From the NCBI GenBank assembly GCA_951406725.2, contig OX597828.1, forward strand, positions 60,822,001 through 60,886,000: DNA of 64,000 bases, in the 5' to 3' direction. The stretch's first letter is position 1. Each line of letters begins with the position of its first letter. Shown one piece after another: positions 1-64,000 of the stretch. The position numbers and the translations under genes were made by a program. The stretch comes from Octopus vulgaris. Lineage: Eukaryota. The notes below the pieces were generated by a model. The model searched no databases. It had not been told where the DNA came from and saw nothing but the letters and a program-made list of their open reading frames with translations.

Positions 1-476
1 CCGGTTTGTTAAAATACTTCGGATATCATCTGAAGAGCAAGATGGGGTTGGAGAAGAGGAGCCTGCCACAGAAAGAGTATATGGAACGTTGGAAGGATGT
101 GATGAGGAAGGTGGGTGAGAGTAACCCAGCTTAATCATCGAGGAAAGGAAAAGTCAGCTGCTGGGATTTATAGGCTGCCGGGTTCAAAATTGAAACTGGT
201 ACCTCCCATTCCTTTTCACTGTACATAACTGTGTAAAATAAAGAAATTAAAAAAAAAAGAAAACATACGCACTAAAAGTTCTCGTGATAAAGGTAAAAGT
301 AAGCCAAGGTTTCGTTTCAAGGCAAAGTAAGCCAAGTTTTCGTTCAAGTTACATAAAATTTTATTTTTGTAAATTTTTATAATTTCATTCGAACTCGCAT
401 AGCATTTTTGTAATTGTTTTGTCCTGTAATGTCCCAATTCTATGTTAGATCACTTGATCATAATAAAGATAAATTC
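1..476 (+). mobile_element. 3' end of a Tx1-clade (L1) non-LTR retrotransposon: ORF2 C-terminus to TAA at ~134, then 3' UTR
   Basis: 1-134 encodes ...FGYHLKSKMGLEKRSLPQKEYMERWKDVMRKVGESNPA*, paralogous to the ORF2 end at 4957-5073. The 3' UTR shares blocks with 5090-5130 and 5262-5312. AATAAA occurs at 237 and 462. Confidence 0.85.
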
Positions 477-722
477 ATCGAAAACCGGTGTTTTGACTCG
501 TCTAGGGACCCCTCTTTCATCTGCGTATTGAGAAGTTAGCTGCCTATTTTGTTGAGTGAGTTCGTTTTTTGTTCGTCGTCGTTTGTGTTTGCTCGTGAAT
601 TGAACAGTTATCCGTTGTGTGACAGTAATTTTTGCCCTACAGGGCTGAAAATTCTGTGTATAAACATTGTTATTACCTTCGGGGTAATTTTTTTTGAAAA
701 ATTGGTTCTCATAATTTGAGAA

Positions 723-2160
723 ATGGAGTTCGACTTGGCGTCGAGGAGCGACTTTCCCGTGATGGGAAAAGGCGAACAGAAGGATATCGAGGTTAGAAAA
801 CAGTCTTTTTCGGCCGCAGTGGGCGGAACCGTAACGGAAGTGGAATTCAAAATAGAACAGTTGTTCGAATACCGGAACTTGGTCAAAAAGGAAGGCAACG
901 AAATAAAACTGGTACCGCCGCAAGCGATATTACAGGAAATAAAGGCCAAGACAGTTGTATACAAGGTTTACAGTAACAAAGAGAAAAAAATAATGGACGT
1001 GAAGAACGAAATAGTAGAGAAGTGCTTGTCCCCGGTGTGGAACAAAATTCGCTACGTCGGTCGAGGTGCCCGCAGCGCTACCGTTGAAGCACATTTCGAC
1101 TCGGCTGATGTGGCAAGAGAGATTTCATCGATGACCTTAAAAAGTGAGGACATCATGTTACTACCTACCTATATGGGAAAAAGAACTGCGAAACTATATG
1201 TGGAAGACTTTCCAAGAGGATATGATATAATGTGGGTAGCAGCGGCGGTTCTGCACGACGTAGAGCAGAAAGTCTCAATTCTGCAGATGAAAAGGAAAGA
1301 GGAGGTAAACTGGAAGGGACAAGCGCTCGACTCCTCGTTCAAGCAGAAAATAATGTGCTAGAAAACTTACCCGATAGGGTATTTATTGAGGAGGGAATTA
1401 CAATCAGAGTGTCAGTGGAGGGGCGCAGACTTAGGTGTTTCAAATGTGGTGAAAAGGGTCACGTCCGCTCGAACTGCATAAAAAAAAAAGAAAAACAGCG
1501 AAGCCCCTCCTCAAAGTGCTTCAAACACAGAAAAAGAAAAGGCGGAAAAAGACCCCAAGACTGCGACAAGGAAGGGAATCGAAACGGAAGATAAACATGA
1601 ACAAATGGAATTTACACAGGTGACACACAAAAAGAAAAAAGAAAATACCCTGGACTCCCCTCCCCAAACAAAGAAAAAAATCAGCAAACACCGCAGAGAT
1701 ACATACAAAACAAATTCCCCAGCCCTACCCCCACGGCACTGTATTCATTGGAACACAGTTCGCCAAGCCCCTCCCCATAAAACAAGATTGGAAAAAATTG
1801 ATTAAAAAAAATGAAAAGATTGTAGCATTCGACGAGAGGAACGATAGAGTGTTTAAGTATTTAAAATTTTCAAAACTGAAATTATTCCGTAAGTCTGCAG
1901 ACACTAAGTCGACGACTCGTTTTGCAAAAATAAAGGAAGACGAGTGGAAGGAAAAAACACTCCAAGAACATTTAAAAATTAACCTTATCAGAGACGTAAC
2001 TAACGAAATACTGGAGGGCAAACTTACTATAACCCCGGCAACCACACCTACCCAGAGCCCGTTGGCAACGCCGGTTAAGAGCCCTGCAGCTACGACCACA
2101 AGGGAGGAAGAAGGGGAAGCATGCAGATTTAAACTGTCATGCTCCCTGTCCCAACCGTAA
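723..2160 (+). pseudogene. Tx1 ORF1 (gag-like nucleic-acid-binding protein), frameshifted
   Basis: ORF pieces 723-1361, 1232-1594, 1605-1805 and 1798-2160; zinc knuckle CFKCGEKGHVRSNC followed by a Lys-rich region. Confidence 0.8.
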
Positions 2161-2186
2161 GTTTATTTTTTTTTCTCTCTCCGACA

Positions 2187-5073
2187 ATGGCAAAGCTGGG
2201 TTGTGTGAATGTGCGTGGAATGGGGTCGAAATGGAAACAAATTTGTCTCCTGAACGACCTCACGACACACAGAGTGGACGTAGCTATTGTAACCGAGTCC
2301 AAGATGAACGGGAACCAAGCGTTCTCGCCTCTTCTAAATGGTTTCGAGAAATTTATTTCTCCTAGCCGAGGAGGAGGAAGGGGCGTGGCAGTCCTTATCA
2401 GGAAGAGCTTGGACTTGCAGGTAAGTACTGTCTTTCTGGACCCAGAAGGCAGGCTGGTCGTTCTGGATGTGACCCACGTAAGTAAACAGTCCTTCAGGTT
2501 GGTAGCTGTCTACGCTCCGAATGAGTGTAGGCAGTCGGGTTTTTTTCGGAATCTGGAGCACTTTTTAGTGACGTCGAAAACGGTAGACTTAGTAGGGGAC
2601 TTTAACACTGTCCTCGAAGCGCGGGTCGACAGTGTTGGCTCAACCAATAGGAAGGGGAACCCTAGCCTCAAGGGTCTACTAGAGAGCTTTGATCTAGTAG
2701 ACCTTAACTCCAAACACGAAGGTTGCAGAGTTAGAGCTAAGCTACGCGCAGGGAAACGAGAAGGTATTAACGTTGCCGGATGGGCCCGTCGAGTTGAGAG
2801 TCAGAGAGGTAACAAAGCTTCAATCAAGTCTTTAACTGACGAACAGGGACACAAGATCTATGGACAGGAGGAGATGCAAAAGTTTCTTCACCAGCATTTC
2901 GCCCGCGCGTTCGGGGGGGGGGGGGGTTCGCTGGAGCGGGGGAGGGCCTTAAAGGACTTCCTAGCCGGCGGACCGCGGCTCTCGGGGCGGGAGGTGGAAT
3001 GCTGTGAAGGAGCGATCACTCCCGCGGAGATAGAGGGGGTACTGGCCGGATGCGCCGGGGAGAAGTCGCCGGGGTAGGATGGTCTACCCTACGAGTTTTA
3101 TCAAAGTATGCCGGACTTGTTCGGGGGAATACTGGCAGGCGTCTACGCGAACTGGCAGCAGAACGGGAGAATTCCCAGTTCTGTAAGCCGGGGAGTGGTG
3201 ACGCTAATCCAGAAAGAGCCGAGCAAGGGGGATAACATTAGTAATTACAGGCCCATAACTCTACTTAATGTAGAGTTAAAGATTTTGGCCAAGGTGTTGG
3301 CAAAAAGGTTGACGACTGTCGTGGAGAAACTTGTAGGGAAAGCACAGACATGTGCAATTCCAGGCAGGTCGATCCAGGACAATCTTCACCTTATACGCTA
3401 CACCTTAGATAGGGTGGGTAAATTAACCGGCAAGGGCGGGTTAATGGTCCATTTAGACCAAAGTAAAGCGTTCGATAGGGTAGACCATAAGTACCTGGCG
3501 ACGGTCCTCGAAGCGGCTGGACTGGGCCCTGAATTTCGCGGGTGGATCTCCGCTATGTATAGCGGCATCAAGTCCACCGTCCAGATAAACGGTTACCTAA
3601 CGGAACCGTTTTCGGTCGAATGTTCAGTTCGTCAAGTGTGCCCCTTGTCACCACTTTTGTACGTGTTGGTTCTCGAGCCATTGCTGCGAAAGTTGGAGAG
3701 GCTGGGAAATAACCCGGATGAGATCGGAGGCGGGAGGACGGTTCTGCTTATGCGGATGACGTCACCCTCATCGTGTCCAATGAGGCTCAGCTACCTTGTG
3801 TAGAAGATGCTATCAGAGGATACGAGGCGGTGGCAGGAGCAAAAGTTAACAAGGACAAGTCGATTGGCTTACGCCTCGGCACCTGGAGGAGCAAGTCGAT
3901 ATCGTCCAGTGCCGTGGACACTGGACAGATGGTCCTGTTAAGTTGCTGGGAGTTTGGTTTGGGCCAGACTCCCAAACGGAGAGGAATTGGAGTGAGGTGA
4001 CGGGCAAGGTGGAGGCCATAGTACAGACCTGGTCCGGAAGGTTTCTGTCCTTGAAAGGAAGGGCGGAAGTGGTACAGATGTTTATTGCATCTGTAATCAC
4101 ATACCGCCTGACCGTTGTCCCTTGCCCCGATTCATGGCTTAGCAAGATGGAGCGAATCCTTTTCCGCCTTTTGTGAAAGGGAGGAAAGCCACTTGTGAGG
4201 CGCTCCGTTTGATGCCAGGAACCGTTAAAGGGTGGGTTAGGAATGCCTTGGTTGATGATGCGCAGACATGCGTTGAGGCTGAAGCATCTCTGGCACCACC
4301 TGGAGGGTGATAAGGTGTGGAGTCCGCTGGCAGGGGAATTTTCCCCGAGACCGGCTTCCTTAGTGAATTTTAAACCCGGTTGCATCAAAAGACGGAATCT
4401 GACTTTATGGCAAAAGGAGTGCCGACAGGCACTCACGCTGATCCACAAGGCGGGCAAGGCCGGCTGCGGAAATACCACCTCGGTATTTTATAGCAGGCTG
4501 GTAGAGGCAAAGAACGACGACGTCCTAGGAGGAGCTCTGGGGTTCGACGAGGACCAGCTTACCAACCTGTTTAAAAAGACTTTCAGGACGGGGTATTTGG
4601 ATAATTTCCAAAGATCCCTGGCCTGGCAGTGCTATAGGAATGCTTTACCTGTTCGCGAGAAGTTATCGCGGCACGGAACTTCAGTGCCACCGACATGTCC
4701 AAGATGCGGGTTGGACGATGAAACCGTCCAGCACGCTTTTGTACACTGTCGGCAGTTGTCAGACTTGATAAGTTACGCAGAACACGTGTTATCGCATCTG
4801 GGACGAGTACAGATGATACCGCCAACTGGACTCTCGAAGGAAGGTGAGGCATGTTTTCACTGCACGATTGCAGTAGTAAAAGAATGCATGTGGCGTACAA
4901 GAATGGAAGGAGTCGCAATAGGATCCTTTGTCTCAGGCCCCGGCTTGCTCACTTACTTCAGATATCATCTGAAGAGCAAAATGGGGCTGGAAAAGAAGAC
5001 CTTACCACGAGGTGTGTATGAAAAAAGATGGAAGGAAGAGGCGAAAAAGGTGGGTGTCAGAAACCCAGTTTAA
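2187..5073 (+). pseudogene. Tx1 ORF2 (APE endonuclease, reverse transcriptase, C-terminal Zn finger), with stops, frameshifts and an internal deletion
   Basis: APE motifs NVRG, VYAPN, GDFN; RT motifs KSPG*DGLP, NYRPITLLN, LDQSKAFDRVDH, SVRQVCPLSP and AYADD (after a frameshift at ~3745); GGLGMP; CPRCGLDDETVQHAFVHC. Confidence 0.9.
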
Positions 5074-5335
5074 CTATGGATGGAGAAGAGGAAAGGAAAG
5101 CTGCTGGGCCTTATAGGTTGCCGGGGTTTAAAATATATCGGTAAGATTTCAATCTAATGTAATGTTATATTAGTCAATGCAAAGGACAATTTAAATACAG
5201 TTTTTTGTATAATGAATTGTGGAAATTTTTAAACGAACCACTTGACTGTTTTTTGTATGTATGTCCTGTATTGTTCTTCTATGTACTGATTTTATAATCG
5301 TAATAAAGAATTAATCGTGAACCGGTGGTTACCGC

Positions 5336-5374
5336 CCGTTGATAAGAGGCAATAACCTCGAAACCGCGGTCCGG
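5336..5374 (+). ncRNA. Type I hammerhead ribozyme motif, U3-A8 core variant, palindromic helix III
   Basis: ccg|TTGATAA|gagg-caataa-cctc|GAAA|ccgcgg|TC|cgg. Helices I, II and III all pair; predicted cleavage after C5371. Confidence 0.75.
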
Positions 5375-5536
5375 TGCGTATCACTTAGGCTTACGAGAAA
5401 GGGATGGCCTCCCTTTGCAAATACCATAAGGGCACAGATAGTGTACCTAAAGCCAGCTGGAGACGATGATCTCCTGGGGCTAGAAAGCTGCAGTAACAGC
5501 CCCCTTTGTGGTTAGCCATATTGAGATGGCTATTAT

Positions 5537-5607
<71 letters not shown>

Positions 5608-5656
5608 TATAATAATATATAGTAATAATAATAATAGATAAAAAAAAAGACGAAAA

Positions 5657-5819
5657 CAAAGGACCACTGATGCGGTCACAGGAGTGTGACGAAAGAACTC
5701 TGGCCGAAATAAGATTAAGATTAATGTAAAAAATAAATTACACTGAAGCAAAATAACACCAAATATATAGTGCGTGTGTTTTTATTGGCTAAACTGGCAA
5801 AATGACCATTCCGAAATAT

Positions 5820-5824
<5 letters not shown>
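5657..5824 (+). repeat. ~165-bp dispersed repeat (PLE pLTR-like) with a hammerhead-like motif at 5661-5705
   Basis: Near-identical copy at 11013-11180. Motif: ggacca|CTGATGCG|gtcaca-ggag-tgtgac|GAAA|gaac|TC|tggcc. Confidence 0.75.
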
Positions 5825-5857
<33 letters not shown>

Positions 5858-5867
<10 letters not shown>

Positions 5868-6690
5868 TTTCTCTAGTTTCAGCTCAGAGCTGCGGCCATG
5901 CTGATGCACCGCCGTTTTGTGCAACACTGTTATTGCGAAGAACCTCGTCTAATATGTGGCATTAGTGAAGAATGGAGTTTGATATATCTACTCTCATTTG
6001 TACCTCTTGCCGTGAGGTAGGTTCATCTGGGACTCTCGACAGGAAGATGTCCAGCTTTGATTTAAAAACCGCTACATCTACTCTGTGCAAGTTCCTCAGA
6101 CTCTTTGGGAGAATATTAAAAAGCTGTGGGCCCTTGAAACCCAGGCTGTTGCAGAAGCTGGTCCTGAAGCGTGATGGCATTGCTGGGATCTTTGGCACTA
6201 TGCAGTGTCGTCCTGTTCTAGCATTGATGTAGCTTACAATGCCAAAATTTGGCACAATTCCTTCCAGGATTTTCCAGACATATATTACTGCATACCTCTC
6301 CCGTCTTCTCTCCAGGGAGTAGAGTCTTAGCTGTTTCAACCTTTCCCAGTAGCTGAGCTGTTTCAAAGAGACGATCTTCTTGGTGAATCTTCTCTGGATT
6401 GCTTCAAGGTCCGCTGTTAATTTTACACTGGTGGGTGACCATAGCTGTGAGCAGTAATCCAGGCGGCTGAGGACGAATGTCCGCCAGAGGACCATCATGG
6501 TTTCCTTATCTCTGGTTCTGAATGTTCTTAGGATCCACCCAGCCAGTCATCTGCACTTTGTCGCCATCCTGGAAAGAGGTATCATCACTCATGTCGATAC
6601 CCAGGTCCCTCACAGACTTAGGCTCTGGGATTGAAATTCCCTGTGGACCGGTGTATCCGGTAAGTTTAATATTCAGTTTTGGATGCTGGT
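5858..6690 (-). mobile_element. 5'-truncated CR1-clade LINE: RT C-terminus plus 3' tail
   Basis: ORF 5962-6498 has SRLDYCSQLWSP, LEAIQRRFTK and LSYWERLKQLRLYSLERRRERY. The tail ggcggtgcatcagcatggccgcagctctgagctgaaactaga is followed by poly(A). Confidence 0.85.
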
Positions 6691-6733
6691 ATGTATGTAT
6701 ATGTTTATATGTATATATGTATATATGTATATA

Positions 6734-8327
6734 CAGTTGCAGCCAAAATGTTTAGAACGGCATTGTTTTCGTCAGAAAAGTAGATATAATTTTTTTATCA
6801 AAGTTGTTTTATATTCTATAATTTTCACAGACAATAAATACGATATTATTTGTTATTGCCTGAGATTTTGGTGTAATTTGAGAGGATAATACAAAAGTTA
6901 TGGATGATTTAGTGATTTACTAAAAAACCCATGGCGGCCAAAATGATCAGAACGGTTGCTTTTACTCCGTGTTTTAGTATATTTAACCGGCGAACTCTAA
7001 TATTTTGAATTTGTTTACGTGACGGTTCGTTTACTAAACATTAGTAAGAATATTTGCAGTGTACTTTGTTAATATAATGCCACTTACTCCGTTACCAATT
7101 CATCAGCAAATTATTAAGCTTCGAAGGAAGGATAATTTAAGTATTGGATCTATTGCAAAGATTGTTAACAAGTCAAAAAGTGTTGTACACGGTATTCTTA
7201 AGGTCTACGATGTTTGTGGTTCGTGTGAAGCAAGAAAGTTCACAGGTAGGCCAAGAAAAACGACCAAGAGAGAAGATCGTGCTATGGTAAAGTTGGTTAA
7301 AAAAGACAGATTTAAAACTGCTGCTGCTGTTTCTCGGAAAATGAGCATTGTATTGAAGAAAACTGTATCTCGAAAAACTGTGTCTCGTCGTTTAGTTGAA
7401 CATGACCTACAAGCAAGAGCACCTGCAGTGAAGCCACTGATCAGCTCCAAGAATAAAAAGTGTCGTCTTACCTTTGCAACCGAACATGTGTTGTGGTCTC
7501 AAGAAAAATTGCAAACGGTGCATTTCAGTGATGAATGCTCAGATGGGAAAAGGTACGTTCGTAGAAAAGTAGGTGAAAAATTGTTGCCTAAATGCCTTAA
7601 GACTAGTGTTAAATTCGGTGGAGGAAGTGTCATGGTTTGGGGAATGATATCTGGAGATGTTGTGGGCCCTTTGGTGCGATTACATGGAAAGTTAAATGCA
7701 GGAGTTTATAAACAACTTGTAAAAGATCATGTCTTGCCTGTGCTGAGAAATTCAACTAAGCGACCACCCATATTCATGCAGGACAATGCCCCATGTCACA
7801 AGGCTAAGGTGGTCATGAACTTCCTCAAGGCTGAAAAGGTTATTGTTATGGATTGGCCAGCTCAAAGCCCAGATCTCAATCCTATTGAAAATGTGTGGAA
7901 TATTCTAGGAGAACGTTCGAAAGCCAGAAATCCTAAAACAACTGAGCAATTATGGAATGCTCTTCAGGAAGAATGGAATAAGATCACCCAGCAAGAAATT
8001 GAAAATTTAATTTCCTCATGCAGTCGAAGATGTCAGAGTGTGATTGAAGCTAAAGGGCTTCACACTAAATATTAAATAATTCCAGTATTCTCTGTCATCT
8101 TTGATTATTTTGTTATTTTTTTTAACCGTTCTGATCATTGTGGCCGCCATAGGTTTTGCAGTAAATCACTAAATCATCCATAACTTTTGTATTATCCTCT
8201 CAAATTACACCAAAATCTCAGACAATAACAATTGATATTGTATTTATTGTCCGTGAAAATTATAGAATATAAAACAACTTTGATAAAAACTTATACCTAC
8301 TTTTCTGACGAAAACAATGCCGTTCTG

Positions 8328-8332
<5 letters not shown>
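6734..8332 (+). mobile_element. Tc1-family DNA transposon with ~225-bp IR/DR-type terminal inverted repeats; the right tip is missing
   Basis: TA|CAGTTGCAGCC left end. TIR 6734-6958 matches 8125-8332 in reverse. Inner and outer direct repeats gcagccaaaatgtttagaacgg / gcggccaaaatgatcagaacgg. Confidence 0.92.
7077..8075 (+). CDS. Tc1 DD34E transposase (uninterrupted ORF with a probable small in-frame deletion after the first D)
   Basis: Paired HTH, GRPRK, HFSDE, VMVWG, FMQDNAPCH...SPDLNPIE with 34 residues between D and E (counted). Confidence 0.88.
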   Translation: MPLTPLPIHQQIIKLRRKDNLSIGSIAKIVNKSKSVVHGILKVYDVCGSCEARKFTGRPRKTTKREDRAMVKLVKKDRFKTAAAVSRKMSIVLKKTVSRKTVSRRLVEHDLQARAPAVKPLISSKNKKCRLTFATEHVLWSQEKLQTVHFSDECSDGKRYVRRKVGEKLLPKCLKTSVKFGGGSVMVWGMISGDVVGPLVRLHGKLNAGVYKQLVKDHVLPVLRNSTKRPPIFMQDNAPCHKAKVVMNFLKAEKVIVMDWPAQSPDLNPIENVWNILGERSKARNPKTTEQLWNALQEEWNKITQQEIENLISSCSRRCQSVIEAKGLHTKY

Positions 8333-8365
<33 letters not shown>

Positions 8366-8451
8366 TAAAAATTTTTTTAAAAATGCAGAATGCTCAAATG
8401 AAAGAAAATTTTAATAAAATGAGAAAATGATAAAATATATAAATATATATT

Positions 8452-8492
8452 TATTCAACCGGTTTTCGTCATTGTATGACTTGTCAAGAATA
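8452..8492 (-). ncRNA. Hammerhead-like motif (U3-A8 core) in the left palindrome arm
   Basis: Reverse complement of 9597-9637. Confidence 0.55.
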
Positions 8493-9596
8493 TTTATGTT
8501 TTAAGAAGTTTTTTTAAAAATTAGAAAGGGGAAAAAAAGAAAATTGCATTGTTTTTTGTAAAAGAATAATGATAAAAATGTACAAAAATTGAAAAATAAG
8601 TTCTCCGATACATTGTGAGTTCGTTGTGTATCTTGAGTTTTATGGTTGTTTACCAAAAAATTACCTTGAGGTGTTAAGATCCAAAGGGATTAAGAGCATG
8701 TGATGTGTTGTGTTGTTAAATTCAGCATGTTGCAGGACAGGAAGTAGTAGTAATTGTGGTCCTGGTTCTTCAGTTCCTGTGTTGTGAGTAAGGGGAGACA
8801 ACTCTTTTGAGTTCTTCAATAAAACCCAAATTATAAAACTATTATTTTAGCTTCATTTGCATTATCTTTTTTATATAATTGCTTGTTAACTTAACTTTCA
8901 GATTTTAACACTTTATTTATATTATTTTCTAATAATATAAATATGCATAGACAATTGCATTTCAAATTGTCATATCATTTATAATAAAAATGATAGTAAT
9001 AACAACAATAGTAAAAATGATATTTAAAGAATATAAGTTTTAGCTTGAAGTGATTATATTCTTTAAATATCATTTTTACTATTGTTGTTATTACTATCAT
9101 TTTTATTATAAATGATATGACAATTTGAAATGCAATTGTCTATGCATATTTATATTATTAGAAAATAATATAAATAAAGTGTTAAAATCTGAAAGTTAAG
9201 TTAACAAGCAATTATATAAAAAAGATAATGCAAATGAAGCTAAAATGATAGTTTTATAATTTGGGTTTTATTGAAGAACTCAAAAGAGTTGTCTCCCTTA
9301 CTCACAACACAGGAACTGAAGAACCAGGACCACAATTACTACTACTTCCTGTCCTGCAACATGCTGAATTTAACAACACAACACATCACATGCTCTTAAT
9401 CCCTTTGGATCTTAACACCTCAAGGTAATTTTTTGGTAAACAACCATAAAACTCAAGATACACAACGAACTCACAATGTATCGGAGAACTTATTTTTCAA
9501 TTTTTGTACATTTTTATCATTATTCTTTTACAAAAAACAATGCAATTTTCTTTTTTTCCCCTTTCTAATTTTTAAAAAAACTTCTTAAAACATAAA

Positions 9597-9637
9597 TATT
9601 CTTGACAAGTCATACAATGACGAAAACCGGTTGAATA
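9597..9637 (+). ncRNA. Hammerhead-like motif (U3-A8 core, GAAAA) in the right palindrome arm
   Basis: tattc|TTGACAA|gtcat-aca-atgac|GAAAA|ccgg|TT|gaata. Confidence 0.55.
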
Positions 9638-9772
9638 AATATATATTTATATATTTTATCATTTTCTCATTTTATTAACATTTTCTTTCATTTGAGCATT
9701 CTGCATTTTTAAAAATTTTTCCTTACTTATCATTTCTCCACGTGCGGTCAACACAACCCCACCATTTATTGA

Positions 9773-9845
<73 letters not shown>

Positions 9846-10541
9846 GTATGTATTGGTATGTAAGTTAAAATATGTATATATAAATATTATTAACATTTCC
9901 GATTATTCATGATATATTTACAATTAGTTTTACTCATTGGTTTTTCAATCAACCAACCGTAACTAAGACAAAGAAATTCAAATTTGTTAACCAATTAGAT
10001 TTAGCATATGATTAAAAATAATCGTCCTCCAATCACCGACAGATTTTAAACCACTAAAATATTAATGAATAACGAATAACAAAAATAATGTAGTCTATCT
10101 CTTATCTCTTCATACACGATCTTTTATTACACAATATTCTGTGAAATTATATACTTTCGTTAAGATGTAAAGGAAATGAAATCTCATATATATATATATT
10201 TGTGTATATTTGTACGTAGGTATATATATATATATATGCATTTACGTATGTACTTATGTGTATGATAAATTATAATGCAGTAACTCTAGTATGACTGTTA
10301 TGATATTATGATATATGAATATATTGACTATGAGTTTAAAATTAATAAGATTACATCTATCATATATGTCTGTTTATTGTATTATGGCATACTATATATT
10401 TGTTTCTCCTATACTGTGTATTGTGAAATGAAGATTGCACAGAAACTAATATTATTATTAATAATAATAATTATGATATTAGTAATAATTAAATATTATA
10501 TATGTACTCATAGACATGGACGTGTATGTTGCACTCCAGTT

Positions 10542-10585
<44 letters not shown>

Positions 10586-10617
10586 GCAAGATTTTTTAAA
10601 TTTTCATTTTTTGTTTT

Positions 10618-10619
<2 letters not shown>

Positions 10620-10673
<54 letters not shown>

Positions 10674-10738
10674 TACTACTAGTATTGTTGTTATACATAC
10701 ATACATACATACAGACATACGTAATAATAATAATAATG

Positions 10739-10787
<49 letters not shown>
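10620..10787. repeat. (TTA)n, (TACA)n and (TAA)n microsatellites
   Basis: Direct reading. Confidence 0.9.
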
Positions 10788-11012
10788 GTGGGTGTAAACA
10801 CATGAACAAAATAAGAATAAACAAAAACAAAAACAAATTACACGAACGTATATAAACAGAAGATACAAATATTATAGGCATTCCTCGCCACACGCTAACT
10901 AAACATAGACGCACATAGAGATATACGCATGCGCAAATGAAGACACATACAATAGAAATACAAAATGGCTGACGGTTAGTAAGGAGAGACACAAAAATAA
11001 GAAAGAAGAAAG

Positions 11013-11180
11013 CAAAGGACCACTGATGCGGTCGCAGGAGTGTGACGAAAGAACTCTGGCCGAAATAAGATTAAGATTAATGTAAAAAATAAATGACACT
11101 GAAGCAAAGTAACACCAAATATATAGTGTGTGTGATTTTATTGGCTAAACTGGCAAAATGACCATTCCGAAATACAACAA
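11013..11180 (+). repeat. Second copy of the 165-bp repeat, hammerhead-like motif at 11017-11061
   Basis: ggacca|CTGATGCG|gtcgca-ggag-tgtgac|GAAA|gaac|TC|tggcc; the stem II change A>G keeps pairing as G-U. Confidence 0.75.
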
Positions 11181-11195
11181 TATATATATATATAT

Positions 11196-11423
11196 GGCGA
11201 GCTGGCAGAAACGTTAGCACGCCGGGCGAAATGCGTAGCCGTATTTCGTCTGCCGTTACGTTCTGAGTTCAAATTCCGCCGAGGTCGTCTTTGCCTTTCA
11301 TCCTTTCGGGGTCGATAAATTAAGTACCAGTTACGCACTGGGGTCGATGTAATCGACTTAATCCGTTTGTCTGTCCTTGTTTGTCCCCTCTGTGTTTGGC
11401 CCCTTGTGGGTAGTAAAGAAATA
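11196..11423 (+). mobile_element. Octopus OK-type tRNA-derived SINE
   Basis: Head ggcgagctggcagaaacgttagc, B-box-like gagttcaaattcc, body gtcgataaattaagtaccagttacgcactgg, tail ...gtaaagaaata. Confidence 0.85.
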
Positions 11424-11539
11424 TATATATATATGGATTGATGGAGTTCGGCATTTTTGGTGTGGGTGTCGGTGGGTCCGCGGGCGCGCGCGCGCAGGGT
11501 TTGGCGCGCGCCTGGAGTAAGGCCTAGGGTGCCATATGC

Positions 11540-11544
11540 GTGCG

Positions 11545-11577
<33 letters not shown>

Positions 11578-13925
11578 GTGTGTGTGTTAGCGTGTGTGTG
11601 TTGTGTGTGTATACATACATACACACATACATGCATGCATGCGCGTGCGCACACATACATACCTACATACATACACGCACAAACACTTACACACATACAC
11701 ACATACATACACACATACACACACATACATACCTACACACATACACACTTACACCCACACATACACACACACATACATACATACACAAGACATACATACA
11801 TACAGATATACACCCATACATACACACACATATACATACATACATGCACACACACATACATACATACATTATGCCCATACAACTCCAGAGGAAACCCCAC
11901 GCACACACGCATACATTCACACACACACACACATACGTACACACACATACATACATACATTCACACTTTCATTCATACTTTCATTCATACATACATACAT
12001 ACATACATACATACACACACAAACATACACATACACACACACATACATACATACACACATACATACACACATATATACACACACGCATACACACATACAT
12101 ACACACACACATACTTACACACACATACATACACACACACATATCCGCACATACACATATACATACACACATGCATACACACACACATACATACGCACAT
12201 ACATGCATACATACATACACACACATACACACATATACGCATGCACACATACATACACGCATACACACACATACATACCTATACACATACACACATACAC
12301 ACACACATACACACACATACATACATACACAAGACATGCATACATACAGACATACACCCATACACTCACACATACATACACACACACACACACATACACA
12401 TACACACGCACACATACACACACACACGCGCATACATACATACATTACGCCCACACAACTCCAGAGGAAACCCCACGCACTCACGCATACATTCACTCAC
12501 ACACACACATACGTACATACACATACATACATACATTCATACTTTCATTCATACATACATACACACACACACAAACATACACATACACACACATACATAC
12601 ACACATACATATATACACACACGCATACACACACATACATACACACACACATACATACACACACACATACACACACATATACGCACATACACATATACAT
12701 ACACACATGCATACACACACATACATACGCACATGCATGCATACATACATACACACACACACATACACACATACACGCATGCACACATACATACAAACAC
12801 ACAGACATACACGCATGCACACATACATACATACACACACATACATACATACATACACACACACACTTACACACATACACACATACATATACACATACAC
12901 ACATACACACACACATACATACATACATGCACACATACATACACGCACGCACACATACACACATACACATATACACACACATACTTACATACACTCATAC
13001 GGACATACATATACACAGACATACACACATACACACTCAAACATACATACATACATACATACACACACACATACCTACATACACACTCGCATGCACACGC
13101 ACACACATGCATGCCCGCGCGCACGCACACATACATACATGCAGGCACGCATGCCTGTGGGGTCTGGCTTTATTTCGGGCGTACGTCTGGGCGTGTGCGT
13201 GTGTGCCTGTAGATTCGCATGCGCCCGCACCGCGAGAGTTTTTTTCCATCAATCTTTCAGTTGCGAAGTGTGTCCTTGCATGCATATATATACACACATA
13301 TAAACACACATATAAACCCCTACATTTGTACACACACGCACATACATACATACATACATACATTCACTCCCACGCACGTACACACACATTTACATATATA
13401 TACAATACACGCACACACACATACACACGTACAATCACACTAATTCACATACACACCGACACATATACATACACACAACATATACCTCCACGCGCACGCA
13501 CACATACACATACGTACACACATATAACCACAGACACACACATACATACGCACACCAAAACATGCGCACACATACGCACGCACACGCGCAAAAAGAAACT
13601 CACAACCCCAAGGATACACGCATATACATCCATTTACGCTTACACACACACACACATACAAACGCACACACACACGCACACACAACTACACGTACATACA
13701 TACACAGGCACACGCACACACACACAAATGAACCCACACATACATACACGCACACAATCATACATACGTATATATACACTCACACGCACGTACAAGCACA
13801 CACGCACACATACACTAAGTTAAGCACAGTTACTCGCCATACACACAAGAAAACGCACACGTACACGCACACATACTACAACAAAACACAAACACGATAC
13901 ATATACACGCACACACACATACCTC
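11540..13925. repeat. 2.4-kb cryptic (CA/CATA)n low-complexity tract with an internal ~550-580-bp duplication and a unique island at 13130-13290
   Basis: Marker cattaygcccayacaactccagaggaaaccccacgcac occurs at 11867-11904 and 12443-12480. Confidence 0.85.
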
Positions 13926-14556
<631 letters not shown>

Positions 14557-14704
14557 ATATGTATGAATTATTGTCTATATGCTTGTACGTAGGTTTAATT
14601 ATGTCTGTTTATATGTTTATGTACATGTATAGGTGTATATATTTGCTTATGTATATATATATATAAATATACGTATACATATACATATATATATGTATAT
14701 GAAA

Positions 14705-14738
<34 letters not shown>

Positions 14739-14794
14739 ACTTGTACGCGTAGCTTGTTTCATATATATATTTATATTTTGAATGTACTTTATAA

Positions 14795-14912
14795 TCTCTG
14801 ACGAAGCCTATGGAAATATATAAGTACCTCATTTTAACTGCTTACAACCTCAATAAATAGATTTGTATGAGCTCAACAAATTACATTTTCCAAAGGCTGA
14901 AACAGCTGTAAG
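14795..14912 (+). ncRNA. Type I hammerhead motif with a long helix II (PLE-type)
   Basis: CTGACGA (14798-14804), stem agcct-a-tggaaa...tttcca-a-aggct, GAAA (14899), palindromic cagctg, TA. Helix I is weak. Confidence 0.65.
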
Positions 14913-15041
14913 TGAATTTAATGATTTCAATAATTTATATTAAGGTTTTTTTTAATTGTATTCTTATCTTATATGTATTGAATTTTAATGTATATATGTA
15001 TGTTATTATGGTTCTCGTTTTGTTAAATAAATAAGTCAACA

Positions 15042-15088
15042 TTCTAATATCCTAAATCAACTAAATTGTTTCTCAATTTTCTTATTTG

Positions 15089-15132
<44 letters not shown>

Positions 15133-15179
15133 CAAATAAGAAAATTGAGAAACAATTTAGTTGATTTAGGATATTAGAA
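15042..15179. repeat. Perfect 49-bp inverted repeat centred on (AT)n
   Basis: 15042-15090 is the reverse complement of 15131-15179, and the (AT)n spacer is itself self-complementary. Confidence 0.92.
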
Positions 15180-15819
15180 AGTTTTGTGAGTGGATATGGT
15201 AGACCGAAACTGAAAGAAGCCCGTCGTGTATATACAAAGACATGCAGGAAGTAAATAGACATCTTTAATTTTCAAATCTTTTATTTGATTGGTTGAAGGA
15301 GAGGTTTTCTTCTAGCTGCTCGTCCATAATACCCAAGCTTATGCAGATACGTAACACACGTTCTTGGATTAACTTCTAGCTGTTTTGCAATGTCAGAAGC
15401 CTTCGAACTGGATTCGTTTTCCACGTTTCTCTTCAAACAGCGAAGCTTCCTATCCGAAAGCTCAGGTCGGCCAGGACGAGAATCTGTTCATTCTTTTCCT
15501 TGGCTTTTGAATTATACTATAATTCTATTAACTGTAGCAAGAGGAATTTGAAGATTTTCGGCAATTTTTTACTGGCTAAGACCAGCCCCAGATTGCCCGA
15601 CAATACGACCTCTTTGAAAATATGACAGTTGTGGCACCTGGAATGAAAAAGAATAATTTCATTGTAAATTATATACCGCTGAAAACGCTAAGATAAGAAA
15701 TTTACTCCCTAGCGGTTCGGCAAAAGACACCGATAGAGTAAGTACTAAGCTTACAAAGAATACGTCCTGAGGTCTATTTGTTCGACTAAAGATGGAGCTC
15801 CAAGTAAAAGAATAAAAGA

Positions 15820-15822
<3 letters not shown>
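15180..15822 (+). mobile_element. OR-type SINE fragments (15180-15232; 15695-15822) separated by a Tc1-like N-terminal remnant on the minus strand (~15240-15650)
   Basis: gtgagtggat..ggtagaccgaaactgaaagaagcccgtcg and tagcggttcggcaaaagacaccgatag are OR-SINE blocks. The minus strand reads PQLSYFQRGRIVG..GLSQ..IAENLQIPLATVNRI..RPGRP. Confidence 0.55.
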
Positions 15823-15863
<41 letters not shown>

Positions 15864-16719
15864 ATATATATATATATATATACTCACACAGAGAGATATA
15901 GGTATGTATGTATGTATGTATGTATGTACGTACGTACGTATACACGTATGTATGTATTACGTAGGTACGTATGTACGTATGTATGTATGTATGTATGTAT
16001 GTATGTATGTATGTATGTATGTATGTATGTATGTATGTATGTATTCCTTCTTCCCTTCTTTCCTGAGCGTCCAATAATACTTTATTTGTTCCACGTCCTT
16101 GCGTTGTTGTCTTTTTGTTTTCTTGTTTGGATTATCTATGTATGTATGTATGTGTACATATGTGTGTGTGTGTGTGTGTGTGTATGTATCGTCAGCAAAT
16201 CATAAATCCGAAAGATAGGCACATTTTAAGTTATTAAGCAATACAGTAAATTAGATAAGGTAAATTAGATAAAGATAAAATTAGTAAAGATAGTTTATGA
16301 GGCTATGCAGTGCTTCATGTCCATAAGGTGATTGTCTTTAGAAGTGGCCTATAAGCTCTGTTCAAAGTGAAAGGAGAAAAGATCTAGTTGCTAGTTGTTG
16401 ACCACACAAGCAAAGGAGAGGAGTCAAGCGCAAGAGATTGTCTCACTTAGACCGCTAACCGTAATCGGTCTTGTTGGCTTGTAGGTCCCAGGACTTCAGT
16501 AGGAATCTCCTGAAGTGTAAGCAGGATCCAAAGACTTCCGTCCTAGAACTTCTACATATATGCCCTCCGCCATTAGAGACTGATGAGTCGCCTATAAAGC
16601 AAAGCGCTTTGTGGATGCGAAACCATTGGTCACTTTATGACCGGACATATATTCAACTGCATGTAAATATATATGTTTGTGTGTGTGTGTGTGTGTATTT
16701 TCACACACACATCATGATT

Positions 16720-19045
16720 TGTCAGACTCTAAAGCCGAAGACAAATGTAACTCTTGATCTCTGGGAGGCAAGAATCCGTTACGGTCAATTGGTTAGTAAG
16801 TCACAAAAGAATAAACACTCCGGCTCGGTGACGACGAGATATCGCCCTTTGAGCAGTTCATCTTGGCGAAAAGAGAGGGAACAGGGAATTTTGCCCTTGG
16901 GCTGCTTTTAGTTCGGGGACATTACGACATTGGTTATTCTACAAAGAATATTCCAACACCGTCGAATGAGGTCTATACGAAATGCTACCCGAGCATGAGG
17001 TGGCAGGCGTATTTCTACGACCAAAGCACGCCACCCTCCGAGGCCAATACGTACGAGATAAGGTCTATGAGGTTCTCACCCACGATCAATGAGCTCGAAG
17101 CCTTCGAAGCAGGCCCACTAGGCATTCAAGATTCAATACTCCAAGCTAAGATTCAGTACTCTCTCTTCTCCTTTCAAACGCAAACTTCGTACAGATATAC
17201 AACTAAAAAACTCCGACAGGTTCTTACTTTTCTCGGATAAGACAAAAAACATATATAGGATAGAGACACATTTACGATAGCCTTCGATGTGGTGATGGGA
17301 GCCTACGACAGCACCAACATATGTAATATCATTGGACTATACATCCTGAACGCCGTAGGGAAGACGTTCCCTTCATTCCTCTTCGGAATTGACACTGGAC
17401 GTCTCTAGAGGAGCCAACGGGCACACACTTAGTAGGCTTAGAAAGGACCCGATTAGCGCCTTAGGCTCCATAGAATTCAAAATTACTATCGAGACTAACC
17501 TCACCACCTAGACAGACCCTACCGCAAGCCAAACGTGAGGTTGTCCTACGTCAACACAGCCTCCTACCATCCCCTATCGTGTTCAAGATCCCAGTGAAGA
17601 GTGTCAACATGAGAATTTCGAATCTGTCCTCAAGTCAATAAATTTTCGGCATCCCTGTTCTCGACTACAACTAGGCATTGGCGTCCAGTGGGTTTAAGGA
17701 TCGCACCTCCTTAGGATCGCACATGCCAGGGCCTAGCACCCGCAAAAGAAAGAGACACCGGAACATCGGTTGATTTGCCCCACCCTTCTCGCTCAACGTC
17801 TTGTTTGAGAAGAATATTCCTTAGGTTAGTAGACAAACATTTCAAGCAGACACACAGGTCTCCATTAGTTGTGCATCCAACATGAAAAGTATATTCGCTA
17901 ACACCCAAAAAACGCTGGTGGAGGCCGGTTGCTCTTGCAGCGTGTACAATAACTGCCCAATGGAGGGGCTAATGCGAGGTCGAGGGAGTCATTTATGAGG
18001 CTGTAGTGATACCCATACCTAGCAACCACAGTAATAGCAGCAATGGATCATCCAACAGCCTCGACGGTAGTGGCAGCAGTGACAGTGACAGAAACGCCAG
18101 TACTGACGCCAGCGACCCCAGCATCAGTTGAAGATGACGACCACACCGACACCAGCAGCACCATCAGCGAGGCTACCGGCGGCCCCACGCTTAATATTAC
18201 CAATGACGGCACCCACATCACCATCGGCGACAGTAACGCCAACGCCACGGTCGGGTATGACTACCAAAACGACAACAGCTGCAGCGATATCGCCCGACCC
18301 ACATCTCATAATGATAACAGCACCGAATGTAGCCCCAGCAACAGCAGCGGCAACAACAACATCTCCATGTCAGGAGTCAACCGAAGATGCGCCAGAAATG
18401 TGAGCCCAACCAACACCCAAACCTGGAACTTTATCGGCTTTCAAGTGGCGTCTGTACAACCACAAGTCTTCTTTCAGGATTCTGGGAAGACGATTTGTCA
18501 CACCGCTGGTCAGCGACGGATAGCGCCTCAAAGATAAAAGGACCCCATACGATATCAATCGGGGGATCATAGAGCGGCCAAGGCTCTACATTAATGGAAA
18601 CGGACGCTACAAGCTTTGTATAGCTGAGCGAGCAAGAATCCTCAATGACTCCCTGAAACTCGGATCACTGAACACTCGCCAGGAAATTTACAGACCCTCA
18701 TCCATTTCGAACGCTACCTGCTTCAAGCACAGGATGCCCCGTTCTCCGTTTAGATCCGGAAAAGTCCTTACGAACTAAAAGCAGCCCAAGGGCAAAATTC
18801 CCCGTTCCCCCTCTTTTGGCGCAGATGATAACACGTCCTCGATAAGGGAGATAACTCATCCTCGCCGATCCAGAGTGTTCATCCTTCGATGACTTACTAA
18901 CCGTAACTGATCGTAACCGATTCCTGTCTCCCAGAAATGAAGAATTACATTTCCCTTGGTGTTAGAGTCTGAGGAGCCGTCCATGGGGTTAAGCCCTTTG
19001 TAGATGCGAAATTAGTAGTCACTCTATGACCGAACATAGACTTAA
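16720..19045 (+). mobile_element. Decayed Penelope-like retroelement (Naiad-type) with an inverted partial 5' pLTR and a 3' pLTR
   Basis: RT motif FDVVMGAYDSTNICNIIGLYIL (~17283); CSC..NNCPMEG; GVIYEA...FIG..FKWRLYNHKSSF; KLCIAERARIL..LNTRQEI. 16722-16915 is the reverse complement of 18771-18972. Confidence 0.8.
18964..19025 (+). ncRNA. Type I hammerhead ribozyme in the 3' pLTR
   Basis: agagt|CTGAGGA|gc...gc (imperfect helix II)|GAAA|ttagtag|TC|actct; 5-bp helix I. Confidence 0.72.
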
Positions 19046-19049
19046 CTAG

Positions 19050-19125
<76 letters not shown>

Positions 19126-19458
19126 ATATTGGATGAAACATAAACAATAGAGACTGGTAATAGGCTCGACCCGTATTATGAGGGAAAAGAGATAAAAAGA
19201 GTACTGTGAAATTGCTTTGGGGATGAGAGTTTTGGGACAGAATCTTTCTTTAGCGTTGTGATGACAGGAAGACAAATGAAGGACAACAGTTTTATAAGTT
19301 TTACATTTGAGCAACTGGCTTGTTTTATACGTATTTGAGACTTTGATTCCACCGCCAGAAATCTTTGATAAGTCTTTTTTTATCATAGCTTAGAGTTTAC
19401 TACGTGTTCATAGTGAAATTTTACAAACACATTCTGTGCACGCACGTGCGCGTACGTA

Positions 19459-19489
<31 letters not shown>

Positions 19490-19931
19490 TGTATGTATGT
19501 ATGTATGTATGTATGTATGTATGTATGTATGTATGTATGTATGTATGTATACCTGAATATAAACATAATGTACAAGAAAGCTCGCCTAAAAGCGAAACTA
19601 TCACTTCAAAAGAAATGTGATACTTAAATTGAATTCTGTATGGTTTCCTCAAAGAACTTCAAAGAAATATCCAACGTTTTCAGATTGCCTTGTACAAATA
19701 CACTTGCTTTTGGAAAATAGAACGGTCGGGGAATTGTAGTGTGCTATACTTGTAATAACTCTCAGAACCTGACCCAAATTCGCCTGCTGCGAATGTGTTT
19801 TAAGAATCTATGTTAGCGGTGGTTTACTTTGAATGGGCACATATACATAGCTACATACATACATACACACACACATACATACATACATACATACATACAG
19901 ACAGACAGACAGACAGATACAGATAAATGCG

Positions 19932-19996
<65 letters not shown>

Positions 19997-21132
19997 ACAC
20001 TCTTGCTGAGTATCCGATCCTTTTATTTATTTATTTATTTATTTATTTGCATTTTGCATATAAAAACAATGGAATATTCGGTAAAGAAAAAAATGGAACT
20101 TATATAATTTTTTTTCAAACCTCCCCTCCGATTTTGGCGAATGTTTCTTGTTTTTCTTCTTTTTGCACTGCACACTTAAAAACGATGGGAGAAGCCTTGA
20201 AGGATATCGGTGATTACGATTACAATTCTACTTCCTTCATTTAAAAAACAATAGTAAATATTTAAAAGAATTTCCATTAAAAATAAATATCTAGAATTTC
20301 GGCTTTTTTTCCGAAAATTCATTAATCATAGTTTTAAAATACGGGCAGTTCGAATCAACAGTTTGTTTCTCTTTATAATTTCAAAATAATGTTCAGACGA
20401 ACAGGTGATTTAAGGATGATTTAGCTATTTTTCTAGCCTATCCTACGACCACCTGGTACCTTTCTCGTTTCTTTGTCACTCTGACATGTATTATGTTTTT
20501 CGATATTTTTCTCCCCTAAACACATTTTATCGAATGATGATGCAGTGGTCAATTGCTGAGACTGATCATCAACAAAAACATTTGTTATTTAAATCTTTAA
20601 TACTATTAAAACATTATCTTTTAAATATCTTTGTCAAATATTTTGAAGTAAAAATTCTCAAATTTGGTTTATTGATGTACTTTTTCATGCTGAATCCGAA
20701 TTTGTGATTCTATTATTTCAAAAAGACTTTAGAAAAATGTCACAGAGGTTTAAAGTGTGATCATTTTTACCAAATCAAAAAACAGGATTGGTGCGTAATA
20801 GCTGTCATCAAATGAAAATAAACATTAGAAAGGGGTTTTAAACAAATTGAAACCTATGCGTGAGAATTAATTCATATACTGAGAGAGAGTATATCAAAAA
20901 GTATGGTAAATATATATAGTGAGATAGATTGTTGGTGATAGATAAAGAATGGGAGATCTAAATGGTAAGTTATTTCTCGGAGCAAATTATATCTTTTTAT
21001 TATTTATGAGCGATATTGTCTGAGGGATGCACATTTTGAAAATCAAATTAATTTTCCCCGAGGATGCACCGTTTCAGAGCCTTTATGGGCTAAATACACA
21101 TATATAACCAAATACACTCGCATTTATATAAC

Positions 21133-21171
<39 letters not shown>

Positions 21172-21240
21172 CATACATACACATACACACACATACATAC
21201 ATACATACATACATACATGCATACATACATACATACATAC

Positions 21241-21786
21241 ATGGTGGTGGCTGCCCCCCTCGTTATCGAGTATGGCCATTGCACGAAGCTTAATCAATGT
21301 TGTTATTGTGCAATGCCTGTGCAAGAAGATTTTTTTAAAGTGAGGAAAGGCTGTGTACTGAGTCAATCCCACTCACTAAGCAACAGCAGCCATAATCCGA
21401 AAAGAAGGACAAGTCAACATCATCGGTAACCACTGAGCCGCAGGTTTTATGTCGGAGTTATCCCAGTTACCTGAGTTACCTTCTCCTAGAAGGATGCCCG
21501 AACAAAGTCTAGGAGTCCCTCGCTCCAAATGGTTTAACCGTGCGATCGGGTATTCAGTCCGATTATTTCCTATGTCCCCGCGCATGATACAGCCTTAAGA
21601 CATTTATTGGATGGCCGTTGACTCTCAAGAGTTCCTCTGCCCTTTGACGGGTTTTGTTTTTCATCCCGCAGGGTGTCCAATAAACACCCTTCTCACCAAG
21701 CAAGCTTGGTGGGGTTGCCGGTTTAGTCGCCGACGACCATGCAACAGGTTGTACTGGGTTACATGTTACCAGTAGCACACGAAAGT
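21241..21786 (-). mobile_element. ~545-bp non-coding element, probably a bipartite RTE derivative (5' UTR plus 3' tail), inserted in (TACA)n
   Basis: RTE-5'UTR-like ctcctaga...tctaggagaaggtaactc; several hairpins (caccaagc-tt-gcttggtg; tactgg..ccagta; gggtgt..acaccc); no ORF; (TACA)n on both flanks. Confidence 0.5.
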
Positions 21787-21944
21787 ACATACATACATAC
21801 ATACATACATACATACATACATACATACATACATACATACATACATACATACATACATGCACATACGTGTGTATGTGTGTGTGTGTCGCTTCGCAACTAT
21901 GAGATCCGGTTTCGATCTTCATGCATGTCAATTTGAGCAAGTGC

Positions 21945-22600
21945 GTTTATAATAAGGTGCTAGTATAGTATGCGGTCTACCACGGTGTCAAAGATGTTGT
22001 CTACCTTATATTTCAGAGATCATTTTCTTCAAAATCATAGATTTTAGCATCTAACCATGATCACTCAATGGCTTGAGTGTGTGCTCCGGTCACTGGATCT
22101 ACATAATGTCGTTCATAGTTCACTGTCAGATGATGATAACCTATGACAGTTAAATTATTATAAGCGGACCACTCATCTGAATGATTTACTGAACCTTTTT
22201 CACATTTTGTCTCAATAACTGAGACCAGACCGTTCCAATCACGCCGCCGTTCCTCACAGAAGTATCGACAGTCTGAGCCTTGTCTGAGACCAAAAACTCA
22301 CGTTTTGGCGTTTCAGTCGAGTGTATTGGCATTGATGTGGCAACATCTGAAATGTTGTCGGGTATATGTTGGCTGATGAAGATAAATCAAGTATATGTGT
22401 GCAGACATAACTTGAAAAATCTGAAACCGGTCCCACATTATCCCTATCTAGGTATTTCATCTTTCAGATGTTCTCCCTGGAGGTAAGACAATTTTTTTCA
22501 AGTTTGTTGCACACACGCATTTTTGCTAGTACATACGCGGTGAAGCTATACATTAGCGTCGTATTTATTATGTTCGCTATTTTCCAGTAAATATTGGTAC
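21945..22600 (-). mobile_element. Merlin (IS1016/ISXO2-like) transposon remnant
   Basis: Minus strand ~22310-22030 reads VFGL...EKGSVNHSDEWSAYNNLTVIGYHHLTVNYERHYVDPVTGAHTQAIE*SW. Confidence 0.75.
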
Positions 22601-22861
22601 ATATATACATATATACAAGATAAGAAAATGGAGAAATACATCTAAATCAAATATCAATTACCAGATATTACTCAATCACATACTTTATTAAACCACCACA
22701 TAAGAGACTCTAGGGTTAGATATAAAAAGCAGAACAAATCAGTGTACATAAAGGAATGTACATAAAAAAGTGTACATAAAAAAGTAATGTTGTATAATAA
22801 GTAGAATATATATAAAAGAGAATATAAATATAAGTAAATATAAATATAAGTATAGATTACT

Positions 22862-22986
22862 TCTTACAGCTGTTTCGGCCATGTAGATAAGTATGTCTCA
22901 TTTTACCAATATTAGCCCTTTATGGTAGGTCAATATATAGATATAAATGAGACATTTACAAAAATATCATAAGGCCTCTTCGGAGA
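22862..22986 (-). ncRNA. Hammerhead-like motif (CCGAAGA core, long helix II) in a PLE pLTR remnant
   Basis: Minus strand: tct|CCGAAGA|ggcc...ggcc|GAAA|cagctg|TA|aga, with an internal atgtctcattt/aaatgagacat stem. Confidence 0.6.
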
Positions 22987-23117
22987 TTATGTAATATAAA
23001 TCGTTCTACATATATACCCACATGGGTGTGGGTGCATACCCATAATACAACATATACATATACATATGAGTGCATATACTCATCCCATGGAGGGTTGCAT
23101 TTACAACCCCTATCTCA

Positions 23118-23160
<43 letters not shown>

Positions 23161-23269
23161 CATACATACATACATACATACATACATACATACATACATA
23201 CATACATACATGTATGTATGCATATATAGATAGATAGGTAAGAGACAGATATTCTCTCGGTATGGAATA

Positions 23270-24890
23270 CACTTCGTATTGCTCAAGTGATTTAAACTAG
23301 AGTAAGTACAGGAGTAAATGTAAGATTAAGCAAGTTAGGGAAGCCAATATACAAAAAATATTAAATACATTTAGTACAAAAAATGTACACATGTTTACAC
23401 ATAAAATGTTCTGACTTATACAGAATAGAAATGATACCAGGAGTTAAAGGGGTTGAATAAGGGTTTTACGAGTCCAACAGCTGTTTCCTGGGTCCAACAG
23501 CTGTTTCCTGGTGATTCAAAATAATGTTTGTTAATTGATTCCATCATTGGATAATATCAGCCTCCGTCTTCAGGAAGAATTTTACATTTGTGGTGTTAAC
23601 AGAAAGGAGATTAAAGAGGGGGGTGTTATGGTATGGAGAGGGGTATGAAATTGAATAAGAGTATGTGAATAGGGAGGGGCTAGAGAGAGATTCGTTAGTT
23701 TTCAAAGGAGTGGGGTAGTGCGAAGTACTTTTTGAAAGTGGGGAGGGTGGGGAGTCTAAGAGGGAAGTGGAAAGTAGTGGAATTGAAGAATTTGGAAGAA
23801 ATTGGAAATGTGTGCATGGGAAAGAATAAGAGTGGGGTAGTATTTTTTAAGTAGTAGGTTTCTAGGTTGACTTTGTCTAAGTTTAAGGGTATTTCGGGTA
23901 TGGATACTTATTAAGGGATTACATAGATTTAGCAAAGTGCATGAAGGATGAGTAAACCTGTGTTTACAAGAATGAATTACATCACAGGGTCTATTAAGAA
24001 ATGAAGAGTTATGAAGGCGAAGAATGGTCAAGTATTCTTTTAGACATAACTTACACTTGCCGATGTTTGCATTGTATGGGGGAGCATCGCTTAGTATAGA
24101 GCAGGATAGGGTGTATGGAATATTTTAAGATTTAAGGTTGTGTATATACGTTGCTAAGGAGATTGATAATTTAGAATTTGGATTGGAAAAAAAGTTCATG
24201 TGTGCACGGTAACGGCACCTGAAATCTAAGATGCTATTGATACATACCCTTGCTTGGTGGGGAGCGTGGTGTTACAACACGGCACTTGTAGACTACATTT
24301 TTACATAAACAGGAGGGTATATTTATATTTAAAGAGGGTATAGTTGAGAAACCCGACAATTGCAAGTTCTCCTACCTGCTCCCTGGTTGGAGTTTACTAC
24401 TAGTGAGGTTGAGCTCCGTTGGTTCATTGTTAGTGGGGAAAACCTGAAGTGAAATCTGTATTTGTACTGGATTGGGAGGTGATATTGCAGCTAGTATTTG
24501 TTGTGGCGTAGGTAGGATTGTGGGATGATGGTTTGAGTCTGGTATTATTTAATTGAGTGGGGTTACGAAGGGTTGCGTTATTGCTACTATGTGGGTTAAT
24601 TTGAGGTGTAATATGAGAGTTTAGGTGTTCCGAGGACTGGTGTTGGAGTTTGCGTTTGTTCGAGGAGGCGATTATGAATCCCAAATTAGGTGTTCTGGAG
24701 TAAGAGACTTTCGCAGAGGATTTGTTAAAGATGGGTTAATATTTATGCCGTTGTGGAAAATTAGATTTTACGATTTTAAAGAAGAGTTTAGGTAGAGATT
24801 TAACTTGGAGAGAGAAAAGTGGTACGAACCATAAAATTTCCCACTTCCTGACCTTAGATTGTTTAGAGTGTGTGGTTGTAGTGGGTTGAT
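23270..24890 (-). mobile_element. 5'-truncated Penelope-like element (RT C-terminus, GIY-YIG endonuclease, pLTR)
   Basis: Minus strand reads KVSYSRTPNL.., TCNCR, NVVYKC, GKCKLCLKEYLTIL..FLNRPCDVIHSCKHR. A degenerate hammerhead at 23492-23576 has its GAAAcagctgTT end duplicated (20 bp). Confidence 0.8.
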
Positions 24891-24924
24891 CAGGAAGGCG
24901 GGGGAGGCCAAAAATGAGAATTGC

Positions 24925-25370
24925 AAAATCCTGTTGGATGCTATGATCCAGTGCGATCACCCAACTGGACATCGGAAACCGGACATTGTTGTGGCGAATA
25001 AAAAAGAAAGAACATGTATGATAATCGACAACAGCATGCCCCGGTGACAACAGGATCAATGTGAAAGAAGAAAAAAATAAACAACTACGATGATTTGAAG
25101 TGGGAAATACGAAGGTTGTGGTCAATGAAGAGAGTAGACTTGATACCAATAGTAATCGGAAGTATTAGAACTCAGCTACCAACATAGCTGAAAAAGATCG
25201 GTGCAAGTGTGAAGGTAGAACACCAACAAAAATCAGCATTGCTTGGAACTGCAAGAATCCTTCGCAGACTTCTTGAAGCATGACTAGAAAACAAGTGTAA
25301 CCTTCGTCTTCTGGCTGTGGACAGCTGTTACTTTCTATCATGCTTAGTAAAATAAGCTGTGAGTTTTCAT

Positions 25371-25375
<5 letters not shown>
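24925..25375 (+). mobile_element. R4/Dong-clade LINE 3' fragment (restriction-like endonuclease) with (TAA)n tail
   Basis: IQCDHPTGHRKPDIVVANKKERTCMIID; YDDLKWEIRRLW; QKSALLGTARILRRLLE. Confidence 0.78.
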
Positions 25376-25401
<26 letters not shown>

Positions 25402-25411
25402 TAACAATAAT

Positions 25412-25492
<81 letters not shown>

Positions 25493-25494
<2 letters not shown>

Positions 25495-26495
25495 GGAAAG
25501 GATCAGCAGAGAATGCAATCGAAGAGTGAGAGCAATACTCAAAACAGAGCTGAATGCAAGAAACAGGATCGAAGCGATCAATGCATTAGCCATACCAATC
25601 GTGACTTACAGTTTCAATATCGTTAACTGGTCAATTACTGAAATATGTCAGCTCGACAGAAAAATAAGAAAACTGTTGACAATGCATAGAATGCATCACC
25701 CTAAGGCAGATACAGAACGACTTTATCTGCCAAGAAAAGAGGGAGGCCGTGGTCTTTTGCAACTGGCAGTAACAATGAAGATTGCTATAATTGGCCTAGA
25801 CACCTACCTGAAAAAGTCTGAGGATTGGATGTTAAAACTTGTCTCAAAACATGAAAACAAGAAAGCATCATACTCAGTAACAAAACAGGCAAAGGAATAT
25901 CTAAGTGAATTCCGAATACAACCAATTTCGGAATTAGAGATAGACATACAAGAAACAAGCACAGAAAAAGCTAGGCGCATGAAAACCCGTGCCAAAACTG
26001 CGGCCTTAGATATTCTGAATAATAAATGGCAAGAAAAACCTCTCAATGGCAAATACCCAAAGAGAGCGAATAATGCAGATATTGACAAACCCCTGACCCA
26101 TCAATGGCTAATGGCCTCTGGCTTAAAATCTGAAACAGAGGGGTTTATCATAGCAGCTCAAGATCAATGCCTACCAACAAGAAACTACCAGGCCAACATA
26201 TTAAAGAACGGCAGTAGCCCAACATGTTGTGTATGCCGACAACAAAATGAAACCATTGATCATGTTGTCTCCAAATGCAGTCTTCTTGCGCCTACAGAGT
26301 ATCTCAACAGGCATGATAGAGCTGCACAATATATTCACTGGGTAATTTGCAAAAACCTGGATTTGCCCCATGAAAAAACTGGTGGGAACACAATCCACCT
26401 CCAGTGCTTGAAAATGACCACATCTCACTCCTCTGGAACTTCACCATTCAAACTGACAGAAAGATAGATGCAAATAGGCCAGACATCATATTGAG
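25493..26495 (+). mobile_element. R4/Dong-clade LINE internal fragment (RT thumb, CCHC finger, start of the RLE domain)
   Basis: LYLPRKEGGRGL, LKSETEGFIIAAQDQ, CCVCRQQNETIDHVVSKC, YLNRHD, WNFTIQTDRKIDANRPDII; preceded by (TAA)n/(CAT)n. Confidence 0.88.
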
Positions 26496-26614
26496 TAATT
26501 CACCTCTGGGAACAGGAGCATTTTGTTCAAAATCCTTAAACAACCCTTATTCAGGGACCCCGAAGAAACTTCTAACTAGACTCCAACTGCAAAGCCATGC
26601 ACTGTTTATCTTGA

Positions 26615-26908
26615 TATGAGATCACCTTGTCGCGCACATATGGTTGTGATGCATGTACCTGGTGTTCCCTTATCAGACTGGTAGTCATGATGGATATACT
26701 GGGCTTCGTATATTTTAACCCCAGTGTCACTTTGATGGCATCGAAGCTATCAACAACTGGGCGGTTTCACTCCTTAGATATGAAGCAGGTGTAATTGCAT
26801 GGACAGTAGACAAACTGTGTTTTTATTGTGACACCATCACTGGATGTATCATTAATGAGGACATGGAGAAGCTCCACACGCTTCCTTTCATTATTATTAT
26901 TGTTGTTA

Positions 26909-26949
<41 letters not shown>

Positions 26950-27007
26950 GAGTGAGAGAGCGGTGCATGCCATCCGAGTGACACTTTGGTAAAATATACG
27001 AAGCCCA

Positions 27008-27010
<3 letters not shown>
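26615..27010. repeat. Two oppositely oriented copies of a LINE/SINE 3'-tail sequence ending ctctctcactc(AAT)n (RTEX-like)
   Basis: 26698-26741 matches the reverse complement of 26966-27009. Confidence 0.55.
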
Positions 27011-27063
<53 letters not shown>

Positions 27064-28801
27064 CATCATCATCACTGATATCACTGATATTATTGTTTCT
27101 GTTTTCTTACTATTTGCCTATGCAGGGCAGGGGTGGCACCAATTTCCAGCGCTATTCACATGGATAGCTGCATAGAAAATTACACTATTTGTTCTGGCCT
27201 TCCTCGGCGATGTTCTGTCATGCTGAACGACTTTCCCTTTCACTTGTAATCTTCTTCAGTGAACAGGCTCTTCTTCAGTTTTCTAGCGCCGTTGTCAATT
27301 ACTGCCTTCATTGTTGTAATTGTTTTATCTATGTGTAGTAGCAGCAGTGGTGGCAGCAGCAGCAACACTAGTAGGGTGGGAGTAGTGATAGTAGTGGTAG
27401 TTGGGCCTCCGATTCCTGTGCTATCAGAATAGCAGTAGTTGTGGTGTTAGCAGCTGCAGCATATTATCATTATTTTAATTTTTATCACTAGCAGAGATAC
27501 CCGGCGTTGCTCGTGTTACATACAATTGAAAAATTAGACTTTTCTGTTATATTTTTTCTAATGAACTGGAATATCTATGTTTCGAATTTCATCAAAACTG
27601 CAGATGAGGTTTAATTTCCCTCTTTACACACCCTAAAAAAATTGTTAGCGTGTGACATGTATCCTATACTACTGATTTTTATGCGCATATCCCAAAATTC
27701 CAATCTTATTAAACCTATTAAAAAGATTTTTCTCCTGAAAAATGAAGGTCATGGAGCACTAAAATATGAGAGTTAAGGCCCCTGCTGGGGGTGGGCATCC
27801 TAATGTCAATCAGAGAAGTTGAATTTGTGAGAATCTTTTTAACTTGGGTCTTATATCTATTGTTTGAATTTCTTTGAAATAGGAAATATATGTTCACTGG
27901 GTTTGTAAAAGAGAGCAAAGCTACAGGAAACCAAAAGACGAATGATCACAATAAGCAGTCAGTTACCCTACCCTAGTCGTTACCACTCCCAATGTAAGAT
28001 TCCTCATCATCCAGGTGACAGGCAGAGCCGTAAGATGCATTACGAATCTATAGCTATTGGAAGGGCGTGACCCAACTGAAATAAACATTAACAACTGTGT
28101 GACGTGAGGGCTAAGAAGAAATGAAAGTGTCACCTCTGGAGTTTGCAAATGACCACTATACTGATACGTAACTGGACAGAATAAATTTAAAATCTATAAA
28201 TGTCTTTGAATAACCAGTCACTCATGTGGGAAGGCCTTGAAATCAATGTTACCATCTGGGGACTGTGTGTGACCCAGTGATAATAAAAAGACTGAAAGGA
28301 GATCTGCAATCAAATAACTTTACTCAACACTTTGCAACTGAATAAGTGGAGGCAAAGAAGCCTCTCATTTACTTGACAATTTATGCACCATATTGCAGAA
28401 ATCACAATGTAAGTGTATGTCAAAGCAGAGTGTTACACTGTTGTACCATTGAATTACAAAGAATGCTCAACTTTTATGCTCGGGTAACCCTACAGCTTCC
28501 AAGAGCACAACTGTATTCGCTTTTGCTTAGATAAAATGACAAAATTGTGGGTGTTAAGTCCCTATGGAGGGGCCTTTCTAACTTGTAAGAAGATGAAATT
28601 TTATAAATATTACTTCATTTGTGTCTAATATCTATGGTTAAAATTTCATCAACAGCAAAATATATGAATTGTCATGGGGATTATGGCCCTTATGCATAGA
28701 ATATAATTTCCAAATTTCATAAAGATCCATTCAGTACTTTTGACCTAGTTTTAATCATAAATGAATTGACTAAAATTTGAGAGTTAAGGCTCCCATTAGG
28801 G

Positions 28802-28876
<75 letters not shown>

Positions 28877-28886
28877 CACACACATA

Positions 28887-29151
28887 CAAAGATAAATTGA
28901 TAGATACAACTGAGTGGGCAAACAAAAATATGAGACACAGCCTAGTGCTTTTTTATGTTGATAAGCCTGGTACTTATTCTATTAGTTTGTTCTTGTGAAA
29001 CCAGTAAGTTATGTGGATGTAAATAAATGAACAGCGGTTGTGAAGCAGTGATGAGGGCGAAACACAGAGGCAAAGACACACACATACACTTACATATATA
29101 CATACATATATATATACGATTGATTTGTTTCAGTTCCTGCCTACGAAATCC
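28887..29151. repeat. ~265-bp local duplication (unique flank plus OR-SINE tail); partner at 31975-32235
   Basis: Both copies begin caaagataaattgat.gatacaactgagtgggcaaacaaaaatatgagacac. Confidence 0.8.
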
Positions 29152-29158
29152 ATATATA

Positions 29159-31802
29159 TTGTTGTTGGTATCCTTTTTGTCTCGGGAGACAATGGAGTTG
29201 CACATAAAATAATCTAGTCCGGCTTTTACATTTCATGTCCTAATACATCTCCTGCTGTGGCTGTGCAGTTCTATCCTGGACAAACACTCCCGCACAAATG
29301 TAGCAAAGACTTTGCCTGGCTAGTTGTAATATCATAGTTTCTTGTCGACGTCTTTTCTTGTCTTTCCATTTCTCCTCTCTCTCTCTGTCACTCCTTTGTG
29401 TTCCCTCTTTTACGGTACGTCGCCAATCTCGACGGTTACTGGCAACTGCTTCCCAGTTGGTAATATTGATGTTGCAGGCATTCATGTCCCTTTTGCAAAC
29501 ATCCTTGTATCGTAAGAACGGTCTTCCCACAGACCTAGTGCCCCTAGCAAGCTCTCCGAAGAGTATGTCCTTGGAGATTCTGCCATCTTCCGGCTAACAT
29601 GTCCAAGCCATCTCATACGTCTTTGTGTGAGGAGTGCAAACATGCTTGGTATTCCTGCTTGCCTGAGGACATCTTTGTTGGGGATATGCTTCTGCCATTT
29701 GATGCAAAGGATTTTCTGGAGGCAGCGCGGGTAAAAGATATTTAGGTGACGCTCTTGGCGTGTGTATGACGTCCAAGTCTCACTTCCATACAGTAGAGTG
29801 CTAAGTACACATGCCTGGTAAATCTTCATATTTGTGGTCTTGGTCAGCTTATTGTTGTCCCATGCCCGTTTGGAGAGTTGGGCCATCACAGCAAGGGATA
29901 AGTGACGGTAGAGCCAAGATAGGTAAACTTCTCCACCTCCTGTAGTCTGTGGTCTGCAATATGTATGTTTGGGATGTCCGATGTAGCCTGACCCATGATG
30001 TTGGTAATCTTGGAGGCTGATAACTAAGCCAAATTTGCTACATGCTTGCTCAAAACAGGTGATGAGCCTTTGTATGGCTTCTTCTGTGTGTGATATCAGA
30101 GCGGCATCATCAGCAAAATAGCATCTCCTTGATCAGGACACTTCTGATTTTGGTCTTGGCACGCAGGCGCGAGAGATTGAACAGTTTTCCGTCACTTCTA
30201 CTATGTAGAAACACTCCATCATCTGATGTCTCAAAGGCATGTGACAGCAGCAGCGAGAAGAAGATGTCAAATAATGTATGAGTAAGGACACAACCTTGCT
30301 TTACCTGGTTTTTTTTATTTGGAAGGCGGCTGATGTTGAACCATTGTGCTGTATGGGGCCTTGCATATCATCATGGAAAGATTTGATGATCCTCAGCAGC
30401 TTTGGTGGACATATGATTTTTTGGAGCAGGATGAAGGGGCCTTTTCTACTTAACAAGTCAAAGGCCTTTGTCCGATCAATGAAGGCCATATATAATGGCA
30501 TTTTCTGCACTCTGGACTTCTCCTGAAGTTGGCGTATGGAGAATATCATGTCAATAGTTGATCTGCTTCTTCTAAAGCCACACTGCGATTCTGGATAAAT
30601 TCAAGAAGCAAGTAGTTGTAGCCTGGACAGGATAACGCGAGCAAAGGCCTTAGAAGAGATATTCCACGGTAATTGTTACAATCACCACGGTCAACTTTGT
30701 TTTTGTAAAGCGTAATGATGTTAGCATCCCGCATTTCCTGAGGGACTGTACAATCTTCCCAGCACTGACACAGAAGCTCATGAAGGTGCCGAAACAGGAT
30801 GGTGTGTTTGCCGGTTTTGATTATCTCTAAGGGGATGCCGTCTTTTCCCGGAGCCTTGTTACTTGCTATGGAGTCAATAGCCTTGGTGAGCTCTGCTATA
30901 GATGGCAGACTGTCAAGTTCACACATGACTGGCAAGATCTTGACACCCTCGATTACAGCCTCAGCTACCGTGGTCTCCCGTGAGTAGAGATCCTGGTAGT
31001 ACTCCACCCATCTACCCATTTGCTTTGGTCCTTGATGGGATCTCCAGTAGTTGATTTCAGAGGGGCTGACTTGGTTGCGGATGGACCGAGGGCCTTCTTC
31101 AAACCGGCATACATCCCTCGGGTGTCGCCACTGTCAGCAGCTGACTGGATACTCTGACAGATTTTCTGCCAATACCTATTTGCACAGCGTCTGGCAGTCA
31201 GTTGGGTTTTATTTCTTGCCTTTCTGAGTTCTTCGAGTGACTTTGTAGAAGAATCACTCTTGTATTGCATCAGAGCTGCACGCTTTGCTTCGATAACTGT
31301 TTCCAGCTCTGAGAGCCCAGCACTGAACCAATCTGGGTTTTGCCTTTCTCTCATGCCGAAAATATCTATTGATATGGTATACAAAGCTTCCCTTCCACCT
31401 ACTTTCAGCAGAGGAGGTAGGGCAGCTACTGTGGACAACCTTGGCAGAAACAGCAAAACATTTTCGCAGTGTAGGGTCCGAGTTTCTGGCAGTGTTAATG
31501 CGTGGTCGGGCCATTTTCTTGGATTGATGGACTTTTTAGGCAGAATCCTCACCCTGCTTCTTATTAGTGAATGATCTGTGTCACAATCCGCGCTGTGGTA
31601 ACTACGGTTCAGTTGAACAGAATTCAGAAAGGATCTTCGTGTAATGATGAGATCCAGCTGATGCCAATGGTGAGATCTTGGATGTCTCCAAGATGCCTTG
31701 TGGGATGTCTTGTTGGCAAAGAATGTGTTGGTGATGCACAGGTTATGGTATGTACAAAATTCAAGTAGTCTCTGACCATTGTCATTCATGTTGCCAATAC
31801 CA
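29159..31802 (-). mobile_element. 5'-truncated RTE-clade LINE (APE C-terminus and RT), decayed
   Basis: NDNGQRLLEFC, SWRHPRSHHWHQLDLII, DTDH, KAPGKDGIP, NYRGISLL, LFADDAAL, LLYGSETW, RWLGHV; (CAA)n tail at ~29159. Confidence 0.92.
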
Positions 31803-31872
31803 AAACACATACATTTACATATATACATACATATATATACGATTGATTTGTTTCAGTTCCTGTCTACGAAAT

Positions 31873-31945
<73 letters not shown>

Positions 31946-32029
31946 CACACACACACACGCACACGCACACGCACAAAGATAAATTGATTGATACAACTGA
32001 GTGGGCAAACAAAAATATGAGACACTACC

Positions 32030-32362
32030 TAGTTCTTTTTTATATTTTGATAAACCTGGTACTTATTCTATCAGTTTCTTCTTGTGAAACCAGTAAGATA
32101 TGGGGATGTAAATAAACGAACACCAGTTGTGAAGCAGTGATGAGGGAGAAACACAAAGACACACACATAGACTTACATATATACATACATATACATACAC
32201 TTGATTTCTTTCAGTTTCTGTCTACAAAATCCACTGACAAGGGTTTTGTTGGTCTGAGACTATAGCAGAAGACACATGCCAAGTTACCACTCAGTGGGAC
32301 TGAACTGAGGACCATGTGTTTTGGAACCAAGTTTGTTACCACCCAGCCACACCTGCACCTAT
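32030..32362 (-). mobile_element. OR-type SINE (diverged)
   Basis: Head aggtgcaggtgtggctgggtggt, B-box-like agttcagtccc. Confidence 0.75.
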
Positions 32363-32552
32363 GTATGTGTGTGTGTATGGGTGTATATATGTATGCATGT
32401 ATATACGTGTATATATATGTGTACATATTACATGTACGTCTATATATATATACATCTAGACATACTATACGCATACATGTATATCTATAGAAATACATGT
32501 ATACATATACATCTTTATATATACATGTGTATATATATACACATACATATAT

Positions 32553-32600
<48 letters not shown>

Positions 32601-32974
32601 CCATATACATACAATATAGAGATGTTTTTGTTTCACTTTTAACACGTAATACTGAAATAGTGGAGAAGATGTGATATTGCAGTGGGATCGCCCTAGGCAA
32701 GAAGTTAAACATTTTATTTGCCCATGACACTACATTGACCCTAAGTAAGACATGTGTAAAATTTGAATGAAATTGGTTGTGTAGTTCTCAAGTTTTAGGG
32801 ATTCACACAGACAGACAGACACACACACATTCTCAGTTTTATATATATATAGATTATCACCATCTCCACTACTACTATTGTTATTATCATTATTAATATT
32901 TCCTTTTATTATTAAAAGATTTTATCAAATGTTCTTTATTTTCAACGTTTGTCTTGTACTTGAGATAATCATAA

Positions 32975-33328
32975 ATATGTGGTTGTTGAGATACTCTGTA
33001 GGCGCAAGAAGAATGCACTTGCAGACAACATGATCAATGGTTTCATTCTGTTGTTGACATACACGACATGTTATGCTACTGTTGTTCTTTAATATGTTGG
33101 CCTGGTAGTTCCTTGTAGGTAGGCATTGATCTTGAGCTGCTATGATAAACCCTTCTGTTTCAGATTTTAAGCCAGAGGCCATTAGCCATTGATGGGTCAG
33201 GGGTTTGTCAACATCTGCATTATTCGCTCTCTTTGGGTATTTGTCATTGAGAGGTTTTTCTTGCCATTTACCATTCAGAATATCTAAGGCAGCAGTTTTA
33301 GCACGGGTTTTCATGCGCTTAGCTTTTT
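32975..33328 (-). mobile_element. R4/Dong fragment, same family as 25493-26495
   Basis: MKTRAKTAALDIL..LKSETEGFIIAAQDQ..CRVCQQQNETIDHVVCKC; adjacent (TAA/CAA/TGA)n tract at 33325-33580. Confidence 0.85.
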
Positions 33329-33401
33329 ATTATTGTTATTATGATCATCGTCATCATCATCATCATCATCATCATTATTATTACCATCATCATTATTATT
33401 A

Positions 33402-33433
<32 letters not shown>

Positions 33434-33532
33434 GTTGTTGTTGTTGTTATTGTTGTTATTATTATTATTATTATTATTGTTGTTGTTGTTGTTGTTGTTG
33501 TTATTATTGTTGTTATTATTATTATTATTATT

Positions 33533-33565
<33 letters not shown>

Positions 33566-34647
33566 ATTGTTGTTGTTATTTGTACCACTCTCTTGACCTT
33601 AACATACTCTCTACTTCTCTTCTCAAGTTTCTCTGCTTTTCAATATGCCGCAATTCTTGATGATTATCACCTTGATGTCTTTGCTTCTCCTGGTCTTTAC
33701 CCACACACTTCGTTCTTTTCAACTCTGCCAGCGTTCTCACAGCTTTGACCTCTAGCGCCCTTGTGTTTTGCTTTATGATTTTCCCTCTTTTCATCTCCCT
33801 TTTTCGTCACCGTTTTCTTAAGTTCTTCTTCCTTACCTTAACTATGATTCTCCCATCTCTGTCTAGTGAATAAGGAGAGAGTGATATAAAGTGAAATACA
33901 AGATGATTAGCGTTTAAAGCTGTTAGAACGCTGGTAAAATTTGATTAAGGGGGAATGGAGTGGGTAACGATCAGGAAAAAGGAAAATATTAAGATGATCA
34001 ACAAGTAAAGCTGTAAATTTATTTGGTACCATCAGATTACATCTCACACGGGCGAAGGATTCTGCTCGAAACGTTAGACTTTTCGTGGCAAACTAATTTA
34101 TCCCACTTTTAAACTATTTACACTCAGTAATTGCCAACACAGATCACTACCAGTTTCCTCGGATCCTACAGTTTGCTTGTTAATTAGAATTTCTGCAAAT
34201 TTTTATCACAACTGTGACTAAATGAGTCTATGCCATATGATGATAAGGTATCTTCTTTCTCTTTCGGCTGACATTGGTACTCTAACCCTGCGCTAATCAT
34301 CTCTTACATTCACCCAAATCTGCTTTTGCAATCACATATGTTTTCCCGGATACTGCTTCCGGTTCAACATGATCCCACGCTACAACTTACTCTTCCTCAT
34401 GGCAAATCAATTTATTTCACTTTTAAACTGTTCACACACACACGCACACGCACACACACACATTCAACGGACTAGCACACACAGACACACATATGTAAGG
34501 TATATTGCGTATAAGGGAAGGGGGTTTATGTTTGTGTATGTGGGAATCTGTGTGTGTGTGTGCCTGTGTACATTCATATATTATACATACATACATTTAT
34601 ATGAATGCTTTTTATATAGAAAAAAACATACACGTAAACAGACTTTG

Positions 34648-34696
<49 letters not shown>

Positions 34697-34724
34697 ACAC
34701 ACACATACACACACACACATCTTT

Positions 34725-34940
34725 ATCTTTTATATTTTACTTGCTAAAGACATTAGACGGCAGCCATGCTGGGGAAGCGCCTTGAAGAATTTTTTGTCGC
34801 TCAAACCGACCCCAGTACATTTTATTTTTAAGCCTGGCACTTATTCTATCTTTTGTCGAGTTGCTAAGTTACGGGGACGTAAAGAAATCAACACCGGTTA
34901 GCAAGCGGTGGAGGTGAACAAACACAGTCACAAAGGTGCA
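34725..34940 (-). mobile_element. OR-type SINE 3' half
   Basis: cagccatgctgggg..; cttattctatc; gctaagttacggggacgtaaa. Confidence 0.65.
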
Positions 34941-35627
34941 CGCACACACACACGCACACACACACACACATACATGTATATACGAATGAATGGGGAAACG
35001 AAAGGAAAGGGTATTCAACACATTTAGAAATAGTTACAAGTATTATTTAAATCAGCTTGATTCGGTTCCTTGCCACTTAAAGTTTCGCAGGTCTCTAACA
35101 GAAGTTCGTCTCTTTAAGACTTCAGATTACTGAATGGGATGATACAGTAAGTCCAAGATGGCTACCAGCAGATAAGCTACTATTAGTCAAGGCGGGTTAC
35201 ATGGAGTTGTTAAGAAATACCAGTTGCTCGGCGTCACCAGTTCCTTTAGGAAAGGGAATTCTTTTGATCGCTTGGCTGGACAGGAAGATGGTGCTGCCCA
35301 AAATATCTGCGCATGCTCTTCCAGGAATACACTCACATGCACATACATCCACCCACACACTCAAACGTATACGTACACACAACTACACTAACACACATCA
35401 CGACAGCACACATAAACACCACATCTGACACACTAGCACACCTGCAAACAAATAATAAAAGCATATATACGCACACACCCATTCACACACAAGCGCACGC
35501 GCACCTATACTCGCGTCCTGAATACGTTCGAGCGTGCGCGCGTACGTAGTAGGCACCAACGCACACTCTCACACACCCATACACTCTACAACCAATACAC
35601 ACCAACAACAACGCATACATACATCTC

Positions 35628-35678
<51 letters not shown>

Positions 35679-35735
35679 TATATTTATGGACGTGAAACTC
35701 ATGGTAACCCCATAGACCGGCCGTATTTATGTTTA

Positions 35736-35796
<61 letters not shown>

Positions 35797-35882
35797 GTAG
35801 GTCCCGGGTTGATTCGGGGTTAACCACAGTAAGTAAGGTACTCAATACATAGCAGAGTAAAATTAATTTATTATATAGAAGG

Positions 35883-35933
35883 AGCTTCTACAGGACTAGT
35901 ACTGTTTCATTCAAGAGAAATCTTCAGGAAGCT
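35883..35933 (-). ncRNA. Type I hammerhead motif, left arm
   Basis: Minus strand: agcttc|CTGAAGA|tttc-tctt-gaat|GAAA|cag-tactagtc-ctg|TA|gaagct; 6-bp helix I. Confidence 0.68.
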
Positions 35934-36311
35934 ATTTAACAAGAATTGTATTAGCATTTATACATTTAGGCAGGTTTAAAGGAGTGGTAGTGGGGGACTT
36001 TTTTGGGGGTAGGCATAGCGCAAAATATCATACTTGGGGGAGTGGTCAAGGAGTCAGTGGTAAGTTAGATGAAAGAATAGATAAATAAAAAAAATAAAAA
36101 AATAAAAAATAAAAAAATAAAATAAAAAAATAAAAAAATAAAAAATATAAAAAATATATATAAAAAAATATATATATAAAATATATATATAAAAATATAT
36201 ATATAAAAAAAGGGGGGATAGAGTTATAGGTAAATAAGGAGATTCTCACTTATACCTATACACACATGTATACGTATCTACACACACATACATACATACA
36301 CATATATATAT

Positions 36312-36356
<45 letters not shown>

Positions 36357-36815
36357 CCTACACATACACACATACATACATACAAATATACATATACATA
36401 TATATATATATACAATCCAATACAGGCCCATTCCCTAATTTTAATTTTATTATCTTCATTTATTACTTTTGTTATCTTTGATCGCTAGGGCTAAGAATCC
36501 TGGCAATGGCTGCATGTCCATTTGTCTGTCTACTAGAAGGCAAGTACTCATTCCCGCACGCACACTCATTAGCACGTACATTCACCCATTCGTACACTCA
36601 TACACATACACGTACGCACGCGTTATATTCATACATACAATCATCTACATACGTTCACGTATATACACATACGTACTCGTACCTACAGATTCGTGTCTAC
36701 ACTTTAGGAGGCTAGTCTATACATATACACCAATAAATATACATATATATATATATACCCGCATGTACATACACACACACACATATATACTCCTACATAC
36801 AGATACATACCTATA

Positions 36816-36863
<48 letters not shown>

Positions 36864-37355
36864 CATACACATACACACATACATATACACACACATACAT
36901 ACACATATATATACATACACAAACATATATACACACATATATATATACATACACACATACACACATACATACGTATACATACATACATACATCCATACAT
37001 CCATACTTACATGCATTTATACGCATACACACACCCATCTATATATATGTATATATATATATATATATATATACACACTCACACATACATATACAAATCT
37101 ACGCACACACATACATACATACACGTATACGCATACACGCACATACACATATACATGCGTACCCATACACGTGCACACACGCACGCGCATCCATATATAT
37201 ACACACACACACATATATATACACGTGTGCAAGCATACATACATACTCATACGCGCACACATACTTACAAATACATATATGCACACACTTACACACATAT
37301 ATATACATACACATATACATGCATACATACATATATGCATACATACACACACGCA

Positions 37356-37403
<48 letters not shown>

Positions 37404-37464
37404 TATACATATATAGATATACATACACATACATACACATACACATACATACACACATATACAC

Positions 37465-37501
<37 letters not shown>

Positions 37502-37706
37502 TACATATATACACATATACATACATATACATACACACACACATACATATATACATATACACTGATACACATACCCATACATACACATGCATATACTTAT
37601 ATCACTACATACTCACATATATAAACATATATACATATACACACATACATATATACATGTACATACACATACGTATGCATATATACATATATACATATAT
37701 ATACAC

Positions 37707-37743
<37 letters not shown>

Positions 37744-38153
37744 TACATATACACATATACATGTATACATACGCAAAAATGATACACATATATACACATA
37801 CACACACACAGACAGATGCATATACATACATATATATATATAAACTACATATCTATATAAATACATACATAATACACATATACACACACATATATATACA
37901 TTCATGCATATACATATACAAGTATACATACACATACACATACATACACATGTGTGTATGTATGTGTATGTATACTTGTATATGTATATGCATGAATGTA
38001 TATATATGTGTGTGTATATGTGTATTATGTATGTATTTATATAGATATGTAGTTTATATATATATATGTATGTATATGCATCTGTCTGTGTGTGTGTATG
38101 TGTATATATGTGTATCATTTTTGCGTATGTATACATGTATATGTGTATATGTA

Positions 38154-38188
<35 letters not shown>

Positions 38189-38498
38189 GTGTATATATAT
38201 GTATATATGTATATATATATGTATGTGTATGTACATGTATGTATATATGTATGTGTGTATATGTATATATGTTTATATATGTGAGTATGTAGTGATATAA
38301 GTATATGCATGTGTATGTATGGGTATGTGTATCAGTGTATATGTATATATGTATGTGTGTGTGTATGTATATGTATGTATATGTGTATATATGTATGTGT
38401 ATATGTGTATATATATATATATATGTATATGTTATATGTGTGTATGTATGTGTATGTGTATGTATGTGTATGTATATCTATATATGTATATATATGTG

Positions 38499-38533
<35 letters not shown>

Positions 38534-39028
38534 TGCGTGTGTGTATGCATGCATATATGTATGTATGCATGTATATGTGTATGTATATATATGTGTGTAA
38601 GTGTGTGCATATATGTATTTGTAAGTATGTGTGCGCGTATGAGTATGTATGTATGCTTGCACACGTGTATATATATATGTGTGTGTGTGTGTATATATAT
38701 GGATGCGCGTGCGTGTGTGCACGTGTATGGGTACGCATGTATATGTGTATGTGCGTGTATGCGTATACGTGTATGTATGTATGTGTGTGCGTAGATTTGT
38801 ATATGTATGTGTGAGTGTGTTATATATATATATATATATATACATATATATAGATGGGTGTGTGTATGCGTATAAATGCATGTAAGTATGGATGTATGGA
38901 TGTATGTATGTATGTATACGTATGTATGTGTGTATGTGTGTATGTATATATATATGTGTGTATATATGTTTGTGTATGTATATATATGTGTATGTATGTG
39001 TGTGTATATGTATGTGTGTATGTGTATG

Positions 39029-39078
<50 letters not shown>

Positions 39079-39541
39079 TATAGGTATGTATCTGTATGTA
39101 GGAGTATATATGTGTGTGTGTGTATGTACATGCAGTATATATATATATATATGTATATTTATTGGTGTATATGTATAGACTAGCCTCCTAAAGTGTGAGA
39201 CACGAATCTGTAGGTACGAGTACGTATGTGTATATACGTGAACGTATGTAGATGATTGTATGTATGAATATAACACGTGCGTACGTGTATGTGTATGAGT
39301 GTACGAATGGGTGAATGTACGTGCTAATGAGTGTGCGTGCGGGAATGAGTACTTGCCTTCTAGTAGACAGACAAATGGACATGCAGCCATTGCCAGGATT
39401 CTTAGCCCTAGCGATCAAAGATAACAAAAGTAATAAATGAAGATAATAAAATTAAAATTAGGGAATGGGCCTGTATTGGATTGTATATATATATATATAT
39501 GTATATGTATATTTGTATGTATGTATGTGTGTATGTGTAGG

Positions 39542-39582
<41 letters not shown>

Positions 39583-39931
39583 ATATATATATGTGTATGT
39601 ATGTATGTGTGTGTAGATACGTATACATGTGTGTATAGGTATAAGTGAGAATCTCCTTATTTACCTATAACTTTTTATATATATATATTTTTATATATAT
39701 ATTTTATATATATATTTTTTTATATATATTTTTTATATTTTTTATTTTTTTATTTTTTTATTTTTTTATTTTTTATTTTTTTATTTTTTTATTTATCTAT
39801 TCTTTCATCTAACTTACCACTGACTCCTTGACCACTCCCCAAGTATGATATATACTACCCCCAAAAAGTCCCCACCACCACTCCTTTAAACCTGCCTAAA
39901 TGTATAAATGCTAATACAATTCTTGTTAAAT

Positions 39932-39981
39932 AGCTTCCTGAAGATTTCTCTTGAATGAACAGTACTAGTCCTGTAGAAGCT
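39932..39981 (+). ncRNA. Hammerhead motif, right arm (one A of GAAA missing)
   Basis: agcttc|CTGAAGA|tttctcttgaat|GAA|cagtactagtcctg|TA|gaagct. Confidence 0.5.
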
Positions 39982-39992
39982 CCTTCTATATA

Positions 39993-40057
<65 letters not shown>

Positions 40058-40120
40058 ATGATAAAGATAAACATAAATACGGCCGGTCTATGGGGTTACC
40101 ATGAGCTTCACGCCCATAAA

Positions 40121-40810
40121 GCGCTTAGATTTACAGCGTTTCTTCCGACCCTAGGCCTATGGCGTTTGTAGCACGCGGATTCTTTAGAAAATGGAGGAAA
40201 AGATTTCGTTGTTATATTCCAACAACAAGGGATTGTCCCCCTTTGATCGCCATTCGTAATTGACCCTGTTAGCATGTGGATCCTAGGACGCCAGCAGTAA
40301 TTTCCTGAAGAGCAAGCAGGGTCCGACGACTTCCGTCCTGGAGCTAAGGACGTTTCTCGGGTCGGTGGAGTCCTTTAATATGCACAGTTTACAATACTTG
40401 GTCCCATTTATGTAGGGGACTGGATTTTCTAGGATCTTTCCTGATGCTACGTGTGGAGTCCCGCCGTCTTTCAGCCGCCATACATGGCTGGCTAAGGACG
40501 TAGCGTATCTCCTTTCCGAAATTCTGAAAGGGCATTTGTGGTTGGAAGAGGTGCTGCTTGAACGTATACAGGAACATCCGATGTATCTTCGTGTGCGGAT
40601 GTTGTCGATATTGCTTTTGTTGATGTTGACGCTGCCGCTACTGTTCTTATTGGTGTTAGTGTTGGCATCATTAAAGCTAGTGTTGGTGTTGGTGCTGGCG
40701 CCGGTGCCTTTAATACTGGCGTAGGGGATATCATCGGTGGTGGCTCTCCATACGTAATATCATGGAAAATCCTAGAAAATACAGGCCTCTACATAAATGG
40801 GACCAAGCAT
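40121..40810 (-). mobile_element. Fragment probably from the 5' region of a PLE, with a 48-bp inverted repeat (40394-40441 / 40763-40810)
   Basis: 40292-40345 resembles 16492-16548 (cctgaag.g.aagcagg.tcc.a.gacttccgtcct); Thr/Pro/Ala-rich minus-strand frame. Confidence 0.45.
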
Positions 40811-40958
40811 CAGTGTTAAGAAAAAGTTGATCCTTCTCAGTGAATCATAAATCTAAGGAGTTTCTTTAGTATTTTAACATGAACATATTCTGTCCTTGGT
40901 CTTTAAACAATAATATCGCAATAACGAAAGTGTTTTCCTGGTGACACGTGCTTTTATA

Positions 40959-42249
40959 CGAGGGACGTTCAATAAGTAATGCCCCTGACCCACTTACAGT
41001 TGTTTGATCTGAAATTTTGCATGTGCAATTATTTATATCTCTATAGATTGAGTGGCAAATTACAGCTCTGAACTAATTGTGGTTTCTGATTTACAGGTGT
41101 TTGAACTGAGTCGAGTGTGAAATGGAGCCTGTTTAGTGTCGAGCAGTGATCCGGTTTTTGTATTTGAAAGGACGCACACCACGTGAGACTTTTGATGAAA
41201 TGAAAGTAACTTATGGTGATGATGCCCCATCATATGACCTTGTAAAACGCTGGCATCGTGAATTCAAACATGGTCGGAACACTGTGGAAACAGCTTCCAG
41301 ATCTGGTCGCCCCCACCTTCTGCCATTGATGAGGCATCTGTCCGTCAAGTTGAGGCTGCCATTTTGGAAGATCGACGCATAACTATTCGCCAAATAGCCC
41401 ATGAGGTCAAGATTAGTACCGGGTCTGTGGAAACTATCATTCATGACCATTTGCATATGCAAAAGGTGTCTGCCAGATGGATTCCCAGGTTGCTCACACC
41501 TTTCCAGAAGCAAGAACGCGTCGAGTGCTCGAGGGTTAATTTGGAGATGTGCCAAGAAGATGAGTCAAAATTTTTCAAAAGACTGATTACACAGGATGAA
41601 ACCTGGGTCCATCACGATGATCCAGAGACCAAAGCCCAGTCAATGTAGTGGAAGCACCGTGATTCACCTCCTCCAAAGAAGGCAAGGGTGCAGCCCTCCG
41701 CTAGCAAGGTCATGCTCACAGTCTTCTGGGACCAGGACGGAGTAGTGATGACAGATTTCCCGGCAAAGGGTACCACAATTACAGAAGCTTATTATGCTTC
41801 ACTTTTGAGGAAATTAAGAGAAGCTATCAAAATCAAGAGGCGGGGCAAGATCAGCAAAGGCATCCTCCTCCAGCAGGACAATACTCCGGTCCACAACTCG
41901 CGTGTCGCCAGATCAGAAGCATAGGCGTGCGGTTATGAACTCCTGCCCCATCCCCCCTACTCTCCTGACCTTGCACGCTCTGATTTTCACCTCTTCACAG
42001 CCATGAAGTTGTTTTTGAAAGGAAAGCATTTCCCAGATGATGCAGCGTTGATTTCTGAAGTCACGTCGTGGTTGGATGACCAAGCTGGGGTCTTCTACAA
42101 AAACGGTCTCCAGAGCTGTATCAAACGATGGGAGAAATGTGTAACTCTGGGTGGTTCCTATGTAGAAAAAGACTAATAACGGTGCCAAGTTTCGTTGCTC
42201 TACTTCTATGGGAAGTGGGTCAGGGGCATTACTTATTGAACGCCCCTCG
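40959..42249 (+). mobile_element. Full-length mariner (DD34D) transposon, 1291 bp, TA target duplication, inactivated transposase
   Basis: TA|CGAGGGACGTTCAATAAGTAATGCCCCTGACCCACTT ... AAGTGGGTCAGGGGCATTACTTATTGAACGCCCCTCG|TA; WIPRLL, ITQDETW, QDNTPVH, HPPYSPDLARSD; frameshift ~41320, stops ~41646 and ~41922. Confidence 0.95.
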
Positions 42250-42879
42250 TACTACAAGTAAAATTTTGGTTGATCATTTGTTAAGTATGTCTCATTGTAA
42301 GTTTCATTCTCTTTCTTCTCACAAGCATATAAGGTAAGATGAATTTATTTTAACTTTAACGCATTCCAAGCAAGTATCTAATTGAAAATTCTTCGAAGTT
42401 AAATATTTCAGTTCTGTTTATCACACAACTACAGTGACTTTCTCTTTCTTCTGTCTCCGTAAACATCACAGCCTTTATATGAATTTCCTCTCTCCCTGAA
42501 TACTCTTAAAGTTAAATAGTTCAATTCATTTTAGCAGATAACGATATCCCCTTTCCTTCTCTCACCTTTTTGTTACAGACTTTCTTTTTTTTCCACGGCA
42601 CACTTTATGGGTCTCTTGAATTATGTATCTCTCTTATGTTCGTAAACAGTCTTACTCTTTCTCTCTCACTTCTCTTTTATAGAGCTCTATAAATTTGTTA
42701 CAAACCTACAATATAGATCTTATCCACAACGTGAAGATACGAACGACAATCTTCTCAGGCCACAAAATGGTAGAACTGATGATGTGTGGTCCAAAACCAA
42801 TTTCATGATATATTACACACAGACAGCATTCAAACTCTTACCGGTCTGAAATTCTACAAGTTTGACTGAAAGTCAATTT

Positions 42880-44215
42880 AAAGAGGGATTATCTAGCAAA
42901 ATTGGTTTAAAAGTCTCTCTATGCAAGACATTGATATGAAGCTTAATGAAGTTACGTCAATAATGTGAGCCATATGCATTGAATTTGTCTCAGGGATGAG
43001 AGCAACCACAGATCATTCCCCGTGACAGGAGAGTCCTCGTGAGATCTCTAAACGCTTAAATAGACAACCGAATGACAGCGGATAATCCCTCCTCAAAGAG
43101 AAACTTCAAGTGATCGAAAATAAACTCTCCTATGAAGGCGAAAAGGTAGAAAGAGAAACCAGGGCAGAGGAAAATATATAAAAATAAATCCCAAAGCCTT
43201 CTATGATTCCAGAGTATCTTCACTTAAGAAACATGTAAATAAGCGAGCCTAAAGAGCTTTCCAACACTGCAGACCTACATAGAAAAAAGGGCAGCCATTG
43301 ATTATATTGCTATAAAAAAAGAAGATGTAATATCAAACACTGCTACGAGCCCGGATGGATTTCCTGTCATTCTCCTAAAAACATGCCAGAAAGCTCTTGC
43401 AAAATCACTGCAGATACTTTTCAGAATTTCCTTGCATGTGGAAAACTTCCCAAACTGTTAAAAGAGGATATCCATAAAGCATATGCCAGAATAATTACAG
43501 CTCTATCTCTTTGACTTCACATGTTAGCAAGTTCATGGAACACATTGTCAGAAGGAGACTGGTCACGTTTCTGGAAGAGAATAACTTGCTCACAAACACA
43601 TGACATGGATTCGTCCAAGGAGGGGCGGCCTCACACAGCTACTACAACATTACGATGGGGTACTGAAATAGCAGCTCAACTACTCAAATGTGGACGTGAT
43701 GTATCTCGACTTTGCCAAGGCCTTTGACAAAGTTGATCACGGGATGATAAGTCACAAACTACAAAAACTTGGTACCACTGGAAAACTGGGATAGAGGCTG
43801 CACTACTTTTTAAAGGATAGAAGTTAGGTAGTTATAACCGACGTCTTTGAGGAGACGTCAATCTATAGCGGAGTTCCTCAGAGAACTGTATTGGGACTAT
43901 TACTGTCTGTAGTGACTCTCTTTGACATGCCGTCATTCGTACAGTCAGCCATTATCACCAGCAACGCCGATGATACAAAGGTATCTCAGGCGGTCAAGAA
44001 CTCTGAGGACGTAGTAAAACTGCAAAATGACCTGCATGCAAATTATAAATGGGCTGATGAAAATAACATGCAGCTCAATGCTGATAAGTTTCGAGCACTC
44101 CCTTATCGGCCCACAAACATAGGACCAGGGGGTAGTGCAATCTGCAGTGGAGTTCCCCTGGGAACTGTACTGGGACTATAACTATTTATAGTGGCTCTCT
44201 CAGACATGCCGTCTG
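42880..44215 (+). mobile_element. Degenerate CR1-clade LINE RT fragment
   Basis: PDGFPVILLK, NYSSISLTS, YLDFAKAFDKVDH, SGVPQ, ADDTK; the SGVP block is duplicated at ~44139-44212. Confidence 0.78.
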
Positions 44216-44571
44216 AGATCGCGTGATCATACTTTCGATTCCTGGGCCGAGCGGTGTGTTTACTTCATAATCAAAACCCTTCATTTTACGTTGTTCTGTG
44301 ATAATCTCAGCGTCTGACCCGTGGCGCACTTGTGCATTTGTACAAGCGATGTCGATTTTATGGATTGAGTGAGCTTATGTGAACACAAACATTTGATCAC
44401 TTTAATCAAAACATCTGTGTGGTTGTTCAGCAAGAAATTACGGAACCCTCATCTATCGTTTAACGACGGCAGAATTCATGAGAGAGAGAGAGAGAGAAGG
44501 AGAGAGAGAGAGAGAGAGAGAGAGATAGGGAGAGAGAGGGGGAGAGAGAGGGAGAGAGGGAGAGAGAGAGA

Positions 44572-44619
<48 letters not shown>

Positions 44620-45202
44620 TGGTCTAAAACTCATATATATGTATACGTTTAAATATATTTATAACATAAGGGAATAGGGATCTTGAAGCCGGACAGATAC
44701 CTTGCAAATACTGTAGCATAATCTAGGTTCTGGCTAACCACATCGAATGATATGGAACAACGGGAAATTGTTTAAAGTAAACACTTAGTCTGTATTTCAT
44801 TCGATGGTTAAATCCTGAGTTCACTTCTTTGGTTTTTATACAGTATGCAGAGTCTCTATTCAAGATATTAAAAATAAGAATGGAGAATTATATATTCGCA
44901 AAAAATTGTTTCTTACCGTATTATATAGAATACATTTTAAATCTCTGTTCGACACGTGTTTCTACTGCTTAGACATCCGAAGATTTGGCACTTAGTTACC
45001 TCCTGTTGGTTTAATTGCATTATAAGTTCATTAAGGGTATACGTACCTATGCAACTTAATTCAATGTATTACCACTACGGGTTTTTGAAGCAAACTCAGT
45101 GCTTGAGCGTGTTATTCTATGTATAATTTAGGAGGGGAAGATATTTGTAGTTAGTGTAGAAGATAGCAGAGTTTCTTTTCAAATCTTTGATATATATATA
45201 CA

Positions 45203-45275
<73 letters not shown>

Positions 45276-45425
45276 GCACACACACATACACAGAGACACA
45301 CACACACACACACATGTATATATATACTTTACATACATATATATTCTTTCAAAATGTAACCACGTGAATCGTTGGCGATTTTTTCCCTCCGTCTTCCTTT
45401 TCTATTGGACTTACCTCTGTCTCTT

Positions 45426-45460
45426 GTTTCCGAAGAAGAGCTTTGCTCGAAACATAAAAC
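45426..45460 (+). ncRNA. Minimal hammerhead-like motif (CCGAAGA core), same family as 14231-14265
   Basis: gttt|CCGAAGA|a|gagc-ttt-gctc|GAAA|ca|TA|aaac. Confidence 0.5.
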
Positions 45461-46036
45461 CACCTTTCTTTCCTTCCTTGATAAACAACATTTTTCGTCT
45501 CTTCATTTGGGGGCCAGGACAATTTTTTTCTGTCTAACCTCTTTCTGTCTGTCTGTCTCTCCTTCTGTTGATTGTTTTCAACTATCACCATCACAACCAC
45601 CATCGCCACCACAACTGCCATACACACACCATTCAGACTTTTGATGCCACCACTATCATCACCTTTGACTTCGCAGCCTCCCCTCCACCCCATCACCACT
45701 GTCTTTCACGTCCCTTACTATCATCTTCATGCTTGACCGCCTCAGCTACCACCACCACCACCACCACCACCACCACCACCACCATCACCACTAACACCAC
45801 CACCACCACCACCACCACCAACACCATCATCATCATCGTCAACGTCGCCTCCGCCTCTATCACAACTACAATTCATACTATTACTGTCACCCCATATTAA
45901 TCTCACCCTAGCAAGAGGAGTAGAAATATCATTGAATTGTGAGAGGGGAGGGGGTCAAAGTGTGACACACCGACACGAAGAAATTCGTTTTGGCATTTAT
46001 TATTAGTATAGATATGTGTGTGTGTGTGTGTGTGTA

Positions 46037-47294
46037 TAGGGTGCGGTGTGTAAATGGTCACTATATTATATTTTTAATTTCGCGCATGCACATTGTTTGT
46101 TTTTGATTTTGTCGACTATACGGTATAGTAGGGTCCGTTGGACACTGTCTGTGAGAAAAACAGTACCATGACACAATTCACTTTGCGATAAATTTGCAAA
46201 TGACCATGCTGTACTGCTTGGCATTCATGCTGGAAGCTCCAATATGAACATTTCAGAGTGTTTGGGTGTCAATCTGAGGACAGTGCAGAGGATTTGGAAA
46301 GAGTTGGATGAGTCTGATGGTGATTACAAGGTATGGCAGCTCAGAAAACTCACTCTGATCATTCTGATAAGAAAAGAACTTCTGAATTTGTTGGTGAGAT
46401 CCAGGCCATGACTGACAATGATCCCTCCAAGTCAATCAGGTCTATTGCCAGGGTCATGGGAGAGTCTGAATTACTCATCAGGCAGGTAGTGTTTGAAGAC
46501 ATTTGGTATTCCTCATACAAGATGTGAATGGGCCAATTTTTATCCAAAGCCATCAAGGACAAGAGGAAAGATCACACTACAAAGCTTTTGAACAAACTTA
46601 AACATCCCTTCCAACCGAACATGCTTTGGTTTTTCTCAGACGAGTAAAATTTCTGCCAGGGCCAGATAGTGAACATACAGAACCACCGTTGGCTTGCCGT
46701 GTCGCCAAAACATTGTACTGAGTGTGATGAAAATCAAACATCCAGTCAACATCATGGTGTTTGGATTGATCGCTAGTGATAGTAACGTTATGCCTCCATT
46801 CATCTTTTCACATGGCCCCAGACTCAACACGGAGGCCTACAGCAAGTGTCTGGGGAAGGTAGTGCAGACCCTAAGTCTGGCAACAGGACTCTGCACAATG
46901 TCATACAAATAGGAGAACCCAGTCATGGCTGTCAGAAAATTTCTGCGACCACATCATTCCTAACATCTGGTCACCTAACTCCCCAGACTGCAACTCTCTT
47001 GGCTATTATGTGTGGGGCGCAGTTGAGCGAGAGACCAACACAACTTCTTGTAACACCAAAGATGGACTGATGGCAAGGAATATGGCAGTATTCACGAACT
47101 TAAAGAAGGAGACCGTCCAGAAGAGTTGCAGGAGATACCGAAGTCGTCTGAAGGCCATGGTGGAAGCCAATGGCGATTTTATTGAATAAATTTACTCGCT
47201 AGTATGTTTATGTAATTTTTAAATGTTAAAATGAGATGTGAGTGTTATTTTCATTTTTGTGTAATTTAGATGAAAGTTTATTCACCGAACCATG
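46037..47294 (+). mobile_element. Degenerate Tc1/mariner-superfamily element (probably DD37D/maT-like)
   Basis: Ends ..agggtgcggtgtgtaaat / tttattcaccgaaccatg; FFSDE, IMVFGLI, WSPNSPDCNSL.YYVWG. Confidence 0.7.
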
Positions 47295-47301
47295 TGTATA
47301 T

Positions 47302-47642
47302 AGGTGCAGGCGTGGCTGTGTGGTTAGAAGTTTGCTTCCAACCACATATTCCGGGTTGAGATCCACTACGTGGCACCTTGGGTTGGCATCTTCTACTTTA
47401 GCCTCGGGCCGACGGAAGCCTTGTGAGTGGATGATTTGGTAGACAGAAACTGAAAGAAACCTGTCGTAAATGTGTGTGTTTGTGGTTGTCTCCCACCACT
47501 GCTTGGCAACCGATATTGTGTTTGCGTTCCCGCAAAGAAAGGGGACGGTAGAATAAGTACTAGGCTTTAAAAACAATAGAAATATTCATCAAAGCGGTAC
47601 CTCCAAATTGCTGCAGCCTAATGATTGAAACAAGATAAAAGA
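47302..47642 (+). mobile_element. OR-type SINE
   Basis: aggtgcaggcgtggctgtgtggttagaag head through the ..tgaaacaagataaaaga tail. Confidence 0.78.
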
Positions 47643-47662
47643 TATATAAATGATATAAATAT

Positions 47663-47712
<50 letters not shown>

Positions 47713-47715
<3 letters not shown>

Positions 47716-47931
47716 ACAAAAAAAGACGTCAACAAGAAACTATGACATTACAGCCAGCCAGGAACAGTCTTCGCTACATTTGCGGTACCTGCCAGAGGGA
47801 GTGTTTGTCCAGGATAGGACTACACAGCCACAGCAGGAAATGTATCAGGACATGAAATGTAAAAGCTGGACTGGACTATTTTATGCGCAACTCCATTGTC
47901 TCCTGAGACAAAAAGAATGCCAACAACAACA
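47713..47931 (+). mobile_element. RTE 3'-end fragment, same family as 29159-31802
   Basis: Matches the reverse complement of ~29160-29360; (CAA)n tail. Confidence 0.82.
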
Positions 47932-48905
47932 GTCATCCCATAAGTTCTGTCCGAATTTTGAATAAAGAAAACAAGTGATCAAATGTTATATTTAATTGAT
48001 GTTTAATCATCAATGTAATTTCCCTGATTATCTATGACTTTCTTCCATCTATTTAAGCTTTTTAATCCCATCAATGTAAAACTCTTTTGTCAGTTTCGAC
48101 TTACTCCTGGCTTGCGAAAGTTATGTCCCCTAAATGATTCTCTTAACTACGAAACAAATGGTAGTCTGAAGGAACAAGATCGGAAGAATAAGGTGGAGGA
48201 AAAATTTTTACCAACTAAGCTCTTCTATCTTCTGTGATCTGATCCTTGCAGTGTGGGGTCGCACATTGTCCTGATAAAACATCACTCCTTTTCGATTCAC
48301 AAAAGCGGGTCTTTTTTACTTCAAAGCTTGGTTGAAACGCTCTAATTGCTGACACTAGACTTGAGCATTGATTGTTGCATTAGATGGTAACAATTCAAAG
48401 TGAATTACTCCTTTGCAATCCCACCAGATAGAGAGAAAAACCTTTTTCCCATGAAGTTCCCTTCTCGGTTGTGGTTGAGCTTTTCCCCTTTTATTAAGCC
48501 ACTATTTACGACGTTTAACATTTCGATAGAAGATCCATTTTTCGTCACCAGTCACAAGTCTATCCTAAAAGGGTGAAGTGAGTTCGCAAGAATGGAGAGA
48601 AGAGCAGATGTCAACTCGGGATTTGCGGTTGCTTTCGGACAATTCATGAGGCACTCATTTTCCAAGTTTAGGAACCTTTCCAAGTTGTTGAAGATGACGA
48701 TAAACAGTTGTATGGTTTGAACTATGTTTTATTGCCAATTCTTCAACTGATAATGCAGGATTTTCTTCAATGCTTCAAGGAACTTATCATCAAACTCAAC
48801 TGGACGTCCTGTTTGATCTTCATCTTGAAGGCTGAAATCTTCACTTCTGAATTTTGCAAACCATCTTCTGCAAGTTCTTTCATTTTGGGATTCTTCTCAT
48901 AAACC
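47932..48905 (-). mobile_element. Degenerate mariner fragment
   Basis: Minus strand has VPHELSE, LVTGDEKW and FYQDN-like motifs; TIR-like cagtcatcccataagttctgtcc. Confidence 0.7.
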
Positions 48906-49484
48906 TTGTTCTTTACAACACCCCTCCCCAAAAGAAATCTATTGGTGTCAGATCAGGTGAACGTGGTGGCCATTCGATGCTGCCCCGTCTTCCAAACCAA
49001 CGCTTGGGAAAGGTTTGGTTATGGTTGTCTCTTACTGTCAACGCATAATGTGGAGGTGCTCCATCTTGCTGAAAGAACACTTTAGCTTTGGTTCTGAGTT
49101 GTGGTACGACCACGTAACGCAGCATTTCCAAGTAGTTCTCTCCATTTACAGTTCTATCAAAAGAAACGGTCCGATGACACCTTCTCTTGAGAGCGCACTC
49201 CAAACTATAACGCCAGGCTGGTTCGGTTGAGATTCTATGGTCAAATGGGGATTTTCATCAGCCCAGTACATGCAGTTATGCCTGTTTACATGACCAGATA
49301 ATTTGAAGCAAGCCTCATCTGACCAGATAATTTGAAGCAAGCCTCATCTGACCAGATAATTTGAAGCAAGCCTCATCTGACCAGATAATTTGAAGCAAGC
49401 CTCATCTGACCAGATGATCTTATTCAGATAGTCTGGTTGCTCATTAGCAATTTGGTCTCGCATCATTTCGCAGAATTGCAGCCG
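48906..49484 (-). mobile_element. DD41D (rosa/Visitor-like) transposase fragment
   Basis: IIWSDEACF, NRHNCMYW, FQQDGAPPHY...WPPRSPDLTPID with 41 residues between the two Ds (counted). Confidence 0.8.
49291..49415. repeat. 29-bp tandem repeat, 4.3 copies
   Basis: Identical units tgaccagataatttgaagcaagcctcatc. Confidence 0.95.
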
Positions 49485-49742
49485 TAATCGACTTAATCCG
49501 TTTGTCTGTCTTTGTTTGTCCTCTCTGTGTTTAGCCCCTTGTGAGTAGTAAAGAAATAGGTATTTCGTCTGCTGTTACGTTCTAAGTTCAAATTCCGCCG
49601 AGGTCGACTTTGCCTTTCATCCTTTCGGGGTCGATAAATTAAGTACCAGTTACGCTCTGGGATTGATGTAATCGACTTAACCCCTTTGTCCTTGTTTGTT
49701 TCCTCTATGTTTAGCCCCCTGTGGGCAATAAAGAAATAAAGA
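49485..49742 (+). mobile_element. Tandem OK-type SINE units (tail joined to a headless unit at 49558/49559)
   Basis: ...gtaaagaaata|ggtatttcgtctgctgttacgttc... Confidence 0.82.
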
Positions 49743-51045
49743 TAAAAGTCTTTATTAGATTAAAAGTAACATTATAAAAGCATGAAGGTAAACCAAAACC
49801 AATAGTGGCTTATACACCTGAAAATACGGTAATTGTAGTGGCAGTGACAAGTTCGCTCGCCGGTTGCTAGTTGATAGTGTATAAAGGAGGGAAAAGTAAG
49901 GAATGCACGGTGCGGACTAGAAAGGAAGAAAGGATAAATATGACGAATAGAACAGGGTGGTGACATTTAGTAGAGATGACCCGGAAGTTGTTCCTCTTCG
50001 ATTACTATCGTAAACAGCAGTAGCTTCCTTCAACCGAATACACGTCGTTGATTAGTTGAAATTACCCAAATACGACAACTTTAACACGAAATAACTTCTA
50101 AAATAGGAAACTTCGTCAAAAACGTTCAGGGTAAACCGTGTTCTACCTGATAAATTCTACCAGTATTCTAAGTTTCAAACTGTTTTAGTTAAACAAATGA
50201 ATTAAATAATCTATGATTGAGATGAAATAGATCCAAAAAGTACTGGTGACGTTCAAAATAATCTGTCTTTTGTCAGGCTCAAGTGTTATGATTTCTGTCT
50301 GCATTTAGGTTTGCTTTGAAGAAAGTGTTTCGCAACTTCCTAATGTGCAAGTCGTTGTCACCACTACCCAGATTAGGCCTCGAAACCGGTTTTATATTAT
50401 GATCAGTAAAACCGAAACCGATTTGCCAAAACCGATTTTAAGGCTTGCTGTTCCGGATCTTTTCAATAAAAGATGTTTTATGTAACACATTCTACCAGTA
50501 TACGAAGTTTAAAAGTGTTTAGTTACAAATAACTATTTTTTAAATGTGCCGGTCAAAGTGAAAAGATCCACTGTTTCTATTTTTTTTTTTTTGCGCAAAA
50601 CATTTCTCCATTTTTTCTTTTCAAGAAATATCGTTGAAACTGAACTAACTGAACTATTGTCGGTCGCCTTTAGTTGAGAGTGCTGTCTGTTTCATTGAAA
50701 CATATCGCAACATATCAATTCTCACCTTCTTTCCCTTGAACCTTAGATCAGCACCTTGTCATCTCCTTCGCTAACCCCTGGCTGACTCATTGAATTTGCA
50801 GGTAACTGAGTTTATTCATAGCAAGTCAAGGGGATGCTGTTAGTCTTCAGTCAGGTGATCTTTCCCGTTGAGCATATGTAATAACCAGTTCCAGATTCAT
50901 TTCAAGGAAGTAACACTAAATTTTTTGATAAAAAAAAGTGAAGAGATCGCTACAACAGACGATAGTGATCGCTATAACAGACGATAGTGATAGCCATAAC
51001 AGACGATAGTGATGATGAAGCTGACTTTAGCCAACAAGACATACT

Positions 51046-51193
51046 TTGTCAAACAGATTTGGCTCACGAAAATGCTTGTTTTCCCCCAGCTAAAACCTGA
51101 ATTTAATAAAGTTTTAATTATTTAAAACTTTGTTAAAATCAGGTTTTAGCTGGGGGAAAACAAGCATTTTCGTGAGCCAAATCTGTTTGACAA
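51046..51193. repeat. 148-bp fold-back palindrome inside the hAT coding remnant
   Basis: ttgtcaaacagatttggctcacg... mirrored as ...cgtgagccaaatctgtttgacaa. Confidence 0.92.
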
Positions 51194-51937
51194 TCTGTTT
51201 GTAAGAAAAATTTCAAAACTTTTCCGTAAATCTCCTACAAACAATGAAATTTTGCAAGATTTTGTACGAGCGAACTTTGATAACAGAGAATATACTGGAT
51301 TGCAGAACTCGGTGGAATAACACATTCCATATGATTAAGAGATTTTTGAAATTGAAAAGCTGCATTCCAAATGCTCTACGAGCAGAACTTTCCACAGATG
51401 CCGTCGCTGACGAAGAATGGAAATCTCTCGATTTACTAAATTCTGCATTCAGTAGAAATTATTTTGAAGGCTATTTGCGCTGATGATACGGGTTTACTGA
51501 AAGCGGAATATTCTATAGAATTTTTATTGAATAAACTTAATATCGTCGGCAACCCTTTGACTCTAAATCTTCGGGAAAAACTTATGCATAGATATAATAA
51601 GAGAAGAAATGTCGAAACCTTGACTCTCTTGAGGTATTTACATAACCCAAGGAAATTTAAAGGTGAGTCAATTTCTAGACCTTTTCTATTTTTTAACGAA
51701 ACAACATTTAAGGAAGTATGCTAAACAAACATAGAGGAGATTATTTCCTAAACATGATGCTGAGAACAGAGAATTATACAAAGAAAATGAAATAGGAGGG
51801 AACCTAAAAACAAGTGTTACTGTTGTCCCATCTACTTATGAAGGTAATGGATTCATTCGTGAATACACAAGCGCAATGAAGAAAATGAATGAAGAGCCCA
51901 AGATGGTAACAGATGGATTTGAAATCTCTAAAGAATT

Positions 51938-52179
51938 CGGGTACTATGTAAGAAGAGTGATCCCAGTGCGCGCACTCGCGTACTTGCGCATCCGCGCTAG
52001 CTAGTCGTGACTAGTCGATCCTACAACGACTACCTAGCAAAGTAAATAAAACACAAAATAAATAATTTTTTAAAAGTAAATAAAACACAAAAACACAAAG
52101 TAAGGATCGACTAGTCACGACTAGCTAGCGCGGGCGCGCGAGTGCGCGCACCGGGACCACTCTTCTTAAGTAGTACCCG
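51938..52179. mobile_element. Fold-back MITE (~80-bp GC-rich TIRs, AT-rich centre) nested in the hAT
   Basis: cgggtacta..aagaagagtg..gcgcgcactcgcg..gctagctagtcgtgactagtcgatcct, mirrored at 52104-52179. Confidence 0.8.
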
Positions 52180-52434
52180 CGAAAACCGGTTTTTAACCGG
52201 TTTTGAGAATTATTTATACTTGAACTCGGTTTTGGGAATTATCGGTTTTTTGCGAGCCCTAATCCAGATCAACATGTATTATAGATTATTAGCTTTTCAT
52301 TTTTGCGTGTAATACTTTATTTAAATAGTGAAGTGACCCTATCTTTTATCCCTTTAACACACACACACACACATACGCATACACACACACACACACATAC
52401 ACTCACATATACACATTCACACAAATACCCAGAT

Positions 52435-52465
<31 letters not shown>

Positions 52466-52674
52466 CAGATACATACACTTTTGCTATTTGTCTCTACCGT
52501 TTCACTTTCCTTCAATTGTGCAACCATTCTTCTCCCAAACAGTAACAATTAGTGCTTTTTCCAGTCGCTCCTTACTTTTTCTCTGCCTCTTTTCCCTTTA
52601 ATTTATTATTTCCTTATTTTTTTCTCATTAGGTCTTTTCTGCTTTCCTGACTCACGCTTCGTAATTTTCTTCCT

Positions 52675-52733
<59 letters not shown>

Positions 52734-53024
52734 GTATCAAACAGCTTTTGATCTTTTTTATTTTTACTTTTATTTCACTCTGTTACACATGTTTTACTCA
52801 TTTTGAGTTTTACATTCGTACACATACACGCTTGCACACATAAATTTGCTTTATTCTGAAAAGGTTTTCACGTCTTCATTTGGTATTTTCCCTTCATAAA
52901 TTGCACAATTACCACCACATAGGACCAGCTAGCTGAACGAATTAGACCTACTTTACAGATAAATATTTTTTCTCAGCTAGACAATAATGACATTTTGTAG
53001 CTGAAGTCATATATCATTAATTTT

Positions 53025-53510
53025 CACTCCTCCTCCTCCTCTCCTCCTCCTCCCACCTCCTTCTCTTCTCCTCCTTCTCTTCTCCTTCTCCCCATCTCCT
53101 CCCCTCCTCCTCCCCATCTCCTCCTCCTCCTCCTCCCCTCCTCCTCCTCCATCTCCCCTCCTCCTCCTCCACTCATCCTCCTCACACATCCTCACACATT
53201 CTCACACATCCTCCTCCTCCTCCTCCTCCTCCTCCTCCTCCTCCTCCTCCTCACACATCCTCCTCCTCCTTCTCCCATCCTCCTCCTTCTCCCATCCTCC
53301 TCCTTCTCCCATCCTCCTCCTTCTCCCATCCTCCACCTCCCCTCCTCCCTCCCACCTCCCACCTCCCCTCCTCCCACATCTCCCTCCTCCCACATCTCCC
53401 TCCTCCTCCCACCTCTCCCATCCTCCCCCTCCTCCTCCCACCCCTCCCTCCTCCTCCCACATCTCCCTCCTCTTCCCACCTCTCCCTCCTCCCACATCTC
53501 CCTCCTCACG
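53025..53510. repeat. (CCT)n/CCCATCT-rich polypyrimidine low-complexity tract
   Basis: Direct reading. Confidence 0.9.
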
Positions 53511-54430
53511 CAACACACTCTTCTGCTTCCTGTTTGCCGACGATGTCAAACTGGTCGCTCCTCGCGGTGATATAGAGGATCTTCGTCGATGCCTCCACCA
53601 AATTTGGAAGTGGTCTAACGAATGTGTTTGAACGTGTCAAAGGGCTGTCATCTGCCTGTTAGCTCTCCTCCTGCAACTCAACTTGATCTCGAGCCGGGTC
53701 ATCTGCTGCTGGAGAGGACCGATCAGGTAAAGGACCTGGGTATCTTGGTGGATTCTTCCTTTTCGCCTTCGGCCCAGTGCGTCCATGCTGCCAACAAAGC
53801 ACGCGGAGTTCTGTTCTTGACTCGACGGTCATTCGGAATGCTCACAGCAGCCATATTCCTACCTCTCTATGTCACGCTGGTGAGACCCATATTGGAGTAC
53901 GGGATTCAAGCCTCTTTTCCTTATCTCCTCAAAGACATACAGCATCTCGAAAGAGTCCAGAAGCTGGCTACCCGCATGGTTCTTGGTCTCAAGAATTTGT
54001 CTTATGAAGAAAGGCTGAAGACGCTCGACCTTTATTCTCTAGAAAAACGACGACCCCGTGGAGATCTCATTCTTGCTCACAACATCATAAGCGGAAAGTA
54101 TAACCTCTCGAAAGAGCTGTTCTTCACTCCTGCTCCAGAGCGTCGGCTGCGGGATCATTCCGAAAAGCTCTACCTGCGACGATTTCATTTCAATCGAAGG
54201 AGAAGGGCTTTCTCCGTCCGGGTTGCGGATCCGTGGAATAAGCTGCCAGACGAGATGGTGAAGATGCCGACGACCGCTCGGTTCAAAGTCTCCCTTGACC
54301 TCAAGTGGCCTGAACTCTTTACATGAACACCACCCTGTACATAACTCCATGCCCCCCTACAAAAAGTTAACTAACTAAAAAGTTAAAAAAGTTAACTAAA
54401 GCCAAAAAGTTAACTAACTAACTAACTAAG
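53511..54430 (+). mobile_element. 5'-truncated CR1-like LINE (RT C-terminus) with (AACT)n tail
   Basis: LFADDVKL, KDLGILVD, LVRPILEYG, LERVQKLATR, LSYEERLKTLDLYSLEKRR.RGDLI, WNKLP. Confidence 0.88.
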
Positions 54431-54481
54431 CATTTCGCCCGGAGTGCTAACGATTCTGCACCCACAATAAAAAGAAAAGCC

Positions 54482-54892
54482 CTCTTTTACTCTTTTACTT
54501 GTTTCAGTCATTTGGCTGCAGCCATGCTGGAGCACCGCCTTTAGTCGAGCAAATCGACCACCAGGACTTATTCTTTGTAAGCCTAGTTCTTATTCTATCG
54601 GTCTCTTATGCCGAACCGCTAGGTTACGGGGACGTAAACACACCACCATCGGTTGTCAAGCGATGTTAGGGGGGGGAGACAAATACAGACACACAAACAT
54701 ATACACATACACTTATATACATATATACGACGGGCTTCTTACAGTTTCCGTCTATCAAATCCACTCACAAGGCTTTGGTCGGCCCGAGGCTATAGTAGAA
54801 GACACTTGCCCAAGGTAGCACGCAGTGGGACTGAACCCGGAACCATGTGGTTGTGAAGCAAGCTACTTACCACACAGCCACTCCTGCACCTA
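54482..54892 (-). mobile_element. Full OR-type SINE
   Basis: Head aggtgcaggagtggctgtgtggtaag, gggttcagtccc, tail ggcggtgctccagcatggctgcagccaaatgactgaaacaagtaaaagag. Confidence 0.88.
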
Positions 54893-55414
54893 TTAGAGTT
54901 AATCATAATTCTAAAGCAAGGGGGACAACTCTAAACTTTAAATTGAATGTGGTATACAGTGGATGTAAGTTTGAACTTTGGTAAGTACGATGACAATTTT
55001 GGAGATGTTTGAGTCATAGATTACTTCCTCAGTGGAGTATAGACTTAATCCTACTTAACCTGATACTATATAAGATGAGTTTGAATCGATCCAAATTTCT
55101 TAAATTAGTGTGCTTTAAATACTTGGGTCTATTGTTGCTCTTGCTATTACAGCTGTAGTTAATTCTGCTTCCATTTCGGCTACCTCTTCTACAATTTTTA
55201 CGATTCCTTTTTTTAAAAATATTTTTTAGCTGAAGTTATGGTTTATATTGTTGCTTCTGCAGTTCCATTATTGCTGGTACAATTGTAAATGTTCTTTTCA
55301 TGTTGAAAATATGTCAGTATACCTAGATTTTATTGCTGTCATTATTTTTACGGATGCATTAGCGTGTGATATATAAATAGGCACACACAAACACACATGG
55401 ACACACACATATAC

Positions 55415-55753
<339 letters not shown>

Positions 55754-56207
55754 GTAAGAGATAGAGAGAGTGTGTGTGTCTGTGTGAGTGTATATGTGTG
55801 TGTGTGTCTGTGTGTGTTTGTATGTCTGTTTGCGAGTGTGTGTGTATGTTGGTTATTATATAGTAATGTGCCTGTGACTGTGTGCGAATCAACTTCAGGG
55901 AATATACTCAACCTGGATTGGTTTATGCATCATGTGTTGACGAATTTGAGTGGAAGAATCAAAAGGAGAAGAATAAGGGGGGGGGGTGAGTGGGTTGCAG
56001 TGGGAAGTGGGGAAGCCGTGTGAAAAACAAGAGGAAAGCAAAAGAGAAGGAAAAAGAACAACAACAATTAAAAGAAGAGAGAGAGAGAAAGAGAGAGAAG
56101 AATGACATATAAATAAAAACAACAACAAAGCGAGGAAGGACAAAAAGTTTAGTTTTCAGTCATTAGACTGTACCAGCAGCTGTTATGGTCATTGGCAGTG
56201 AACAGCA

Positions 56208-56288
<81 letters not shown>

Positions 56289-56328
56289 TGTGTGTGAGAC
56301 AGAGAAAGAGAGAGTGAGTGAGTTCGTG

Positions 56329-56359
<31 letters not shown>

Positions 56360-57129
56360 ACATGTATATATACCTTCATCCACATATACTCACATACACA
56401 CTGAACCACATTATGTATGTGTGTTTAGGTTTGGAAGTTGTGAAACAGAAAAGCGTGGGAAGGCATAACATGTAACTTGAAAATTAGAACATTATTCAAG
56501 AAATGCCAAACAGCTGGGGGTGAGTTTGGATTAAAAGATATTGGAGTATATGAGATTTGCAAGAAAAGATGAACTCGAGTTCGGGTTCGAATTTAATGCA
56601 ACATTTCAATTTAGCCTACACCGAATTCCTTATGGTGATTCTTAACTAATTTGGTTCTAATTACTAATTTAGTTTTAAGTTAACCTGAGGGTATATTTTT
56701 AAAAGTGTTTGATAAGCATAAGTTTCAAAGATTTCTTGTTTGGATGCATTATGGGTTAGATGTGAGTAATAATATTTTATAATTAATAGTAATGAGTTAG
56801 ATAATTAATGTTAGGATTGAATTAAAATAGGTTAAAATGTCAAGTTTACTTTTACTTCTAAATACGCACTGGTATGCCGAATTATGCACATTTGTAATTA
56901 CACAGTCCATATAATACACCTGTAAAAGTGACATCGAATTCGAGGCACGAATCCAATCACAACTTCTAATCATGCATCGTTTGTTTATAAAATGAATTCA
57001 ACTATGGACTAATAATTACACCACTGACATTTCCAAAATCACTCATAACTGAAAGCTGAACGCATATTTTGAAATGATTTTTGCTCTTGTGTTTTGTTGG
57101 TGACAGATTTATATGTATTTAAAAATTTA

Positions 57130-59567
57130 AATACAATATAAAAAAATCTAATGGAATTAACAATACAAAGACAATACAAATGAAGCGATGATCAGGCCAC
57201 GCTCCGACCCCACAATCCCCGATCTACCGCTGGTACCTTTTTCTTCCTTTTTTTCCCCGTCTGTTCAAACGGTTCCTTGCACGCACAACACTCGTGCAAC
57301 ATGCTTCCATCTCTTTTGGAACGTACACTCTTCTCCAGCCACAGCTTCCTTTTAAAATGAAAAGAAAAAAAAATGATCGTAAATTGTGGCCATAGATAAA
57401 GTTGCCTGACTTAATTCCTTTTATCCTAGTCTTCCATACTGCCTCTTTTGCTATTGCTACAACTGTGAGAAAACAATTCTTACCTTCGTTCGTTAAAACT
57501 CCCGGTGGGTCAATTTTTATAATTGACTCAGTCGACAGCTGTACTCTTCCTTCGCCGGACAACAGGTGTTCAGCATAAGCCCACATTTCAGTTTTCTCCG
57601 TACACTAAACAATAGCGTGAGGGACGGTTTCCCCCACACACCTTGGACAGGTCGGCGACTGACGCTTACCGTGTCTTGCGAGCTTATCCCAAACGGGCAA
57701 GATACCTCTGCCGCATTGCCAGGTTAAGGAGTTTCGGAAGTTGTCCAACGTTCTCAACCCGAATGTACGGTGAAACAGGCTGTCCAGTTGAATAAATCCG
57801 AGACCTAGTGTCGCCCCCAAGCCATCGTCGCATTCAGACTCTACCAACCCACTATATAAAATCCATGTGGACACCCACCACTGGCGTTGCCCGAGCGCCT
57901 GAATAGCAGGAGGGCCTTACGGCACTCTTTACGCCACTCACTCGACCTCGGTCTACGAGAACCCCAGGCTTCCTGTCCGTAAAAAGTTTTGAACTCGGGG
58001 AACATTTGTCTGGCCAGCGGAGACCACACCCGTTCACTATCCAGGAGAATCCAAAGGTGCCTCGACCTCAACGCATGTCTGCGAATCGTTAAACAAGGCA
58101 TCCCTAAACCTCCCTTTAAAAGCTTTCGACAGCAGACAGAGCGTTTCACAATTGGCGACCTGCCCTTCTACATAAAGCGAAAGAGCTGTCTCTCCAACCT
58201 GATCAACCACGAATCCGGACAGGGTACGACGGTCACGCGGTAGGTAATGACCGATGCAATAAACACATTGGCCACCTCCGCCCTCCCCTTCAGGGATAGC
58301 CACCGCCAAGACCAGGTCTTGACTACTGCAGCCACCCTGCTCAATATCTCCGTCAAGTTCTTCTCTATCTGGAGGCCTGGTCCAAACCAAACTCCCAGCA
58401 ACTTAACCAGTCCCTCCGCCCAGCGCCCAACAACGCTTTCCGAAGGCATCGACTTGCCAATCCAGGTTAATCTTTGCTCCTGCCACCTCCTCGTAAGCCA
58501 CAATAGTCTTACCCACTTCACGTTGGCGTGCTACTGAGGTTACGCTGATAGTGATATCATCCGCGTAAGCCGTAACAAACTCCTCTAGACCTGGTTCTCT
58601 CGGGATGCCACTCAACCTTCACAGAAGGGACTCGAGAGCCATCACATACAAAAGTGGTGAGAGCGGACATCCTTGACGAACCGAGCGTTTGATGCAGAAC
58701 GGCTTCGAAAGGAAACCGTTCACCCGAACTATCGAGTCAATGTTGTGTTACAAAGCGATAAACCACCTGAGGAAGCCAAGGCCCAGGTCTAACCGCGCTA
58801 TCACAGTCGCCAGGTATCGATGGTCAACCCTATCAAAAGCTTTAGACTGGTCTAAATGTACCAATGCTCCACCTTTGCCAGATTTATTACCAACCCTCTC
58901 TATGGTATAGCGAATAAGATGGAGGATATCCTGAATGGTTCTGCCTGGGATGGCACATGTTTGTGCCTCCCCGACAATACCATTCGCGACGCGCCAACCT
59001 TTTTGTTAAGACCTTGGACAAAATCTTCACTTCTGCGTTTAACAGAGTGATGGGCCTGAAATTCTCTATAACGTCCCCCTTGTCCGGGTCCTTTCTGACC
59101 AACGTCACTACTCCCCGGCGCACAGATCTGAGGATAAACCAATTCTGTTGCCAGTTCGCATACACGTCAGCCAGTAGTTGCCCGAACAAGTCTGGCATAC
59201 ATTTATACATCTCGTACGGAAGACCATCAAATCCCGGCGACTTACCCGCTTTACAGTCTTCTTATTGGTGTTCGTAACTCTTGGTAATGTTGGAAACTTG
59301 CTTTCCGATAAATCAGAAACGTTGACAAAAATTAAGCTTTCTATTTTCTTTGCTTCTCTTTGAGTTGATGATTTGTCCCCCGACGAAGAACACGAACTTT
59401 TCGGAATCTTGCCGGCAATTAATGTTTTCCCCCACAGGGGAAAACCGCAGATAGCTTTCGAACGAAAACTATACTACAATTTTTCAACAATAAGTCCAAC
59501 AATAGGCACAACAAGAGATATAACAATTAACAGAAACTTACGAACACACTCCAACAATAAATTTTCA
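57130..59567 (-). mobile_element. Second Tx1-clade LINE family: ORF2 RT/C-terminus (57260-59255), probably joined to its 5' UTR (59256-59567) by a large deletion
   Basis: GKSPGFDGLPYE, NFRPITLLN, LDQSKAFDRVDH, SVRQGCPLSP, AYADD, LSLKGRAEV, GGLGMP, CPRC. The 59400-59567 minus strand weakly resembles the 5' UTR at 590-775. Confidence 0.82.
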
Positions 59568-59588
59568 GTAACAGACAGACGAAATACC

Positions 59589-59820
59589 TATTTCTTTATT
59601 ACCCACAAGGGGCTAAGCACAGAGGGGACAAACGAGGACAGACAAACGGATTAAGTCGATTACATCGACACCAGTGCGTAACTGGTACTTATTTAATCGA
59701 CCCCGAAAGGATGAAAGGCAAAGTCGACCTCGGCGGAATTTGAACTCAGAACGTAACGGCAGACGAAATACCGCTAAGCATTTCGCCCGGCGTGCTAACG
59801 ATTCTGCCAGCTCACCGCCC
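59589..59820 (-). mobile_element. OK-type SINE
   Basis: Same head, body and tail as 11196-11423. Confidence 0.88.
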
Positions 59821-59974
59821 TACCAGATTTACATATATTAATTAATATGAGAGCTATGTAGGACTCATAAGTGACAAGGCAAAAAGAGAACGAAAAAGAA
59901 AGCAATTTCATCACACTTTTAAGACGCTCTAACAACTCTCTGCCAATCTCTCACGCTAATGATAATAATAATTC

Positions 59975-60180
59975 CTTCTAATTTTGGTACAAAGCCTGCA
60001 ATTTTAGAAAGACAGGTTAGTCGTTTGCATTGACACCAGTACGTAACTGGTACGTTATTTTATCGACCGCGAAAGGATGAAGGTGAAGTTGAGTTCGGTG
60101 GTAATTCAACTCAGAAAGTAAAGAGCTGGAAGACATGCCATTATGCATTTTGTCCGACGTGCCAACTATTCTGCCAGAAT
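59975..60180 (-). mobile_element. Older OK-type SINE variant
   Basis: Diverged ctggcagaatagttggcacgtcggac..; gtcgataaaataacgtaccag. Confidence 0.6.
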
Positions 60181-60269
60181 AACATTTTCTATGTTGGCCA
60201 CAATAGCCAACACAATACAAAGACAAAAGACAGTGAGAATTTACATAGACACGTGCAAACAATAACATT

Positions 60270-61310
60270 AATTAATAACAAGAGTTAATTAACAAAAGAA
60301 TTAAAACAAGTGTTCCCAATAGGGAGAAATGTCACCTTGGATCAACCAAGGAACCCTACAGAACTCGAGTCACCTGCTGACCAAGAGTATTATGGCACGT
60401 GACTCTCTCTTCGTACTTTTCAGCCTACAGGTATATGCTTCAAGTAGGTTCATATGCTCGGACCATTCTCGCTACATTCACCCACCATTTTACAAGTTTA
60501 TTGCGGTGGAACAGCACCTCCTTCTCCATTCTCACTTTCCTTTCCAAGTGAAACTTGAAAAAGGAGAGTCTCTGTTTCCTGTCGTTTCAGCCGCAACTAC
60601 CATCAACATCTTCCGCCATACCCACCGAAGGGATGAAATGTGCCTGCATTTCCATGTCAAAGGAAGGCATTGGGAAAATCTTCACAATGGATTCAGTTGG
60701 TAACTGGATCCTTCCTACATGTAATAGCATATATTCAATATCAATCCTCACGTCAGCAATGCTCGAGCATTATATGCGCGCGCTTTTTCTTCAGAATGCT
60801 ATGGCAGGAGTTCTTAATGGTGGTTTAATCAACTGATCGAAAGTAGTGAGCACCTGATGGCACTCTACGAGCCAAGCATCCTGCTTCGCTCTCCGCTTGA
60901 TCCCGGAGTTGTACCTCTGTCAAAGAAACGAATTGTGGAAAAGCGTGTCTAGCAAACGGCGATTACTCTTACTCACCAACAAAGAAAGGATGGAGGTGTC
61001 GCAGCCTCAGCGCGCATCTGTGCTTCATTAGTTACTGGATACCCACTCCTCCGCACAGTGGAAGTTGACGACAAATCAACCGTCTGACCAGTGGAACACT
61101 TCCCTTCAACAGAAAGCGGAAATGCAAGTATTCCCACGGAGCGTGGTAAGGCACGATGGTTAAGCGTTAATAGATCACAGAAGCGATGTAGACATTACTC
61201 ACCTCTACTCGACCATTCCCCACCACTGCTCATCCGTCCAGCACCCCATGACGCAATTCGGTGGATTGGACCAGCCCCTCTATGTGCTCAGTTACATGTC
61301 CAGTGACTTG
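60270..61310 (-). mobile_element. Highly degenerate Tx1-like ORF2 C-terminal fragment
   Basis: Minus strand reads GVGIQ*LMKHRCALRLRHL, EYMLLHVGRIQLPTESIVKI and FHLERKVRMEKE, each paralleling Tx1 blocks elsewhere in the window. Confidence 0.65.
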
Positions 61311-61539
61311 CCCTGGTTAATTTTACTCCTGTAACTGCCTTTTATTCCCTTTGTGTAGTGTCTAAGTTGGGGTTGGACGTGTATTTTCGTGTGTTCCTAT
61401 GTATGTGTTTGTGTTTGAAAGAAGAACAGAGAGATTTTACCAGTTGGTGAATTTCGATTGTTGTGGGTGTCGTTGCGGGGAGCTAAAAGATTTTTGGATA
61501 TAAGTCTGAAATTTAAGCTGTATGTCTTGAAGGTTTCTT

Positions 61540-61885
61540 AGTGTGTATTGGCTTATAACGTCTGGTCCATGGACAACGGGTCGCCATGCAGATAGATTTA
61601 TAAAAACAACGTTTTTCCTACTTTTCGAATTGCCTCTCTGCACCTTATATAAGCAAAAGTAGCAGTCATCTCTGTGATTTTTTAGGCTGTCTCACCACAT
61701 CTTCAAAAGAATTGAGCAGGCCTTATGAGAATCCTACTTCTTATCTTGGTCTCCTAATTTTTTCCGCAAAGAAGGCATAAGATTTTTTGACAAATTTCGT
61801 TATGTTTCTCTGACACTTCTTAGTCATAAACTCACCACAAATATAACAAAAGGTATTCAGGCTTGCTTCACATCTAGAAGCCATC
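61540..61885 (-). mobile_element. Chapaev3-like (CMC superfamily) transposase N-terminal remnant
   Basis: MASRCEASLNTFCYICGEF, LGDQDK, RQPKNHRDDCYFC, RPVVHG. The family assignment is from memory of these motifs. Confidence 0.6.
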
Positions 61886-61899
61886 TGACCACATTGTTC

Positions 61900-62602
61900 G
61901 GGTAAGTGTCTTCTACTGTAGCCTCGGGCCGACCAAGGCCTTGAGAGTGGAATTGGTAGACGGAGGAAGTCCGTCATATATACATGAATAGACATATACT
62001 TTATTCTTTTATTCCTTCACTGGTCTCAGTAATTTGACTGCAGTCATACTAGAGCACCGCTTTTAGTCAGACAAATCGGATCCAAGACTTATTCTTTGTA
62101 AGCTTAGCACTTATTCTATCGGTCTCTTTTTGCTGAACCGCTAAGTTACGGGGACGTAAAAACACCAACATCGGTTGTCAAGTGATGGTGGGGGACAACC
62201 ACACATACACGCACACACAGATACACGACGGGTTTCTTCCGTATACCAAATCCACTCATAAGGCTTTGGTCGGCCCGAGGCTATAGTAGAAGACACATGC
62301 CCAAGGTGCTACGCAGTGAGACTGAACCCGGAACCATGTGGTTGTGAAGCAAGCTTCTTACCACACAGCCACACCAGCGCCTATATATATATATGTGTGT
62401 GTGTTTATCTCCCTACCACCACTTGACAATCACTACTGGTATGTTTGCACCCCCATAACTTAGCAGTTTGGCAAAAGAAACCGATAGAATAAGTACCACG
62501 CCTTAAGAAAAAATTAAGTGCTGTAGTCGCTTCAGTCTCTTCAAGGTGGTGCTCCATCATGACTGCAGTCCAATGACTAAAACAAGTAAAAGATAAAAGA
62601 TA
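61900..62602. mobile_element. OR-type SINE (minus, 61998-62383) nested within a plus-strand OR SINE (61900-61980 and 62395-62602)
   Basis: The halves of the plus copy flank a complete minus copy at the central microsatellite. Confidence 0.75.
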
Positions 62603-62658
62603 AACGATGTTAATGAAGCATTGAAATGTAACTGATGATACATTAAAACAATGTATAT

Positions 62659-62775
<117 letters not shown>

Positions 62776-63099
62776 TTTGAAAAAAAGGCGTGGGGAAATA
62801 ACTGAAATAAAAAACAGAAACGTTTTAACGAAACATGACCTCGTAAAGCACGTTTTTCTCTCCTCTGCTTGCGGGTGACTGATACTACAGTAATGCAGGC
62901 ACCTATGGAGCTGAAACTGTCTAAATGTTGCCAGATGCTTATTTTTCAAAGCAATACCTAATAGCTGTACGGTATTAGTCTAGTTAATTATGGCAATTAA
63001 CAGTAATAATAAAAGACAATGGTCAAATTCAGGCATAATAGTAAAATGCAATGATCGGTTTTGAGAAAGAAGCTATTATATGATAATTTCTATGTAATT

Positions 63100-63410
63100 T
63101 TTGAAATCAGTAGGTAAAGATCGAGTCACAGTCCTATATTATTGTTGGGGCTTTGCGGACTATATCAAAAGATATAAGGAGGAATATAACGAAAATGGGA
63201 AGTGGGTGTCCGGTAGAGTTGTTACAAAAAGTTTGCCTCTTTGGTACGACTAGAATCATCAGGAAAGTACAAGATAGTCGAAGAGAATAAATAGCATAGT
63301 ACTGTAGGCTGCAGATAGCGAGTCCTCAACACATGCAAGATTCTAGGGCTTTCAATAAAACCTCAGTTAAAAGAAGAACACTACTACTACTACTACTACT
63401 AATAATAATA
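63100..63410 (+). mobile_element. Degenerate R4/Dong 3' end with (CTA/TAA)n tail
   Basis: PIIVGAL, LLQKVCLFGTTRIIRKV. Confidence 0.6.
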
Positions 63411-63487
63411 ATGATTGATTGATTGATTCTAGTTTCAGCTTATGAGCTGTGGCCATGCTGGGGCACCGCCATTATTATAATAATAAT

Positions 63488-63852
63488 AAGTCTTTCTGCT
63501 ATAGGCACAAGGTTTGAAATTGTTGGGGAGGGGACTAGTCGATTACCCCGAAAAGGTGAAAGGCAAAATCGACCTCGGCGAAATTTGAACTAAGGATGTG
63601 AAGACGGGTGAAATACCTATTTCTTTACTACCCACAAGGGGCTAAACACAGAGGGGACATACAAGGACAGACAAAATTGGATTAAGTCGATTATATCGAC
63701 CCCAGTGCGTAACTGGTACTTATTTAATCGACCCCGACAGGATGAATGGCAAAGTCGACCTCGGCGGAATTTGAACTCAGAACGTAGCGACAGACGAAAT
63801 ACTGCTAAGCATTTCGCCCGGCGTGCTAACGTTTCTGCCAGCTCGCCGCCTT
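63488..63852 (-). mobile_element. Composite OK-type SINE: complete unit 63618-63852 joined to a headless older unit 63488-63617
   Basis: Minus-strand junction ...gtaaagaaata|ggtatttcacccgtc; flanked by (TAA)n. Confidence 0.82.
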
Positions 63853-63886
63853 AATAATAATAATGATAATAATAATAATAATAATA

Positions 63887-63949
<63 letters not shown>

Positions 63950-64000
63950 GTGATGAAGATGATGATGACGATTTCTTTTATTGGCCCCAAGAGCCCAAAA

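Follow-up and report, generated by a model that had tools for sequence, protein, structure and literature searches.

A Tx1-like LINE of Octopus vulgaris with a Probable Fixed Insertion Site beside the Hammerhead Ribozyme of a Retrozyme-like Repeat

Results

Two LINE Copies Lie within One Site of a Repeat

In the window (the whole stretch of 64,000 nucleotides that was analysed), two decayed copies of a Tx1-like LINE have very probably inserted in succession into a single 14-bp site of a retrozyme-like repeat of ~360 bp, where the hammerhead of that repeat has its 5′ edge. The 14-mer that flanks them is a target-site duplication, the LINE family would be site-specific, and the insertion spot would be the predicted +1 of an snRNA-type promoter that is likely borrowed by the LINE. 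The order at the locus is repeat left arm, 14-mer, copy 1, 14-mer, copy 2, 14-mer, hammerhead and remainder of the repeat, with the following features.

1-476, plus strand: last part of the first Tx1-like LINE (copy 1), comprising the C-terminus of ORF2 and the 3′ UTR; AATAAA at 462-467
477-490, plus strand: middle copy of the 14-bp target-site duplication, ATCGAAAACCGGTG
491-5313, plus strand: decayed full-length Tx1-like LINE, copy 2
491-722, plus strand: 5′ UTR of copy 2
723-1361, plus strand: ORF1 piece of copy 2
2139-3077, plus strand: APE piece of copy 2
3108-3803, plus strand: RT (RVT_1) piece of copy 2
4243-5073, plus strand: zf-RVT piece of copy 2
5302-5307, plus strand: AATAAA of copy 2
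5314-5327, plus strand: right copy of the 14-bp target-site duplication, ATCGTGAACCGGTG
5314-5542, plus strand: portion of the retrozyme-like repeat to the right of the insertions
5398-5404 with 5410-5416, plus strand: conserved hairpin aaaggga/tcccttt
5513-5519 with 5526-5532, plus strand: 3′ terminal hairpin tagccat/atggcta

An earlier note on this DNA had described two diverged LINE copies lying head-to-tail, and this is what we find. Copy 1 starts upstream of the window (L031:5016) and ends at 476, giving a length of ~5.46 kb, while copy 2 occupies 491-5313 and has a 5′ end that agrees with 29 other full-length 5′ ends. The two are 81-82% identical in ORF2 and 74% identical in the tail. 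Matches to PF03372, PF00078 and PF13966 were obtained with ORF pieces of both copies, placing APE and RT in one ORF2; in copy 2 the APE, RVT_1 and zf-RVT pieces are interrupted by stops and frameshifts, and copy 1 is likewise degraded. Protein searches and an atlas look-up returned no named Tx1 reference among their hits for the LINE, the nearest named proteins being uncharacterised ones from octopods, cuttlefish, turtles and lancelet. We call the LINE Tx1-like, its assignment to the Tx1 clade being provisional. Relatives of the copy-1 tail that are up to 99% identical occur at other sites in the genome.

The 3′ ends had also been said to lack poly(A) and to be followed by 14-mers identical at 12 of 14 positions. 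Both tails do end in ...AATAAAG(A)... and run directly into the 14-mer, with AATAAA 6-9 bases from the end, and a third 14-mer is present to the left of copy 1 (L031:5002-5015). Contigs of presumed kind from four sequencing runs, none of them on record as RNA, revealed no joints, no pile-ups of starts or ends, and no transcript start or end over 4900-5545. Some contigs start at 5314, which a branch point in the assembly graph at this junction could explain.

The Target Is a Short Hammerhead-Bearing Repeat

The segment 5314-5542 is 94.9% identical to an uninterrupted copy elsewhere (L009:1501-1735) and represents positions 98 to about 330 of the repeat unit, ending in tacttta beside a (TA)n run. 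The unit of ~372 bp has a 15-bp terminal overlap, and is arranged in tandem at L008 and L016 and as inverted pairs at L013 and L014. Like metazoan non-LTR retrozymes, it is short and non-coding, contains a type I hammerhead and occurs in tandem copies. Both hairpins that had been noted downstream of the hammerhead are present (5398-5416 and 5513-5532). The left half of the target, proposed as something to look for upstream of the window, was found there with its 14-mer, directly preceding copy 1. Repeats corresponding to 5314-5535 but free of the LINE were also found: 24 of 29 sampled copies are uninterrupted, 22 of them full and two with a shortened left arm.

The 14-mer Behaves as a Target-Site Duplication

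The 14-mer to the left of copy 1 is identical to the middle copy ATCGAAAACCGGTG, while the right one, whose last four bases open the outer part of hammerhead helix I, differs from both at 2 of 14 positions. For this reason copy 2 would have inserted first, with copy 1 then entering the left duplicate. Similar duplications flank 14 other elements for which both ends were available: the paired 14-mers are identical in nine and differ by one base in three, and in two the duplication is 16-17 bp. Even rare variants of the 14-mer, e.g., ATCGAAGACCGGTG and ATCAAAAACCGGTG, agree on both sides of an element, and a 5′-truncated copy (L007) is preceded by the left arm with ATCGTGATCCAGTGA and followed by ATTGTGATCCAGTGA with the hammerhead. 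As judged from these junctions, the 14-mer is a target-site duplication rather than the terminus of the element. The earlier note had named the latter as the result that would overturn its view, with other copies being followed by unrelated sequence; that reading fails, since the 14-mer belongs to the target and the same class of repeat is found after other copies. The APE endonuclease would nick the bottom strand immediately 5′ of ATCG, and its top-strand nick would fall 14 bases beyond.

The LINE Family Uses the Same Site across the Genome

Junctions were counted among the 30 best matches in each search, i.e., in a sample of the genome. Among the best 30 copy-2-type 3′ junctions other than that in the window, all 30 are at the 14-mer site: 27 tails are followed by a hammerhead repeat of type A, B or D (4 of the 27 with internal deletions), two by a C-type repeat, and one by the 14-mer and another LINE. 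At the other end, all of the 29 other copy-2-type 5′ ends from the best 30 matches are preceded by the left arm and the 14-mer. Copy-1-type tails are not strictly specific: of 28 among the best 30 matches, 19 are followed by the hammerhead repeat, two by an apparent 5′ end of another LINE (judged by eye), and two by unrelated flanks. Several diverged subfamilies of the repeat have the same junctions throughout the genome and, because these junctions occur at dozens of loci on many chromosomes, the association is more than chance. The LINE thus has a fixed site, a fixed orientation and a target-site duplication, as expected of a target-specific LINE.

The proposal that this family targets a hammerhead-bearing, PLE-type repeat therefore stands in its first part, while "PLE-type" amounts to a resemblance. 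By BLAST, the repeat had no match to 20 GIY-YIG (PLE) loci with 1.5-kb flanks; a UUGAUAAG...GAAACAUGU motif with the same U3-A8 core lies downstream in 8 of these 20 loci. No ORF of at least 70 amino acids was found upstream of a partial copy with the shared 3′ module (L021). We found no target of this class in print for Tx1 LINEs, and a hammerhead-bearing, retrozyme-like repeat, entered at its predicted transcription start, would add a new class to the targets of Tx1-type LINEs.

Covariation Supports the Hammerhead Fold

The elements of the predicted ribozyme are as follows.

5321-5394, plus strand: predicted type I hammerhead (Rfam HH9, 35.1 bits, E = 3.3e-7)
5324-5328 with 5381-5385, plus strand: outer helix I
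5333-5338 with 5372-5378, plus strand: inner helix I
5339-5345, plus strand: core U3-A9
5346-5349 with 5356-5359, plus strand: helix II
5360-5362, plus strand: GAA
5363-5370, plus strand: palindromic helix III, 2-3 bp with a palindromic loop
After C5371, plus strand: predicted cut

The well-formed hammerhead that the earlier note placed after the second 14-mer was recovered by an E-value scan as an HH9 match spanning the full model. Nothing in the window reached an Rfam gathering score; for HH9 this is 52 bits, compared with 35.1 for the A-type repeat, 30.3 for the D type and 18.5 for the B type. The C-type repeat (L035, L041) gave no Rfam hammerhead match at E values up to 10, and is hammerhead-like by eye. 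The sequence UUGAUAA...GAAAC...GUC at 5339-5371 contains the conserved CUGANGA...GAAA core, altered by C3U and G8A, and the H17 cleavage site. Across 43 diverged copies the C3-G8 pair is CG in 17, UG in 13, UA in 12 and otherwise in one, C3U with G8A being a double change that preserves pairing; we found no data on a C3U/G8A mutant in the papers searched. A U3-A8 variant of the core has been described in PLE hammerheads (PMC4209133).

In the same 43 rows, which are kin to one another and were aligned to a structure taken from one of them, 93.9% of cells in 20 pairs can pair, versus 29-54% when the partners are slid. Both sides have changed in 10 pairs, with 60 such cells compared with 13.1 ± 3.5 in shuffles. 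Rows with internal deletions (L039, L047, L049, L062), the C type (L035, L041) and non-repeat flanks were left out. This covariation supports the three helices of a hammerhead fold; in the B type, helix II has a C/A mismatch at its base (17 of 43 rows). The minimum-energy fold predicted for the monomer is not the hammerhead (−22.7 versus −13.2 kcal/mol), and the locus in the window supplies only one hammerhead on the sense strand. Hammerheads with a short palindromic helix III are described as active only as dimers and inactive in single copy (PMC4209133), and by analogy the one here would be of this dimer-dependent kind.

A Sister Subfamily Inserts at the First Nucleotide of U2

Close relatives of copy 1, with tails ~94.6% alike, insert at nucleotide 1 of the U2 snRNA gene, adjoining model position 1 of U2 (RF00004, 184.9 bits). 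The motif ATCAGT, a shared proximal element, lies at −57 to −60 in all 12 U1 genes, in 16 of the 17 empty U2 genes and, within the repeat, in 17 of the 21 A-type sites. The 12 U1 loci retrieved contain no piece of either LINE subfamily. The longer atcagtg is present in 29 of 29 left arms from the best 30 matches per search. Three U2-resident copies have the order U2 promoter, U2 nucleotides 1-14, ATCGCTACGTGGTG, LINE 5′ end, where ATCGCTACGTGGTG is one base off a D-type retrozyme 14-mer. This fossil leader represents one ancestral event, carried by three descendant copies.

From the position of the box, at the same distance of 57-60 as in U1 and U2, and from the fossil 14-mer in the U2 copies, we infer that the LINE homes to an snRNA-type +1 and is transcribed from there. 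The insertion spot is likely the transcription start of the repeat. An inserted LINE would lie 15 bases past the start of a PSE-driven unit and would be transcribed from it with the 14-mer as its leader, so that it probably borrows the promoter of the repeat rather than its ribozyme. We consider it evenly balanced whether the lineage as a whole seeks out snRNA-type promoters at their first transcribed base, whichever unit follows (retrozymes or U2), and lives off them. Its RNA would then open with the 14 bases duplicated from the former target, and for that reason a change of target would be recorded as a fossil leader at the 5′ end of the LINE. A point that counts against the promoter reading is that, if the promoter of the repeat were of the Pol III kind, T-runs at the 5′ end of the LINE would stop transcription.

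Discussion

The hammerhead repeat might alternatively belong to the LINE as a 3′ module, or be a SINE with the same tail, and the 14-mer would then be the terminus of the element, as tail and repeat are found together at 92-94% identity in four copies (window, L002, L004, L007) in a first search. We reject this composite element, which has almost no chance of being correct: the repeat runs across the site uninterrupted in 24 of 29 copies, and these empty sites rule it out together with the paired duplications, in which the same 14-mer variants stand on either side of each element. Moreover, the left arm precedes every full-length 5′ end among the best 30 matches per search, and the similarity of downstream repeats to the A-type unit is 72-94%, compared with 92-94% for that of the LINE tails to copy 2. 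A less remote, although still improbable, explanation is that the endonuclease simply recognises ATCG(N6)GG-like DNA, the promoter position being coincidental and without a role in transcription of the LINE. All of the targets indeed have ATCG at positions 1-4, then a pyrimidine and GG at 10-12 (type A, ATCGTGATCCGGTG; B, ATCGAAAACCGGTG; D, ATCGCGACCTGGTG; C, ATCGTCAGCTGGCA; U2, ATCGCTTCTCGGCC). Against this, the U2 site is exactly nucleotide 1, the PSE-like box is at equal distance in U1, U2 and the repeat, and the fossil 14-mer starts exactly at ATCG.

The earlier note also suggested that the ribozyme trims read-through transcripts. Read-through LINE RNA would be cut after C5371, leaving at its 3′ end 58 target bases that pair with the nicked target and prime reverse transcription. 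An intact hammerhead in the same orientation always lies 8 bases beyond the end of the LINE, the fold is kept through compensatory changes, and target-derived 3′ extensions aid site-specific elements, a point made by Kojima 2015 regarding co-transcription with the target (PMC4494074). However, no hammerhead follows the sister subfamily where it sits at U2 nucleotide 1, a helix III of 2-3 bp with a palindromic loop is of the kind described as inactive in single copy (PMC4209133), the locus has a single sense-strand hammerhead whose predicted monomer fold differs from it, and both LINE tails carry AATAAA. The suggestion is thus unsupported, and we regard trimming as quite unlikely. With promoter borrowing as the preferred reading, the hammerhead would be a mere neighbour of the landing site, unused by the LINE.

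Site-specific LINEs serve as models of the choice of safe landing sites by retrotransposons, and as a basis for targeted gene insertion. DNA transposons, LTR elements, microsatellites and an internal U2 site are already known as targets of the Tx1 clade. If homing to an snRNA-type +1 is correct, target switching by a site-specific retrotransposon becomes directly readable and testable, and the relatives at U2 nucleotide 1, with the fossil of a former target, would be a natural experiment in which endonuclease specificity and promoter dependence change together.

R2 has a self-cleaving ribozyme at its 5′ end, which belongs to the element and frees that end; here the ribozyme is part of the target repeat, is located 3′ of the LINE and is seemingly unused. 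As described for R2, which is co-transcribed with the 28S rRNA genes in which it resides (PMC4494074), our LINE lacks an evident promoter within itself and is proposed to rely on transcription of its target, with target sequence in the RNA aiding precise integration. Among Tx1-clade LINEs within mobile elements, the same account lists Tx1L in Tx1D (piggyBac type) and the crocodilian Tx1-Mar in Mariner-N4_AMi, with LTR retrotransposons as targets of Tx1-8_Crp and Tx1-4_AMi (PMC4494074). Like these LINEs as described, the LINE here is of the APE type with RT and a C-terminal zinc-binding domain, forms a junction without poly(A), uses one fixed site and orientation within another repeat, duplicates its target site and forms tandem stacks; unlike theirs, its target is a hammerhead-bearing, retrozyme-like repeat and its site a predicted transcription start.

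Keno (Tx1 clade) and Utopia (restriction-like endonuclease) are reported to target U2 snRNA genes (PMC4640811), and the sister subfamily of copy 1 likewise enters U2 arrays. In the Keno and Utopia inserts described there, U2 from nucleotide 39 lies downstream (PMC4640811), whereas the flank here is U2 from nucleotide 1, with nucleotides 1-14 duplicated. Identity with Keno, defined by the U2 nucleotide 38/39 site, was considered and rejected: the copies in the window lie in the hammerhead repeat, and their U2 sisters adjoin nucleotide 1.

The main texts of PMC7229834, PMC4209133 and bioRxiv 10.64898/2026.07.22.740005 do not mention Tx1 or octopus. The repeat fits the metazoan retrozyme and PLE hammerheads described in these three sources in having a type I hammerhead with a 6-bp helix I, a 4-bp helix II and a short palindromic helix III, in its unit of a few hundred bp with tandem and inverted copies, and in its U3-A8 core, a variant noted in PLE hammerheads. 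Unlike those described there, it has a PSE-like box, with a predicted start 8 bases ahead of the hammerhead. This suggests that retrozyme-like repeats of animals can carry an snRNA-type promoter, which bears on how ribozyme RNAs are made.

Two LINE Copies in One Retrozyme-like Repeat

Copy 2 is a full-length, decayed LINE, and copy 1, which precedes it head-to-tail and starts in the upstream locus L031, is likewise broken into pieces. The features are as follows (window positions unless prefixed L031):

L031:5002-5015, left 14-mer
L031:5016, start of copy 1
1-476, tail of copy 1
477-490, middle 14-mer
491-5313, copy 2
2139-3077, copy 2, Exo_endo_phos match in an ORF piece
3108-3803, copy 2, RVT_1 match in an ORF piece
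4243-5073, copy 2, zf-RVT match in an ORF piece
5314-5327, right 14-mer

The copies are 81-82% identical in ORF2 and 74% in the tail. Both tails contain a poly(A) signal, and both LINE ends lack poly(A), each consisting of AATAAAG plus 6-9 bases and then the 14-mer, exactly as the earlier note gives it; that note's account of two head-to-tail copies is confirmed. Their membership of the Tx1 clade is based on architecture and behaviour only. The closest named matches in a protein search were octopod proteins. A third, distant LINE fragment (57994-59243, minus strand) shares 69% identity with the copy 2 RT region. The window also contains long, impure microsatellite arrays: (ACAT)n at 11613-13108 (1.5 kb) and, in mirror orientation, (TACA/ATGT)n at 36718-39177 (2.4 kb), with (CTC)n at 53027-53492.

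When the genome was searched with 5290-5540, there were 2579 first-look candidates, and the 40 scored gave 47 matches, mostly starting at 5311. LINE-free repeats had been sought, and 24 of the 29 copies with the 14-mer run on upstream into a common left arm (22 with the full arm, two with a shortened one); three carried a LINE tail and two were rearranged or truncated at the site. The left half of the target was also where it had been looked for: in the DNA preceding the window, copy 1 begins directly after the left arm and 14-mer ATCGAAAACCGGTG, and therefore one repeat unit was hit twice. A 5'-truncated LINE at L007 similarly has left arm and 14-mer on one side, and 14-mer and hammerhead on the other. 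In 14 other elements with both ends in hand, the flanking 14-mers were identical in nine and differed at one base in three, while two had 16-17-bp duplications; rare 14-mer variants on one side of an element recurred on its other side. Judged from these junctions, the 14-mers are target-site duplications within the repeat.

One repeat unit measures about 372 bp (L009:1407-1778); single units, tandem copies and inverted pairs all occur. Its ends overlap by 15 bp (TCTGAGATTTAATAA, at L009:1407-1421 and 1764-1778; also at L008 and L016), and single copies are thus slightly longer than one period, as would be the case if they had been copied from tandem or circular templates.

Site Specificity and Order of Insertion

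Our junction samples are the best-scoring matches of each search, not a census. For copy-2-type tails (175 candidates, 40 scored, 30 loci), all 30 junctions outside the window were at the site: 27 tails were followed by A-, B- or D-type hammerhead repeats (four with internal deletions), two by a C-type repeat and one by the 14-mer and another LINE 5' end. Identity to copy 2 was 92-94% among the LINE tails, but identity to the A-type unit was 72-94% among the repeats behind them; therefore, the repeat was not carried along with the LINE. The left arm and 14-mer preceded 29/29 copy-2-type 5' ends (best 30 loci of 105 candidates). Copy-1-type tails (235 candidates, best 30 loci) gave 28 usable junctions, 19 in the hammerhead repeat and five in U2 genes; two were followed by what appeared by eye to be another LINE 5' end, and two had unrelated flanks.

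Across the window and L031, the left 14-mer matches the middle one exactly, and the right one departs from them at two bases; among best-scoring matches, relatives of copy 1 reach 99% identity and those of copy 2 91-97%. Both observations fit an order in which copy 2 would have inserted first and copy 1 later, into the left duplicate. Compared with 5314-5327, the 14-mers at L031:5002-5015 and 477-490 have the B-type form (ATCGAAAACCGGTG), while the host repeat is A type, with ATCGTGATCCGGTG as its usual form. The left and middle 14-mers may have been brought by a leader on the LINE RNA rather than copied from the target.

The Landing Site and snRNA-Type Promoters

An ATCAGT(G) box was found 57 to 60 bases before the first base in 16 of 17 empty U2 genes and 12 of 12 U1 genes, and 56 to 60 bases before ATCG in 17 of 21 A-type repeat sites; all 29 left arms, from diverged subfamilies, contained it. 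The loci, with ATCAGT(G/C), are L124-L141 (U2), L143-L154 (U1) and L064-L092 (repeat left arms). By this spacing, which U1, U2 and the repeat share, the landing site coincides with the expected transcription start of an snRNA-type promoter. With a Pol III-type promoter, the T-runs at the LINE 5' end would halt transcription. A TA-rich stretch, ATTTGCA, is likewise conserved in the repeat, at about -30 to -18.

The earlier proposal that this family targets a hammerhead-bearing repeat is confirmed and can be narrowed to a 14-bp duplication at a predicted transcription start. Tx1-clade targets named in the relevant part of Kojima 2015 (PMC4494074) are Tx1D, U2 (Keno), (TC)n, (TTC)n, Mariner-N4_AMi and LTR retrotransposons. 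In full-text literature searches, neither a hammerhead nor a retrozyme was described as a target, and neither "Tx1" nor "octopus" occurs in the main texts of PMC7229834 and a 2026 retrozyme preprint.

A Sister Subfamily in U2 Genes

Behind four copy-1-type tails (about 94.6% identical to that in the window; L114, L115, L117 and L119), a U2 snRNA gene starts at once with nucleotide 1; the Rfam match to U2 scores 184.9 bits and begins at model position 1, and no hammerhead is present there. A sister subfamily of copy 1 thus resides at nucleotide 1 in U2 gene arrays, with U2 nucleotides 1-14 duplicated. The known U2-targeting elements Keno and Utopia, according to the pertinent passage of PMC4640811, leave U2 from nucleotide 39, and the site here is therefore a different one. 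In 12 U1 loci, no piece of either LINE subfamily turned up.

At the 5' junctions (L155:1595, L156:1688 and L157:1620; L116 likewise), the order is U2 promoter, U2 nucleotides 1-14, ATCGCTACGTGGTG and LINE 5' end. This fixed extra 14-mer shares nine positions with the first 14 bases of U2. It is one base off ATCGCTACCTGGTG, the D-type form of the retrozyme 14-mer and the site of LINE copies that share the tail variant. The simplest reading is a fossil leader: a LINE RNA transcribed within a retrozyme would have begun exactly at ATCG and borne these 14 bases as its leader, and the leader would have been kept when the lineage moved from retrozyme to U2. The fossil leader would represent one ancestral event.

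The Hammerhead and Its Role

The hammerhead described in the earlier note is confirmed. An E-value scan of 5200-5700 matched the whole Hammerhead_HH9 model at 5321-5394 (35.1 bits, E 3.3e-7), and covariation agrees, but the score is below the gathering score of 52, and across the window no match attained an Rfam gathering score. The core is UUGAUAA ... GAAAC, with C3 and G8 both altered and their pairing kept, helix III is the palindrome ACCGCGGU, and cleavage is predicted after C5371. We aligned 43 copies of the region from diverged subfamilies, all from LINE 3' flanks, and scored them against the Rfam-derived structure: 93.9% of cells were paired, versus 29-54% with slid partners, two-sided changes occurred in 10 of 20 pairs, and there were 60 compensatory cells versus 13.1 ± 3.5 after shuffling. 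The 3-8 pair was CG in 17 copies, UG in 13, UA in 12 and another state in one. Several points weaken the assignment: the D-type hammerhead scored 30.3 bits and the B-type, in which a C/A mismatch opens the base of helix II, just 18.5; no Rfam hammerhead match was found in the C-type repeat; and for the monomer ViennaRNA favoured a fold other than the hammerhead (-22.7 vs -13.2 kcal/mol).

Sections of PMC4209133 describe a natural U3-A8 core variant, and animal type I hammerheads with a short palindromic helix III that work as dimers. By analogy, the window hammerhead is of the dimer-dependent kind.

Trimming of read-through LINE RNA by the ribozyme at 5371, as suggested in the earlier note, is unlikely; it is not needed and found no support. 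The ribozyme probably does not matter to the LINE: U2-resident relatives of copy 1 do without a hammerhead, the locus has a single sense-strand hammerhead of a dimer-dependent kind, and both LINE tails have a poly(A) signal.

Two copy-2-type LINEs (L035:1411-1500, minus strand; L041:1736-1825, plus strand) lie inside a quite different repeat that also begins with ATCG (ATCGTCAGCTGGCA). It has, by eye, a hammerhead-like CCGAUGA...GAAAC...GUC with a palindromic helix I, and no Rfam hammerhead match.

Related Repeats and Penelope-Type Elements

Just upstream of the interrupted unit are an inverted partial repeat (L031:4455-4710, minus strand, with its hammerhead on that strand) and a partial direct copy (L031:4729-4920, plus strand), a tandem and inverted layout like that described for Penelope-like insertions. 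Other repeat families share with the hammerhead repeat no more than its final 60-70 bases (tagccat/atggcta hairpin plus tacttta), an end that looks like a common 3' recognition module:

L006:~579, minus strand
L020:~808, plus strand
L021:~1345, plus strand
L025:~1345, plus strand

Many copies have a 43-base tail beyond tacttta. GIY-YIG (Penelope-type) frames are very numerous in the genome (L164, L167, L169, L170, L171, L174, L177 and further places), an open-frame length of 781 aa recurring at many of them. In 8 of 20 GIY-YIG loci, UUGAUAAG...GAAACAUGU occurs 0.6-1.3 kb downstream, and forms a minimal hammerhead with a U3-A8 core, as in the window's repeat.

Follow-up and report, generated by a model that had tools for sequence, protein, structure and literature searches.

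A Tx1-type LINE family occupies a fixed position in the head of an octopus SINE with which it shares its 3' tail

Zepp-type self-insertion belongs to the background against which nested retrotransposons of the kind described here have to be viewed. The closest described system is crocodilian, in which Tx1-Mar and SINEU-3 have a common target, a Mariner DNA transposon (Kojima 2015, PMC4494074). In the accessible text of that report, the crocodilian system resembles the octopus system in that a Tx1 element and a SINE use one repeat target, tandem SINEs sandwich the duplication, and some Tx1 copies have a SINE-type head. However, the crocodilian target is a third element, whereas the octopus target lies inside the SINE that appears to be mobilised, and the head captured by the octopus LINE is the sequence upstream of the target. 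In addition, the octopus LINE and SINE share their tail, whereas the crocodilian study, in the same text, found no LINE with a 3' end like that of SINEU-1. Tx1L in Tx1D (Xenopus), Keno, Kibi, and Koshi are similar in being APE-type Tx1 elements with fixed repeat targets, and the targets listed in the available sections of PMC4494074 are DNA transposons, LTR elements, snRNA and 5S genes, satellites, and microsatellites, with no SINE or target-containing passenger named there.

A process by which incoming cDNA merges with its target has been proposed for R2, where transcripts that retain 28S sequence from upstream of the insertion yield cDNA that pairs with that part of the target (Eickbush et al. 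2013, PMC3774820). According to the excerpted part of that paper, R2 is comparable to the octopus system in its uniform 5' junctions, propagating junction variants, and minority of direct duplications. It differs in its restriction-like endonuclease, its rDNA target, and its ribozyme-cut RNA, whereas the octopus Tx1 has an APE endonuclease and a dispersed SINE target. SINE multimers and SINE-derived satellites, which are frequent in some genomes, likewise consist of tandem SINE units (Vassetzky et al. 2023, PMC10702118, in extract). However, the multimers, satellites, and dimeric SINEs (Alu) treated in those extracts are full-length multimers, fixed dimer masters, or recombination-grown arrays, whereas the unit boundary in octopus is the LINE insertion site in the head.

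The tRNA-derived octopus SINEs OK, OR1, and OR2 were described by Ohshima and Okada (1994), as cited in the portions of PMC3531059 and PMC4758252 at hand. The SINE studied here resembles them in its length of ~234 nt and its A- and B-box-like motifs (read by eye), and the name OK is a provisional label given to it earlier. Tx1 appears once, in a row of a table, in the available part of a paper on O. vulgaris repeats (PMC13282606). No report of a LINE targeting the SINE that it mobilises, or of this octopus system, was found in the openly accessible literature searched.

The window analysed here is a 64,000-nt stretch of the O. vulgaris genome (contig OX597828.1, positions 60,822,001 to 60,886,000 of the forward strand), and unprefixed coordinates are positions within it. 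A preliminary description, made from the sequence alone, had reported three places at which a SINE tail ending in AAGAAATA joins an identical internal head position, GGTATTTC. All three junctions were found, at 49558/9 on the plus strand and at 59589/8 and 63618/7 on the minus strand. A 17-mer spanning the tail and the head site had 52,829 exact matches in the 2.8-Gb genome (227 contigs) versus 2 for the reversed control, a count far above chance. Exact SINE tails numbered 143,952 genome-wide; 45,643 of these (32%) run directly into the head site, and about two thirds are off-site. One off-site insertion within the window, at 11196-11423 on the plus strand, is a solitary copy of this SINE surrounded by an (AT)n tract.

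At the plus-strand locus, comparison of sequences within the window identified a 5'-truncated SINE, consisting of the tail part only and without a head upstream (49484-49558), followed by a SINE unit that begins at the target site (49559-49738). A short tandem repeat with a 29-nt unit lies just before this array, at 49291-49418. One of the minus-strand loci comprises a full SINE with a Tx1-type tail (63618-63852) and, downstream, an older-type SINE unit that begins at the target site and has a different tail (63488-63617). The earlier assignment of the downstream unit within 63488-63852 to an older subfamily holds for 63488-63617, as do the different tail and the lack of a separate head noted then.

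The remaining locus, at 57104-59838 on the minus strand, is a SINE-Tx1 composite, for which the order of parts had been given correctly. The 5' part of the SINE head, with the A-box-like motif and the 5' arm of a strong hairpin (59773-59821), is followed by the SINE's own 16-nt copy of the target site, located between the A-box-like and B-box-like motifs (59757-59772), the SINE body, with the B-box-like motif and the central part (59641-59756), and the SINE tail, the last ~45 nt of which are homologous to Tx1 3' ends (59589-59640). A second target-site copy (59573-59588) then separates the SINE tail from the Tx1 5' end. The site is duplicated as previously described, but over about 16 nt rather than ~21 nt. 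The GTTAC that comes next already belongs to Tx1, as its 5' end, so that 16 nt of site and the start of Tx1 replace the shared 21-nt duplication proposed for this locus. The adjoining region, 59256-59570, corresponds to the 5' terminus of a Tx1 family with other copies in the genome. The identification of 59256-59567 as Tx1 5' sequence was therefore right, but the region is not 5' UTR alone, since it contains the 5' UTR (59408-59572, inner end about 59408) and an N-terminal remnant of ORF1 comprising the first ~50 codons (59259-59407). This remnant ends at an internal deletion of 2.2-2.5 kb, which joins the start of ORF1 to the RT region at 59258, and beyond the deletion lie a decayed ORF2, from RT to the C-terminus, and most of the 3' UTR (57119-59258). 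The copy ends at 57119-57122, and no site copy or SINE body follows it because some 90 nt at the 3' end of the family sequence are missing from it. The locus therefore shows the 5' junction only.

The whole composite is bracketed by a 15-bp repeat (5' copy, 59824-59838; 3' copy, 57104-57118; 13/15 match, equalled by 0.2% of random window stretches), which is either an old duplication of the host SINE left after deletion or the mark of a composite copied whole. An older SINE copy, ~79% identical, lies 200 bp upstream of the composite (60019-60177, minus strand), and a fragment of a more distant RT-like element is present at 61011-61217 on the minus strand (53% to the query over ~70 aa).

ORF2 of the better copies of the Tx1 family encodes APE (Pfam PF03372) and then RT (PF00078), with catalytic motifs present, and ORF1 of one copy (L146) encodes a CCHC zinc knuckle (PF00098). 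ORF2 aligned to human L1 ORF2p (residues 6-860, E 4.5e-64), and the nearest named homolog was 'Transposon TX1 uncharacterized 149 kDa protein' (E 2e-91, 30%). In an RT tree of 45 rows, made up solely of 15 genomic RT regions and 30 homologs, the site-targeting copies formed one clade (100/99), and its sister was a family that has the tail in common but does not use the site. Young copies are ~98% identical and have long ORFs. A tandem duplication of 6.45 kb at G000:C3:153.11 Mb (L151/L152) includes a whole Tx1-in-SINE locus with identical flanks.

Tabulation of the 3' flanks, which the preliminary description had proposed, showed that they are not random. The tail-only pattern had 110 exact matches genome-wide, and among the first 30 of these (L132 and L133 being one tandem duplicate) 29 run into the site and 28 into the SINE body, with the junction position base-exact in 29/30. 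When copies were collected by similarity, the site directly followed the 3' end in 26/29, and the three exceptions were one off-site copy, one copy without the tail end, and one deletion across the junction. One flank type thus far exceeds the >20% of copies by which target specificity is judged in the accessible text of PMC4494074. At the 5' end, a SINE head or tail plus the site was directly upstream in 28/29 other copies among the best copies fetched. Copies of the 16-nt site are present on both sides of Tx1, and nested SINEs have a duplication of 15-19 bp at the same site, which is located at the loop of a strong hairpin in the SINE head (z=-4.3). Two Tx1 copies (L081 and L088) are in a non-SINE look-alike of the site.

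The host SINE copies under Tx1 are independent. Tx1 copies that are mostly 97-98% identical lie in SINEs of both the new-tail and the old-tail subfamilies, and the outer duplications of the host SINE are kept around the Tx1-bearing loci L145 and L156. Mean identity among 18 young copies was 0.969 for the last 400 nt of Tx1 versus 0.914 for the next 100 nt of SINE, and among 23 older copies the corresponding values were 0.899 and 0.843. The two identities correlate (rho 0.51 for young and 0.16 for older copies, over non-independent pairs that include one duplicate), which could be caused by shared age or partial co-copying and is also predicted by a composite-master model. In 5'-truncated Tx1 copies, no SINE head was found upstream of 12 breaks within 1.5 kb, and these breaks are indistinguishable from later insertions or deletions. 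No empty allele was seen: at L156, a locus with a young Tx1, contigs of four public runs end where they reach the SINE, and the skips derive from other SINE copies.

SINEs are nested in SINEs at the same position. Structures in which a remnant of the site precedes a full new head had 227 exact matches genome-wide (control, 0). Thirty of these loci were fetched and one was dropped as overlapping; the site was present on both sides of the insert in 20 of the 29 inspected, and in the other 9 the site copy directly after the inserted tail was absent or unscorable. Site copies at the same locus had 1.25 mismatches per 15 positions, versus 2.74 across loci (permutation p=5e-5) and 2.4 against the insert's own site. 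The length of the duplication, calculated as the spacer minus the two A's that open the head, was 15-19 bp with a mode of 16. These duplications are true and locus-specific. Off-site SINE monomers had duplications of similar size, and 7/21 start with GGT.

The units of the arrays differ in type. Among 381 units from the fetched loci, in which the search strategy favored new tails, old-type units came after a new tail 46 times and before the site 0 times; the exact old-tail junction pattern had 4 matches genome-wide, a figure backed by the in-sample count. Old last units were as diverse as free old copies (0.183 versus 0.185; first units, 0.11), and no age gradient was found among new-type units (first versus last unit, p=0.68). 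The downstream units come from several subfamilies and equal free copies in diversity, so there can be no single dimer master. The concern, raised at the outset, that the junction might be a fixed part of one dimeric SINE master is answered by these subfamilies and by the locus-specific duplications. Rolling-circle copying of a circular SINE RNA was dropped because the units of dimers differ in subfamily.

Some junctions stem from secondary copying. As judged by eye, middle units are mosaic in L015/016 and L023/024, and private variants are common to L001-003. At L262 a trimer was inserted as one piece, and the longest T run in the SINE unit is 3. A second fixed junction, from the SINE tail to head position ~16 in the A-box region, had 4,751 exact matches genome-wide (control, 0; loci L251-L270). 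L262 has a 14-nt remnant plus a full head at this junction, as expected of a second target site, and no LINE with the flank of this junction was found. At G000:C6:27514190-27514660 there is a tandem array of SINE head and site with a 72-nt period, which is likely a repeated head-only duplication.

Most arrays have one head only, and no leftover head was found in the 16 full-length young Tx1 copies. One head variant occurred in 14 of these 16 copies versus 4/30 random heads, and their 5' site copies were as distant from the local 3' copy as from those of other loci (1.63 versus 1.62, p=0.63). The shared head variant and the nonlocal 5' site copy suggest that the LINE RNA carries a SINE head. 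Contigs from runs only presumed to be RNA were set aside as evidence; one of them (X17) spans the head and the Tx1 5' UTR, and two start inside the head. Where an array ends in an old unit, its head resembles the new type (n=10; 0.096 versus 0.207 for 35 old heads, p=6.5e-4; versus 30 new heads, p=0.36). The head variants of Tx1 and these new-type heads support the homology-assisted 5' junction that had been suggested for the window. The head variant shared by the young Tx1 copies also occurs in L147, a young copy truncated at its 5' end, and this is as compatible with a preference for certain targets as with replacement. Head capture has a second case in an older Tx1 subfamily, whose copies at many unrelated loci (L033-L039, L049, L059, and L091) have a distinct, mutated form of the SINE head. 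Since remnants are rare (227 versus 45,643, from patterns of unequal strictness), head replacement requires a very efficient seamless 5' junction.

Alignment of three SINE tails and four Tx1 tails showed that the LINE and the SINE share ~45 nt. The SINE tail matches related, non-site Tx1 families better still, and 0/30 of the fetched copies of those families are on the site. These tail matches make it likely that several Tx1 families move the SINE, in agreement with two thirds of the tails being off-site. With off-site tails and sister Tx1 families that insert elsewhere, any of several LINE families may have moved a given SINE copy. The targeting family is small, with 110 exact tails versus 45,643 SINE junctions. 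Among copies of the sister families with a SINE-like tail (L221-L250), small groups share 3' flanks (L222/L223/L247, L233/L235/L239, and L230/L236), hinting at further targets in other repeats. The SINE head gave no Rfam tRNA match and no ARAGORN gene, and tail folding revealed no significant structure (z 0.89 and 0.12). The proposal that a Tx1 targets and also mobilises this SINE to give self-nesting arrays is supported, with three qualifications: this Tx1 is not the only partner of the SINE, as related families with the same tail are never on the site in the 30 copies fetched; only about a third of exact tails are on-site; and some junctions are secondary.

Our preferred explanation, to which we give a probability of roughly 0.87, is that a Tx1 family fixed in the SINE head likely nicks the site and copies both its own RNA and that of the SINE there, by way of the shared 3' tail. 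The position is fixed, the orientation is the same, the tail is shared, the site is duplicated, the hosts are independent, and young Tx1 copies carry the head. The APE endonuclease would nick the bottom strand at the start of GGTATTTC, and the ORF2 protein would bind the shared tail and prime reverse transcription at the nick. Priming is probably helped by pairing with read-through RNA, because element-linked bases recur at the 3' junction. With a SINE head at its end, the incoming cDNA could then anneal to the host head and replace it. Such replacement, as proposed for R2 RNAs with upstream 28S, would produce seamless head-(body-tail-site)n arrays, and in the rare failures part of the old head would persist beside a complete new SINE. 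Every insertion would recreate the site, and therefore the same loci would be hit again; arrays may also be lengthened by unequal exchange and be copied whole. If Tx1 copies SINE RNA into the SINE head, the SINE is at once passenger and landing pad. Since the site lies between the A-box-like and B-box-like motifs, insertion of the LINE would split the host promoter and insertion of a SINE would rebuild it.

Other explanations have to be weighed against this one. It is possible that targeting is real and set mainly by RNA-primer pairing, with a loosely specific nick used wherever the read-through 3' end (tail plus GGUAUUUC) pairs. The base after the Tx1 tail tracks subfamily (C in young and G in older copies), GGTA follows 18/91 off-site SINE monomers, and sister Tx1 families with the same tail and other flanks have other preferences, all as such pairing would predict. 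However, pairing as the main determinant is unlikely given the base-exact position in 29/30 Tx1 copies and the established rule that targeting by Tx1 is set by the endonuclease (PMC4494074, accessible text). Moreover, the first bases duplicated in the nested SINEs L282, L287, and L295 are locus-specific (A, A, and C) and therefore derive from the target. Primer pairing is compatible with the preferred explanation, and the two are not exclusive. The same odds are given to the suggestion that most seamless junctions are second-generation, arising when a few nested loci were transcribed through and retrotransposed whole or underwent unequal exchange, with primary insertions a minority. Read-through is made plausible by the lack of any T run over 3 in the SINE, and whole copying by the one-piece trimer at L262, the headless, 5'-truncated array at 49484, the mosaic middle units and shared private variants seen by eye, and the single 15-bp repeat that brackets the window composite; new-type heads on arrays ending in old units would fit as well. 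However, very many masters would be needed to account for old last units that equal free old copies in diversity. In addition, all 16 of the young full-length Tx1 copies have seamless junctions although their hosts differ, and a site-specific insertion would still be required to start the process.

Far less probable than either is the absence of any targeting, with the junction explained by a fixed dimeric SINE master or by an RT template jump at the head hairpin and with Tx1 merely carrying pieces of the SINE at both ends. The location of the site at the loop of a strong hairpin and the SINE head carried by young Tx1 copies would be in keeping with this. However, it is already largely refuted by the locus-specific duplications around nested SINEs, the mixture of old and new host SINEs that follow Tx1 copies of 97-98% identity, and the outer duplications of the host SINE kept at L145 and L156.

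Extended beyond the insertion step, the preferred explanation describes a closed loop, which we regard as reasonably probable. A Tx1 lineage would have gained specificity for the Pol III head of the SINE that it mobilises and captured that head as its own 5' end; its cDNA would overwrite the target head, and up to a third of the main SINE tails would lie in nested arrays. Sister lineages would have radiated onto other repeats, and there is possibly a second site in the same head.

The window also contains a second Tx1 family that is site-specific (474-5310, plus strand, with the 3' end of another copy at 1-470; genomic loci L191-L220 and L331-L342). In 30/30 best copies the sequence continues at one position, within a few nucleotides, into a motif of a non-SINE-like repeat of roughly 450 bp; exceptions in this family are one copy that continues into another Tx1 5' end, one diverged variant, and one short deletion. 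Ten full-length copies have locus-specific duplications of about 14-16 bp, and the ~450-bp target repeat often carries inverted duplicates.

The nested structure occurs more than 45,000 times, and repeat libraries likely file it as many SINE families or dimers, which affects the dating and counting of repeats. The young Tx1 copies provide one testable system for APE target switching, for the share of RNA-primer pairing, and for whether an R2-type heteroduplex sets the 5' junctions of an APE-type element; sister Tx1 families with a common tail and different targets also bear on APE target switching. The target choice of Tx1 elements is extended to a SINE that is also a passenger, in a feedback in which every insertion would make more targets and land in expendable DNA.
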